Positions 1-64,000 of a stretch of DNA of 64,000 nt are shown here, piece by piece. The stretch is from Candidatus Poribacteria bacterium (GTDB lineage: Bacteria; Poribacteria; WGA-4E; WGA-3G): positions 1,733,811 to 1,797,810 of the forward strand of contig OZ241980.1 in assembly GCA_965204285.1 (NCBI GenBank). The letters are read 5' to 3'. The notes beneath the pieces were generated by a model, which worked only from the letters and a program-made list of their open reading frames with translations, was not told the origin of the DNA and did not search any database. Position numbers and translations under genes: made by a program. The first letter of the stretch is position 1. Each line of letters starts with the position of its first letter.

Positions 1-878
1 TGTTTCCAAAAAACTGGATTAAACGACACTAATTGTCCGTTTCCCCAAATCGTTTCCAAATCCTGCGTGCACGTGTAATCCTTAAAAAAACGGGAAACAT
101 CATCTGCATCTCTCTGTACTGCAAGCCTGTTTTGAATGAGTTCTACGTTGAATGCATCAAGTTCAATACCTATCGATTTTCGCCCTAATTGTTCTGATAC
201 AACTAACGTTGTGCCTGAACCAGCAAACGGGTCAAGGACGACATCACCGGGATTTGTGGAGGAGAGGATAATCCGAAGGAGGAGTTGGATAGGAGTTTGT
301 TGTTTGTGTAGGCGATTCCCTTCCGCATCGCGAAGTGCTTCATCGCCAGCAAAATAGCCTGATGTTAACTCGCGAATGTCATCCCATACGTCTGTAACGA
401 ACATACCGTTTTCACGCGTGTACTTGTAATCTGCTGGGAGCGGTGGATCAATACGTAGACGATTGAAAACGCGTGGTGCTTTGCCTTTTGTAGCAAACCC
501 AATTATCTGATAGTGTTTTCCAAATCGCTTTGTTCCTGGAACTGCTGAGGTTTTCTTTTTCCAGACAATCAGATTTTGAAAAGTCCACCCACTATCGCGT
601 AAGCATTGCAAAACGAATTCTGTGTTTTTTTCGCGTTGCATGAAATAGATAGCACCACCATCGGAAGTTAATGCGTAGATTTTAGAGCATACCTCTCGCA
701 TCCACTCCCAATATTCTTCAGGAGGTAGGTTATCATTCCATTGATTGTATGCTTTGTCTTGATTAAAAGGAGGATCAAGGAAGGATAGGTCTATCTTTGA
801 GACAAAGTTGCTGGTATCCAAGGCTGTTGTGCAACTATCATGGAGCACGATACAGTCTTTGCTAAATGAGTTTCCCAT
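1..878 (-). CDS. DNA methyltransferase, beta-class N4-C/N6-A (partial; C-terminus runs off window start)
   Basis: Manual minus-strand translation gives MGNSFSKDCIVLHDS...IDLSFLDPPFNQD (motif IV DPPF), then ...DVVLDPFAGSGTT (motif I FxGxG). There is no stop before position 1, and the ORF is absent from the supplied track because it is truncated at the edge. Confidence 0.7.
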   Translation of the reverse strand, partial: MGNSFSKDCIVLHDSCTTALDTSNFVSKIDLSFLDPPFNQDKAYNQWNDNLPPEEYWEWMREVCSKIYALTSDGGAIYFMQREKNTEFVLQCLRDSGWTFQNLIVWKKKTSAVPGTKRFGKHYQIIGFATKGKAPRVFNRLRIDPPLPADYKYTRENGMFVTDVWDDIRELTSGYFAGDEALRDAEGNRLHKQQTPIQLLLRIILSSTNPGDVVLDPFAGSGTTLVVSEQLGRKSIGIELDAFNVELIQNRLAVQRDADDVSRFFKDYTCTQDLETIWGNGQLVSFNPVFWK

Positions 879-966
879 GGTGCCGCGCTCCCACATTAAC
901 AGAGTTCAGAGCAAAGTCTTCTTGAAGTGTTTGTGTGTCATAATCACCGGATTTACAGGTCGCTGG

Positions 967-1479
967 CTAAACCGTGTAATTTTTTATAATCTCTTCATCC
1001 AGATTTTCTAAAACATCTTTTGCGTCAGGCTGCATTGGTTTCTCTTTTTTTACTTCCGCTTCAAGGAAACCGTTCTCTTCAATGACATTCTCCTCAACAT
1101 AGATCGGCACTTCACATCGGATTGCGAGAGCAAGCGCATCGCTCGGGCGAGAATCTATATCGTATTCCTGCCCATTCAATTCAAGTTTTACTTGTGCAAA
1201 GAAGGTTGATTTTTCAACGGCATTGATACAGATAGAATTTATCTTACCGGAGATTGTGTCAATAACATTCTTGAGCAGGTCGTGTGTCATTGGTCGTGGC
1301 AGATCAACTTTTTTCAATCGGTTCTCTATTGCCCATGCCTCCGATTCACCGATCCATATCAATAATATCCGTTTAGATTCGCCATCTTTTTCTTTTAAGA
1401 CGACAACCGGTGCGCCTGTATTTCGATCAACGGTCAGAAATTCAATTTTAACTTCGACCATGTTATTTCTCCTTTTCAA
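967..1479 (-). CDS. bifunctional nuclease domain (DUF151/BFN) protein
   Basis: 170 aa with the RPMTHDLL...DSRPSDALALA motifs characteristic of the DUF151 bifunctional nuclease fold. It sits in tandem with a paralog. Confidence 0.6.
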   Translation of the reverse strand: MKRRNNMVEVKIEFLTVDRNTGAPVVVLKEKDGESKRILLIWIGESEAWAIENRLKKVDLPRPMTHDLLKNVIDTISGKINSICINAVEKSTFFAQVKLELNGQEYDIDSRPSDALALAIRCEVPIYVEENVIEENGFLEAEVKKEKPMQPDAKDVLENLDEEIIKNYTV

Positions 1480-1903
1480 AGAATCCGTGTTTTTCGATCA
1501 CATCGTCTTCCACATAGATTGGTGCGTTAGAGCGGATTGCGATGGCAAGCGCATCACTCGGTCGCGAATCTATGTTGAGGTCTTGAATGTTGGATTTGAG
1601 TTTCACCTTTGCATAAAAGGTTGCGTTTTTAACAACATTGATGTAGATAGCCTCTACCTTGGCTGAAAGCGCGTCAATGATATTTTTCAGCAAATCATGA
1701 GTCATCGGACGCGGATGCTCCGTTTTTGCCAAAGCAGTTTTGATTGCTATCGCTTCATTCCTACCGATCCATATCAACATTTTTCGTTTAGGTTCACCTG
1801 TTATTTCTTGCAAAACGACTACCGGTACGCCATTGTTTTGGTCAACCGCCCCTGGCTTGTCATCCTGCTCAACAAGAATATCGTTGATTATAACTTCAAC
1901 CAT
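1463..1903 (-). CDS. bifunctional nuclease domain (DUF151/BFN) protein, paralog
   Basis: 146 aa with the same RPMTHDLLKN / DSRPSDALAIA motifs. It overlaps the downstream paralog by 17 bp. Confidence 0.6.
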   Translation of the reverse strand: MVEVIINDILVEQDDKPGAVDQNNGVPVVVLQEITGEPKRKMLIWIGRNEAIAIKTALAKTEHPRPMTHDLLKNIIDALSAKVEAIYINVVKNATFYAKVKLKSNIQDLNIDSRPSDALAIAIRSNAPIYVEDDVIEKHGFFEKEK

Positions 1904-1970
1904 TGTTCTGCCCTTTTGTGTTAAAAAGTTACACTGGCAATAAGGTTTTGATTAAATTATCTACAGTAAT

Positions 1971-3836
1971 TTAATCAGAAACAGGATCGGACTCTGAATC
2001 TGATTCAGAGTCAGAAACAGTGTTTCGATTTAATCCTTTAGCATAATCTGAAATTGTCTGCCCAATTTTCGCTGTATCAATGCCGCTAAAGTTCACAAGT
2101 TCCTTCAGGAGTGGCATTGCAGCGCCAGCGTTGACAATAGACCCAAGAATGCGGTTCATACTACCAGAACTACCGTTACCACCGCCATTACCACCTAAGT
2201 CAAGCACGCGGATGCTTTCAATACGTTCCGCAGGCTTCATTAACTCATTCGTGACTTCAGGTAGTGCTTCTACGAGTGCAAGCACAGCATCACTGACAAG
2301 TACTTGTGGCTCAGCCTGATTTTTGGCGGTAATTAATGCTTCTTCACCATCTGCTTCCGCTCTGGCTTCAACAAGTAGCGCTTCGGAGAGTATCTTTGTT
2401 GCTTCAGCCTTGACTTGCGCTGCTTCAAGTTCTGCCTTTGCTGTTTCAACAATAGTATACACCTCAGCATCAGCAGTCTTTTCTTTGGCAATTCTTTCTT
2501 CGTCCGCTTCCTGCTCGGCACGAATCAGTTCTACTTTGCTTTCACGCTCCGCTTTTTCAATTGCTTCAGCTGTTTCAACAGCAGCTTCAGCCCGTGCTTT
2601 TTCTGCAGAAACTCCTAAGAATTCAATAAGGGCAGCCTCACGTTCTTTTTCCTTTATTGAAACCATAATAGTGTTTTCTGCCTCAGCTTCTTTCTCTTCA
2701 CGTTCTTTGTCTAACAGAATAATTCTACGTTCAATATCAGTCTCTTTGATAGTTGCCTCTTGGTCAATTTTAGCTTTTTCTATAGTTAGGTTACGCTGAA
2801 TTTCTGCCTCTTCAACCGTTTGCTGTTGCTGAACACGAGCGATTTCAACAGCCTGTTTTTGTGAGATTTCACTTTCTTGGACCATGCGTTCCTGTTCAAT
2901 CCGTTCCATCTCAATTTTTTGAGTCTGTATAATTTCAGTGGATTTCACAGCCTGTTCCTGTTTGATGCGTGCTTCCTCAACCGCCTGCAACTGCTCAAAC
3001 TTATGTGCTTCAACCGCGCGTTCCTGTTCAGCCTTGTTCGTAGCAATTTCCTTGCGCTGCTCTTCTTGTGCAAACTCAAGCCTCTGTTCAACCTCTAAAG
3101 CTTTGGTTTCTGTTTCCTCTTCCTTTTGCTTAATTTCGAGTTCCGCGAGGAGACGATCTTCTTCACGTCTGACCTTGTTTTCATGCTCAATCTTGGCGGT
3201 TTCAGTCTGCTTTTCTTCCACTTCCTTCTTGATCGTCATAATTGCAACGACATCAAATCGGTTGTTTTCATCAAGCGATTCAAGGGGTGTCTGGTCAAGG
3301 TTGGTAACAGCCACGGTTTCAAGTTTAAAGCCGTTCTGTTCAAGATCCTCAAGGCATGCCTCCTGAACCTGGTCGGAAAATTCCTGGCGTTTTTCATGAA
3401 GTTCCTGCAAGTCCATAGTCGCAGCAACACTTCTTAGCACACCAACGAGTTTACCTTCCAGCAACGAATTCACCGCCTGGGGTGTTAAGGTTTTATCACC
3501 GAGACTGGCTACAGCTTTAAGCACATCTGCTTCATTCGGTTCAATTTTTACATAGAACTCCGCTTGTATGTCAACTCGTAAACTGTCCTTAGTAATTAAA
3601 GCTGCTTGTCCCTCACGTTCAACAGGGAGTTGCAACGTATTTAAAGAAATGATCTGCGTCACATTCGTGATTGGATTAACGAGTGTTCCGCCAAACACAA
3701 CCCGTTTTTTGCTTCCCCCTGAGATTACTAACGCTGCGTCTGCAGGGGCTTTTTTATAGAAAGATTTGTATATTAGTACAAAAATAACAAACAACGCAAT
3801 GAGACCGCCCACAATGATTATAAACAAATCTGGCAT
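1971..3836 (-). CDS. flotillin-like SPFH/band-7 protein
   Basis: 621 aa with an N-terminal TM helix, an SPFH domain, a long E/A/Q-rich coiled coil and an acidic SDSESD tail. Confidence 0.8.
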   Translation of the reverse strand: MPDLFIIIVGGLIALFVIFVLIYKSFYKKAPADAALVISGGSKKRVVFGGTLVNPITNVTQIISLNTLQLPVEREGQAALITKDSLRVDIQAEFYVKIEPNEADVLKAVASLGDKTLTPQAVNSLLEGKLVGVLRSVAATMDLQELHEKRQEFSDQVQEACLEDLEQNGFKLETVAVTNLDQTPLESLDENNRFDVVAIMTIKKEVEEKQTETAKIEHENKVRREEDRLLAELEIKQKEEETETKALEVEQRLEFAQEEQRKEIATNKAEQERAVEAHKFEQLQAVEEARIKQEQAVKSTEIIQTQKIEMERIEQERMVQESEISQKQAVEIARVQQQQTVEEAEIQRNLTIEKAKIDQEATIKETDIERRIILLDKEREEKEAEAENTIMVSIKEKEREAALIEFLGVSAEKARAEAAVETAEAIEKAERESKVELIRAEQEADEERIAKEKTADAEVYTIVETAKAELEAAQVKAEATKILSEALLVEARAEADGEEALITAKNQAEPQVLVSDAVLALVEALPEVTNELMKPAERIESIRVLDLGGNGGGNGSSGSMNRILGSIVNAGAAMPLLKELVNFSGIDTAKIGQTISDYAKGLNRNTVSDSESDSESDPVSD

Positions 3837-3884
3837 TTCATATCTCCTTTACTTCAAAATCATGTTGATGATAGGAATCAGCAT

Positions 3885-4673
3885 TTAATGCAATTCCGCT
3901 TCTACAGGTTTTACATCAAATATTCGTTTATCAGGATCATAGTTAATTAAAATTACAATATCGCCCTTTACTGGATTGGGTTCATCTGGTTTGACACGAC
4001 ATTTCACTGTTAAGGTATTACCATCCGGAGCTTGTACGCGGGCAGTGCCGAAAGTCGTTGTGATTTGACCGCTAATCACCCTGCCTTGCAATCCGAGTAG
4101 GTGAAGATCCTTTGTAGGTGGATCACTTTCAGGAAAAATCTTTGCAAGTGTAAACGATAGATATCGAGTACCTAAAACACTACAGACAAGCGCAGCGGAA
4201 CAGGATATCCAAAAGAATAGGCTTGGTGCTGCGTTCACATTCAGAATTTCATTGACGATTAAACCGGTGAAACCCCACGTTGTAAAGAGTGCCATCACCA
4301 CAACCATAAAGGGAACTCTTCCTACGTTCAGGAAACCCAAAACGTCAATAAAAATATTGCCACTTATACCGGAATCCGCACCTATATCAGTATCGGCATC
4401 AACGTCTGCATCTACATCCATGTCTACATCCGCATCAACGTCAATATCCACGTCAGCGTCAACATCAACGTCTACATCGGCATCAACGTCGAAGTCAACA
4501 TCAGCGTCCACATCAAAATCCACATCGGCATCAACGTCTGCATCCACATCAGCATTCCCGCCAAAGTCCAGACCACCGAGGATTAGCCGGAAAATTGCAA
4601 ACAGAAACACGACAGCAAGTGGTGCAGTAAACCATACATTATATGTTACAGTTAGGTAAGTCCAAAATCCCAT
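3885..4673 (-). CDS. NfeD-like membrane protein (flotillin partner, YqiJ-like) with (DVDA)n insert
   Basis: 262 aa membrane protein with a C-terminal OB-fold-like region ([10 protein letters not shown]). It lies directly upstream of flotillin, as in nfeD-floT operons. Confidence 0.6.
4385..4560. repeat. 12-bp tandem coding repeat (gcatcaacgtcN)n encoding (DVDA/DVDF)n
   Basis: About 14 tandem units are visible in the DNA, giving the protein tract [20 protein letters not shown]... Confidence 0.85.
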
Positions 4674-4675
4674 AA

Positions 4676-5083
4676 TTACCTCTGTATCTGTTCAACGATG
4701 AGTTGATAGGCGCGACGCGCTTCACGCAAACTCATGTTATCAATCCAAAAACTATTGCGTTTGACATTAATTTCAAGCCGTGCTTGTCCAAAAAACCGAT
4801 GCTTCAAAAGTCGGGCAAGTTTCACAGTGCTAATTTCGCTAAAAAACACATTACCTCGGATATTGGCGTAAGAGATAGCCAAACTTCCCATATATCTTTC
4901 GTCTAAGATAAGCACCCGTAACGTGGTAATCAAAACAAAATCAGGGTGCAGCAGCGAGGAACGACCAAGAACACATAAACATATCTGTTCATTTGGCTGA
5001 AACTCTGCCTTGGCAATCTGTTGAATACGGATTGGAAGATTCTCAAAATCAGCCATCGTGCTTGTCCTCTTATATTGAGACAT
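4676..5083 (-). CDS. hypothetical protein (possible bacterial PH-like domain), first gene of flotillin operon
   Basis: 135 aa ORF immediately upstream of nfeD on the same strand. No recognisable motif was found. Confidence 0.4.
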
Positions 5084-5179
5084 TTATCAGCGGAAAGATA
5101 GCAAAAATTTACTTTAGGTCACTGGCAAATATATGTATGTGCTTTATAGTAAAATCTAAAATATGTTTACACTTCTTCT

Positions 5180-5243
5180 GTAGGAGCGATCTCCGAATCG
5201 CGACGAAACGCTTTGATAGTCGGGGATTGGAGTTCCCTCCCGT
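5180..5243. repeat. REP-like palindromic element pair (GTAGGAGCGATCTCCGAATCGCGAC ... inverted variant)
   Basis: A-type unit at 5180-5204 and an inverted B-type unit at 5219-5241. Confidence 0.8.
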
Positions 5244-5340
5244 CAAATGCCATACGGGGAACGCCTTAATGGCGTTCATACCGTTGATTTGGCGCATTTG
5301 GCGTTGATTCACAGAAGATTCATTGATGCCGAGTGGGTGA

Positions 5341-5694
5341 TGGAGGTGGCGGGAATTGAACCCGCGTCCGAAAGCATATTGATAAAGGCTACTACATGTT
5401 TATCACAGGTTTTGAGTTTTCGCTGTCCAGACTCCCCTATGCGGGATTCATGGAGGCTATCTCAAGTTTAGGTTCACGGTATGTCCCTTGAGAACAATCA
5501 AACCGCTATCCCGTATTGCGGCGCTTTAGCTTCCCTGACGGGAAACAGGTTGGCCAAGCGTAGCTGCGTACTAAGCAGCTAATGCTAATTCTTGATCAGC
5601 AATTATAATTGTTCCGCCTATTTAACGAGGCCTGCGGAGACCTCGACATGCAACCTGTATCGCAATTACCTCCGTCGAAACCAAGGTCACCCCC
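5341..5694 (-). ncRNA. ssrA: tmRNA (ssrA)
   Basis: The reverse complement begins GGGGGUGACCUUGGUUUCGACGG and ends GGACGCGGGUUCAAUUCCCGCCACCUCCA. The tag reading frame ends ...ADQELALAA stop. Confidence 0.85.
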
Positions 5695-5712
5695 AAATTA
5701 TATTTTGTGAAT

Positions 5713-6174
5713 TTATGTATATTCTCGTATTTCTCGGTTAGCGTGTTCACGCTCAATTTTATCGCGCTTATCGTAGAATCGCTTCCCTTGTGCGACTGCT
5801 AATTCTACTTTTACCTTTCCGCCACTAAAGTAAGCACGTGTCGGAACTAAGGTCATTCCCTTTGACTGAACTGCTCGTGTCAATTTTCTTATTTCGTTAC
5901 GATGCAGCAAGAGTTTACGGGGACGTTTCGGTTCATGATTCATCCGATTTCCCTGATCATACAAACCGATAAACGCATCAATGAGAAATATCTCTCCGTC
6001 TGTTATTTGTGCGTAGCTGTCGGTCAGGTTAAACTGTCCGTTTCTAATCGCTTTTACTTCAGTCCCCTGCAAAACGATGCCTGCCTCATACCGATCGTGC
6101 AGATGATAGTCATAACGCGCTTTACGGTTGACAGTAATCGTTGGATTCTGTGGGGATTTCTTTTTATCTTTCAC
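5713..6174 (-). CDS. smpB: SsrA-binding protein SmpB
   Basis: KARYDYHL..EAGIVLQGTEVKAIRNG motifs. The longest ORF extends to 6246, but a GTG at 6174 with an AAGGG RBS gives the canonical ~154 aa length. Confidence 0.75.
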   Translation of the reverse strand: MKDKKKSPQNPTITVNRKARYDYHLHDRYEAGIVLQGTEVKAIRNGQFNLTDSYAQITDGEIFLIDAFIGLYDQGNRMNHEPKRPRKLLLHRNEIRKLTRAVQSKGMTLVPTRAYFSGGKVKVELAVAQGKRFYDKRDKIEREHANREIREYT

Positions 6175-6281
6175 AATAACCCTTATTTTACCATATATTA
6201 TATGAAGTGTGCAAGGAAAATGTGGTTTAATGGCAGAGGCATTCAATTTTCCAATTATTTCTTTTTTTTAAAACCTCTTCT

Positions 6282-6307
6282 TGTAGGAGCGAACTCCAGC
6301 TCGCGAC
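6282..6307. repeat. REP-like element variant (TGTAGGAGCGAACTCCAGCTCGCGAC)
   Basis: Same GTAGGAG..GAC frame with the stem changed to GAGC/GCTC. Confidence 0.7.
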
Positions 6308-6521
6308 CTTTCGACCAAAACGGGTTATAAACCGACAATTGAATGCCTCTGGCTATTAATTGGAATTAAGCGACTAATATGATTAATTTTGATAAATTAA
6401 GATAAAATAACACATTTTTTCACTTTATGCAACCTGTAGACCAAAAACTGTGTCTTTAATATCATAAATACGAAATGTATCAATTTTACTGAACTATTTA
6501 TCAAATATAAGGAGCAGAACA

Positions 6522-7307
6522 ATGAAAAGATTTGTCCTCTTACTATTTCTAATCATAGCACCAGGACTCGCAATAAGCGAACCACCAGAAGAGATGGTGC
6601 TGATATCCGCAGGGGAGTTTACGATGGGTACAGACGATCCGAATGCATCGGATGACCAGAAACCTACACGCAAAGTGAATGTAAAGGCTTTTTACATTGA
6701 CAAACACGAAGTTACAAACGCCGAATTTCAAGCATTTATCTTAGCAGATGGATACAATAAACAGGAATACTGGACAAAAGAAGGGTGGGATTTCATTCAG
6801 AAGGAACGATTTGTCTATAGTTATCCAGCAAAGAGAAAGTATCGGATTGACAAACCACTCGGTTTTGAGGGAAATTCTGTATCACGAGAACCTGACCATC
6901 CCGTTATTGGGGTAAGTTGGTATGAGGCTTCTGCTTATGCTGTATGGGCAGGCAAACGTCTACCGACCGAGGCAGAATGGGAGAAGGCTGCCAGAGGCAC
7001 TGATGCACGTCTCTATCCGTGGGGTAACGATTTTGATTTTTCCAAGCTAAATTATTTCCCCCATCACGAAAAGTTATCTCCTGTTGGGAGTTATCCAGAT
7101 GGCGCGAGTCCTTATGGTGTGCTGGATATGGCAGGTAATGTTGCTGAATGGTGCGCGGATAATATCCAAGATGATGATAAAAAGGCCGTTCGCGGTGGTG
7201 GATGGAATTCTGTCCGATTACATCTGCGTTCCACCCATCGCGTAGCACATCCACCTTCATATAGATATTATAACATCGGTTTCAGATGTGCAAAGGATAT
7301 TGAGTAG
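6522..7307 (+). CDS. formylglycine-generating enzyme (SUMF1/FGE-sulfatase) family protein, secreted
   Basis: Signal peptide followed by GVSWYEA..YAVWAGKRLPTEAEWE..GNVAEW..RGG..W and a RCA C-terminal motif. AAGGAG RBS. Confidence 0.75.
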   Translation: MKRFVLLLFLIIAPGLAISEPPEEMVLISAGEFTMGTDDPNASDDQKPTRKVNVKAFYIDKHEVTNAEFQAFILADGYNKQEYWTKEGWDFIQKERFVYSYPAKRKYRIDKPLGFEGNSVSREPDHPVIGVSWYEASAYAVWAGKRLPTEAEWEKAARGTDARLYPWGNDFDFSKLNYFPHHEKLSPVGSYPDGASPYGVLDMAGNVAEWCADNIQDDDKKAVRGGGWNSVRLHLRSTHRVAHPPSYRYYNIGFRCAKDIE

Positions 7308-7462
7308 GAGCGATCTCCGAATCGCGATGGTAGGAGCGAGCGATCTCCGAATCACGATGGTAGGAGCGAGCGATCTCCGAATCGCGATGGTAGATAATCG
7401 GGAATCGGAGTTCCCTCCTACAATGAGCAACATGACGGGGGACGATCTCCGAATCGAGAACT
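7304..7462. repeat. tandem array of REP-like units (3 A-type units, period ~33 bp, plus inverted B-type unit and a partial copy)
   Basis: gtaggagcgatctccgaatcgcgatg occurs three times, followed by tcgggaatcggagttccctcctaca. Confidence 0.8.
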
Positions 7463-7502
7463 ACATACATAGATTACAAAATCATATATGAGGGTAATTA
7501 GC

Positions 7503-8519
7503 ATGCATAGAATAATTATTATGACTCTTCTAATTTTATTCTCCTTCTACAACTTGAACTATGCAGAAGACATCTCAATAGAAGAACTCATACGCGGCAT
7601 CAATAAGCAGCAAATAAAGATTCTGAGTGGTGAAGTCTATTCCAAAACCATGAATTTCAGACCCGCTTCAAAAACTGAAGAGGAGATCGCTGAATGGATG
7701 AAGACAGAAAAGAAAAAGAAGTTATTAGAATACATTCCCAGTGAACCCGATCTGGATGTTGATGTAAAACAGTATGAAACAGAATATCTCATACCTTATC
7801 TGAACTCCTGGGCAAATCGTTATCGTGAACACACAGAGACAGAACTTAAGACAACAATCTTCCGCGTCCTAAATCCAGATGATGAGAAACTTCCAAAACA
7901 AGATCAATATAAGGTAACGGTGGTAAGGAATCCAGGGCATCCGATAGATAGGATGTCGGAGTTGTATATACCATCAGATAGTATCTATCTACTTGCCTTT
8001 GATACGTACAAGCAGGTGAAACAACGTATAGGTAACATTCTCTTTTCAAGTAGTTCTTCATCTGCTGTAAGTTTTTATGATTCCAATTATCACGGAGGTT
8101 ATTTGAAGTTTGCTAAGTTTGGCAGGTCACCTGATCGTGTTCCATCCGATGCTAAAGAAATTGGTGAAGAACAGATAGACGGTGTGGATTGTCGTATCAT
8201 CACTTATACCTCCCCAAGGGGACTGAAAGTTCGGGTGTGGGTTGATCCTGAAAAAGATTTTGCTGTTCATCAATTTGAATATCTACATCCTACAAAGGGA
8301 AATGTTCGCTGGCGGAGTGTTTATAAAGCGTTCAAAAAATATGGAGATTTATGGTTTCCCAAAATCTTAATAGGCAGTTCCTATTTTGAAGATGGATCAT
8401 TGCGAAATCACTATACAGTTGAAGTAATTGATGCGGAATTCAATGTTAGTTTTCCCGAAGATTTTTTTGATATTGATAGAGATTTTTATAAGCCGCGGAA
8501 TTTTATATTTAATCAATAA
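7503..8519 (+). CDS. secreted protein of unknown function, paralog 1 of 3 (possible LolA/RseB-like fold)
   Basis: Signal peptide. Shared motifs with the ORFs at 8623 and 10722: EELIxGxNK..SGEVYSKT, TEEEIAEW, YLxP..NRYRxH, WVDPEKD(F/Y)AVH, DAEFNV(S/D)FP(E/D)xFF. The start is placed at the second ATG (GAGGG RBS); the track starts at 7488. Confidence 0.55.
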   Translation: MHRIIIMTLLILFSFYNLNYAEDISIEELIRGINKQQIKILSGEVYSKTMNFRPASKTEEEIAEWMKTEKKKKLLEYIPSEPDLDVDVKQYETEYLIPYLNSWANRYREHTETELKTTIFRVLNPDDEKLPKQDQYKVTVVRNPGHPIDRMSELYIPSDSIYLLAFDTYKQVKQRIGNILFSSSSSSAVSFYDSNYHGGYLKFAKFGRSPDRVPSDAKEIGEEQIDGVDCRIITYTSPRGLKVRVWVDPEKDFAVHQFEYLHPTKGNVRWRSVYKAFKKYGDLWFPKILIGSSYFEDGSLRNHYTVEVIDAEFNVSFPEDFFDIDRDFYKPRNFIFNQ

Positions 8520-8525
8520 ACTCGT

Positions 8526-8584
8526 GGGATCGATCTCCGAATCGTGACAATATTCTATTCGGGAATCGGAGTTCCCTCCTACAG
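8526..8584. repeat. REP-like inverted pair
   Basis: gatcgatctccgaatcgtgac ... tcgggaatcggagttccctcctacag. Confidence 0.75.
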
Positions 8585-8622
8585 AACGTATACAGTAAAC
8601 TAATACTGAAGGAGAATTCAAA

Positions 8623-10653
8623 ATGTCCAGAAATGTTTTGGCTATCATAATCGTCATGCTGTTATCTATTAACACAATATGCTACGCAGCAGACATGCCC
8701 ACATACGAACTCATCCAACGTGTAAATTTGGCACGCTGGGACATCAGAAGCGGCGAAGTCCAAGCAGAAATATCTACTGAAAATGCTGCTCGAAAAACGG
8801 AAGAAGAAATTACCGAATCTATAAAAAAGAGTATAGAAGATGAGTTGAAAAGTTATGCGCCACTTGAAGGCGTTGACAAGGAAACGTTTGAGAAAGAATA
8901 TCTCATACCGAATGCGAATTACAATGCAAATCGGTATCGCAAACATACAGAAGTAGAACACAAATCAACGCTATTTCAGATTATTGAACCAGATACCGCT
9001 GGCTTCCCTAAACTTTTCCAATATAAATTAATATTGGAGAGGTCACCCGGATATTCTTTAGATAGTGAAGTCGCACAGAATCACCATGCAAGTGAATTAC
9101 TCATTCTTGCTTATGACATTGAAACTCAAGTAAGGCAATCTATTGGGAATCTGATATCTCCCATGAGTTCAGTTGAGATAGAGGATTCTACTGTATGGTA
9201 TGGATATACGCCTTATTCGCTATTTGGAAGGTCGTTTTTCAAAGTGCCAATGGATGCGCAATTCGTTGGAAAAGAAAACATTGATGGAGCGGAATGTTAT
9301 GTCTTGGAATTTACGAACGTTTACGAGCAGAAAAACAGAATTTGGGTGGATGAATCCCTTCGCTATTGTATACGCAAGTTTGAATCTTTAGGTGCCGCTG
9401 AAACAGACGCTATATCTTATCGTGTAGAGAATAAAGACTTTCAGAAATTCGATGAGATGTGGTTTCCTATGCATATACAAGAAACCTATTATAAAAAAGA
9501 TGGATCAATACGTGAGCGTCTTACCAACAAAATCGCTTCTGCAGAGTTTAATGTCGATTTTCCAAAGGATTTCTTTAAGATAGATAGAAACCGATATGAA
9601 CCTCGCAGAACCGGACCACCATCACCTTCCTCTGAGATGCTTCTGCTGAGCGGTCTAAACAGTCTGGCGCACTATTGTAAATTGCTAAAGGTTGAAACGG
9701 ATATTCAAGAACTTATGCGGCTGTCAGATTTCGATCCAGCACAAGGCACTACGATGAGCGAATTGAGAAAGGCTGCCGTTGCCAAGGGCATACCGCTAAC
9801 AAGTATAGAGACATCACTGGATTCGCTGAAACGGAATTTGGTGTCGTTGCCAGCTATCACTTATGTGGATACCAACCATTTTCTTATCTTTGAATCTGCG
9901 GATAGGGACGGTGTGAAAGTCGTTGATCCATTTTACAAGTATTATCCGTATCTGACTTGGGCAGAAGTCTCTAAGATATGGAGTGGTGAACTGCTTGTCT
10001 TTGATAAGATGGACGGCCAGCAAGCGATACCGATGCAGGTGCCGATGGTCTACGCAGACGAAACAGTTTTCAACTTCGGAAGAGCGTTCGGTGGTAGTCA
10101 AGTTCAACACACTTTTGCTGTCAAAAACATCGGTCAAAAACCGTTGAATATTCTTGACATTACCGAAACATGTGCATGTACTGCAACCGTCCTGTCACAA
10201 AATGAAGTTCTACCTGGTGAAATAGGTACAGTTTTAGCAACCATGAAGATTTATCCTGGAAATGGCATGATGCAAGAATACATACACTTACATACGGATG
10301 ATCCGACACAGAACACATTGACATTTACACTTACAGGACAAGCATTTACACCGCTCAAAACGTTACCCGATATGGTAGCATTCGGGCAAAGAAAATTGCT
10401 TCTCAATCAACCCATAACGAAGCGGGTTTCCATACACTTACAAAAGAATACGAAAATACTGAATGTAAGAACCGATTCGGAGCATATCAAAGCAACATTG
10501 GAGACAAAGAGTGGTATTCCGCATGCAAATCTACAATTTATACCGACCTTTCCTATTGGGAAATTTAATCAATACCTTATGGTTGATTATGAACATAAAG
10601 GCCAGAAAGCCACTCACATAGTTTACATTCATGGCGAGATATTAGAGAACTAA
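8623..10653 (+). CDS. secreted multidomain paralog 2: shared N-domain + C39-like (Cys->Ser) peptidase-like domain + DUF1573-like domain
   Basis: The N-terminal ~330 aa is homologous to the neighbours. The middle region (LLLSGLNSLAHYC..ITYVDTNHFLIFE) resembles a papain-like C39 domain. The C-terminal region (FGRAFGG..KNIGQKPLNILDITETCACTA) resembles DUF1573. Confidence 0.5.
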   Translation: MSRNVLAIIIVMLLSINTICYAADMPTYELIQRVNLARWDIRSGEVQAEISTENAARKTEEEITESIKKSIEDELKSYAPLEGVDKETFEKEYLIPNANYNANRYRKHTEVEHKSTLFQIIEPDTAGFPKLFQYKLILERSPGYSLDSEVAQNHHASELLILAYDIETQVRQSIGNLISPMSSVEIEDSTVWYGYTPYSLFGRSFFKVPMDAQFVGKENIDGAECYVLEFTNVYEQKNRIWVDESLRYCIRKFESLGAAETDAISYRVENKDFQKFDEMWFPMHIQETYYKKDGSIRERLTNKIASAEFNVDFPKDFFKIDRNRYEPRRTGPPSPSSEMLLLSGLNSLAHYCKLLKVETDIQELMRLSDFDPAQGTTMSELRKAAVAKGIPLTSIETSLDSLKRNLVSLPAITYVDTNHFLIFESADRDGVKVVDPFYKYYPYLTWAEVSKIWSGELLVFDKMDGQQAIPMQVPMVYADETVFNFGRAFGGSQVQHTFAVKNIGQKPLNILDITETCACTATVLSQNEVLPGEIGTVLATMKIYPGNGMMQEYIHLHTDDPTQNTLTFTLTGQAFTPLKTLPDMVAFGQRKLLLNQPITKRVSIHLQKNTKILNVRTDSEHIKATLETKSGIPHANLQFIPTFPIGKFNQYLMVDYEHKGQKATHIVYIHGEILEN

Positions 10654-10721
10654 GGCATCAACCGGACGCATCACATTTTGAGCAAATCCTCTCAACAAAA
10701 AATTGGAATAGGAGATAAACC

Positions 10722-11729
10722 TTGTATAAAAACGCAATCACAATTATTATAACATTACTGTTTTTCGTTTCTGTATCCTCGTTAGCGGATATATCCGTAG
10801 AAGAATTGATCAACGGTGTGAACAAGGCACGACTTACAATCAAAAGCGGCGAGGTTTATTCCAAAACGATAGAAGAAAGTGAAGCACGAAAAACTGAGGA
10901 AGAGATCGCTGAATGGATCAAAACGGAGAAGGAGGAGGAATTAAGACGTTTCATTCCCTTGCAATTATCTCCTGATGTTGATAAGGAAAAGTATGAAGCA
11001 GAATATCTCAAAGCGTCTCTTGAAGATCGGTCTCGAGGGTATCGTAAACACAAGAATATTAGCCGGACGACAACACTCTTTAAAGTTCTGAAGGCAGGTG
11101 ACTTGTCCCAAAAACCTCAATACCAGTATAAGTTAACGCTGGTTGACTCACCAGGAGTTCCACTTGATGAGATGTCAAGCCGATTCAGACCGTCAGATGA
11201 TATTTTTCTCCTCGTTTACGATAAGCAAACACAAGTCCGAGAATCTATAGGAGATATTATCTTTTCCTTAGATCATCCATCTGGTATTACTTTTTATGAT
11301 AGGAGTCAACATGGAGGGTATCCTAATTTTCACTTTTGGGGTAGATCGGGGTACTTTGTTCCACCCGATGCAAAACATATCGGAACAGAGAAGATTAACG
11401 GTGTGGAATGCCATATCCTTGCATTTACCGCATCAGACAGTCGGAGAATCAAAATATGGATTGATCCTGAAAAAGATTATGCAGTCCATAGGATTGACCA
11501 TATACATCCCACAATGGAACTGGTCTTTTGGCGGAGTTTTTATAAACAGTTCGTCAAGTATGGGGATATCTGGTTTCCGCAGGTTCATGTTGGTAATACT
11601 TTTTTCCGGGATGGCAGGGTATTGAGAACGATTACAGATGAAGTGGTTGATGCGGAATTTAATGTTGATTTTCCCGATGGTTTTTTTGAGTTTGAACGAG
11701 AATATTATAAGCCGCAGGATATGGAGTAG
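10722..11729 (+). CDS. secreted protein of unknown function, paralog 3 of 3
   Basis: TTG start with an AGGAG RBS and a signal peptide. It carries the same conserved motifs as paralogs 1 and 2. Confidence 0.55.
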   Translation: MYKNAITIIITLLFFVSVSSLADISVEELINGVNKARLTIKSGEVYSKTIEESEARKTEEEIAEWIKTEKEEELRRFIPLQLSPDVDKEKYEAEYLKASLEDRSRGYRKHKNISRTTTLFKVLKAGDLSQKPQYQYKLTLVDSPGVPLDEMSSRFRPSDDIFLLVYDKQTQVRESIGDIIFSLDHPSGITFYDRSQHGGYPNFHFWGRSGYFVPPDAKHIGTEKINGVECHILAFTASDSRRIKIWIDPEKDYAVHRIDHIHPTMELVFWRSFYKQFVKYGDIWFPQVHVGNTFFRDGRVLRTITDEVVDAEFNVDFPDGFFEFEREYYKPQDME

Positions 11730-11750
11730 GAGCGATCTCCGAATAGCGAT
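11726..11750. repeat. REP-like unit (GTAGGAGCGATCTCCGAATAGCGAT)
   Basis: Single degenerate A-type unit overlapping the stop of the ORF at 10722. Confidence 0.6.
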
Positions 11751-11792
11751 TGCATTCCTAACAATACGCGACAAAAATCATGAGGTAGCAAT

Positions 11793-14462
11793 ATGGAAGA
11801 TAACACTGTCCAACTCGTCAACAGGATTTTAACTGGTGAAGAGGAAGCATTTAGCATATTAGTACGGAAATATCAGAAGAGAATCCACGCCCTCGCTTGG
11901 CGGAAGATTGGGGACTACCATATCGCCGAAGAGATAACACAAGATACCTTCATCCGAGTATACAAAAACCTGTCCGAACTAAAAAACCCAAAACTATTTG
12001 ATGGATGGCTTTTCGTTATTACAAACAATCTATGCAAAAATTGGCTCGAAAGGAATAAAGACACGATGCCATTTTTGGAAGATGTTTCTATTGAAGAGAG
12101 AAATAGAACTTATCATACACAATACCAATCAGAGCAACGTATGACAGAAATTAGAGAACATTACCGTGAAGTTGCCAAGAAGCTTCTGGAAAAATTACCG
12201 GAGAGTGAACGCACTGTCATTACCCTCTATTATCTCAGCGAAATGTCCGTAAAAGATATAGGTAATTTCTTAGGTGTATCCGCCAACACCATCAAAAGTA
12301 GGCTGCATCGGGCAAGAAACCGATTAGAAGCGGAAGAACACCTTTTGATGTCTGAAGCATTTGGGGGTTTACAACTCTCTACAGATCTCACCGAAAACAT
12401 CATGAAGCAGATTGCAGACATAAAACCGACACCACAAGTAGCAAAACCATTACTACCGTGGATGGCTTTTGGCACTGCTGCGGTTTTGGTTATATTATTG
12501 CTGGGTGCAATGAGTCAACGGCTTGGTCTTATTCAAAAACCGTATGACTTTAATGCCCAATCAGAAGCAACGATTGAAATTGTTGAATCTCCTATACACC
12601 TCAATATTGTTTCTGAACCTGATCTACGCAATCAAATGGGGAAGAGTATTATTGATGGAAATATTGATGGTGATGAATCACAGGTATCTGAAGCGGTCTT
12701 TATGAATAATGCCCATGAGAATGTTACACATTTATCGTCAGTATGGAAACAGACAAATGTACCACAAGGAGACCCTGTCTATAATATCTTTGCTACCTCA
12801 AATGGTAATCTCTACGCATTTTCCTGGACTGGTGTTTACAAATTAAGCAGAGGCACGACATCATGGAGAAATATCAGCGCAAGCATACCTACAAATATCG
12901 TCGGGGCGCCAATCGCTGAATATCAGGGGACGCTATATGTTGTTGGTAGCGATAATATATACGCCTCAACTGATGATGGCATCTCATGGCAAGTATTTTC
13001 TTCCCGTCCAATTGGAAAACTTATCGGATTCGTCATAAGGGATAAAACATTCGAACGAAAATTACGCACAAGTTTTGTCATGTATGTTGCCACACAGGAT
13101 AAAGGGGTATTTCGGTCTACCGATGCTGGTAGAAAATGGACTCTACTTAATGACAGCTTGACAAATAAAAAGATAACAGCAATTGCCGCGATGGGTAATG
13201 CTGTGTTTATTGGCACGAACCAAGGGCTTTATCGCTTGATTTCAGATGATTTGGAACGGTTATCTATGGTGGATAATACGGACAACGCAATCCACGCATT
13301 GGCAGTTGATGAGAATAACCTTTATGTAGCAACGGGGCAAGATTTTCTTATCCATGACTTTTCCGATGCAAAAAATAGAGAGACTCGTAAGATATCCCAC
13401 TCAACGAACCTCGGTATGACGTGGACTGATATAACGCCTAAAGATAAATATTTCATGATCGGCACATCTCCTGCAAGCCCAACTCGTATTATAGCAAAAG
13501 GTTCAATGTTATTCGTTTTAGGTATCCCAACATTTCAATCAACAGATGCGGGGCAAACGTGGATACACTTTGGCTTTGACAGTAAATCATTCTCATCATC
13601 TAATGCAACCGTTTTGGCAGTGGATGAGAATACCTTTTACAAGTTGGATAAGTTCAGCATTCATCGCACAATTGATAGTGGCACAACGTGGCATCCTTTC
13701 ATGAATGGAATTGTCGGAACAGATGTCCAGGAGTTGATTGTATTTAACAATCGGCTCTATGTGTATACAGGCAGCGACATTTATGAAATGATGGACAACG
13801 AGAAAATATGGGTACCGGTGCGTTTTGATTATGGGCAGTTTATATCTGAACAGCTTGGACAGTCGGGGTCTTATGTACATCATCTTACGGATTCCAAGTT
13901 TGTGATTGATGGCAAATCTCTTTACCTGATTTCATCACAAGGTGAGGATTTAGACATTTTTCGTTTACGCACAGGTGAAGCTGCGTTTTCGCTTGTTCAA
14001 AAAATCTCTTCTCGGAAACTATGGACAAACGCCAAATCATCATCCACTACACTGCTCTCTGAAGGCAAACAGAATATCAAATTCACAGAAAATAACACCC
14101 TTTTCATAGCATACAAAAATAGACTTTTAAAATGGGATACGGAAAGTTTAATATTTACGGACACCGGCTTGATAGATACAAACTACTACCCTGATCATGA
14201 AATGGATATTGGATTCAAGATAGCTGCTTCATCACAAACCGTCTATGTCGGTAAACGAGATGGGAAACTATTTCAATCCATTAATGGCGGAGAAAGTTGG
14301 AGGGATATAACATTGAGTCTACCCTCAACCTTCACTCATATTAAGGATATCGTATTTGCTAATCTGAAGGTATATGTGGCAACAGATAAAGGTGTCTTAT
14401 GTTCGCAAACTGGCGAATATTGGCGTTGCTCACCAATGATGTTGGAAGACATATCGTCATAG
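11793..14462 (+). CDS. ECF sigma factor fused to TM helix and extracytoplasmic BNR/Asp-box beta-propeller (one-component sigma/sensor)
   Basis: Sigma-70 region 2 (FIRVYKNL..FDGWLFVITNN) and region 4 (ERTVITLYYLSEMSVKDIGNFLGVSANTIKSRLHRARNRL) are followed by a hydrophobic helix. After that come more than six S/T-x-D-x-G-x-(T/S)-W repeats (STDDGISW, STDAGRKW, STNLGMTW, STDAGQTW, TIDSGTTW, SINGGESW). Confidence 0.7.
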   Translation: MEDNTVQLVNRILTGEEEAFSILVRKYQKRIHALAWRKIGDYHIAEEITQDTFIRVYKNLSELKNPKLFDGWLFVITNNLCKNWLERNKDTMPFLEDVSIEERNRTYHTQYQSEQRMTEIREHYREVAKKLLEKLPESERTVITLYYLSEMSVKDIGNFLGVSANTIKSRLHRARNRLEAEEHLLMSEAFGGLQLSTDLTENIMKQIADIKPTPQVAKPLLPWMAFGTAAVLVILLLGAMSQRLGLIQKPYDFNAQSEATIEIVESPIHLNIVSEPDLRNQMGKSIIDGNIDGDESQVSEAVFMNNAHENVTHLSSVWKQTNVPQGDPVYNIFATSNGNLYAFSWTGVYKLSRGTTSWRNISASIPTNIVGAPIAEYQGTLYVVGSDNIYASTDDGISWQVFSSRPIGKLIGFVIRDKTFERKLRTSFVMYVATQDKGVFRSTDAGRKWTLLNDSLTNKKITAIAAMGNAVFIGTNQGLYRLISDDLERLSMVDNTDNAIHALAVDENNLYVATGQDFLIHDFSDAKNRETRKISHSTNLGMTWTDITPKDKYFMIGTSPASPTRIIAKGSMLFVLGIPTFQSTDAGQTWIHFGFDSKSFSSSNATVLAVDENTFYKLDKFSIHRTIDSGTTWHPFMNGIVGTDVQELIVFNNRLYVYTGSDIYEMMDNEKIWVPVRFDYGQFISEQLGQSGSYVHHLTDSKFVIDGKSLYLISSQGEDLDIFRLRTGEAAFSLVQKISSRKLWTNAKSSSTTLLSEGKQNIKFTENNTLFIAYKNRLLKWDTESLIFTDTGLIDTNYYPDHEMDIGFKIAASSQTVYVGKRDGKLFQSINGGESWRDITLSLPSTFTHIKDIVFANLKVYVATDKGVLCSQTGEYWRCSPMMLEDISS

Positions 14463-14692
14463 ATAAACTCGTTGTGGACGGATTAAGTTTATATGGTGTA
14501 GGGAGTATGGGCATTTATCGCTTAGATTCTGATAGTAAATGGGATCAGATTTCTTCAAGTATCCCTGATAAAGTGCTATCTGTAGCGGTGAGTAGTGATA
14601 AACTTTATATTGCTACAAAACAGCGTGGGATTTTCCATATTTTGCTTGAGGAAAAACCTCTAAAAATTGATGATATCATTAGTTTCCGTTAA
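14399..14692 (+). pseudogene. out-of-frame 3' continuation of the propeller domain (probable frameshift in or near 14440-14462)
   Basis: The -1 frame ORF encodes LYGVGSMGIYRLDSDSKWDQISSSIP...LYIATKQRGIF, which matches the blade motif of the upstream gene. Confidence 0.45.
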
Positions 14693-14740
14693 AGTGGATT
14701 AGATCAATCTATAGATTGAATAAATTTTAATTGTTTCGTC

Positions 14741-16009
14741 TTACGTGTCTGTTCTGAGAGCATCAATGGGGGACATCCGTGATGCACGCATTGCGGGATA
14801 GATCCCAAAACACACCCCCATGAAAATGGAGAAAATCACAGAGATTAGTATCCAAAACAAAGAGAGAACAACTGGCCACTCTGGCACAATCGGCAGAATT
14901 CGCACGGCAAGCCTTGCCATGCCGTGTGCTGCAAACCATCCACCTATAATGCCGAGAACCGCACCGCAGAAACAGAGACATATCGATTCTGTTAAGAATT
15001 GCAAGAAGATATGAAGGCGTTTCGCACCTACAGATTTACGCAAACCTATCTCTCGGGTTTTTTCACCTACAGAAACAAGACCCATATTCATAACACTAAT
15101 ACCGCTAACAAATAGGGAAATGCCAGCAATTCCGCCTAACGCAATTTTTATCACCTTTTCAATATGCTCAAGTCGTCGGATGTTAACTTTCGGTATCCCA
15201 AAACCAATAAAGTCATCTTTTCCTCTGTGTCTTTTACGCAGGACATCCTTAACAGAATCGATGATATTATAAACATCCGCGTCCTTTTCAAAAAAGACAG
15301 TGAGGTTGTCAATATAGCGGTTGCTAAAAATCCGTTGTTGGCGTGTTGTCAACGGCACGCAAATCGTTTCATCCAAAGAACGCCAGGAGCTGACGCTGCT
15401 GCCTTTTGTTTTCATCACACCGACAACCCACAACCTTACCGCGGGGTTCTGCCACGAAAAACGCACTTTCACCTCTCGTCCAAGCGGTGATTTTTCTCCA
15501 AATAACTCATTGGCAATATTTGCACCTAAGACGCAGACCTGTGTTGCGTTTTCAATATCGTTTTTAGAGAGGAATCTACCGGCTTGCACTTCCCATTGCA
15601 TACCGAGGGCATAATCTGCTGTGACACCCTCCAGATGTGGAGCGGGATAGCTTCCGTATCGGTTGGAAACATGGTATGGACGGAATCTTTCGTTTTTCGG
15701 TAAGACAAATAAAACGTTGGGACATTCAGCCTCAATAGTATAGGCATCTTCAAGGGTATATCGTTCGGTAGTGCGTCGCACGAACCGTCCGCTTTTCCAA
15801 ATAGATGTGCGTGTCCAAAATTGAACTTGATTTGCACCCCCAAGTTTCTCAATATCTCTCGCGATGAGAAGTTTCGCGCCATCGCCGATTGCCATCATAC
15901 ATAACACACTCGCAACCCCAATGAAAATACCGAGAATAGATAAACCAGCGCGTAGTTTATTTCGAGCAAGGTGTGCAATACCTATGGTGATAGCATCACG
16001 TAGTTTCAT
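14741..16009 (-). CDS. ABC transporter permease, MacB/FtsX family
   Basis: An N-terminal TM helix, a large periplasmic domain and a C-terminal FtsX-like four-helix region (GEKTREIGLRKSVGA). There is no adjacent ATPase. The start is uncertain (TTG at 16033 or ATG at 16009). Confidence 0.65.
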   Translation of the reverse strand: MKLRDAITIGIAHLARNKLRAGLSILGIFIGVASVLCMMAIGDGAKLLIARDIEKLGGANQVQFWTRTSIWKSGRFVRRTTERYTLEDAYTIEAECPNVLFVLPKNERFRPYHVSNRYGSYPAPHLEGVTADYALGMQWEVQAGRFLSKNDIENATQVCVLGANIANELFGEKSPLGREVKVRFSWQNPAVRLWVVGVMKTKGSSVSSWRSLDETICVPLTTRQQRIFSNRYIDNLTVFFEKDADVYNIIDSVKDVLRKRHRGKDDFIGFGIPKVNIRRLEHIEKVIKIALGGIAGISLFVSGISVMNMGLVSVGEKTREIGLRKSVGAKRLHIFLQFLTESICLCFCGAVLGIIGGWFAAHGMARLAVRILPIVPEWPVVLSLFWILISVIFSIFMGVCFGIYPAMRASRMSPIDALRTDT

Positions 16010-16255
16010 ATATTCTTTTGAATGCTCTTGCAAAAGGACATCATCAGGTTTTAGCTTTGTGTTTCGCTTGCTGCCTAACCTAACTTATATTCAATTACAT
16101 GAATCCGAATGTTATAAAGAGGGGAATTTTGGACGAAAAGGTTTAAAAAACTAAAAAGTGTGTTTGCCGAAGTAGGGATTTTGGCAAACATACTTTTAGG
16201 AATAAAGCACGGGTTTTGGCAAAAACGGGACTTTTGCGTGAGTCTAATTGGAAAT

Positions 16256-16966
16256 CTATTCGTTTTCACTCATTTTTATTCTTTCACGCGCGATTTCTAC
16301 ATAGGTAACGTCAAGGTCACAACCTGCGAATCTTCGGGAGTTTCTAACAGCAGCAACGCCTGTAGTACCTGAACCGAGAAACGGGTCAACAAGCAGATCG
16401 CCCTGGTTACTATGTTTTCGCACTAAATCTTCAAACAGTGATAAAGGTTTTTGCGTTGGGTGTACCCTGTTTCCATTATGCCGCGGGATTGGATATTCAT
16501 AAACACCAGAATCATATTCGCTATTGAAGGTAGGTTTGCCAACTTTCACTCCCGTAACTGCTACTTCTCGACTATTGGACAGATAGGTTGCCCTCATATT
16601 CAACGGTACAGGATTGGTTTTTTGCCATATAATCAACCGAATCATCTTAAAGCCGGCAGATTCCATTGCTTCTTTTAACCTATCTATTTTCCAAATATCA
16701 TACCATACAATAGCAGTGCCGCCGCGCCGCAATGCATCGTAAAACGATATTGCCATATCCTCAAGGTTAATTTCAGTCTGATCCCATTGCCCAAAATCCA
16801 TACTCACAGCAAACCTTTTCTCTCCATTTTTTACAGACTTAAACCCTGTCTTTTTGCTTATGCAATATGGAGGATCAGTTAAGATAAGGTCAACCGATTT
16901 TGTTGGTAAAGCGGTCATAAAATCTTGGTAATCAGCAGTCTCTACCCGATAATCACAAGGCATCAT
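16256..16966 (-). CDS. DNA methyltransferase, beta-class N4-C/N6-A (orphan)
   Basis: Motif IV LILTDPPY and motif I DPFLGSGTT. No adjacent restriction endonuclease. Confidence 0.75.
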   Translation of the reverse strand: MMPCDYRVETADYQDFMTALPTKSVDLILTDPPYCISKKTGFKSVKNGEKRFAVSMDFGQWDQTEINLEDMAISFYDALRRGGTAIVWYDIWKIDRLKEAMESAGFKMIRLIIWQKTNPVPLNMRATYLSNSREVAVTGVKVGKPTFNSEYDSGVYEYPIPRHNGNRVHPTQKPLSLFEDLVRKHSNQGDLLVDPFLGSGTTGVAAVRNSRRFAGCDLDVTYVEIARERIKMSENE

Positions 16967-17285
16967 GTAAGCACGTCCTTAAGGGCATTATAATAGCGTT
17001 AATTTTCTTAGTACTTATATTGTAGTATAATCAGATACATTGAGTCCAGTATATTTTCTTAATCCTAATTAGCGCAGATCCGTTCAGTTTTTGAAATTTC
17101 TCATCATTTGGACATGGTCGCGAGCCGGAGCTCGCTCCGACAAAAGAGGCTTTAGGGAGAAGGAAGAAATTATTGGAGAATTGAATGGCTCTGTAATTAA
17201 CAAAGTTTTGGTTGAAAACCGCATATTAATCTGATAAACTGTATATAGTGTTAACCGAATCCCGTTACAGTTTCAAGGGGGTAAT

Positions 17286-18599
17286 ATGCAAGAACTTTAC
17301 GATACACAAGCACCAAACCCACCTTCTCATGCAATTCTTGTCGGTGTAAAACTGCGAGATGCCTTGATGCACGAAACAAAGGAATCGCTGCAAGAACTTC
17401 GGCAACTGACCGAAACTGCAGGAATTGAAGTCGTGTGTGAGACCATTCAGTCGCGCAACGTGCCGAATCCAACCTATTTTATTGGAGAAGGTAAGGTTGA
17501 AGAACTTAAGGGTGTCGTTGCGGAACTTGAAGCAGATGCAATCATTTTTGATGAGGAGTTATCACCAGCACAGACGCGAAACATTGAAAACGTGCTTGAT
17601 GTTGCGACTGTTGACAGAACAGGTCTAATCCTACAGGTGTTCGCACAACGCGCATTAACCAGCGAAGCGCGTTTACAAGTCTCTTTGGCGCAATTGGAAT
17701 ATGCGCTCCCGCGACTCACACGGATGTGGACACACCTTTCACGGATTGCGACCAGCGGCGGTAGTGGTAGTGGTGCTCTCCGTGGTCCGGGTGAAACGCA
17801 GCTTGAAATGGACCGTCGATGGGTTCGTAGGCAAATTTCTCAAGTCAAAAAATCATTAGAAACGGTTGAAAAACGGCGGCAGGTGCAACGACAAAACCGT
17901 TCAGAAAAAATCAAAGTTTCTCTTGTAGGATATACTAACGCTGGAAAATCAACCCTTTTCAATACATTAACAGGTGAGAACGTTTTAGCAGAGGATAAAC
18001 TGTTTGCTACCTTAGATTCAACCACGCGGCGGGTGAATTTGCCAGAGAATCAAAACATTCTTTTAAGTGATACCGTCGGTTTTATCAAGAAACTACCGCA
18101 TCAACTCGTTGCTGCATTCAAGGCAACTTTAGAAGAGGTTACAGAGGCTGACCTATTGTTACATGTCGTTGACATTAGCCATCCAGAAACAGAAGCACAA
18201 ATTGCTGCAGTAGATACGGTGCTTCAAGAATTGGATGCTTCTGAGATGCCGATGGTCATGGTATTTAATAAAATAGATCAGCTTGAAAAAGAGGACCAGC
18301 TACATATTCTTAAAGCCCGTTATCCAGAGGCAATATCTATCTCAGCACAACGTGGAGATGGTATTGAAACGCTGACGGAAACGTTAGCACAACGTTTTGC
18401 TTCGCACGGTGCAATGCTCAGTCTGAGTATCCCTTATACGGAAGGAAAAGCATTGGATATGCTCTATAAGCATGGTACGGTGTTAGGCACAGAATATGCT
18501 GAGGATGCTGTTCATGTCAAGGCCCGTCTGCCGGGTCGTTATCTCAAATCGGTATTACAATTTTCGGTTAAGGACACAGAGACTCCGAGCTACAATTAA
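17286..18599 (+). CDS. hflX: GTPase HflX
   Basis: HflX N-domain followed by a G-domain (GYTNAGKSTLFN, DTVGF, NKID). Confidence 0.85.
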   Translation: MQELYDTQAPNPPSHAILVGVKLRDALMHETKESLQELRQLTETAGIEVVCETIQSRNVPNPTYFIGEGKVEELKGVVAELEADAIIFDEELSPAQTRNIENVLDVATVDRTGLILQVFAQRALTSEARLQVSLAQLEYALPRLTRMWTHLSRIATSGGSGSGALRGPGETQLEMDRRWVRRQISQVKKSLETVEKRRQVQRQNRSEKIKVSLVGYTNAGKSTLFNTLTGENVLAEDKLFATLDSTTRRVNLPENQNILLSDTVGFIKKLPHQLVAAFKATLEEVTEADLLLHVVDISHPETEAQIAAVDTVLQELDASEMPMVMVFNKIDQLEKEDQLHILKARYPEAISISAQRGDGIETLTETLAQRFASHGAMLSLSIPYTEGKALDMLYKHGTVLGTEYAEDAVHVKARLPGRYLKSVLQFSVKDTETPSYN

Positions 18600-18611
18600 T
18601 GCGGGTATTGT

Positions 18612-18875
18612 GTGGGAATCATGGGATGGTTAGACAGTATTCAGATCGGACACGACTTGCAGATCTGTCCAGATTGTAATCGTGAATATGAAGTACTTGA
18701 ACAGTTTTTAGGAGAAACCCAAGATAGACTTACAGATTGGATTGATGCTATTTTTAACGATGCGTATTATATCGAACTTCGGTGTCCACAATGTCTTGAA
18801 ACACGCTACCTGTGCATACAGGCGTTGACATCCATGCAATTTTATACTGAAAAGGAGAAAGAAAACAAAAAATGA
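18612..18875 (+). CDS. small zinc-ribbon protein (CxxC...CxxC), hypothetical
   Basis: 87 aa with CPDC and CPQC motifs. It is translationally coupled to the downstream gene. Confidence 0.4.
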   Translation: MGIMGWLDSIQIGHDLQICPDCNREYEVLEQFLGETQDRLTDWIDAIFNDAYYIELRCPQCLETRYLCIQALTSMQFYTEKEKENKK

Positions 18876-19663
18876 AGATAGGCGTTACCCAAATAATTCT
18901 CGGTAATATGTCATTTGATGACACACTTACACTCTGCCAAGATGCTGGCTACGATGCGGTTGAACTTACTTTTGGTGAAGGCAAGGATACAGACATAAAT
19001 ATGAACGATACCGAACTTAAAGGCATTGCTGCGAAGTGTGAAGCCGCTGGTATTGAGATCGCCAGCATAACCGCAGGATACGCGAATCGTGGCAACCTAC
19101 TCAGTCCTGATGCGGAGCAACGTAAGAACGGCGCGAAGTCGCTTGCGCGTGGGTTAGAAGTTGCAGGAGCACTTGGGGTTGGTGGTATTTTACTTCACCC
19201 CGGTCAACTCTCCGTTGAAGGCACTTACCAGCAAGTGTGGGATAATCTCGTCGGAATTCTGAAAGACCTTGCGCCTTCAGCTGAAACGCACAAAGTTGCC
19301 ATCGGTTTGGAAAACGTATGGAACAAATTCCTGCTCAGTCCGAAGGAGATGCGCGAGATTGTGGACGAAGTTGGCAGTGATTGGGTCGGAACTTATCTTG
19401 ATACAGCAAACATGATGGCGTATGGTTATCCTGAACATTGGATTCGTGAACTTGGGCATCGTATTAAGAATGTGCATTTCAAGGATTTCTCGCGTGGTCA
19501 ACATCGCTTTACGAACTTGTTGGATGGTGACACAGATTGGGCAGCGGTTATGGAAGCGTTCCGCGCTGTTGATTATGATGGTTACGTGGTTCACGAAGTT
19601 GGCGGGGATAGGGAAACACAAATTGATCTTGCACAACGGATGCGTAAGATTGTTGCGATGTAG
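18872..19663 (+). CDS. sugar phosphate isomerase/epimerase (xylose isomerase-like TIM barrel)
   Basis: 263 aa with the characteristic GLENVWN... pattern of the AP-endonuclease-2/xylose-isomerase-like fold. Confidence 0.65.
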   Translation: MKIGVTQIILGNMSFDDTLTLCQDAGYDAVELTFGEGKDTDINMNDTELKGIAAKCEAAGIEIASITAGYANRGNLLSPDAEQRKNGAKSLARGLEVAGALGVGGILLHPGQLSVEGTYQQVWDNLVGILKDLAPSAETHKVAIGLENVWNKFLLSPKEMREIVDEVGSDWVGTYLDTANMMAYGYPEHWIRELGHRIKNVHFKDFSRGQHRFTNLLDGDTDWAAVMEAFRAVDYDGYVVHEVGGDRETQIDLAQRMRKIVAM

Positions 19664-19677
19664 GCGTTAAAAGAAGT

Positions 19678-19703
19678 GGCGATGGTCTGTTCAAACCATC
19701 GCC
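19678..19703. terminator. bidirectional hairpin terminator (ggcgatgg-N10-ccatcgcc)
   Basis: 8-bp stem. On the minus strand it is followed by CTTCTTTTAA, three nt after the tRNA-Leu 3' end. It also lies downstream of the plus-strand isomerase gene. Confidence 0.5.
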
Positions 19704-19706
19704 TGA

Positions 19707-19791
19707 TGCCGGAGGTCGGACTCGAACCGACATGGACCTAGGGCCCGCTGGATTTTGAATCCAGTGCGTCTACCAGTTTCACCACTCCGGC
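19707..19791 (-). tRNA. tRNA-Leu (anticodon CAA)
   Basis: Cloverleaf with anticodon loop uuCAAaa, a long variable arm and T-loop GGTTCGAGTCC. Confidence 0.8.
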
Positions 19792-19888
19792 GGAAAGAAA
19801 TCGGGGTTGGAAACCCCTCCTGCAAGAGTTTGTTTAAATACGCTCTTTTCTTAAATATAACACATTTGGGGAGAAAAGTCAAAAAATT

Positions 19889-20740
19889 ATGGCGAACCAA
19901 CGAAGAGGTCTTGCATCTGAAAGTATTTTTAAACAGGCTTTTACTGCCGTGCAAGCGTTTTTGTCACTATTGATTGAAAAGGAGACGTGGCAAGCTTTGA
20001 CGCGTTGGGTATTGTGGCGCGTTTTGCCGAAACGTCGTCGTATCCTTAAATTAGTGCAAGAACTAAAACCGTTAGATGAAAATGCTGCCCCCGAAATGCA
20101 TGCCTTGCGTGATGAAGTGTTTTCAAAAAGTTGCCTTGATCTGCGCCAACCACAAGACGAACAAATTCTATTGGAAATCCTCAACCATGTAGAACAACCG
20201 CTCGGATTAGAGCAGATATTTTTTGCTGCAATCTATCCTGTTTTAGTAAAACGGGATTTGGAGGCAATCCCGATTCCAACTGAGACACCCCATCGGCTTG
20301 AAGTGGAAATCGGTTATCTTGCACACAACGAGGATTATTTTTTCTGGGTTTTTGAAATTGACAGCAACAGACGCATGTCACTTAAAACGTCCCTTGAGGT
20401 TAGAGAAGCACGGCGGGATGACAAACGTTATGTAATCTATACACTCGGTTGTACAGGATTAGTAGAAACAGACTTTGCTGCGTATGCGGAACAGTGGCTT
20501 CTTAATACCCAACGTTTAACAATCGCGTTGCCACTTCTGGCTACGGCGTATGCGGAACAGTGGATCCTTAATACACGGATATACTTTGTGCACATTTTAA
20601 AAGATTTGAAAAAGCGGAATTATAAAGTTACAGCAGAGGCAATACCTGATTTTGAACGGGCGCGGTTGTCAATATTACGCCATCTTTCCCTGCTCCGGCT
20701 AAATAGACGTCAATTTCAGTCCGAACGCCGAAATCGGTGA
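19889..20740 (+). CDS. hypothetical protein
   Basis: 283 aa ORF with no recognisable motif. Its 3' end overlaps the convergent peptidase gene by 113 bp, so the call is uncertain. Confidence 0.35.
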   Translation: MANQRRGLASESIFKQAFTAVQAFLSLLIEKETWQALTRWVLWRVLPKRRRILKLVQELKPLDENAAPEMHALRDEVFSKSCLDLRQPQDEQILLEILNHVEQPLGLEQIFFAAIYPVLVKRDLEAIPIPTETPHRLEVEIGYLAHNEDYFFWVFEIDSNRRMSLKTSLEVREARRDDKRYVIYTLGCTGLVETDFAAYAEQWLLNTQRLTIALPLLATAYAEQWILNTRIYFVHILKDLKKRNYKVTAEAIPDFERARLSILRHLSLLRLNRRQFQSERRNR

Positions 20741-21809
20741 GATATATACCAGGTTCTATTGAGAAACAGACACCGGGGATTAGTAACCGTGCGTCATGTG
20801 TTTCCAGATTGTCTAAATTCACACCGTTGCCGTGTATAACAGTACCGATGTTGTGTCCAGTACGGTGGATAAAGTATTCTCCATATCCCTTTTCAGTTAT
20901 GTATCCACGGACGCAATCGTCAACTGCGTAGCCTGGAATCGGTTCGTTTGCTGCCCATTTTTCACGGATGAATGCCACAGCCCTGTCCCGCGCTTCCCTC
21001 ACGATTTCAAATATCTCAACATACTTGTCAGGAACAGTTGCTCCTGCATAAGCAACCCACGTTGTATCAGCAAAGACAGCATCGGAGTCTTTCTGCTTTG
21101 CCCATAAATCAATTAAGATAAAGTCTTCCGCTTTGATCTGTTGTGCGTGGGGCTCGGTAGGAGCGTAATGTGGATCGCCACTATTCGCATTGACAGCAAC
21201 GATAGGTGGATGGTCGGTTATCAATTCCATTTCATCAAACTGGTTGAGAATCTGTTGCTGAACATCGTATTCAGTGATTGTGTTGCCAGACTTAAGTTGC
21301 TCACCAATCCAAGCGAAGGCATAGTCTTTAGCTTGCAGGACTAAGTTTGCGGATTTTTGATGTCCTTCGTACTGTGCTTCGCTTAGACGCGCTTCAACGT
21401 GTTGCGCGAGTTCCGCTGACGAATGCACCTCAATTCCAAAAGAACGAATCCACTCCAACGTCCCAGCGTCTACACGTGAAATGTAAGGGATTGATGCGTT
21501 AGGCGAATATTCCATTGCAACTGATTCTACATCGCTAAGGAGGGTTCTCACCTCTTCATTAAGTTCCTGCCACCCAGCATAAAGCGAAACGGATCCAGAT
21601 ACATCGGTGAAATTTGATGTTTCTATCCGATGAATTAACCATTTTGGTTCGCCTTCCACGGGAATTAAGCAGTACCAACGACGCGTGATGTGTGCATCAG
21701 TCAAACCTGCTACCTTTTGTGAAATTGGGTTGATGCCGCGAAAATCATAAAGAAGCCAAGCATCAAGGTTTAACGTGGCTAAGGCGGTTTGTATTTCAGA
21801 TATTTTCAT
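20628..21809 (-). CDS. M24 family Xaa-Pro aminopeptidase/dipeptidase
   Basis: HRTGHNIG and the Glu/His metal-ligand pattern of the creatinase/prolidase fold. Confidence 0.75.
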   Translation of the reverse strand: MKISEIQTALATLNLDAWLLYDFRGINPISQKVAGLTDAHITRRWYCLIPVEGEPKWLIHRIETSNFTDVSGSVSLYAGWQELNEEVRTLLSDVESVAMEYSPNASIPYISRVDAGTLEWIRSFGIEVHSSAELAQHVEARLSEAQYEGHQKSANLVLQAKDYAFAWIGEQLKSGNTITEYDVQQQILNQFDEMELITDHPPIVAVNANSGDPHYAPTEPHAQQIKAEDFILIDLWAKQKDSDAVFADTTWVAYAGATVPDKYVEIFEIVREARDRAVAFIREKWAANEPIPGYAVDDCVRGYITEKGYGEYFIHRTGHNIGTVIHGNGVNLDNLETHDARLLIPGVCFSIEPGIYLTDFGVRTEIDVYLAGAGKDGVILTTAPVQNQVLPLL

Positions 21810-21986
21810 ATTTGTTAGAAATGTTCATGCTTGTGAAATTTACAGATTGAAACAGAAGATACTATTGAGATCATAGTAGCAGAAAAAGAGGATGCTGTCA
21901 AATGGGATTTAAATCTCTCCTTAAAATTATTTTTCGGAGTGAATCTATTCGTCGAAATTGAATAATACTGTATACCTTCAAAAACA

Positions 21987-22015
21987 TTGACACTTAGGTG
22001 AATCCGTTGTATACT
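21987..22015 (+). promoter_or_regulatory. sigma-70-like promoter (TTGACA-17-TATACT)
   Basis: Near-consensus -35 and -10 elements 30 bp upstream of the ORF at 22045. Confidence 0.4.
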
Positions 22016-22044
22016 AAAACTTAAAATAAAATGGAGAAATTGAA

Positions 22045-22341
22045 ATGAATTTTGACTTTGACGGTACGGTGTTTCCTGTTGGCATCGCTGGACTCAGTTT
22101 TTTGGCTGTAATTGCGTTTTGGGTTTTGACAGCTATAGTGCACATTACTTTTGCGGTTGCCGTATACCGAGATGCAAATCGTTTAGGGAGTCCGGTTTTT
22201 GTGGGAGCTGGAATATGGTTGATAGCCACACTGATCGGTGGTGTGTTTGTGGCGGCAATCTATTGGGCAATACATCGATCAGGTCTAAATCCATCTAATC
22301 GTGGCATATCCACAGAAGCGGACAAGGACGAAATTTTGTAA
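22045..22341 (+). CDS. small integral membrane protein, hypothetical
   Basis: 98 aa with two or three hydrophobic helices. Confidence 0.45.
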   Translation: MNFDFDGTVFPVGIAGLSFLAVIAFWVLTAIVHITFAVAVYRDANRLGSPVFVGAGIWLIATLIGGVFVAAIYWAIHRSGLNPSNRGISTEADKDEIL

Positions 22342-22436
22342 ATTACTATATTTTTGAATACCTACAAGGTATATAAAGATAAACCCGTAACAATAGCATG
22401 TTACGAGTTTATTTTTTGCAAGATTGTTTCAACAAC

Positions 22437-23306
22437 TTATTTTAATACAGCCTTTAAATTTCCCCACGTTGTCGTCAATTTCCCTTCGGGTTCAACGGTG
22501 AGAAATACAGAATTTTCAGCGAGGTAATTCAGCACATTTTCCGTGAGTTTTCTGAGATTGTCCGCTTCCTCGGATTTTGTATCGGTGTAAACACCGTTAT
22601 GATGTCCAAGTGTGATGATTTTCCCATCTTCTACATCGTATTCAACAAAGGGGCGTTCTCCACCGCCAGCACCGCCGCCGCGTGTCTTCGTACCAAGAAT
22701 CTTACCTGCGGGAGGAGTTCCACCAAAGTTATGGAAATCTGAACTGAATCCTGCCTGTGCCATGCTGGTAAGAAAAATAGGTTCGTTGGTATTAAACCTC
22801 TTAAATACAGAATGGTTTTTGGCATCATCTGTCGGTTTTATGCCGATTTCAGGCGGGCCTTTGCCAAGAGGGGAAAGGTTCCGGGGAACACCACCTTCTT
22901 CAACACCAAGGTCTGCTACATAACGAAGACCAAGTGCTGAAAGAAATATACCGCCACCTGCTTCTATATAGTCAAGAATTGCCTTTTTGGTTGCGTCTGC
23001 AAGCAACGGCTCAGGCAAAGCGTTTGTTTCTGTATAGAAAAGCCACAACACCGCGAATTGGTCTAATTTTATTGCCGTGCCGCTACTGTTTTTGAAAGTG
23101 CCATTGTTGTCCGCTGTGAGTATTGTTGCTTGAAAATTGTCGTCTGCCCATTGGTAAGCAGCTTCCTCAACTTCTCCAAGTTCGTTACTTCCTGCCAATA
23201 ACCCAACGGTGACATCTACCGAGTGCGCTGGCAAAATCATAACTACTGAAAAGAGCAGGACTATGAACAAGCAACGAAATGTTATTGAATGTGTCATTGT
23301 ATCCAT
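22437..23306 (-). CDS. secreted hypothetical protein (possible class-I GATase-like/ThuA-like fold)
   Basis: Signal peptide, a ...VLWLFYTE...LDYIEAGGGIFLS segment and a Gly-rich loop. Homology is weak. Confidence 0.4.
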   Translation of the reverse strand: MDTMTHSITFRCLFIVLLFSVVMILPAHSVDVTVGLLAGSNELGEVEEAAYQWADDNFQATILTADNNGTFKNSSGTAIKLDQFAVLWLFYTETNALPEPLLADATKKAILDYIEAGGGIFLSALGLRYVADLGVEEGGVPRNLSPLGKGPPEIGIKPTDDAKNHSVFKRFNTNEPIFLTSMAQAGFSSDFHNFGGTPPAGKILGTKTRGGGAGGGERPFVEYDVEDGKIITLGHHNGVYTDTKSEEADNLRKLTENVLNYLAENSVFLTVEPEGKLTTTWGNLKAVLK

Positions 23307-23411
23307 CTCCTTTATCTGTTTTGCTATATAATAGCATAAATAGTTGGTGTTTGTCTATGTGAATATTAAATAAGTAATTTAACGTTTTTTTTGACAAAAA
23401 ATGTGATATAT

Positions 23412-24550
23412 ACGACTTGTGCCAGTTAGTTCTTTTTATGTAATATTGTATTTCACTATTTAATATTTTCTATAACTCAACCCATTCTTATGCTATCCTT
23501 TAGTAAATCAATATAAAAGGAACATAAGAATGGACTTACAGTATACCTTAGCAGAATATGGTGCGCAACTGAAAAATAAGACACGCACCCTTGAAAATGT
23601 TGCTTCTGTTTGCCAGAAAATCATGGCAACACTTTATGACCATTATTTCCCGGCTGCAGAGACACTGCGTCCGGGGCCCGTTAGTCCTTGTCCAGATAGT
23701 GACATTCTTACGATTGCGTGGCTGTTGGAACTCATAGGTAAAGACAGCGAACTGTCAGGATACAAACTGATTAGGGCACAACTCGGACATCTGTTCCGAT
23801 TTTTACCGGAAAGGTCTCGCTTCAATAGACGCCGGCGCAACTTATGCAGCGCGAGCGAAAAACTGCGGTGTATCTTGATAAAGTTTTTACCGGATGACGA
23901 GGTTTTCATTGTAGATAGTTTTCCTATACCGCTCTGCGATTTCAAGCGTGCGTATGCTTCTACATCACCTCTAAAATACGCTGATGGCACTGGCACTTTG
24001 GCAACTTATGGAAAGTGTGCTACAAAGGGACTTGACACTTTCTTAGGATTTCGGGGAAGTGTGATAACTACTGCTTATGGGCTCCCTGTTGATTTTGCCA
24101 TTGCCACTGCGGATACGGATGATAGAGAAGTGCTACCCTTGTTGTGTGAGCGTGGCACTTATCCGATTATCCTTGGAGACAAAGGGTATATTTGTGAAGC
24201 ACTTGAAACTGATTTACGCCAAACTTACAATGTGTGTCTATTACCGACGCGGCGTAAAAATCAAAAAACACAATATCCAGAACCATTTCAGAAGTTGCAT
24301 AGTCAAAAAAGGCGGCGCATAGAAACGACTATCAGTCAACTGACAGACCAGTTCAATGTTTCACGGATACGCGCCAAGGCACATTGGGGGTTTCGGACAC
24401 GCTTGAGCAACAAGTTTGCTGGTTTTACACTCGGCGTTTTTTTGAACCAATGTTTAGGACGCTCGCTAACGGCACTCAAAGACGTTGTTTACGCATAATA
24501 AGACAAAATAGTATTAGATACTTTACAAAAAGTTAACTGGCACAAGTCGT
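23412..24550. mobile_element. IS982-family insertion sequence
   Basis: 17-bp perfect terminal inverted repeats ACGACTTGTGCCAGTTA at 23412-23428 and 24534-24550 flank a single transposase ORF. Confidence 0.8.
23530..24498 (+). CDS. IS982-family DDE transposase
   Basis: IVDSFPIPLC, LGFRGSV, DFAIATADTDDREV and ILGDKGY motifs, typical of IS982 transposases. Confidence 0.8.
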   Translation: MDLQYTLAEYGAQLKNKTRTLENVASVCQKIMATLYDHYFPAAETLRPGPVSPCPDSDILTIAWLLELIGKDSELSGYKLIRAQLGHLFRFLPERSRFNRRRRNLCSASEKLRCILIKFLPDDEVFIVDSFPIPLCDFKRAYASTSPLKYADGTGTLATYGKCATKGLDTFLGFRGSVITTAYGLPVDFAIATADTDDREVLPLLCERGTYPIILGDKGYICEALETDLRQTYNVCLLPTRRKNQKTQYPEPFQKLHSQKRRRIETTISQLTDQFNVSRIRAKAHWGFRTRLSNKFAGFTLGVFLNQCLGRSLTALKDVVYA

Positions 24551-25475
24551 TAACTTTGTCTTGTGCAACAGTTTGCACGTCAATATTGCCCATCTCTGTA
24601 TCAATTGTTAAACGCCCACCTGATTTGACATCAAAAGTTTTCTCAACCCTGTTTGAATCTGATCTCCGCTGATCTGTAATACCTTTCAGCCCCTGAAAAT
24701 TGACCGAATTACTGTTGGGGTGTGCTAATATCTCTCTAAGAACATTTGAAGAAACAGCGAAAGTACTACCATTTATATTTATTTTATCGTCGCTTATATT
24801 GATACCATTACTGCTATTGTTTCCTCTCACATTAATTGTAATGTTACCGGTCCTTCCGATAGAGATAGACGTATTTTCATCATCGTAAATGAATTTATTA
24901 CGCAATTCTGACAAAAGCATAGAAACACCGATGACTTCACCTTTGCTATTGAGTAAGGGACCGCCACTATTTTTTCGAGAAATTTGATTAGAAACCCGAA
25001 TATACTTACCGTCTTTTGAGTTGCCTTTTACAGTGCCTTTTACCAACTTAGGTTTTGAAGGATCGCTGATCGTGTAAACTGTGCCGCCATGTTGCACTTT
25101 ATTGCTTATAAATAGCGGTTTGACACCGGGAATTAGAACATTTAAGAAAGCCAAATGGTCTGTTTTATTAGGCATTGATATGCTATTCACAAAATACCTT
25201 GTTCTTTTTCCAACAAATTTAACATAGATTTCTGCATCTTTTGGAATTGGAGTGAAGCCTTTGAGGTTGGAGAGGTGGGTTGCTACCTCATTTTTGGATA
25301 TAAAAAATCCGAGTCCGCGTAAAATTGTTTTCCCTTGGGGATCATCTATTTCCACAGCGACAATAGAACTCAATGCATCTTTTATAACTTTTGGGGTGTA
25401 TTGAGCAGCGGTAGTCATAACCATGCCCAATAGTAAAAACAGCAAAACTGTAATGAATAAAGAAAAATGTTTCAT
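24489..25475 (-). CDS. trypsin-like serine protease (S1-family), C-terminus replaced by IS982 sequence
   Basis: Signal peptide and a GNSGGPLLN catalytic-serine motif. The last ~20 codons (24489-24550) lie inside the IS982 right end. Confidence 0.65.
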   Translation of the reverse strand: MKHFSLFITVLLFLLLGMVMTTAAQYTPKVIKDALSSIVAVEIDDPQGKTILRGLGFFISKNEVATHLSNLKGFTPIPKDAEIYVKFVGKRTRYFVNSISMPNKTDHLAFLNVLIPGVKPLFISNKVQHGGTVYTISDPSKPKLVKGTVKGNSKDGKYIRVSNQISRKNSGGPLLNSKGEVIGVSMLLSELRNKFIYDDENTSISIGRTGNITINVRGNNSSNGINISDDKININGSTFAVSSNVLREILAHPNSNSVNFQGLKGITDQRRSDSNRVEKTFDVKSGGRLTIDTEMGNIDVQTVAQDKVNDLCQLTFCKVSNTILSYYA

Positions 25476-25476
25476 T

Positions 25477-27729
25477 TCAAACTCCTTTTAAAAAGATTTT
25501 CCGCCACTGCAAACGCAAACTATTCAACACAACCGAAACACTACTAAACGCCATCGCAAACGCGGCAAGCATCGGATGCAACTTTTGTAACATCTCAGGC
25601 ACAAACGCAAGCGGAAACAAAACACCTGCAGCAATCGGAATTAACAACACATTATAAAAAAATGCCCAAAAGAGATTCTGTTTAATCGTACGGAATGTGG
25701 CACGGCTTAACCGTATAGCATCGGGAATAGTGCGTAGGTCACCGTGCATCAACGTCAAATCGGCTGTTTCCATAGCAATATCTGTCCCTGTGCCGAGTGC
25801 CATGCCGACATCTGCTTGCGCTAACGCAGGTGCATCGTTGATGCCATCCCCCACCATCGCCACGAAACCGTTCGTGTTTTCCTGTGCTTTTTTGACAGCA
25901 GCAGCTTTGTCTTCAGGGAGAAGTTCCGCCATCACATCGGTAATCCCTACATTTTTGGCAATAGCAGTGGCAGTTCCACGGTTATCACCCGTCATCATTG
26001 CCACTTCACACCCGAGTTGTCGGAGTTCGGCAACAGCAGCTTTCGCTTCTGACTTCACCGTATCCGCAACAGCAAGAAGTCCGCTTACCTGCAAATCAAT
26101 TGCCACCCACAACACCGTTTTCGCATCTGCTTGTAGACGTTCCGCTTCTACTTCAAACGCCTGAGTCGAAATTTGATGTTGCTTCATCAAGGACAGATTG
26201 CCCATTATCACTTCATTCTCACCGAGTTGTGCAATGATGCCATTGCCTGCAACAGCGGTAAATTCCGTAGGTGCAGAGGTGTCAATCCCGCGTTCAGTAG
26301 CAGCAAGAACAATTGCTTTTCCGATAGGGTGTTCACTACCACGTTCCGCAGAGGCAGCGATCTGAAGTAATTTGTTTTTATCTCCATCATTCGCAATAAT
26401 ATCAGTAAGTGTCAGTTTTCCTTGTGTTAATGTGCCAGTTTTATCAAAAATAATTCGCGATAAAATGCCAACATGTTCTAACGCCTCACTATTTCGGAAA
26501 AGGATACCACGATGCGCGCCAATTCCTGTGCTAACCATAATCGCAGTCGGTGTAGCTAACCCTAACGCACATGGACACGCAATCACCAACACCGCTACCA
26601 ATCGCAGCATTGCGGGTGTGAATCCTTCTCCTACGATAAACCACCACACGAGGAAAGTTACAACGGCAATACATAACACAACAGGCACAAACACACTTGC
26701 TACAGCATCAGCAGTGCGTTGAATAGGAGCTTTACTCTGTTGTGTTGTTTGCACCAACTGCACAAGTCGGGCAAGCGAGGTTTCTGAACCGACACGTGTC
26801 GCCTCAATTGTTAGCATTCCGCTCTGATTGATTGTTGCGCTGGCAACTGTGTTTCCCACTGACTTGTCTACAGGCATGCTTTCACCAGTGAACAAACTTT
26901 CGTCAATAGCACTTGAACCTTCGCGCACGATACCATCTATAGGCATGCTTTCGCCAGGACGCACAATCAGTAGGTCACCAACGGCTACTTGTTCAATCGA
27001 GATGTGTTGTTCTTCACCATCCTTGAGAACACACGCTGTTTTTGGAGAAAGGCGCATCAGTTTTTTCAGAGCAGCACTTGTCTGTCCTTTCGCACGCGCT
27101 TCCAGAAACTTGCCCAGTTTAATAAGTGTAATGATAACAGCCGCTGTTTCAAAATAGACATGGTTTCCAAGTCCTTCAATATTTAGCGATAAGGCAATCA
27201 CCACAACCACACTATACAGAAACGCCACAGATGAACCCATTGCCACAAGCACATCCATATTGGCAGAGCGATTGCGTAATGCTTTGATGCTACCAACATA
27301 ATAGTCCCAACCCACGTAGACCTGCACTGGCAAAGCGAAAACAAACATTACCCAATTGACCCAGGGGGCGTGCGCCCATCCACCTATCAATCCCATATCT
27401 CTACCCATACTGAGTAGGAATAGAGGAAGTGTGAAAAGGATACCCACACAGAATTGCAACTTTTGTCTTCGGAGTTCAGCATCACGCGCGGCTGCTTCAG
27501 AATCCGCATCAATAACGTCGAATCCGAGGGATCGGATTTTATCAACGATTGATGCCTCGTTGAGCGTAGACGGATTAAAGGTAACCGCCGCCTGCTCCGT
27601 TGCGATGCTAACATTTGCAACAAAAATACCCGCCATCTCTTCAAGATTTTGGGTGATAGTGGCAGCACAACCTTCACAGTGCATGCCAGTGATGGGAAGA
27701 GTAATCTGCTGTTCCATTTGTATTTTCAC
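25477..27729 (-). CDS. copA: copper-translocating P-type ATPase
   Basis: N-terminal HMA domain (GMHCEGC), CPC motif ([11 protein letters not shown]), DKTGTLT and GDGINDAP. Confidence 0.85.
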
Positions 27730-27741
27730 AAACTCTATTTG

Positions 27742-28707
27742 CTACAGATGAATTGGGTCACCAGTTACCAAAGATTGATTCGCAGCGATAGACAATATTG
27801 CAGTTTTCGCAGCATCAGGATACGGGGATCGAATTGCGCTACCATCTCCTGTGCGAACAGCCTCAATGAAAGTGCTATCCATGTCAATCGTGCAGCTATT
27901 TTCGGGATTCCATGTCTCTTTCCCTTCAGATGTAGAAAGCACAAGTGCCCGACGTAGATGGTATTCCAGGGAACCATCTTCACAGAAGATATCTAACCCG
28001 GAACGTCTTAGTCCGTTCGTTGTGAAGCACGCAGAGAACATAATGCCAAATACACCGCTCTCAAATTGCAAAGAGACAGCAGACGCTTCTTCAATATCGT
28101 AATCGGTATCGGGAATCAGATCATATCTTGCAACGGCATAGACGGTTTTGACTTCACCAAACAGGTAGCGTGCCATATCAAATTCGTGTGTCGTCTGCTC
28201 CATGAGTTGACCACCAGATTTTGCTTTCTCACGCCACCAACCGCCAGGCATGCCGCCCATCCAATACCCCATGAAAAAGCCAACACGTCTTGAGGCGAGC
28301 AGTTCTTGTGCCTTGTCAATAATATCAAGGTAACGCTCCTGATAACCACAAGCAGTAATGATACCCTTATCCTCTACTTGTGCAGCAATTTCCTTTGCTT
28401 CGTCAGCATCCATGTGGACAGGTTTTTCCACGAACATCGGCAATCCTGCAGCGACAACTGCCTTCTCAGGCGCGCCATGTGCAAACGGTGGTATTGAGAT
28501 ATAAACGGCATCCAATTCCTCTTTCGCAAGCATATCGTTGTAATCGGCGTAAGCCTTACCGCCGTACTGTTCAACAGCACGTTCTGCTTTCTCAATCACA
28601 ATATCACAGAAGGCAACGAATTTGTTGCCACCTATTTGAGTTAATTCACGTAGATGGCGATTCATGTTGCCACCTGTTCCAATGAAACCTAATCTAACGT
28701 CTGACAT
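27742..28707 (-). CDS. Gfo/Idh/MocA family oxidoreductase
   Basis: N-terminal Rossmann motif GFIGTGG..NRH, with EKP in the central region. Confidence 0.75.
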   Translation of the reverse strand: MSDVRLGFIGTGGNMNRHLRELTQIGGNKFVAFCDIVIEKAERAVEQYGGKAYADYNDMLAKEELDAVYISIPPFAHGAPEKAVVAAGLPMFVEKPVHMDADEAKEIAAQVEDKGIITACGYQERYLDIIDKAQELLASRRVGFFMGYWMGGMPGGWWREKAKSGGQLMEQTTHEFDMARYLFGEVKTVYAVARYDLIPDTDYDIEEASAVSLQFESGVFGIMFSACFTTNGLRRSGLDIFCEDGSLEYHLRRALVLSTSEGKETWNPENSCTIDMDSTFIEAVRTGDGSAIRSPYPDAAKTAILSIAANQSLVTGDPIHL

Positions 28708-28925
28708 AAATTCTCCTATATGAAAAATATAAATTTATAGTGAAATCTGAAATACATAGACATTTACCGATATTGGTTTGCTGGAATCTCTTTAGTCCTG
28801 TAGGGACGATATGTTTATAGAAAATGGTCTGTTTTGCCCTTTAGCTCCGTAGGGGCGATATGTGTATAACATCGTAAACCAAGTCCATATATATCAATGA
28901 TTATAGGTTTGATTACAATATAGAA

Positions 28926-29873
28926 TTACCATTCAAACACGGTGCCAAGCAATCGCATCGGTTCATCACGAAGCCAGCGATATATCTGCGGCACTTCGTT
29001 GAGGTTTACCCTATGCCGTATCAGCGGGGCAATTTTTACTGACCCTTGACGGAGAAAACGACACAGATTTTCCAAATCATCGCGTGTAAAGTGGCTACAG
29101 TGCAGAATGCTAATTTCCTTGAATTGCCCAACGTTGAAAGTATAGTTAACATCAAAACGTCCAGCGACCAAAAGTAAACGTCCGCGGGTTTTACAAGCTT
29201 GGATCATTGGTGTAACCATATCGGGAACACCCGCAAAATCCATGACTGCATCATAACTACCATCTGCAATTTGCGCCTTCCACCCATCGCCACTCGTGTT
29301 GAATACATTTTCAGCGATACCGAGTTGACGCACTTGTTCTAATCGCGATTCATCAATATCACAAACGGTAACGCGTGCGCCCATCGAGTAGGCAATCTGT
29401 GCAGCAAACATGCCGATACATCCCTGCCCCACAATAAGCACCCTTTCACCGATACGCGGATCAACTCGCCTGCAGCAGTGCATCGCTACGCCCGATATGC
29501 CGAAAAGTGCCGCTTCAGCAGGCTGAACGTCATCTGGTAATTTTAGCAGCAATCCGTTTTCCGCAATCTTAAACCGTTCAACATGGTCTACGCTGGCGTA
29601 AATGAGGTCACCTATTTGAAGTTGTGTAACATCAGGTCCCGTCTCAATGACACGCCCAACGTTCTGATAGCCGCCACCACACGGTAAACTTGCATCAGCT
29701 GGTGCATAGTTACCACCGATCAGTTGGTTGCGTTCAGTACCGTTGGTCAATCCAGTAAAGACTGCCTTGCACAGTACCTCATTTCGTTCAGGTGGAGCAG
29801 GTTCTTTCCAATCAGTGACGACAGTCTTTTCCCGTCGTTTATCCGGTAATAGTTTGATGACAATCGCTTTCAC
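28926..29873 (-). CDS. zinc-binding alcohol dehydrogenase (MDR) family protein
   Basis: GxGxxG (VGQGCIGM) and the MDR catalytic-domain pattern. Confidence 0.65.
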   Translation of the reverse strand: MKAIVIKLLPDKRREKTVVTDWKEPAPPERNEVLCKAVFTGLTNGTERNQLIGGNYAPADASLPCGGGYQNVGRVIETGPDVTQLQIGDLIYASVDHVERFKIAENGLLLKLPDDVQPAEAALFGISGVAMHCCRRVDPRIGERVLIVGQGCIGMFAAQIAYSMGARVTVCDIDESRLEQVRQLGIAENVFNTSGDGWKAQIADGSYDAVMDFAGVPDMVTPMIQACKTRGRLLLVAGRFDVNYTFNVGQFKEISILHCSHFTRDDLENLCRFLRQGSVKIAPLIRHRVNLNEVPQIYRWLRDEPMRLLGTVFEW

Positions 29874-30019
29874 AAATTTATGACTCCTACAGAGATAAAT
29901 ATGATGTGTTCCTTACCTAATAAGTTACCCTATCCCTGCTAAATTGTCAAGTAGTTTGAAACGTCAAACAGCGCCATTCAATTCTTCAGTAATTTTAACT
30001 GATCTCAAAGATATCTTTC

Positions 30020-30216
30020 TGTAGGAGCGACCTCCTGGTCGTGCCCCTTCCGAATAAAACCCCAAAAACACTAAACTATAGTGGATTATAGAAATAATTT
30101 TACATTTCCTCTGTAGGAGCGATCTCCGAATCGCGACTTATCTTTGATTCGATGTAGTCGGGAATCGGAGTTCCCTCCTACTGGATAGTGTCTCCTCTTG
30201 TAGGAGCGACCCTGTC
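30020..30216. repeat. cluster of REP-like units (variant unit, A-unit + inverted B-unit, partial unit)
   Basis: Variant unit at 30020-30045. An A-unit at 30112-30137 and an inverted B-unit at 30157-30181 together form a 70-nt hairpin. A partial unit lies at 30199-30216. Confidence 0.8.
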
Positions 30217-30383
30217 TAAAGCGCTGAGAACAATTTGAAGACTGAACAGATATAAATTTCAAAGAATAACCTCAAATTTCAGTTGACAGATTGTCAAACT
30301 TTGCTATAAGATAAAGTTAATAAAGCAACTATAGATTGCCCCGCTATTCAAACCTGTTTTCGGGGCTTACAAGGAGCATCACA

Positions 30384-31262
30384 ATGCCCAAACGGGTTAA
30401 TAAAGCAATTGAATTGTTAGAAGCGGATCAGCCAGTTTTCTACACAGGAAGCCACACAACCTCAGACTTGAATTATGATGCAGGTCGCGAGATGGCAAAA
30501 ACGTGGGCTGATTATATCAACATCGGTATGGAGCACGGTTGTTTTGATCTATCTGGATTAGATAGTTACATGCGAGGGATGGCAGATGGCGGTCCGACAA
30601 ATAGTGGACACAAAACGCCAGCGGTGATTGTTGAGTTGCCAGTAGATGGCGTAAGTGCAGACGTGATTCGCGCCAACGGATGGCAGATGCGGCAACTGCT
30701 GGCACGCGGTGTGCATGGGTTATTACTCTGCCACGCAGAATCACCAGAGGCAGTCAAAGCATTTGTAGAGGTGTGCCGCTACCCATTCCAAACAATCGGG
30801 GTAGGGACACAATTGGATGTTGGCAGACGCGGCTCTGCCGGGCAGGGACCTGCCTCACACATCTGGGGTATTTCCGTTGACCAATACCTTGATACTGCTG
30901 ACCCGTGGCCCCTGAATCCGAACGGTGAACTGCTCCTTGGACTAAAGTTTGAAAATAAGCGAGCATTAGCCAACGTTGAAATGACTGCTCGGGTACCAGG
31001 GATCGCTTTTGCAGAATGGGGTCCGGGTGATATGAGCATGTCGTTTGGCTATAAACATCCGCCAAACCCACGCCCACAGGAATTACAAGATGCAAGAGAT
31101 CGCGTGTTTGCAGCATGCCAATCGGCAGGTCTAAAGTTTTTGGAAAGCGCATCGGCAGATACGATTGAAGCAAGTATTGATGCTGGTGTGAGAATCTGTG
31201 GCTCAGGTGAAGAAACTGCACGTATTGGACGGGCTTATGCAGGCAGAACAATGCCCATCTAA
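30384..31262 (+). CDS. HpcH/HpaI aldolase/citrate-lyase family protein
   Basis: ATG with an AAGGAG RBS (the track ORF starts at TTG 30336). The family pattern is present (...GLLLCHAES...). Confidence 0.6.
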   Translation: MPKRVNKAIELLEADQPVFYTGSHTTSDLNYDAGREMAKTWADYINIGMEHGCFDLSGLDSYMRGMADGGPTNSGHKTPAVIVELPVDGVSADVIRANGWQMRQLLARGVHGLLLCHAESPEAVKAFVEVCRYPFQTIGVGTQLDVGRRGSAGQGPASHIWGISVDQYLDTADPWPLNPNGELLLGLKFENKRALANVEMTARVPGIAFAEWGPGDMSMSFGYKHPPNPRPQELQDARDRVFAACQSAGLKFLESASADTIEASIDAGVRICGSGEETARIGRAYAGRTMPI

Positions 31263-31288
31263 ACAGGGTATTTAGTCCTTCTATATTC

Positions 31289-31385
31289 TGTAAGAGCGAT
31301 CTCCGAATCGCGACTTTCTCCTATGTAGGAGCGATCTCCGAATCGCGACTTTCTCCTATGTAGGAGCGATCTCCGAATCGCGACT
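31289..31385. repeat. three tandem 36-bp REP-like units without spacers
   Basis: gtaggagcgatctccgaatcgcgactttctcctat occurs three times; the first copy is gtaaGag. Confidence 0.85.
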
Positions 31386-31434
31386 CTTTACTTTGAAAAA
31401 AATGGAATCCATTCATAAAAAATTGAGGTAAACT

Positions 31435-32169
31435 ATGGCATTAACAGAACAAGAAATGTTAGCAGAATTACGTAAATACGATACACCGTCAATAACAAAT
31501 GTTGTGGCTACTTATCCGGGGAATCCGCTCTGCCTTGGACTTTACAACCCGTGGACAGAAAATTGGTACACAGATACCACTATCCGATGTATGTATCCTG
31601 AGTTAGGGGCAGTTGTGGGGTATGCGGTGACGTGTGTCTACGGTTTACCCGATCCAAACTATTCCGAACTCTCTTTCATGGATGTGGTTGATGCGTTAGA
31701 TGCATCTGAAAAACCGACAATTTTAGCATTGCAGCAAAAATTTCCACCTGAATTAGCGAATAAAGTGGGGTTAGCAGGCGGCAACATGACAGCTGCAATG
31801 AAGTCCTTGGAATGTTTAGGCGTAATTTCAAACGGTCCTTCACGAGACATTGATGAAATCCGTCCGATGGAATTCCAGTATCTGTTGAGCGGGATTTCAC
31901 CTGGACACGGTGCGATGGCGGTTCAATCTGTCAATGTCCCAGTCTCTATAGCAGGAATGGATGTGTCGCCAGGCGAGATTATCCACATGGATGAAAATGG
32001 CGCATGTAAGTTTCCAGGCGATAAGTTGGAAGCGGTATTGACAAATGTTAAGGCTCTGCTAAAAGAGGAAGGTGACCGAATTGGACATTTGTTATCAGGT
32101 CCAAAAACGGCAAAACAGGTTCGGGCAATTTTCGGGGGGCATTCTTATGCTGAAGATGAGGATGAATAG
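31435..32169 (+). CDS. RraA-like protein (RraA/4-hydroxy-4-methyl-2-oxoglutarate aldolase family)
   Basis: 244 aa matching the RraA/DlpA-like pattern. Confidence 0.55.
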   Translation: MALTEQEMLAELRKYDTPSITNVVATYPGNPLCLGLYNPWTENWYTDTTIRCMYPELGAVVGYAVTCVYGLPDPNYSELSFMDVVDALDASEKPTILALQQKFPPELANKVGLAGGNMTAAMKSLECLGVISNGPSRDIDEIRPMEFQYLLSGISPGHGAMAVQSVNVPVSIAGMDVSPGEIIHMDENGACKFPGDKLEAVLTNVKALLKEEGDRIGHLLSGPKTAKQVRAIFGGHSYAEDEDE

Positions 32170-32234
32170 AACACGGTAAACTCAAAACCATTCAATGCTC
32201 CGAACGTTTTTAACTTCTTTCAAAAGTCTCTTTC

Positions 32235-32260
32235 TGTAGGAGCGACCTCAAGGTCGCGAC
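32235..32260. repeat. REP-like unit variant (TGTAGGAGCGACCTCAAGGTCGCGAC)
   Basis: GCGACC/GGTCGC stem variant. Confidence 0.7.
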
Positions 32261-32368
32261 GCTATCTAAAATATGGAAAAAACCGAAAACTGAATGGTTC
32301 TGACGGTAAGATATATTTACTTTGCCTCAACACACTATTAATTCGTCATGTAATAACAAGGTAAAAAA

Positions 32369-33982
32369 ATGAGAAGTTTCGGAACCCGAGGACGCGTTTA
32401 TCCCGACAAGCACTATGTTGTGCCGCGTACTGAAGAAATTAGGGATTTTATCAATCGCATTAAGGATGGAAGGTACATCGTCCTCTTTGCACCGCGCCAA
32501 ACAGGTAAAACTTCCATTTTCCGATTTTCTATGGAGGCACTCACAAATGAAGATACTGCCTATTTCCCAATCCAACTGAATTTTGAGCCGTACAGAAATC
32601 TCACCGATTCCGATTTTTATAAAGACCTCCACAATAGAATCTGCAAAGAGATTGAAATGGTTTTTCAGAAACGCGGACGTTCTTCTGAGAGTTTAAGTCA
32701 ATTCTTTGAGACTACACAAATAACTAACCACGTTTCAATGATGGAATTCTTTGAGCAATGTGCAAGTTTTCTTAACAATCAACATGAAATTGGACAGAAG
32801 GTCGTTCTCATCATTGACGAATTTGATGGCATTCCACAATCCGTTGTGAGCGATTTTCTTCATTCGCTACGCCATATCTATTTATCTGACGAACTGCAAT
32901 GCCCACACAGTGTTAGCATTGTCGGAGTCAAAAGCATCACGCAACTCAACTACGATTGTTCCGTCTCACCTTTCAATATCCAAGATGAGTTCAACTTACA
33001 AAATTTCAGTTTAGAACAGGTGGGCGAATTACTCTCGCAATATACAGATGAAGTTGGGCAGGCGTTTGACTCAGAAGTCATCGCAACACTCCATAAACAG
33101 ACAGCCGGGCAACCCTTCCTTGTTAACCGATTTGCGCAGATTCTCACAGAGGAATTAAACGTTCCGAAAACAGAAACAATACGGATGGAACACTTTTTAA
33201 CTGCCCATGAACAGATGCTTGAAGAGCAGAATACCAATATCCAGCACCTCCTAACAAATGTTCGTAGAGACCGACGGTTTGAAAAATTACTCATGAGAAT
33301 TACCGCTTATGAAAGAGGACTACCGTTCACCCTTGATAACCAAATCATCAATGAACTTGTTATGTATGGCGTAATTAAAAAAGGCAATGACAGAATGTGT
33401 GAAATCGTCAATCCGATCTATCAACACCGTATCATGCAAGCATTCAAACCGATAGTCAATGGGTTGGAGGAGACGTATTTTCCGGAAGACAGCGATAAAG
33501 ATTTTATTGATTACATTTCACTTGCAGGAGAAATTGAACTGGAAGCACTACTTGACAACTTCAAGGATTTCATTGCCCGCGCTGGATTTCGTATATTGGA
33601 AGTGCCAGAAACGCCACAGGAATATGTTGGACAAAACCTGCTATATGCCTATCTCGATCACTTTATTCGCATTGTCCACGCGGATATGTTTCTTGAAGTG
33701 CAAACTGGACGTGGGAGAATAGACCTTCTCATTATTCACAACACCCGAAAATACATTGTTGAAACCAAAATATGGGAAGGCGAAAAATACTATCAGGCAG
33801 GTAAAAAGCAACTTGTAGCGTACCTAAAATCGGAAAAAGCTGATGAGGGGTACTATGTTGTGTTTGATCATCGGACGAATCCAGAATCACGCGTTGAAAC
33901 AGAAACATTAGACGGAATAACAATTCGGAGTTACATTATTCCTGTTGTGCAAGAAAAACCTTCATCGCTTTCCCTTACCTAA
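32369..33982 (+). CDS. AAA-ATPase-like protein with C-terminal PD-(D/E)xK nuclease-like domain (DUF1703-type architecture)
   Basis: Walker A APRQTGKTS, Walker B VVLIIDEFD, and a C-terminal GRGRIDLLIIHN...IVETKIWEGEKY segment matching the D...E.K pattern. Confidence 0.6.
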   Translation: MRSFGTRGRVYPDKHYVVPRTEEIRDFINRIKDGRYIVLFAPRQTGKTSIFRFSMEALTNEDTAYFPIQLNFEPYRNLTDSDFYKDLHNRICKEIEMVFQKRGRSSESLSQFFETTQITNHVSMMEFFEQCASFLNNQHEIGQKVVLIIDEFDGIPQSVVSDFLHSLRHIYLSDELQCPHSVSIVGVKSITQLNYDCSVSPFNIQDEFNLQNFSLEQVGELLSQYTDEVGQAFDSEVIATLHKQTAGQPFLVNRFAQILTEELNVPKTETIRMEHFLTAHEQMLEEQNTNIQHLLTNVRRDRRFEKLLMRITAYERGLPFTLDNQIINELVMYGVIKKGNDRMCEIVNPIYQHRIMQAFKPIVNGLEETYFPEDSDKDFIDYISLAGEIELEALLDNFKDFIARAGFRILEVPETPQEYVGQNLLYAYLDHFIRIVHADMFLEVQTGRGRIDLLIIHNTRKYIVETKIWEGEKYYQAGKKQLVAYLKSEKADEGYYVVFDHRTNPESRVETETLDGITIRSYIIPVVQEKPSSLSLT

Positions 33983-34084
33983 CTCAAGTTGCTACTTATT
34001 GAAATTAAATCGGTTTCGTTTTTTCTACTTAGGATTTATAGTAAAATCTAAATACCTTTACATTTTCTTAAGGTTAGCTGCGTT

Positions 34085-34215
34085 TGTAGTCGCGCAATTC
34101 ATTGCGCCTCTTCCTGTAGGAGCGACCTCCTGGTCGCGACTTTTAACTGTAGGACGCTTTATAAGCACCGAATGACAATGTAAAGTTATTTGTAAATCTA
34201 CTATAACAATTTGAA
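34085..34215. repeat. ~130-bp mosaic repeat element (copy 1) containing a REP unit and a second palindrome gcgcaattcattgcgc
   Basis: About 85-90% identical to 36905-37035. Confidence 0.8.
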
Positions 34216-34246
34216 ACTTTATTCTCTTGTAATGCCAGAAAAACCT

Positions 34247-35560
34247 TCATCGTTTTCCCGCTTCTGAGGATGTGTGTCGTGCCTGCCATAGCCACCAGAG
34301 TATTGCTGGGATGAGCGGAAGAGCAGTCATTCCCCACAGAACAAGACGGACACCAAATAGATCCAGCATTACCCCGACAGTCGCTGTAGCAACACCACCC
34401 ATTAACGTAAAGAGGGCAAACTCAGTGCCAAAAATACGTCCCCGAATTTCGTTAGGGGCACGTTGGAGCAGCAGTTGTGTTGAAAATACCCAAGCAATGC
34501 CACCACCAACGCTGCGGATGAATCCACCGAGGACCACAGTTGTTAGATTAAAAAGAGGGGCAGCAATAGCAAGTCCAACCGTTCCAATCAGATAACCGAG
34601 ACTGATACTCCGGCGAAGCGGTTTGTCGTTGTCACCGGTCCAATACCGTGCGACAATAGGACCTATACCGCTCCCAACACCCCCCATGCAATACATCAGT
34701 CCTAAACTGATTGCACCATCAATGCCGATAACGAAGTGTGTCTTTGCTATCTCAACCAGTGCGACCTGAAATCCAGAAGACAATAGGAGTGCTATAGCTG
34801 CCTTATGTAACGATATAAAGAGAATATCGGGATGCCGAAGCATGTAACGGAATGTTGTAAACTTTGAACCTTCGCGCACCTCTGTTGTAGAGGTAGAACG
34901 GTGCGGCAGTTTAATCTGTAGCAGGAGTACAGCTGAAACAAAAAAGGTTAATCCATCAATTATAAAGGCGGTGTGAACGCCAAATATTCCTGCTGTAAAT
35001 CCACCAATAGCTGCCCCAAAGGCAAGCATCACAGACCACGTTGTAGCACTCAACGCGTTCGCTGTGCCAAGTTCGCGCTGTGAGGTGACATCCGGTAGGA
35101 TTGCACTGCGGGCAGGACTAAAGAAGCCACTTACACCAAACAGAAGCGTTGTAAGAAGGTAAAGAAGCCAAATATCGTTTGCGTCTTTAACATAGAGAAA
35201 TCCAAGAAGAAGTAGACCTCGGACGATGTCGGTAATGATTAAGATATGTTTTCGGTTGAAGCGATCTGCACATATTCCAGCGAGTGGTGCAACGAAGAAA
35301 GGGGCGAGCATCCGTATAGTAAACAACACCCCTAATGCTAATCCCGATTCAGTTAGATTGTGAATCAGTATCGCAGAAGCAATGATGTTAAACCAATCAC
35401 CTAAGAGACTGACAACTTGTCCTGCCCAAAGCCAACGAAAGTTGGAATTACTTAGCAGAAGTTCAAAGTAACCGACAAGTTTTTCTTTCTTAACAGACTC
35501 ATCTTTAAGGTCAACGACTTTTTCAGACGTTTCCGAGGCAGTGTGTTCTTTGTTAGACAA
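34247..35560 (-). CDS. MFS transporter
   Basis: 437 aa with 12 predicted TM segments and an MFS pattern (...GxLADRFGRK-like: CADRFNRKH). Confidence 0.7.
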   Translation of the reverse strand: MSNKEHTASETSEKVVDLKDESVKKEKLVGYFELLLSNSNFRWLWAGQVVSLLGDWFNIIASAILIHNLTESGLALGVLFTIRMLAPFFVAPLAGICADRFNRKHILIITDIVRGLLLLGFLYVKDANDIWLLYLLTTLLFGVSGFFSPARSAILPDVTSQRELGTANALSATTWSVMLAFGAAIGGFTAGIFGVHTAFIIDGLTFFVSAVLLLQIKLPHRSTSTTEVREGSKFTTFRYMLRHPDILFISLHKAAIALLLSSGFQVALVEIAKTHFVIGIDGAISLGLMYCMGGVGSGIGPIVARYWTGDNDKPLRRSISLGYLIGTVGLAIAAPLFNLTTVVLGGFIRSVGGGIAWVFSTQLLLQRAPNEIRGRIFGTEFALFTLMGGVATATVGVMLDLFGVRLVLWGMTALPLIPAILWWLWQARHTSSEAGKR

Positions 35561-36757
35561 CTATAAACCCCACCGCTCGTTGATCGGTTTCTGATATTCC
35601 TCAATGTCGCCAGATACCACATCTTCGTAGTTGACTGCTTGTCCGCACGCATTGGATTCGTAGATTGCTTCACAAATTGACTTTGCGCGGAGTCCTGCTT
35701 GAGCATCCAATTCGGGTGGACGATTGTTTTCAATGGCATCAACAAAATCGTAGCATTCAAGGACTACACCATCGGTGAAATCGTGTGGAAAAAGTCGGTT
35801 TTTCTCCTCATCAGAAAGACTTGCCATATATTCATCTATCAGGCTTTGCATTGAATGATGAGAACCGTCTTTGAGTATAACTTCTCCGCCTTCAAACGGT
35901 CCGTGGAAGATGTCCCCGTCATCAAGCAGACACCCTTCGCTCCCATAGTAAACGACGTGATTAAACCCGTGACCGACTGCTGCCCATGTGCATGTCCACA
36001 ACCCGATAACACCGTTTTTGAAGTTAATTGTCGCTACCCAAGTGTCCTCTTGTTCATTCTTGACAATCTCACCCGATTTGGTAACTTCAAGATTCTCAAA
36101 TTGACAGACGCGTCCATAAACAGTGGTAGGATCGCCAAATAGAAAACGTAAGGTATCACAATAGTGCGCGCCAGAGTCCATCACCATACCGCCACCACCG
36201 AGTGTTAGGTCAAGTCGCCAATGCCATTCACTTTGTGGATTCGGTTCACGATGACTCGCGTGCTGAGCGTGGAACATGCGCAAATCACCAAGCATCTGTT
36301 TTTCATTCATCAACCACTCTGCTGTGCGGCGACTCGGCATTCGTCGGATATTCTCTGCAGTTGCAGCGATTTTGCCATTCGCTTTTGCAGCGGCAATAAT
36401 CGCATGGGTTGCTTTGACGGTAACACCCATAGGTTTTTCTACCATGACGTTGACACCAGCGTTAAGACATTTAATTGCATTGATATGGTGATGCGCGTGT
36501 GAAGTACAAATATCCGCACCGTCTAAATCTACCGTTGAAAGCATTGTATCCGTATCGTCAAACACAGTAGGCTTTTTACCTGTTACCTCTTTGACTCGTT
36601 CAGCGAAGTTGTCTGCTCTATCCTTAACTTCATCACACATCGCAACGAGTTCCACTTTTCCGGGTTCTGTATTATGAATTGTAAGATACGCATTGAGATG
36701 GCCGTTTGCCATCCCACCACAACCGATAATCGCAATCCGAATTGCCATGAGATTCAC
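35561..36757 (-). CDS. Gfo/Idh/MocA family oxidoreductase
   Basis: IAIIGCGGMANGH Rossmann motif and an EKP motif. Confidence 0.75.
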   Translation of the reverse strand: MNLMAIRIAIIGCGGMANGHLNAYLTIHNTEPGKVELVAMCDEVKDRADNFAERVKEVTGKKPTVFDDTDTMLSTVDLDGADICTSHAHHHINAIKCLNAGVNVMVEKPMGVTVKATHAIIAAAKANGKIAATAENIRRMPSRRTAEWLMNEKQMLGDLRMFHAQHASHREPNPQSEWHWRLDLTLGGGGMVMDSGAHYCDTLRFLFGDPTTVYGRVCQFENLEVTKSGEIVKNEQEDTWVATINFKNGVIGLWTCTWAAVGHGFNHVVYYGSEGCLLDDGDIFHGPFEGGEVILKDGSHHSMQSLIDEYMASLSDEEKNRLFPHDFTDGVVLECYDFVDAIENNRPPELDAQAGLRAKSICEAIYESNACGQAVNYEDVVSGDIEEYQKPINERWGL

Positions 36758-36904
36758 CCTTTTCTAAGTATTATATTTTTCCATGAGACTTTTTGATATA
36801 AGAAACGAAAAGTAGAATACTACAGATACGGATTTTTAGCAATCTGTAAGTTTTAGTGGACAGCGTCAAAATTATAGTTAAAACTAAAAACACCCATACA
36901 CTTT

Positions 36905-37035
36905 TCTTTAATCTGCAGTGTTTGTAGTCGCACAACTCATTGTGCCTCTTCTTGTAGGAGCGACCTCCTGGTCGCGACTTTTGAACTGTAGGACGATTTC
37001 TAAGCACCGAATGGCAGTTAAAGTAAATTGTAAAG
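36905..37035. repeat. ~130-bp mosaic repeat element (copy 2)
   Basis: See 34085-34215. Confidence 0.8.
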
Positions 37036-37239
37036 TCTACTATAACTCTTATGTTGAAGTAGGGTGAGTTGATAAAGGAAGGCATCAAAATGGCAGGAAA
37101 ATAAATTCTAAGTAGGTTTGGGATTGAACGATCTGTCTTAGAGTTTGAAGGGTGATTAGGCATTCAAGATGAGAGGCAATCATTTAGATTACCTCTCACG
37201 CAATTTTACACAGAATAGATTTATTCTATTTTAAGACAA

Positions 37240-37641
37240 CTACGGGAAGTGAATGCCTAACTTGCGGCACATCTTTCGGATTTTGTTAACCGCGCCGCCT
37301 ACCTTCCTGCCGCCCCGCGTGACACCAAAAAGATGTTGACTGACAACCCTGCGAGAGATACCGAGGATACAACCGATTTCCTCCTGTGTTTTCCCTTCAT
37401 AGAAATAGAGTTGAACGCAATCATTTTGGCGGTCAGTGAGTTCTTTGGAGACAATCTGACGAATCTGCTTTAGGACTTTCTGTCGTTTCGCTTGACGGGC
37501 CCTTGTATATTCGTCAGATGGGGACTGATGCCAGAGTAAGTCTTCCGTAGTCAGTTGGTTAAAATACTCCGGTGGTACCGGAACTTCCCAAAAATCGGGA
37601 TTAAATTTGGACATAGATAACGACTCCTCAGAGTGAGGCAC
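37240..37641 (-). CDS. small protein with sigma-70 region-4-like HTH
   Basis: LTDRQNDCVQLYFYEGKTQEEIGCILGISRRVVSQHL. GAGGAG RBS. Confidence 0.5.
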   Translation of the reverse strand: MPHSEESLSMSKFNPDFWEVPVPPEYFNQLTTEDLLWHQSPSDEYTRARQAKRQKVLKQIRQIVSKELTDRQNDCVQLYFYEGKTQEEIGCILGISRRVVSQHLFGVTRGGRKVGGAVNKIRKMCRKLGIHFP

Positions 37642-37973
37642 TGGTACCTATGCCATTTCAAATCAATATTTTGATAATGGGCAGAGGCACCATCGCCTTG
37701 TACGCAATACGTTGAGATTAAGCGTGGTGTGATTCAAATACAACATAATGGTCCCTCCTTATGTAAATGTAAATTTGGAATAGAGTTAGGATGTCAATAA
37801 GACATCAGTGAAATCTCATGCATGTATTCTACATGCAAAGTATACAATAAAACTTAAAAAATCGCAATGATTTTACCTATACACATTTTCGGATGCACTT
37901 TTGCATCGTATTGCGAAATACTTCACTCATTTTTTTATCGTAAAGATTAGAATTAATGCTACATTCCTGAACA

Positions 37974-38035
37974 GTAGGAGAGAACTCCGATTCCCGACTG
38001 TTCCTACAGTTCGGTCGCGATTCGGAGATCGCTCG
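37974..38035. repeat. REP-like inverted pair (B-unit + inverted A-unit)
   Basis: gtaggagagaactccgattcccgac ... gtcgcgattcggagatcgctc. Confidence 0.8.
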
Positions 38036-38316
38036 GACAGAGGAAGTGTAGGATAATTTCTATACTCTACTATAAATTGGGGACAGAGGGTCGAAACCCT
38101 CTGTCCCGGTCAGAAAGTGTGCGACACTTAGTGCCACACCAAAGGGCGTAACACTAAGTGCCACACCTCCTCTGATTTGCTAACATAACAAATACCTCCT
38201 TTTCCGCAATTCAGCGGTAATAGGATACCATTACCATTAAAAATGATAATGATTCACCTATACACATTTTCGGATGCACTTTTTACGTTGTATTGCGAAA
38301 AAAAAGTAAATTTTTC

Positions 38317-39147
38317 TCATTTTAAGAATTCTTGGAGCGGAGCATGCAGCCGTTGGGATGTAATTTGTTCATCTGTTGAATTATCTGGATCATCATTTTC
38401 CCACTCGTTTCGTTCAATTCCCATTGTGTAAACTGGTACGTCTACATCAGTATAACCAAGATATTGGAATCCCGCATTTTCAAAACAGGTAAGTGCAGCA
38501 TCGTTATCAGGTGAAACCTGTAAGGTGATATGAACAGCGTCCAACTCCTCAAAGGCATAACGCACCGTTTCCGTAAGTGCGTCTGTTCCGTAGCCACGAG
38601 AGCGATACCCAGACCGAATGATTACAAATTCCACTACAACAACATCAGCACTGCATCGGAGGAGCATAAATCCGAGCAGGAGTCGCGTGGTGTGTGTTTC
38701 AATTGAAAGTGCATGGGTTTCTGCATCCGCTGTCCAACGTTGCCAGTCTTCTACAAAGATTTCAAACGATATTTTTTCTGTATATAGCATACCTCTCATA
38801 TCGGGTTGATTTATCCATCCCCAAATTCGGCGTAGTTCATTCTGAGTTGTTAAACGGAGTTGAATTCCCCCACTTTGAAGACGCTCCAATTTGTGTAACT
38901 CACTCCGCAAATTCTCCAGCTGTGCCGAATGCATGTCAACTTGTACTTCCGCTGCACGCACTTTCCGCAGACTTGGGCTTTCCATGAACTGTGCTCGCTT
39001 CAGACGATTCTGAAAATATTTGAGTTTCTGCTCAGTTCTATCAATAATCTGCTGCAATCCATGTATAACACTTTTCCACTTATCTGGATCGGTGTTTGCG
39101 TCGTCGGTCAGATCGGTTTTTTCGGTTTTTATCTGTATTTCGTTCAT
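38317..39147 (-). CDS. GNAT family N-acetyltransferase with N-terminal coiled-coil extension
   Basis: C-terminal GNAT motifs (IIRSGYRSRGYGTDAL..AGFQYLG). The start is uncertain: the track ORF begins at 39270 but overlaps rsgA. An ATG at 39147 has a GGAAGG RBS. Confidence 0.5.
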   Translation of the reverse strand: MNEIQIKTEKTDLTDDANTDPDKWKSVIHGLQQIIDRTEQKLKYFQNRLKRAQFMESPSLRKVRAAEVQVDMHSAQLENLRSELHKLERLQSGGIQLRLTTQNELRRIWGWINQPDMRGMLYTEKISFEIFVEDWQRWTADAETHALSIETHTTRLLLGFMLLRCSADVVVVEFVIIRSGYRSRGYGTDALTETVRYAFEELDAVHITLQVSPDNDAALTCFENAGFQYLGYTDVDVPVYTMGIERNEWENDDPDNSTDEQITSQRLHAPLQEFLK

Positions 39148-40093
39148 ACCTTCCTTCCGTGAATCCCGAGATACGGAGGTAACTCTCATATCGGAGTGGA
39201 TTGATGTTCCCTGTTTCAACTGCTTGTTTGACTGCACAAGTAGGTTCGTGGTGATGTGTACATGCAGCATATTTACACTCCGGAATATAAGGACGCATCT
39301 CTGGAAAATGAATATCTAACCCTTGTTCATCGTCAATTTCAAGTAATCCGAGCGTACGAATACCTGGTGTGTCCGCAACGAAACCCCCAAATTCAAGTGG
39401 TAACAACATAACTTCTGTTGTGGTATGTTGTCCCTTGTGAATACGGGAGTCTACCTCGCCAATACGCAATTGCAGTCCAGGTTGTAACGTATTCAGTAAG
39501 GAAGATTTTCCCACGCCAGATGAACCAACAATTGCTGAAATTTTATCCTGCATGACTTCCCGCAAGTTGTCAATCCCGAAATCTGTCACGATACTTGTAT
39601 AAACAACTTTGTACCCTAATTCTTCGTATAAATTGAGTTCGCGTTGAACATTCTCCAATTTTGCCAAATCCATTTTGTTAATACAGATCACGGGTTCTAT
39701 ATTGGAAGCTTCTGCCGTGACAAGAAATCGATCAAGCATGCGCAATTTGAGTGTTGGGTGTCGTGCTGCGAAGATGATTAGCAACATCTCAAGATTCGCA
39801 ACAATAACTTGCCGCCAACCGTCCATGCGTGTTCGTCCGAATTGGGTTTGCCGTGGGAGGCACTCCTCAATGTAACCCGCGTTCTCTGTAGACACAGCGG
39901 CAGAAATACGGACTCGATCGCCAACAGCAACCAAATCGACATAAGGCATTTCTTTTGTTTCATTGAGACGATGCCTTTCCGCTTCAATGAGGTGATGGCG
40001 CAACGTACAGGTGTAGCACTGATTGCCAATCTGCACTTCATAAGCACCACCACGTGCTTTTATTACAATGCCTTCCATAACCATACAGTCCAA
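39080..40093 (-). CDS. rsgA: ribosome small-subunit-dependent GTPase A
   Basis: Circularly permuted GTPase (NKMDL, GSSGVGKSSL, DTPG) with a C-terminal CxxHHExxC zinc motif and a basic tail. Confidence 0.8.
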   Translation of the reverse strand: MDCMVMEGIVIKARGGAYEVQIGNQCYTCTLRHHLIEAERHRLNETKEMPYVDLVAVGDRVRISAAVSTENAGYIEECLPRQTQFGRTRMDGWRQVIVANLEMLLIIFAARHPTLKLRMLDRFLVTAEASNIEPVICINKMDLAKLENVQRELNLYEELGYKVVYTSIVTDFGIDNLREVMQDKISAIVGSSGVGKSSLLNTLQPGLQLRIGEVDSRIHKGQHTTTEVMLLPLEFGGFVADTPGIRTLGLLEIDDEQGLDIHFPEMRPYIPECKYAACTHHHEPTCAVKQAVETGNINPLRYESYLRISGFTEGRYERNTDKNRKNRSDRRRKHRSR

Positions 40094-40099
40094 ACAGTA

Positions 40100-40375
40100 T
40101 TATGCACCTGGATTCCGCCAGACAACTCGTCCGCGTGTGAGATCATAAGGAGAAAGTTCAACAGTAACCTGATCACCTGGAAGAACCCAGATATTGTGTT
40201 GCATCATTTTGCCAGCAAGGTACGCCACAACTTTGTGATCGTTCTCTGTCAACTCTACACTAAATAGGTTTCCCGGTAGAGATTCTAAAACGACACCAGG
40301 CACACGAATGGCTGAATCTTTTGTTGATTCCAAACGTTCTTGCGTTGTATCTTGTGTTTTGCCTTTATTTTTCAT
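40100..40375 (-). CDS. infA: translation initiation factor IF-1
   Basis: [16 protein letters not shown]...GKM...[20 protein letters not shown]. The N-terminal extension suggests the true start may lie downstream. Confidence 0.75.
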
Positions 40376-40696
40376 CTTTTACTCCTTCTTCGATGAGTTG
40401 CCATCGCTGTAAATGTGACATTTGGACAATTTGATTAATTTACTTGAATGTTAATTCTCAATATTGATTCGCAATATACTACGAACCACTATTTATTCTG
40501 AGGTGGATTTTATGAGACTGGTACAAATAAGGAATAGGTAGTTAATCTTTAAGTAAGAATTAATCTTTACTTAACACACTGTTGGATGCACTTTGTTAAC
40601 GAATTGTTTAATAAAAAAGTTGACATACCCCTTAAAAGTTGATAAGATATTGGAATATTTCGTTACTCAAAAGGTCGTATTCAAGGAGAAGAAATA

Positions 40697-41500
40697 ATGA
40701 ACCAAGCGTTACCACTCATAGCATATCCTGACCTTGAAAACCAGGTCAGCGCAATGGAAGAAGATGGATATGCGTATCTGCCGCAAGTTATTAATGTGGA
40801 AGAACTTGCAGAACTCCGCGACGCAATGGATAGGTTAACAGCAAATCCTGAGAGTTTTGATAGACACAGTGTGCCAGAAAATGGAGAAGGTTTTCTTAAC
40901 AAGCATATAAATAACGCCTTTAATCGTGATTCAGTTTTCTTACATTACCTTGACAAGTCACCTGTGATTGAGTTAGCGGAAGCGGTTCACGGCGGCGATT
41001 GCCATGTGATTGGAATGACAGCATGGATGACAGGTCCTGGCCGTCCCGACCAGGGGTTACATTCAGATTGGGTGCCTATCTCGCTCCCTGCTGAAGTTTT
41101 AGAAGACCCTCGTATTAAAGTGCCAATTTACATCACAACTGCCCACTACTACCTTGATGACCTTTATGAAGACCTTGGTCCAACGAAGTTTGTCCCCGGC
41201 AGCCATCTTTCTGGGTGTAGACCTGATGGCGAAACGGAATGGAAAGGGGCAAAGGAACAGAGCATTCTCTGCAATGCAGGCGACGTCGTAATCTTCAGGA
41301 GTGAAGTCTGGCATAGAGGCACTGCAAACCGTAGTGATCAAACCCGCTATTTGCTACAGGTGCATTACGCCAATAGAATGATAACACAGAAATTCCCACC
41401 CTATTTGAATCGGTTTCAGTTCGATGAATCGATTTTAGAACAGGCGACAGAACGCCAACAGCGACTGATGGGAAATCATCGTCCGGGTGCCTATGATTAA
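40697..41500 (+). CDS. phytanoyl-CoA dioxygenase (PhyH) family Fe(II)/2OG oxygenase
   Basis: HSDW..P...H..RG pattern typical of PhyH. AAGGAG RBS. Confidence 0.6.
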   Translation: MNQALPLIAYPDLENQVSAMEEDGYAYLPQVINVEELAELRDAMDRLTANPESFDRHSVPENGEGFLNKHINNAFNRDSVFLHYLDKSPVIELAEAVHGGDCHVIGMTAWMTGPGRPDQGLHSDWVPISLPAEVLEDPRIKVPIYITTAHYYLDDLYEDLGPTKFVPGSHLSGCRPDGETEWKGAKEQSILCNAGDVVIFRSEVWHRGTANRSDQTRYLLQVHYANRMITQKFPPYLNRFQFDESILEQATERQQRLMGNHRPGAYD

Positions 41501-41553
41501 TATAACGGGTAGATTTTCAGCCATCGAACCTCGGATGAGGACATCAGTCTCTT

Positions 41554-42474
41554 TTGAATAGAAAAGAAACCATTGGGACATCACCAAGTCAACATGTTAT
41601 CAGCGAAGACCCCTACGGGAAGATTATTGCCCTCAGTTTGCTCCTCGCTTTTCTCTGGGGCGGAAATTCACCTGCGATTAAAGTTGGTTTGGAAGACTTG
41701 CCCCCGATGGCATTGGCATTTTTTCGTTTTGTTATTGGCCTCGTCGTTGTTGGAGGCTGGGCACTCTATCGTCGTATTCCGCTTGGGTTAAACCGAGGGG
41801 AATTCTCCCGCCTGCTATTACTCACCGTCATCTTCATATCCCAAATCATCGTGTTGAACACTGGCACCATGTTTACGACGGCTTCACGTTCAACTATTTT
41901 CGTGAATGTATATCCATTCTTTACAGCGCTTTTTGCACATTTCTGGATTCCGGGCGAACGACTGTCTATTCCAAAGACGTTGGGAATTATTATTGCTTTC
42001 AGCGGAGTGTTTGTAACCGTCGCGCCAGATCTCGGAAACGGTGAAACAAACATCCTTGGAGACCTCTTGGTGCTTACGAGCGGATGTTTCTTAGGACTCC
42101 GAGTTGTCGTGACGAAACTTTTAGTCCAATCAATTCACCCATATAGACTCTTGGTCTGGTATTTAAGTTTGAGTCTACCGGTTTATGCTATATTGAGTTT
42201 GCTGTTTGAAAGCAACATGACATTCCAATTAACACGCGCAAGCAGCGCAGCGCTCCTTTATCAAGGCGGCGTTATCGCTGGTTTCTGTTTTTTAGCGTGG
42301 ACGGCAATTCTTGAAAGATATAGTGCAAGCAAACTTGTTGTACTCTTTTTTGTTACACCTCTGTCAGGAGTACTGTTTAGCCACCTGTTTTTAGATGATG
42401 AATTGACGTTTAGTCTGTTAGCTGGCGCTGTTCTTGTTGCTGGTGGTATCTATCTTGTAAATATGCGGCGTTGA
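41554..42474 (+). CDS. DMT (EamA-like) family transporter
   Basis: Ten predicted TM segments and a duplicated EamA pattern. TTG start is uncertain. Confidence 0.6.
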   Translation: MNRKETIGTSPSQHVISEDPYGKIIALSLLLAFLWGGNSPAIKVGLEDLPPMALAFFRFVIGLVVVGGWALYRRIPLGLNRGEFSRLLLLTVIFISQIIVLNTGTMFTTASRSTIFVNVYPFFTALFAHFWIPGERLSIPKTLGIIIAFSGVFVTVAPDLGNGETNILGDLLVLTSGCFLGLRVVVTKLLVQSIHPYRLLVWYLSLSLPVYAILSLLFESNMTFQLTRASSAALLYQGGVIAGFCFLAWTAILERYSASKLVVLFFVTPLSGVLFSHLFLDDELTFSLLAGAVLVAGGIYLVNMRR

Positions 42475-42502
42475 TGTCTTGTGTAGATTTCTTACTTTAT
42501 TC

Positions 42503-43003
42503 TTATGACAAATTGATGAGGGTATCTAAAGCAGCTTGGGTATCGGTTTCAGGATCAAACGTGAGCATTCTTTCACTTCTCGCTGCTCTAATCAGCCGTT
42601 TATCGGAACTGACCAAAATCAGTCTATGTCCATCTGGTCGTAAATCATTTGCGTAATCAATTGCACATTGAAGGATGATTGCATCTGTGCTATTGATAGA
42701 ATGCTTTTCAATGAGTTCCCATGAGTCAGTTATTTGATCTTCGGTTGGGAATACATGTTCTATTTCGGAGCGACTGGTAAATTCTTCCTCAAAGTGTCGC
42801 CTTATCTGATTGAAAAACGTTGTAGTAATTTTACCTTCGTTCCTACGGCGAACAAAGACGAAAATAATTTCTCCTGCACCTTCAAACAAGCATACCATAC
42901 GGCCTAACGGAACAAACTCAAAAAGGTGATTGACTAAAGACGACCCTTTCTCAGCAATGTACCGTTTGGCGTATGCATTTGCATCTAACCAAAAGAAATT
43001 CAC
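42503..43003 (-). CDS. PIN-domain toxin (VapC-like)
   Basis: N-terminal FWLDANA with downstream acidic residues (DAIIL, SSDKRL). Confidence 0.55.
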   Translation of the reverse strand: MNFFWLDANAYAKRYIAEKGSSLVNHLFEFVPLGRMVCLFEGAGEIIFVFVRRRNEGKITTTFFNQIRRHFEEEFTSRSEIEHVFPTEDQITDSWELIEKHSINSTDAIILQCAIDYANDLRPDGHRLILVSSDKRLIRAARSERMLTFDPETDTQAALDTLINLS

Positions 43004-43329
43004 TCGCTTCGCTTCTCCCGCTCTTCAATAATAGCACTACTAAAAAGATTGTCTTCTGGGTTTATCCCCTCCTCCAAAGAAAGTTGCTGAAGTTCCTCTG
43101 CTGTAAGAGATTCAACGTCCGGATTTGGTTTTCCAAGTGCTTTTTCAATTAATGGGCGCCGCCTTTCATTTTGTGCCCGCACGCGAGCTAAGCGAGCGGC
43201 TTGGTACTCTTCGGGCGTGAGGGACTTCATTAAAGGTGCTTGAAGTTTTTCTAACTCCTTTTTGACCTCTGCTAAATCCCATTCAAGTTGCTCTATTTTT
43301 ATCAGTAGTTTCGTTATAGGTAGTATCAT
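43000..43329 (-). CDS. putative antitoxin partner of PIN toxin (coiled-coil, no HTH recognised)
   Basis: 109 aa ORF with a 4-bp overlap upstream of the PIN gene. Confidence 0.4.
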   Translation of the reverse strand: MILPITKLLIKIEQLEWDLAEVKKELEKLQAPLMKSLTPEEYQAARLARVRAQNERRRPLIEKALGKPNPDVESLTAEELQQLSLEEGINPEDNLFSSAIIEEREKRSE

Positions 43330-43436
43330 GAGTGTTTCCTCATTTAGTGTAGGTAAGGTGCGTCATGTCAATTACCTACCGTTGATCAGATATAAGGTGA
43401 GACACAAAACCCACCATATCAGGCAAGAAATAGCGT

Positions 43437-44060
43437 TTAACTACGTATCTGCTCATTTAAAGTCGCAGGATAAATCTCAAGATCGGAACGCGATATGAGC
43501 ATACCAACGTAAAAGGTAAGCCATGTCCCACAGAGTTCAATAGACATCAATTCCTCAGCATCGTTGATGTATTCATGAAGTTCTATCTCAAATTCCTCTT
43601 TTCCCTGTGCATCGGTAACGATAAGTTTTGCTGAGACAATCTCCTGTCGATTGTAGACAACAGCGATTTCCTCGTCCTCATTTTCAGGGTCAGGATAATA
43701 GAGCGTCATCTCATCTGGTAACGGGTCTTCAAGTTCTTGTTCACCATCAACAATCCACCGCGATATTTCGTACCCATCCTTTGTGCCAGCAATGTGATCA
43801 ACCCCAACCACAAGCTCATCCTCTACATCGCGGACATGATACATATAGCGGAGAAGACCATCTCCTTCGTATTTCTTTCGCGTATAGAGCGTAAAGGCAT
43901 GTGAGGTATCACCTGTCTCCTGATATGTTGTCAGATCAGAGAGTTCAATGATGCTTTCAATCGGAATGTCTACCAACTCATGCCGTTCCGGCTTTTTATC
44001 CTTTTCCTCTTTCCGTTTACCAAAAAGAGATTTTCCCTCTTTTTTTCCGAATAGTGCCAT
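43437..44060 (-). CDS. hypothetical acidic protein
   Basis: 207 aa ORF with an AGGTGG RBS. Confidence 0.45.
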   Translation of the reverse strand: MALFGKKEGKSLFGKRKEEKDKKPERHELVDIPIESIIELSDLTTYQETGDTSHAFTLYTRKKYEGDGLLRYMYHVRDVEDELVVGVDHIAGTKDGYEISRWIVDGEQELEDPLPDEMTLYYPDPENEDEEIAVVYNRQEIVSAKLIVTDAQGKEEFEIELHEYINDAEELMSIELCGTWLTFYVGMLISRSDLEIYPATLNEQIRS

Positions 44061-44068
44061 ATCACCAC

Positions 44069-45169
44069 CTAAAAATAACCTTTGTTATACAATACCAACA
44101 TAATAACACCAACGATGAGAAGACTTCCAAATATGAGAACGAACCACGTCGCGCCCGAGGTTTTCTTCTCTACGATAACCCTTTGGGGTTGCGGTGGTGC
44201 GCGCTGCGAATTAGAGGTTACAGTCGGTGTTTCAGCAGATGCAAGAAGTTCCTGTTTTATTGCTTCTTCGTCAGGGAGTTCCTCAACAGTGACAACCTCT
44301 ACATCGTCCGCATAAAACTTATCTGGATTCTCTTCTACATAACTTGCGACGTAATCTTCATCACGATTTGTGCCAGGATCTACATAATTCGGATTCTGTT
44401 CAACGCCTTGGCTTTCGTAATACTCTTTATAAAACTCGTACTCTTCCTGCTTCTCTTTACTCCAATGTGATCGATCGTAATCCCGATGATGGTAGTGCCA
44501 CAAGTAGCTGTGACGAATAGAATGATTGTAGTAGTCATGGAAATAGAGACCAAACATGAGGTTATTAAATGCCATGGAGGCGTGAAGACTGTAAATTGAA
44601 TAACCATGCACAGGATAGTAACCACCAAAGTTGTTCACTGTAATAGTTGAACGTTGTTGCCTACGAGCCGTGGCAGTCTGTCGGTTTGCATTCGTGACCT
44701 GTCGTTTCAAACTGCGGTTTTCCGCCTTTAATTGCCGCGTCTGTTTCCGACTCTGGGCTGTGGTTGCGCGCTGCTGACTTCGCGTAGCAGTACTCTTTCG
44801 TGCTGACGTTGTATTCGTTGTCTTGGCACGATTTGTTGCGGTCTGTTTCTGACGTGCTGCTGTGCTGCCGCGCGTAGAGGTGGTTTTTGATGTGCGACTT
44901 CCGTAGCTGCTGCTTGTGCTTCGCGTGCTGCGTGTTGGCGTAGAACTTTTCGGTTTACTGTAACTCCTTGAACTTGAACTGCGACTGTAACTACGGCTTG
45001 AACTTCTGCTGAAGCTACGACCAAAACTGCGACCACCGCCGAAACCGCCACGGCGGCTTTCTACCACATCGGGGGCAACACTGAATAAGAAGATAATGAC
45101 CGCAGCAAATGACAATATACGTTTACAAGCTGCCCCACTATTTGAAAGTTGCTGAAATATACGTTTCAT
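44069..45169 (-). CDS. S/T/R-rich low-complexity protein with signal/TM at both ends
   Basis: Start at MKRIF with a GGAGG RBS. Long RS/ST-rich tract, then an H/Y-rich segment and a C-terminal TM helix. Confidence 0.45.
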   Translation of the reverse strand: MKRIFQQLSNSGAACKRILSFAAVIIFLFSVAPDVVESRRGGFGGGRSFGRSFSRSSSRSYSRSSSSRSYSKPKSSTPTRSTRSTSSSYGSRTSKTTSTRGSTAARQKQTATNRAKTTNTTSARKSTATRSQQRATTAQSRKQTRQLKAENRSLKRQVTNANRQTATARRQQRSTITVNNFGGYYPVHGYSIYSLHASMAFNNLMFGLYFHDYYNHSIRHSYLWHYHHRDYDRSHWSKEKQEEYEFYKEYYESQGVEQNPNYVDPGTNRDEDYVASYVEENPDKFYADDVEVVTVEELPDEEAIKQELLASAETPTVTSNSQRAPPQPQRVIVEKKTSGATWFVLIFGSLLIVGVIMLVLYNKGYF

Positions 45170-45254
45170 ACTGAGATTCCTCCGCAGTGTTTTGTACAAA
45201 ACACTTGACAAAAATATCCGAATTTGTTACACTATTAAAACTTATTTAAAATAT

Positions 45255-45328
<74 letters not shown>

Positions 45329-45444
45329 TTTTTATTCCGATCGGTTAGGAAAACCCTTTTTAATTCTATCTATCACGCAATTAATTATTGATATTAATGT
45401 TATCATGAATAGGAATGCGTGTCAAGGATATTGAAAGGATAAAT

Positions 45445-46323
45445 ATGGCACTTGACGTACGTGATCCACGTTTATTAGATTTAGTCGATTCAGAATCAGA
45501 TGTAAAACAATTAGCAACCGGATGCCAATTTACCGAAGGACCACTCTGGCATTCTATCGGAAGGTATCTGCTTTTCAGCGATATTCCTGCAAACAAAATA
45601 CGGCGATGGGATGAGCAATCCGGCATGACGATCTTTAGGGATCCATCAGGAAAGTCAAACGGCTTAACTTTTGATAAAGGCGGTCACCTAATTGCTTGCG
45701 AGCATGACAACCGCCGTGTGTCCCGAACAACAGCAGATGGAGAGCTGCTAACGATTGCTTCACATTATGAAGGTAAACGTCTGAACAGTCCCAACGATAT
45801 TGTTGTCAAATCCGATGGAAGCATCTATTTTACCGATCCTCCGTATGGGCTATCTTCAAAGGCTAAATCCGAAAAAGAACTTGATTTTCATGGTGTCTAC
45901 CGCTTGTCGCCCGATGGGGAAACGTTGACACTGCTTGTTGATGATTTTGATAGACCCAACGGTATCTGCTTTTCACCAGATGAGTCTATCCTTTATATTA
46001 ATGATACCAAACGCATGCATATACGTGCGTTTGATGTGCAACCTGATGGCACAATAGCAAATGGGCGCGTTTTCGCTGAAGAAGAAGGAGACAACGGAGT
46101 GCCGGACGGCATGAAAGTAGATGTGAAAGGAAATGTTTATCTAACAGGACCAAACGGTATTTGGATATTCGCGCCAGATTCCACACATCTTGGCATCATT
46201 CTTGTCCCGGAACGTTGCGCGAATCTCGCATGGGGTGGAGATTATTGGAAAAGCCTTTTTATCACAGCAAGCACATCCGTCTATCGCATAGAATGTAAAG
46301 TAGAAGGGATAGCGGTGTCGTAA
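45445..46323 (+). CDS. SMP-30/gluconolactonase/LRE family protein
   Basis: Six-bladed propeller motifs (EGPLW, PNG, PDG). The start is placed at the ATG with an AAGGA RBS (track start 45415). Confidence 0.65.
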   Translation: MALDVRDPRLLDLVDSESDVKQLATGCQFTEGPLWHSIGRYLLFSDIPANKIRRWDEQSGMTIFRDPSGKSNGLTFDKGGHLIACEHDNRRVSRTTADGELLTIASHYEGKRLNSPNDIVVKSDGSIYFTDPPYGLSSKAKSEKELDFHGVYRLSPDGETLTLLVDDFDRPNGICFSPDESILYINDTKRMHIRAFDVQPDGTIANGRVFAEEEGDNGVPDGMKVDVKGNVYLTGPNGIWIFAPDSTHLGIILVPERCANLAWGGDYWKSLFITASTSVYRIECKVEGIAVS

Positions 46324-46754
46324 TGGAGGTAAAAATCAAACGGGTTGATAAATCTCTGCCACTGCCGAAATACGAAACCAACGGTTCTGTCGGATTTGAT
46401 CTAATCTGCCGAGAATCAGCGGAAATTGCGCCACAAGAGATTGTCTTAATCCCAGCAAACGTTATTGTGGAAACCCCTCCCGGCTACATGCTGATGTTAT
46501 GTATGCGCAGTAGCACACCACGTAAATTCGGTTTGATGATGGCACAAGGTTTAGGTATCATTGATAACGACTACTGTGGCGAAGAGGATGAACTAAAAAT
46601 TCAGGTTTACAACTTCACCGATGAACCTGTAACGATTGAAAAAGGCAGTCGGATTGCACAAGCGATTTTTGTCCGTGTAGGGACGGCTGAATGGAACGAA
46701 GTAGATCAGATGGGCGGGCCATCTCGTGGAGGATTCGGTAGCACAGGTAAGTAA
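46323..46754 (+). CDS. dut: dUTP diphosphatase
   Basis: GSVGFDL, RSS, GIIDNDY and C-terminal GGFGSTG motifs. Confidence 0.8.
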   Translation: MEVKIKRVDKSLPLPKYETNGSVGFDLICRESAEIAPQEIVLIPANVIVETPPGYMLMLCMRSSTPRKFGLMMAQGLGIIDNDYCGEEDELKIQVYNFTDEPVTIEKGSRIAQAIFVRVGTAEWNEVDQMGGPSRGGFGSTGK

Positions 46755-46918
46755 CTTTATGCTCCCAAATACGTTTTTATAGTGGATAAATCATCTATGG
46801 TGAATTATAAAAATAATAGACACTTTCGTCCACGGTAGACGAGGTTTCCTAACCTCGTCGGTGCAGAGTGTCCAAGTAATTCTTACATCTACTATATTAA
46901 GGGAGCTTAGTCGTAAAC

Positions 46919-47716
46919 ATGAAACAGTATCTTGAAGGACTACAACAGATATTAGATGCAGGTGTTGACCGTGATGGTAGAAATGGCAAAACCCGTGCCC
47001 TTTTCGGCATGCAGATGCGGTACAATCTGGAAGATGGGTTTCCTGCAGTAACCACAAAGAAACTCGCTTTCCGATCAGTCAAAGCGGAACTATTGGGTTT
47101 TTTGCGAGGCTATGATCACGTCAAACAGTTTCAGGAACTCGGCACACAGATATGGAACGCAAACGCCGCTGCGTGGGGGCGTGACGGCGCACTCGGTTGT
47201 ATTTACGGCGTTCAATGGCGCAGGTGGCGAAAAGAAAACGGCAGAATTGATCAGTTGGCTGAAGTAATTGAACAACTTAAGATAAATCCGTATAGTCGTA
47301 GACACATCGTTACCGCGTGGAATCCGGGTGAGTTAGATCAAATGGCGTTGGCACCGTGTCACATGTTCTTCCAATTCTTTGTAGCAGATGGCAAACTGTC
47401 TTTACAGATGTATCAACGTAGTTGTGATATGTTTCTTGGTGTGCCTTTTAATATTGCATCCTATTCACTACTGCTATCCATGGTAGCACAGATAACTGAC
47501 CTTCAACCGAGCGAATTTATCCACGTTTTAGGCGATGCACATATTTATCACGCGCATTTTGACCAAGTTAAAACCCAACTCCAACGGCAACCCTACCCAC
47601 TGCCAGAACTCGTCCTAAACACCGATATTACCTCAATTGACAATTTCAAAATCCAGGATTTGCAGTTACACAACTATCAGCACCACGATGCAATTCGCGC
47701 CAAAATGATTGTCTAA
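46919..47716 (+). CDS. thyA: thymidylate synthase
   Basis: LAPCHMFFQFFV active-site region and conserved ThyA blocks. Confidence 0.85.
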   Translation: MKQYLEGLQQILDAGVDRDGRNGKTRALFGMQMRYNLEDGFPAVTTKKLAFRSVKAELLGFLRGYDHVKQFQELGTQIWNANAAAWGRDGALGCIYGVQWRRWRKENGRIDQLAEVIEQLKINPYSRRHIVTAWNPGELDQMALAPCHMFFQFFVADGKLSLQMYQRSCDMFLGVPFNIASYSLLLSMVAQITDLQPSEFIHVLGDAHIYHAHFDQVKTQLQRQPYPLPELVLNTDITSIDNFKIQDLQLHNYQHHDAIRAKMIV

Positions 47717-47725
47717 CAAAGAAGA

Positions 47726-48448
47726 ATGATGCGAATAATTTTCACGATACTTATTGCAATTTCGCTCACAAGCTGCGAACCGACAGATACCAAACCTTTT
47801 GCTGATGTAGTTAGTTTCGGGCATGGCAACTTCATTTCTGTATATTTGATTATGCAGAGTCAAGTCGAATCCACAAATGTTGAAACTACTGCCAAGGGAC
47901 TCAACATAGAAATTAATCAAACCAAACGTGGAATTGAAACCACTACTGTTGATATTGTGAATAATGTCCTGCATGCAGGTGATAATTCTATAGAACTAAT
48001 TGAAGCCGCCAAAAACTTGTTGCTTATTGGAATTGGAAAAGTAGAAGATACGGTCATTCTTCAATTCCAAAAGACATTCGCAAAGGAGCCACAGCCACAA
48101 CGCTTTCCATCAGGGCATGTCATCGCTGAAAATTATACGACACGGAATGGAGATCGCATGAAGTTCAGAGGATTCCGAAGTGAAAACAAATTATCTCTTG
48201 TTTTGTCTGTTCAGCCTAAGGACATTGACTTCAAGCAAAAAATCTCCGATGTTCCAATAAACCTATTCGATTTCACTAACAATGCGTTCAATGTGGAATT
48301 TAATATAGGCACACGAATGATTAAACACAGTTTTCCACTTGAAAAAATCGTGAATGCCAATGAAAAAGTTCATAATAATGGCATAAGTTTGCATTCTGGA
48401 TCAAGACTAATCATGGGTTCTATCTTTCATATAACTTCTGTGAACTAA
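47726..48448 (+). CDS. lipoprotein, hypothetical
   Basis: Signal peptide with a lipobox LTSC. Confidence 0.45.
   Translation: MMRIIFTILIAISLTSCEPTDTKPFADVVSFGHGNFISVYLIMQSQVESTNVETTAKGLNIEINQTKRGIETTTVDIVNNVLHAGDNSIELIEAAKNLLLIGIGKVEDTVILQFQKTFAKEPQPQRFPSGHVIAENYTTRNGDRMKFRGFRSENKLSLVLSVQPKDIDFKQKISDVPINLFDFTNNAFNVEFNIGTRMIKHSFPLEKIVNANEKVHNNGISLHSGSRLIMGSIFHITSVN

Positions 48449-64000: not shown

What the first reader, a model, noticed from the sequence alone, without database searches (positions are those of the whole stretch)
7503..14692. Three tandem paralogous secreted proteins upstream of a one-component ECF sigma/TM/BNR-propeller fusion
Genes at 7503, 8623 and 10722 encode signal-peptide proteins sharing a ~330-aa domain of unknown function. 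They are separated by hairpin repeats and immediately precede an 889-aa protein. In that protein an ECF sigma factor (regions 2 and 4 intact) is covalently joined, through one TM helix, to an extracytoplasmic Asp-box beta-propeller. A sigma factor that is its own membrane-anchored sensor, with no separate anti-sigma, is a rare architecture, described mainly for Planctomycete-type ECFs. The adjacent paralog triplet could be ligands, chaperones or RseB-like modulators. Function and signalling mechanism are unknown (proteolytic release of the sigma domain is one possibility).
Basis: partly seen in the sequence, partly recalled or inferred. Interest (0 to 1): 0.7.

Follow-up and report, generated by a model that had tools for sequence, protein, structure and literature searches.

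The report
Membrane-anchored sigma factor operon in Poribacteria
A sponge-symbiont (Poribacteria) operon ends in a sigma factor fused through one membrane helix to a periplasmic double beta-propeller sensor; this fusion type has hundreds of copies across the phylum, and the three LolA-like proteins upstream look more like its regulated output than like its regulators.

Summary
Three secreted paralogs (36-48% identical) precede an ECF sigma / one TM helix / Asp-box propeller fusion. Four points need correcting.

1. The 889-aa ORF is cut short by a 1-nt deletion at 14426/14427. Orthologs are 965-966 aa, and ORF 14399-14692 encodes the missing blades.
2. The paralog domain has a LolA-superfamily fold. 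The middle paralog also carries a C39-like domain (Ser replaces the catalytic Cys) and a DUF1573 domain.
3. The hairpin repeats are dispersed across the window, not specific to this locus.
4. The fusion is not rare in this phylum. At least 544 relatives were found in one-per-species reference genomes, all 80 listed from Poribacteria, with several copies per genome and about 20 orthogroups.

A promoter-like dyad (TGCACCCTT-N15-GTCTTTAAT) recurs upstream of these fusions. Its only match in the window (6428) lies 94 nt before the FGE-like gene. This suggests one operon: FGE-like, three paralogs, then the sigma fusion.

The neighbouring genes differ between orthogroups (PD40 arrays, Laminin_G, LolA-like). 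The paralogs are therefore more likely regulated cargo than RseB-like modulators.

The most likely mechanism, which is inferred and not shown, is that a ligand binds the propellers, regulated proteolysis releases the sigma domain, and the operon is autoregulated. I rate it a new variant of a known kind.

The parts
6428..6460 (+). ECF-type promoter-like dyad TGCAACCTG-N15-GTCTTTAAT, 94 nt upstream of the first gene of the cluster
   Evidence: This is the only match in the 64-kb window on either strand (shuffles give a mean of 0.2). It is conserved at the same position in L001, L007, L008 and L088. The dyad was found by enrichment upstream of fusion genes: 22 of 79 sequences against a shuffle maximum of 8.
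6522..7307 (+). Secreted FGE-sulfatase-fold protein (261 aa), first gene of the putative operon
   Evidence: Pfam FGE-sulfatase, 198.8 bits. It has an N-terminal hydrophobic segment. It is the first gene in all four orthologous loci. It is also paired with parB-like genes in L086-L089.
7308..7459 (+). Dispersed REP/MITE-like repeats: three tandem 30-nt units plus GGGAATCGGAGTTCCC
   Evidence: The same repeats occur at 5186, 30119, 31296-31366, 38015 and 58612 in the window. The fold z-score is only -1.4.
7503..8519 (+). parA: secreted LolA-superfamily protein (338 aa; an alternative start at 7488 gives 343 aa)
   Evidence: (LolA_like 20 bits, below threshold).
8528..8583 (+). Dispersed repeat copy between parA and parB
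8623..10653 (+). parB (676 aa): LolA-like domain (8623-9627), C39-like domain (9652-10008; Ser343 at the catalytic Cys position), DUF1573 domain (10054-10338; T-C-A-C-T loop) and a C-terminal segment with no family assignment
   Evidence: Pfam Peptidase_C39 49.5 bits, DUF1573 53 bits. A profile alignment to PCAT1 places the invariant Ser on Cys21, with His and Asp conserved. The C-terminal part is collinear with the L006-type C39-DUF1573 proteins.
10722..11729 (+). parC: secreted LolA-superfamily protein (335 aa)
   Evidence: AF2 model with pLDDT 73.8. Foldseek top hits are 3BUU, 9TP6 (LolA3), 4Z48 and 3BK5, with E 4e-10 to 2e-8. Pfam DUF2092 24.1 bits.
11730..11759 (+). Dispersed repeat copy between parC and the sigma fusion
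11793..14462 (+). ECF sigma / TM / double beta-propeller fusion, truncated ORF (889 aa). Sigma region 2 is 11859-12059, sigma region 4 is 12177-12326, the TM helix is about 12447-12521, the conserved juxtamembrane segment is about 12522-12662, and the propellers run from about 12744
14426..14427 (+). Site of the 1-nt deletion (orthologs read CGT ATG/CCG CTC; the window reads CGT-TGCTC) that shifts the frame
   Evidence: DNA alignment with L001, L007 and L008. Protein comparison with P0002 and P0007.
14429..14692 (+). Out-of-frame continuation encoding the last 87 residues (about two blades) of the propeller; still an intact ORF
   Evidence: Reconstruction gives 966 aa, matching the orthologs.

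Best explanation
The region is one operon of about 8.3 kb (6428-14692) in a Candidatus Poribacteria genome. An ECF-type promoter is followed by five genes: a secreted FGE-fold protein, three secreted LolA-superfamily paralogs, and a membrane-anchored ECF sigma factor. The middle paralog also carries a C39-like domain and a DUF1573 domain.

The sigma protein has its sigma domain in the cytoplasm. It is joined through two short helices and one highly conserved TM helix to a periplasmic tandem beta-propeller that resembles GH74 enzymes and Bacteroides hybrid two-component sensor domains.

Proposed mechanism:
1. The double propeller senses an extracytoplasmic ligand, most plausibly a glycan or matrix polymer.
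2. This triggers cleavage in the conserved juxtamembrane segment, followed by intramembrane cleavage of the TM helix.
3. The freed sigma domain binds RNA polymerase and transcribes its own operon from the TGCA(A/C)CC..N15..GTCTTTAAT promoter.

On this reading the LolA-like proteins and the FGE-like protein are the output (cargo) of the system, not conserved parts of the signalling machinery. The C39-like/DUF1573 part of parB may be an accessory partner of the sensor.

Shown: gene content, fusion architecture, folds, family expansion, the recurrent dyad motif and the frameshift.
Inferred: promoter function, autoregulation, ligand type, proteolytic release and the cargo role.

In this genome the sigma gene as assembled lacks its last two blades. 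It is either recently inactivated or mis-assembled.
For: - Architecture and topology.
- The fusion is real and full length is about 965 aa.
- The family is Poribacteria-wide. At least 544 relatives were found; all 80 listed loci and all named hits are Poribacteria. Up to 5 loci per genome appear in the top 80, forming about 20 orthogroups at 60% identity.
- The AF2 model shows sigma region 2, sigma region 4, two helices and a confident propeller region. Foldseek top hits are GH74 xyloglucanases (E 4e-22, TMt 0.44), then BT4663/BT4673 periplasmic sensor domains (E about 1e-17).
- Dyad motif: it is enriched upstream of the fusions. There are 111 hits in 65 of 84 loci. Thirty lie directly upstream of the fusion and 38 lie upstream of a same-strand gene preceding it. 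The window has a single hit, in front of the FGE-like gene, conserved in the orthologs.
- Sigma regions 2 and 4 are 68-71% identical between orthogroups and the sigma-4 recognition helix is 73% identical, which fits a shared promoter.
- The TM helix is 68% identical between orthogroups, against 47-49% for the propellers.
- Same-strand gaps are 63-195 nt, with no terminator-like site between the genes.
- Cargo varies between orthogroups: PD40 arrays of up to 8 copies, Laminin_G_3, 3-keto-disaccharide hydrolase, Kelch and ABC-2.
- LolA-like genes lie next to the fusion in only 4 of 85 loci.
- The FGE-like + parB-like pair also occurs in a different cluster (glutaredoxin-like, STT3-like) with no sigma fusion in the sequence available.
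- Precedent for proteolytic activation of sigma/anti-sigma hybrids: IutY and SCO4117 (PMC8999054).
Against: - No experiment or transcript data supports the promoter. The dyad could instead bind another regulator or a different sigma factor.
- About 20 orthogroups share nearly the same motif, which is hard to reconcile with insulated autoregulation.
- No site-1 or site-2 protease gene lies in the 64-kb window.
- The conserved juxtamembrane segment is modelled with very low confidence (pLDDT 23-40), so a cleavage or binding role is a guess.
- The ligand class rests on fold resemblance only (about 15% identity).
- Regulators such as rseB are also co-transcribed with their sigma factor, so operon membership alone does not exclude a modulator role for the paralogs.
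- C39-like/DUF1573 genes sit next to the fusion in two non-sister orthogroups. Part of parB may therefore be signalling machinery rather than cargo.
- The gene as assembled is frameshifted and may be non-functional.
Confidence: 0.55

Rival explanations
1. RseB-like modulator model. One or more LolA-like paralogs bind the periplasmic part of the sigma fusion and gate its proteolysis, as RseB gates RseA cleavage. A hydrophobic ligand held in the LolA-like cavity would relieve the block.
For: The paralogs share the LolA/RseB superfamily fold; RseB and MucB appear among the Foldseek hits at E about 1e-5. They are co-transcribed with the sigma gene, as rseB is. The C39-like/DUF1573 part of parB is adjacent to the fusion in two non-sister orthogroups. 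In L006 it overlaps the fusion's stop codon.
Against: The best structural matches are NE2245, LolA3 and DUF1329, not RseB (TM 0.2-0.3 for RseB). There was no hit to any RseB/MucB Pfam family. LolA-like genes accompany the fusion in only one of about 20 orthogroups. parB-like genes also occur in another conserved cluster with no sigma fusion in the sequence available. Three or four diverged copies are hard to explain as a single stoichiometric modulator.
Confidence: 0.15
2. Signalling without proteolysis. The sigma domain stays tethered to the membrane. Its availability to RNA polymerase is switched by a ligand-induced conformational change or dimerisation passed through the conserved TM helix and the two pre-TM helices, as in ToxR/CadC-type or hybrid two-component sensors.
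For: The TM helix is as conserved as the sigma domains (68%, with invariant P222, W223, A229 and L235). The pre-TM helices are 57% identical. The closest sensor-domain analogues, BT4663/BT4673, signal by conformational change in dimers (the signalling mode is established knowledge). There is no recognisable anti-sigma domain to be degraded.
Against: A sigma factor has to join core RNA polymerase and act at promoters anywhere on the chromosome. Characterised TM-anchored sigma hybrids are reported to be activated by proteolysis (PMC8999054). A conserved TM helix is equally expected for a site-2 protease substrate.
Confidence: 0.15
3. Decaying locus. In this genome the sigma fusion is a pseudogene created by the frameshift, and the cluster is no longer regulated as described. 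The paralog genes are then expressed from other signals or are themselves relics.
For: The 1-nt deletion is not in a homopolymer (CGTATGC to CGTTGC). It removes 87 residues, about two blades, which should break propeller closure.
Against: The downstream 87 codons are still an intact ORF, nearly identical in protein sequence to the orthologs. This points to a very recent change or a sequencing error. A related long-read assembly, L007, has three split genes in 22 kb, so such errors are common in these assemblies. The other four genes of the cluster are intact in the window, and in L001 and L008 the whole cluster, including the fusion, is intact.
Confidence: 0.15

Closest known systems
IutY of Pseudomonas putida (sigma/anti-sigma hybrid, group ECF243)
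   Same: One polypeptide with an N-terminal ECF sigma, one TM segment and a periplasmic C-terminal domain. It is reported to be activated by regulated proteolysis (Prc, then RseP), which frees the sigma domain (PMC8999054).
   Different: IutY is FecI/FecR-type and works with a TonB-dependent transducer. Here there is no FecR-like domain and no transducer gene, the periplasmic part is a double beta-propeller, and the family is confined to Poribacteria.
ECF52 (SCO4117), ECF48 and ECF53 of Actinobacteria
   Same: An ECF sigma with a C-terminal extension containing TM helices and an extracytoplasmic domain, which is carbohydrate-binding in SCO4117. Proteolytic activation has been proposed (PMC8999054).
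   Different: Those proteins carry a zinc-finger (ZAS-type) anti-sigma element after sigma region 4. The fusion here has no H-x3-C-x2-C motif and only three Cys residues. The phylum and sensor fold also differ.
ECF57 / Planctomycete ECFs with WD40-like extensions
   Same: A long C-terminal extension with beta-propeller-type repeats and several copies per genome (5.3 per planctomycetal genome; PMC7826278).
   Different: Group membership could not be tested because no ECF-group models were available. The repeats here are Asp-box/BNR type in a tandem propeller behind one TM helix, and the family was detected only in Poribacteria.
Bacteroides hybrid two-component system sensors (BT4663, BT4673)
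   Same: A periplasmic tandem beta-propeller sensor joined through the membrane to a cytoplasmic transcription output in one protein. They regulate adjacent genes for secreted or surface proteins. Foldseek E is about 1e-17.
   Different: Their output is a histidine kinase, receiver and AraC domain, not a sigma factor. The Reg_prop Pfam hit here is below threshold (15.7 against 20.4 bits) and TM-scores are only 0.2-0.3.
GH74 xyloglucanases
   Same: The best structural match for the extracytoplasmic domain: two seven-bladed Asp-box propellers (E 4e-22, TMt 0.44).
   Different: Identity is about 15%. Catalytic residues were not assessed. GH74 enzymes are secreted enzymes and are not membrane-tethered to a sigma factor.
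LolA-superfamily proteins of the PF17131 type (NE2245 3BUU, P. gingivalis LolA3 9TP6) and RseB/MucB
   Same: The paralogs share the open beta-barrel LolA fold. RseB belongs to the same superfamily and modulates an ECF pathway.
   Different: Pfam scores are below threshold (20-24 against 30 bits). The paralogs have an insertion of about 70 aa that is poorly modelled (residues 126-199). LolA3 itself has no assigned function (PMC13103446). The match to RseB is weak.
C39 peptidase domain of PCAT1 and the non-catalytic C39-like domains of HlyB-type transporters
   Same: A profile alignment covers the whole domain, with His and Asp conserved.
   Different: The catalytic Cys is replaced by an invariant Ser and the oxyanion Gln is absent. 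The domain is periplasmic, sitting behind a signal peptide, and is not the cytoplasmic N-terminus of an ABC exporter.
Tt-TolB anti-sigma factor of Thermoanaerobacter tengcongensis
   Same: An ECF regulator annotated TolB; TolB-type proteins carry PD40 beta-propellers (PMC3397946, seen; abstract only).
   Different: It is a separate anti-sigma protein and is not fused to the sigma factor.

Membership tests
ECF (group 4) sigma-70 factors | Sigma regions 2 and 4 present, regions 1.1 and 3 absent | tested here: met
   Sigma70_r2 48.5 bits (cutoff 24). Sigma70_r4_2 54.2 bits (cutoff 25.7). TIGR02937 sigma70-ECF 92.9 bits (cutoff 42.9). No region 3 or region 1 hits.
ECF (group 4) sigma-70 factors | Assignment to a named ECF group (ECF Hub group HMMs) | not testable with these tools
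   No group models were available. The NCBIfam equivalogs (SigW, RpoE and others) all score far below their cutoffs.
FecI/FecR-type sigma/anti-sigma hybrids (IutY-like) | FecR-like periplasmic domain and a TonB-dependent transducer partner | tested here: not met
   No FecR or DUF4974 hit in the fusion. No TonB-dependent receptor was recognised among the window ORFs, though most of them were not scanned against Pfam.
ECF48/52/53-type fused ZAS anti-sigma | Zinc-binding H-x3-C-x2-C anti-sigma motif between sigma region 4 and the TM helix | tested here: not met
   The regex finds no such motif. Cys occurs only at positions 81, 870 and 879. No Pfam family hits residues 181-320 even at E of 10 or less.
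RseB/MucB | MucB_RseB N- and C-terminal domains (sequence family) | tested here: not met
   No RseB/MucB family among the Pfam hits at E of 0.1 or less. The structural match is E about 1e-5 with TM 0.2-0.3, weaker than to LolA-like proteins.
RseB/MucB | Binds the periplasmic domain of its anti-sigma factor and blocks site-1 cleavage | not testable with these tools
   Needs binding assays or complex prediction.
LolA_like / TP_0789-like (PF17131), LolA superfamily | Sequence match above the Pfam gathering score | tested here: not met
   20.0, 24.1 and 20.2 bits against a cutoff of 30 for parA, parB and parC. Some relatives at 41-48% identity do carry a precomputed PF17131 hit.
LolA_like / TP_0789-like (PF17131), LolA superfamily | Open, unclosed beta-barrel with a helical plug (LolA fold) | tested here: met
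   For the AF2 model (pLDDT 73.8), the top seven distinct PDB hits are LolA-superfamily proteins with E 4e-10 to 1e-6 and TMt 0.53-0.57.
Peptidase C39 | Domain-level sequence match | tested here: met
   49.5 bits against a cutoff of 22. The profile matches the PCAT1 peptidase domain at E 2e-6.
Peptidase C39 | Catalytic Cys-His-Asp triad with an oxyanion-hole Gln | tested here: not met
   Ser343 aligns with PCAT1 Cys21 in all 10 aligned sequences. His and Asp are conserved. There is no Gln six residues upstream.
GH74 glycoside hydrolases | Tandem seven-bladed propellers | tested here: inconclusive
   GH74 structures are the best Foldseek hits, but TM is only 0.33-0.46 and identity about 15%. 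The blade count was not determined from coordinates.
GH74 glycoside hydrolases | Two catalytic Asp residues in the inter-propeller cleft | not tested
   No residue-level structural superposition was available.
Hybrid two-component system Reg_prop sensors | Reg_prop repeats above threshold | tested here: not met
   Reg_prop 15.7 bits against a cutoff of 20.4. There is structural resemblance only.

The most novel reading that the evidence does not exclude
Poribacteria have evolved their own class of one-component transmembrane sigma factors. Dozens of paralogous sensors per genome have diverged double-propeller ligand sites but near-identical sigma, TM and promoter specificity. Many different extracellular (host-matrix or glycan) signals would then converge on a shared promoter class that drives variable arrays of secreted binding proteins (PD40, Laminin_G, LolA-like). 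In some lineages a periplasmic Ser-His-Asp C39-like / DUF1573 (Cys or selenocysteine) protein would act as the dedicated site-1 protease or co-sensor.
Probability: 0.2. Interest if true: 0.75.

Novelty: new variant of a known kind. Interest (0 to 1): 0.5.

Why it matters
Sigma factors that act as their own membrane sensor are the least understood branch of ECF signalling. Only a few have been studied, such as IutY and SCO4117. This family offers hundreds of natural variants that share a sigma domain, a TM helix, a juxtamembrane motif and a candidate promoter but differ in their sensor propellers and in the neighbouring genes. That is useful material for working out how a signal crosses the membrane in such fusions. 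The sigma domain and promoter pair is also small enough to test in E. coli. For sponge-symbiont biology, it points to a major, undescribed way in which uncultivated Poribacteria may couple sensing of their surroundings to production of secreted binding proteins.

Tried and rejected
- A single-sequence PDB search with the C-terminal half of parB returned only designed repeat proteins and noise. A profile was needed.
- A Pfam scan of the sigma4-TM-juxtamembrane stretch and of the parB C-terminal 99 aa gave nothing, even at E of 10 or less.
- A word-based homolog search with the parB C-terminal module found only 2 proteins. The same search with parC found 21. Synteny therefore had to come from the genome and metagenome scans.
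- The sigma-70 promoter and terminator consensus scan found fewer sites than in shuffles and nothing informative between the genes.
- Rfam found no RNA family inside the cluster. It found only a tmRNA and two tRNAs elsewhere in the window.
- Folding the repeat-rich intergenic region gave a stability no better than shuffles (z -1.4). I rejected the idea that the hairpins are a locus-specific regulatory element, because they are dispersed.
- A motif search for a site-2 protease (HExxH plus NxxPxxxLDG) among window ORFs found none.
- I considered a functional link between the LolA-like genes and the adjacent LolC/E-type MacB permease (14741-16033, minus strand). That gene is absent from two of the four orthologous loci.
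- The first single-linkage clustering of neighbouring genes chained unrelated families through the fusion protein. I redid it without the fusions.

Full report
**1. What is in the sequence**

Five consecutive ORFs lie on the + strand between 6522 and 14692.
- An FGE-sulfatase-fold protein at 6522-7307 (Pfam 198.8 bits).
- Three paralogs: parA 7503-8519, parB 8623-10653 and parC 10722-11729.
- An 889-aa ORF at 11793-14462.

The paralogs share about 330 aa. Identity is 48% for A-C, 38% for A-B and 36% for B-C, with E 1e-69 to 1e-114. parB and parC begin with clearly hydrophobic signal-like segments; parA's is shorter and fell below the hydropathy cutoff used.

The 889-aa protein has sigma region 2 (residues 23-89) and region 4 (129-178) above the Pfam and TIGR02937 thresholds. 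It has one hydrophobic segment (216-248), five Asp boxes and Sortilin/BNR/DUF6242-type propeller hits.

**2. Corrections to the observation**

(a) The fusion gene is truncated. More than 100 homologs are about 965 aa long. The closest ones (P0002 at 89% identity, P0007) read ...GEYWR(M/P)LTDNVGRHIVIDK.... In the window that continuation is encoded out of frame by ORF 14399-14692.

DNA alignment with three orthologous loci shows a single missing base between 14426 and 14427: CGT ATG CTC in the orthologs, CGT-TGCTC in the window. Reconstruction gives 966 aa. The deletion is not in a homopolymer, and the 87 downstream codons are intact. It is therefore either very recent or an assembly error. A related long-read assembly (L007) has three split genes in 22 kb, so an error is plausible.

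(b) The intergenic hairpin repeats are real but not specific to this locus. GCGATCTCCGAATCGCGA has 16 copies and GGGAATCGGAGTTCCC has 6 copies across the 64-kb window. They usually occur as a pair about 35 nt apart. Their predicted folding is no better than that of shuffled sequence.

(c) parB carries an extra 340 aa: a Peptidase_C39-like domain (49.5 bits), a DUF1573 domain (53 bits) and a C-terminal segment with no family assignment.

**3. Organism and family**

The exact 889-aa protein comes from a 5.08-Mb contig. All named homologs are from Candidatus Poribacteria.

I scanned one genome per species using the TM + propeller part as the query. Seventy-six of the 80 listed records are titled Poribacteria; the other four (three contigs of one MAG) are titled only 'uncultured bacterium'. 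Single chromosomes contributed up to five loci to the top 80.

The 85 loci fall into about 20 orthogroups at 60% identity. The window's orthogroup contains only WIN, L001, L007 and L008, at 85-89% identity.

Between orthogroups the identities by region are as follows.
- Sigma region 2: 68%.
- Sigma region 4: 71%.
- TM helix: 68%.
- The two pre-TM helices: 57%.
- Juxtamembrane segment: 53%.
- Propellers: 47-49%.

P222, W223, A229 and L235 are invariant in the TM helix. The motif FQKPYxFxAxSEPTIEIVESP just after it is nearly invariant.

**4. Folds**

The parC model (pLDDT 73.8; residues 126-199 poorly modelled) matches LolA-superfamily structures best. The top hits are NE2245 (3BUU, E 4e-10), P. 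gingivalis LolA3 (9TP6), a DUF1329 protein (4Z48) and 3BK5. RseB and MucB appear only at E about 1e-5 with TM 0.2-0.3. Pfam LolA_like scores are below threshold. LolA3 itself has no assigned function (PMC13103446).

The model of the full-length ortholog shows sigma region 2, sigma region 4, two short helices (183-191 and 197-208), a low-confidence stretch at 211-315, and a well-modelled beta-propeller region from about 320 to 955. The best PDB matches are GH74 xyloglucanases (E 4e-22, TMt 0.44). Next come the periplasmic sensor domains of Bacteroides hybrid two-component systems BT4663 and BT4673 (E about 1e-17).

No anti-sigma domain family matches residues 181-320, and there is no ZAS motif.

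**5. A shared promoter-like motif defines the unit**

A dyad search on the 250 nt upstream of 79 fusion genes found CACCCTT-N15-18-GTCT in about 22 sequences. The maximum in shuffles was 8. The aligned sites read tATGCAC(C/G)(C/T)TTT...AAAA...GT(C/A)TCTTTAAT and lie 70-250 nt before start codons.

Across 84 loci there are 111 matches in 65 loci. Thirty are directly upstream of the fusion and 38 are upstream of a same-strand gene that precedes it. Others lie in front of neighbouring PD40, Laminin_G or ABC-2 genes.

The window has exactly one match on either strand (shuffle mean 0.2). It is TGCAACCTG-N15-GTCTTTAAT at 6428, 94 nt upstream of the FGE-like gene. It is conserved at the same place in L001, L007, L008 and L088.

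Its GCAAC / GTCT blocks resemble typical ECF promoter elements. That comparison rests on established knowledge of ECF promoters, not on a test here.

The same-strand gaps are 63-195 nt, and no terminator-like site lies between the genes. Together with the motif, this makes 6428-14692 the likely transcription unit. The sigma gene is last, as expected for an autoregulated ECF operon. Promoter function itself is inferred.

**6. Are the paralogs regulators or cargo?**

An HMM built from the paralogs finds them next to the fusion only in the four orthologous loci, in three or four copies.

Other orthogroups are flanked instead by same-strand tandem arrays of other secreted proteins. These include PD40 propellers (up to eight copies), Laminin_G_3, 3-keto-disaccharide-hydrolase-like, Kelch, GT4 and ABC-2 components. 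Twenty-one of 85 loci have at least three tandem paralogs.

parB-like genes (LolA-like + C39-like + DUF1573, 41-49% identical) also occur in a different conserved cluster. Its order is glutaredoxin-domain protein, FGE-like, two small ORFs, parB-like, an STT3-like membrane protein and a methyltransferase. No sigma fusion lies in the few kb of flanking sequence available.

The FGE-like + LolA-like module is therefore an independent functional unit. In the window's lineage it sits under the family promoter. This favours a role as regulated output over a role as a conserved RseB-like modulator.

**7. A possible accessory partner**

C39-like + DUF1573 genes are adjacent to the fusion in two orthogroups that are not each other's closest relatives. 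In the window type they are fused to the LolA-like domain, upstream of the fusion. In the 13-locus L006 type they lie immediately downstream, and in L006 the start overlaps the fusion's stop codon.

In both groups the residue that aligns with the catalytic Cys21 of PCAT1 is an invariant Ser. His and Asp are conserved, and the oxyanion Gln is missing. This is either a non-catalytic binding domain or a serine-nucleophile variant. It remains the best candidate in the locus for a periplasmic protease or co-sensor, but that is speculation.

**8. Mechanism and comparison with known systems**

Sigma/anti-sigma hybrids are known. They include IutY (activated by Prc, then RseP), the actinobacterial ECF48/52/53 groups (zinc finger, TM helices and an extracytoplasmic domain) and ECF57, which has WD40-like extensions and several copies per planctomycetal genome (PMC8999054, PMC7826278).

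The present family resembles these in principle. By analogy, the most likely mechanism is ligand-triggered cleavage in the juxtamembrane segment, intramembrane cleavage, and release of the sigma domain.

It fails the defining features of the FecR-type and ZAS-type hybrids (see the membership tests). I could not classify it into an ECF group. My literature searches found no description of it in Poribacteria.

Functionally, the nearest analogue for the sensor is the Bacteroides hybrid two-component system: a periplasmic double propeller that senses a glycan and controls adjacent genes for secreted proteins. Here the output would be a sigma factor.

**9. Verdict**

- The architecture is a variant of a known kind and is common in this phylum.
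- The paralogs are LolA-like cargo rather than demonstrated modulators.
- The phylum-wide expansion, the shared promoter-like dyad, the conserved TM and juxtamembrane elements and the variable cargo arrays appear undescribed and are experimentally tractable.
- The local copy may be inactivated by a frameshift.

I score interest at 0.5 and rate it a new variant of a known kind.

Noticed in passing
L006 10994-12478 and the equivalent genes in L013, L014, L016, L018, L019, L023, L025, L026, L028, L038 and L046; the homologous loop in the window is about 10168-10182 (parB T-C-A-C-T): In all 12 loci the genes called 'Peptidase_C39' and 'DUF1573' are one reading frame, interrupted by a single in-frame TGA inside the DUF1573 CxC loop. 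In 11 of the 12 loci about 262 codons follow before the next stop; in L028 none was found within the 300 codons read. A hairpin lies 26-60 nt downstream of the TGA. This is probably a selenocysteine codon, and the proteins are probably mis-split. The window's parB has Cys residues there and gives a below-threshold hit (60 bits, cutoff 100) to the NCBIfam OS_HP2 (seleno)protein model.
   Followed up: partly
window 5186-5237, 7308-7459, 8528-8583, 11730-11759, 30119-30175, 31296-31383, 37980-38032, 58579-58629: A composite dispersed repeat (GCGATCTCCGAATCGCGA plus GGGAATCGGAGTTCCC about 35 nt apart, sometimes as tandem 30-35-nt units) occupies many intergenic regions. It looks REP/MITE-like, has no Rfam match, and its predicted folding is no better than shuffles.
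   Followed up: partly
L085 619-5406; L086 446-6985; L089 836-10548; L087; L090: parB-like genes (LolA-like + C39-like + DUF1573, 690-816 aa) lie in a second conserved cluster with a glutaredoxin-domain protein, an FGE-like protein, an STT3-like (GT-C) membrane protein and a methyltransferase. This hints at a periplasmic protein- or lipid-linked glycan modification system of unknown function.
   Followed up: partly
L054 12301-22266; L051 12381-22316; L064 6384-9441 and 15077-20296; L034 711-8647: Other paralogs of the sigma fusion are flanked by same-strand tandem arrays of 5-8 secreted PD40 (TolB-like) propeller proteins of 320-390 aa. Some of these are preceded by the same promoter-like dyad.
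   Followed up: partly
window 14741-16033 (-): A LolC/E- or MacB-type permease (MacB_PCD + FtsX, 430 aa) lies convergent with the cluster and has no adjacent ATPase gene. It is present here and, in split form, in L007, but absent from L001 and L008.
   Followed up: partly
window 6522-7307: The secreted FGE-sulfatase-fold protein appears to lack the paired catalytic Cys motif of true formylglycine-generating enzymes; its only Cys residues are at 211 and 256. This judgement relies on my recollection of the FGE motif and was not tested against a reference alignment.
   Followed up: no
window 5338-5694 (-) and 5713-6246 (-): A tmRNA gene (Rfam, 179.6 bits) lies directly next to smpB, just upstream of the cluster and divergent from it. 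This is an ordinary arrangement.
   Followed up: no
L007 8800-9303, 9434-12340, 12658-13933: In this related chromosome-level assembly, parC, the sigma fusion and the MacB-like gene are each split. This suggests a high frameshift rate in these long-read metagenome assemblies, which bears on how to read the window's own frameshift.
   Followed up: partly
window 52875-53636 and 53729-55225; also 967-1479 and 1463-1903 (-): Two further pairs of adjacent paralogous genes. The first pair share the N-terminus M(R/K)FFRNNWYWILGI. I did not examine them.
   Followed up: no
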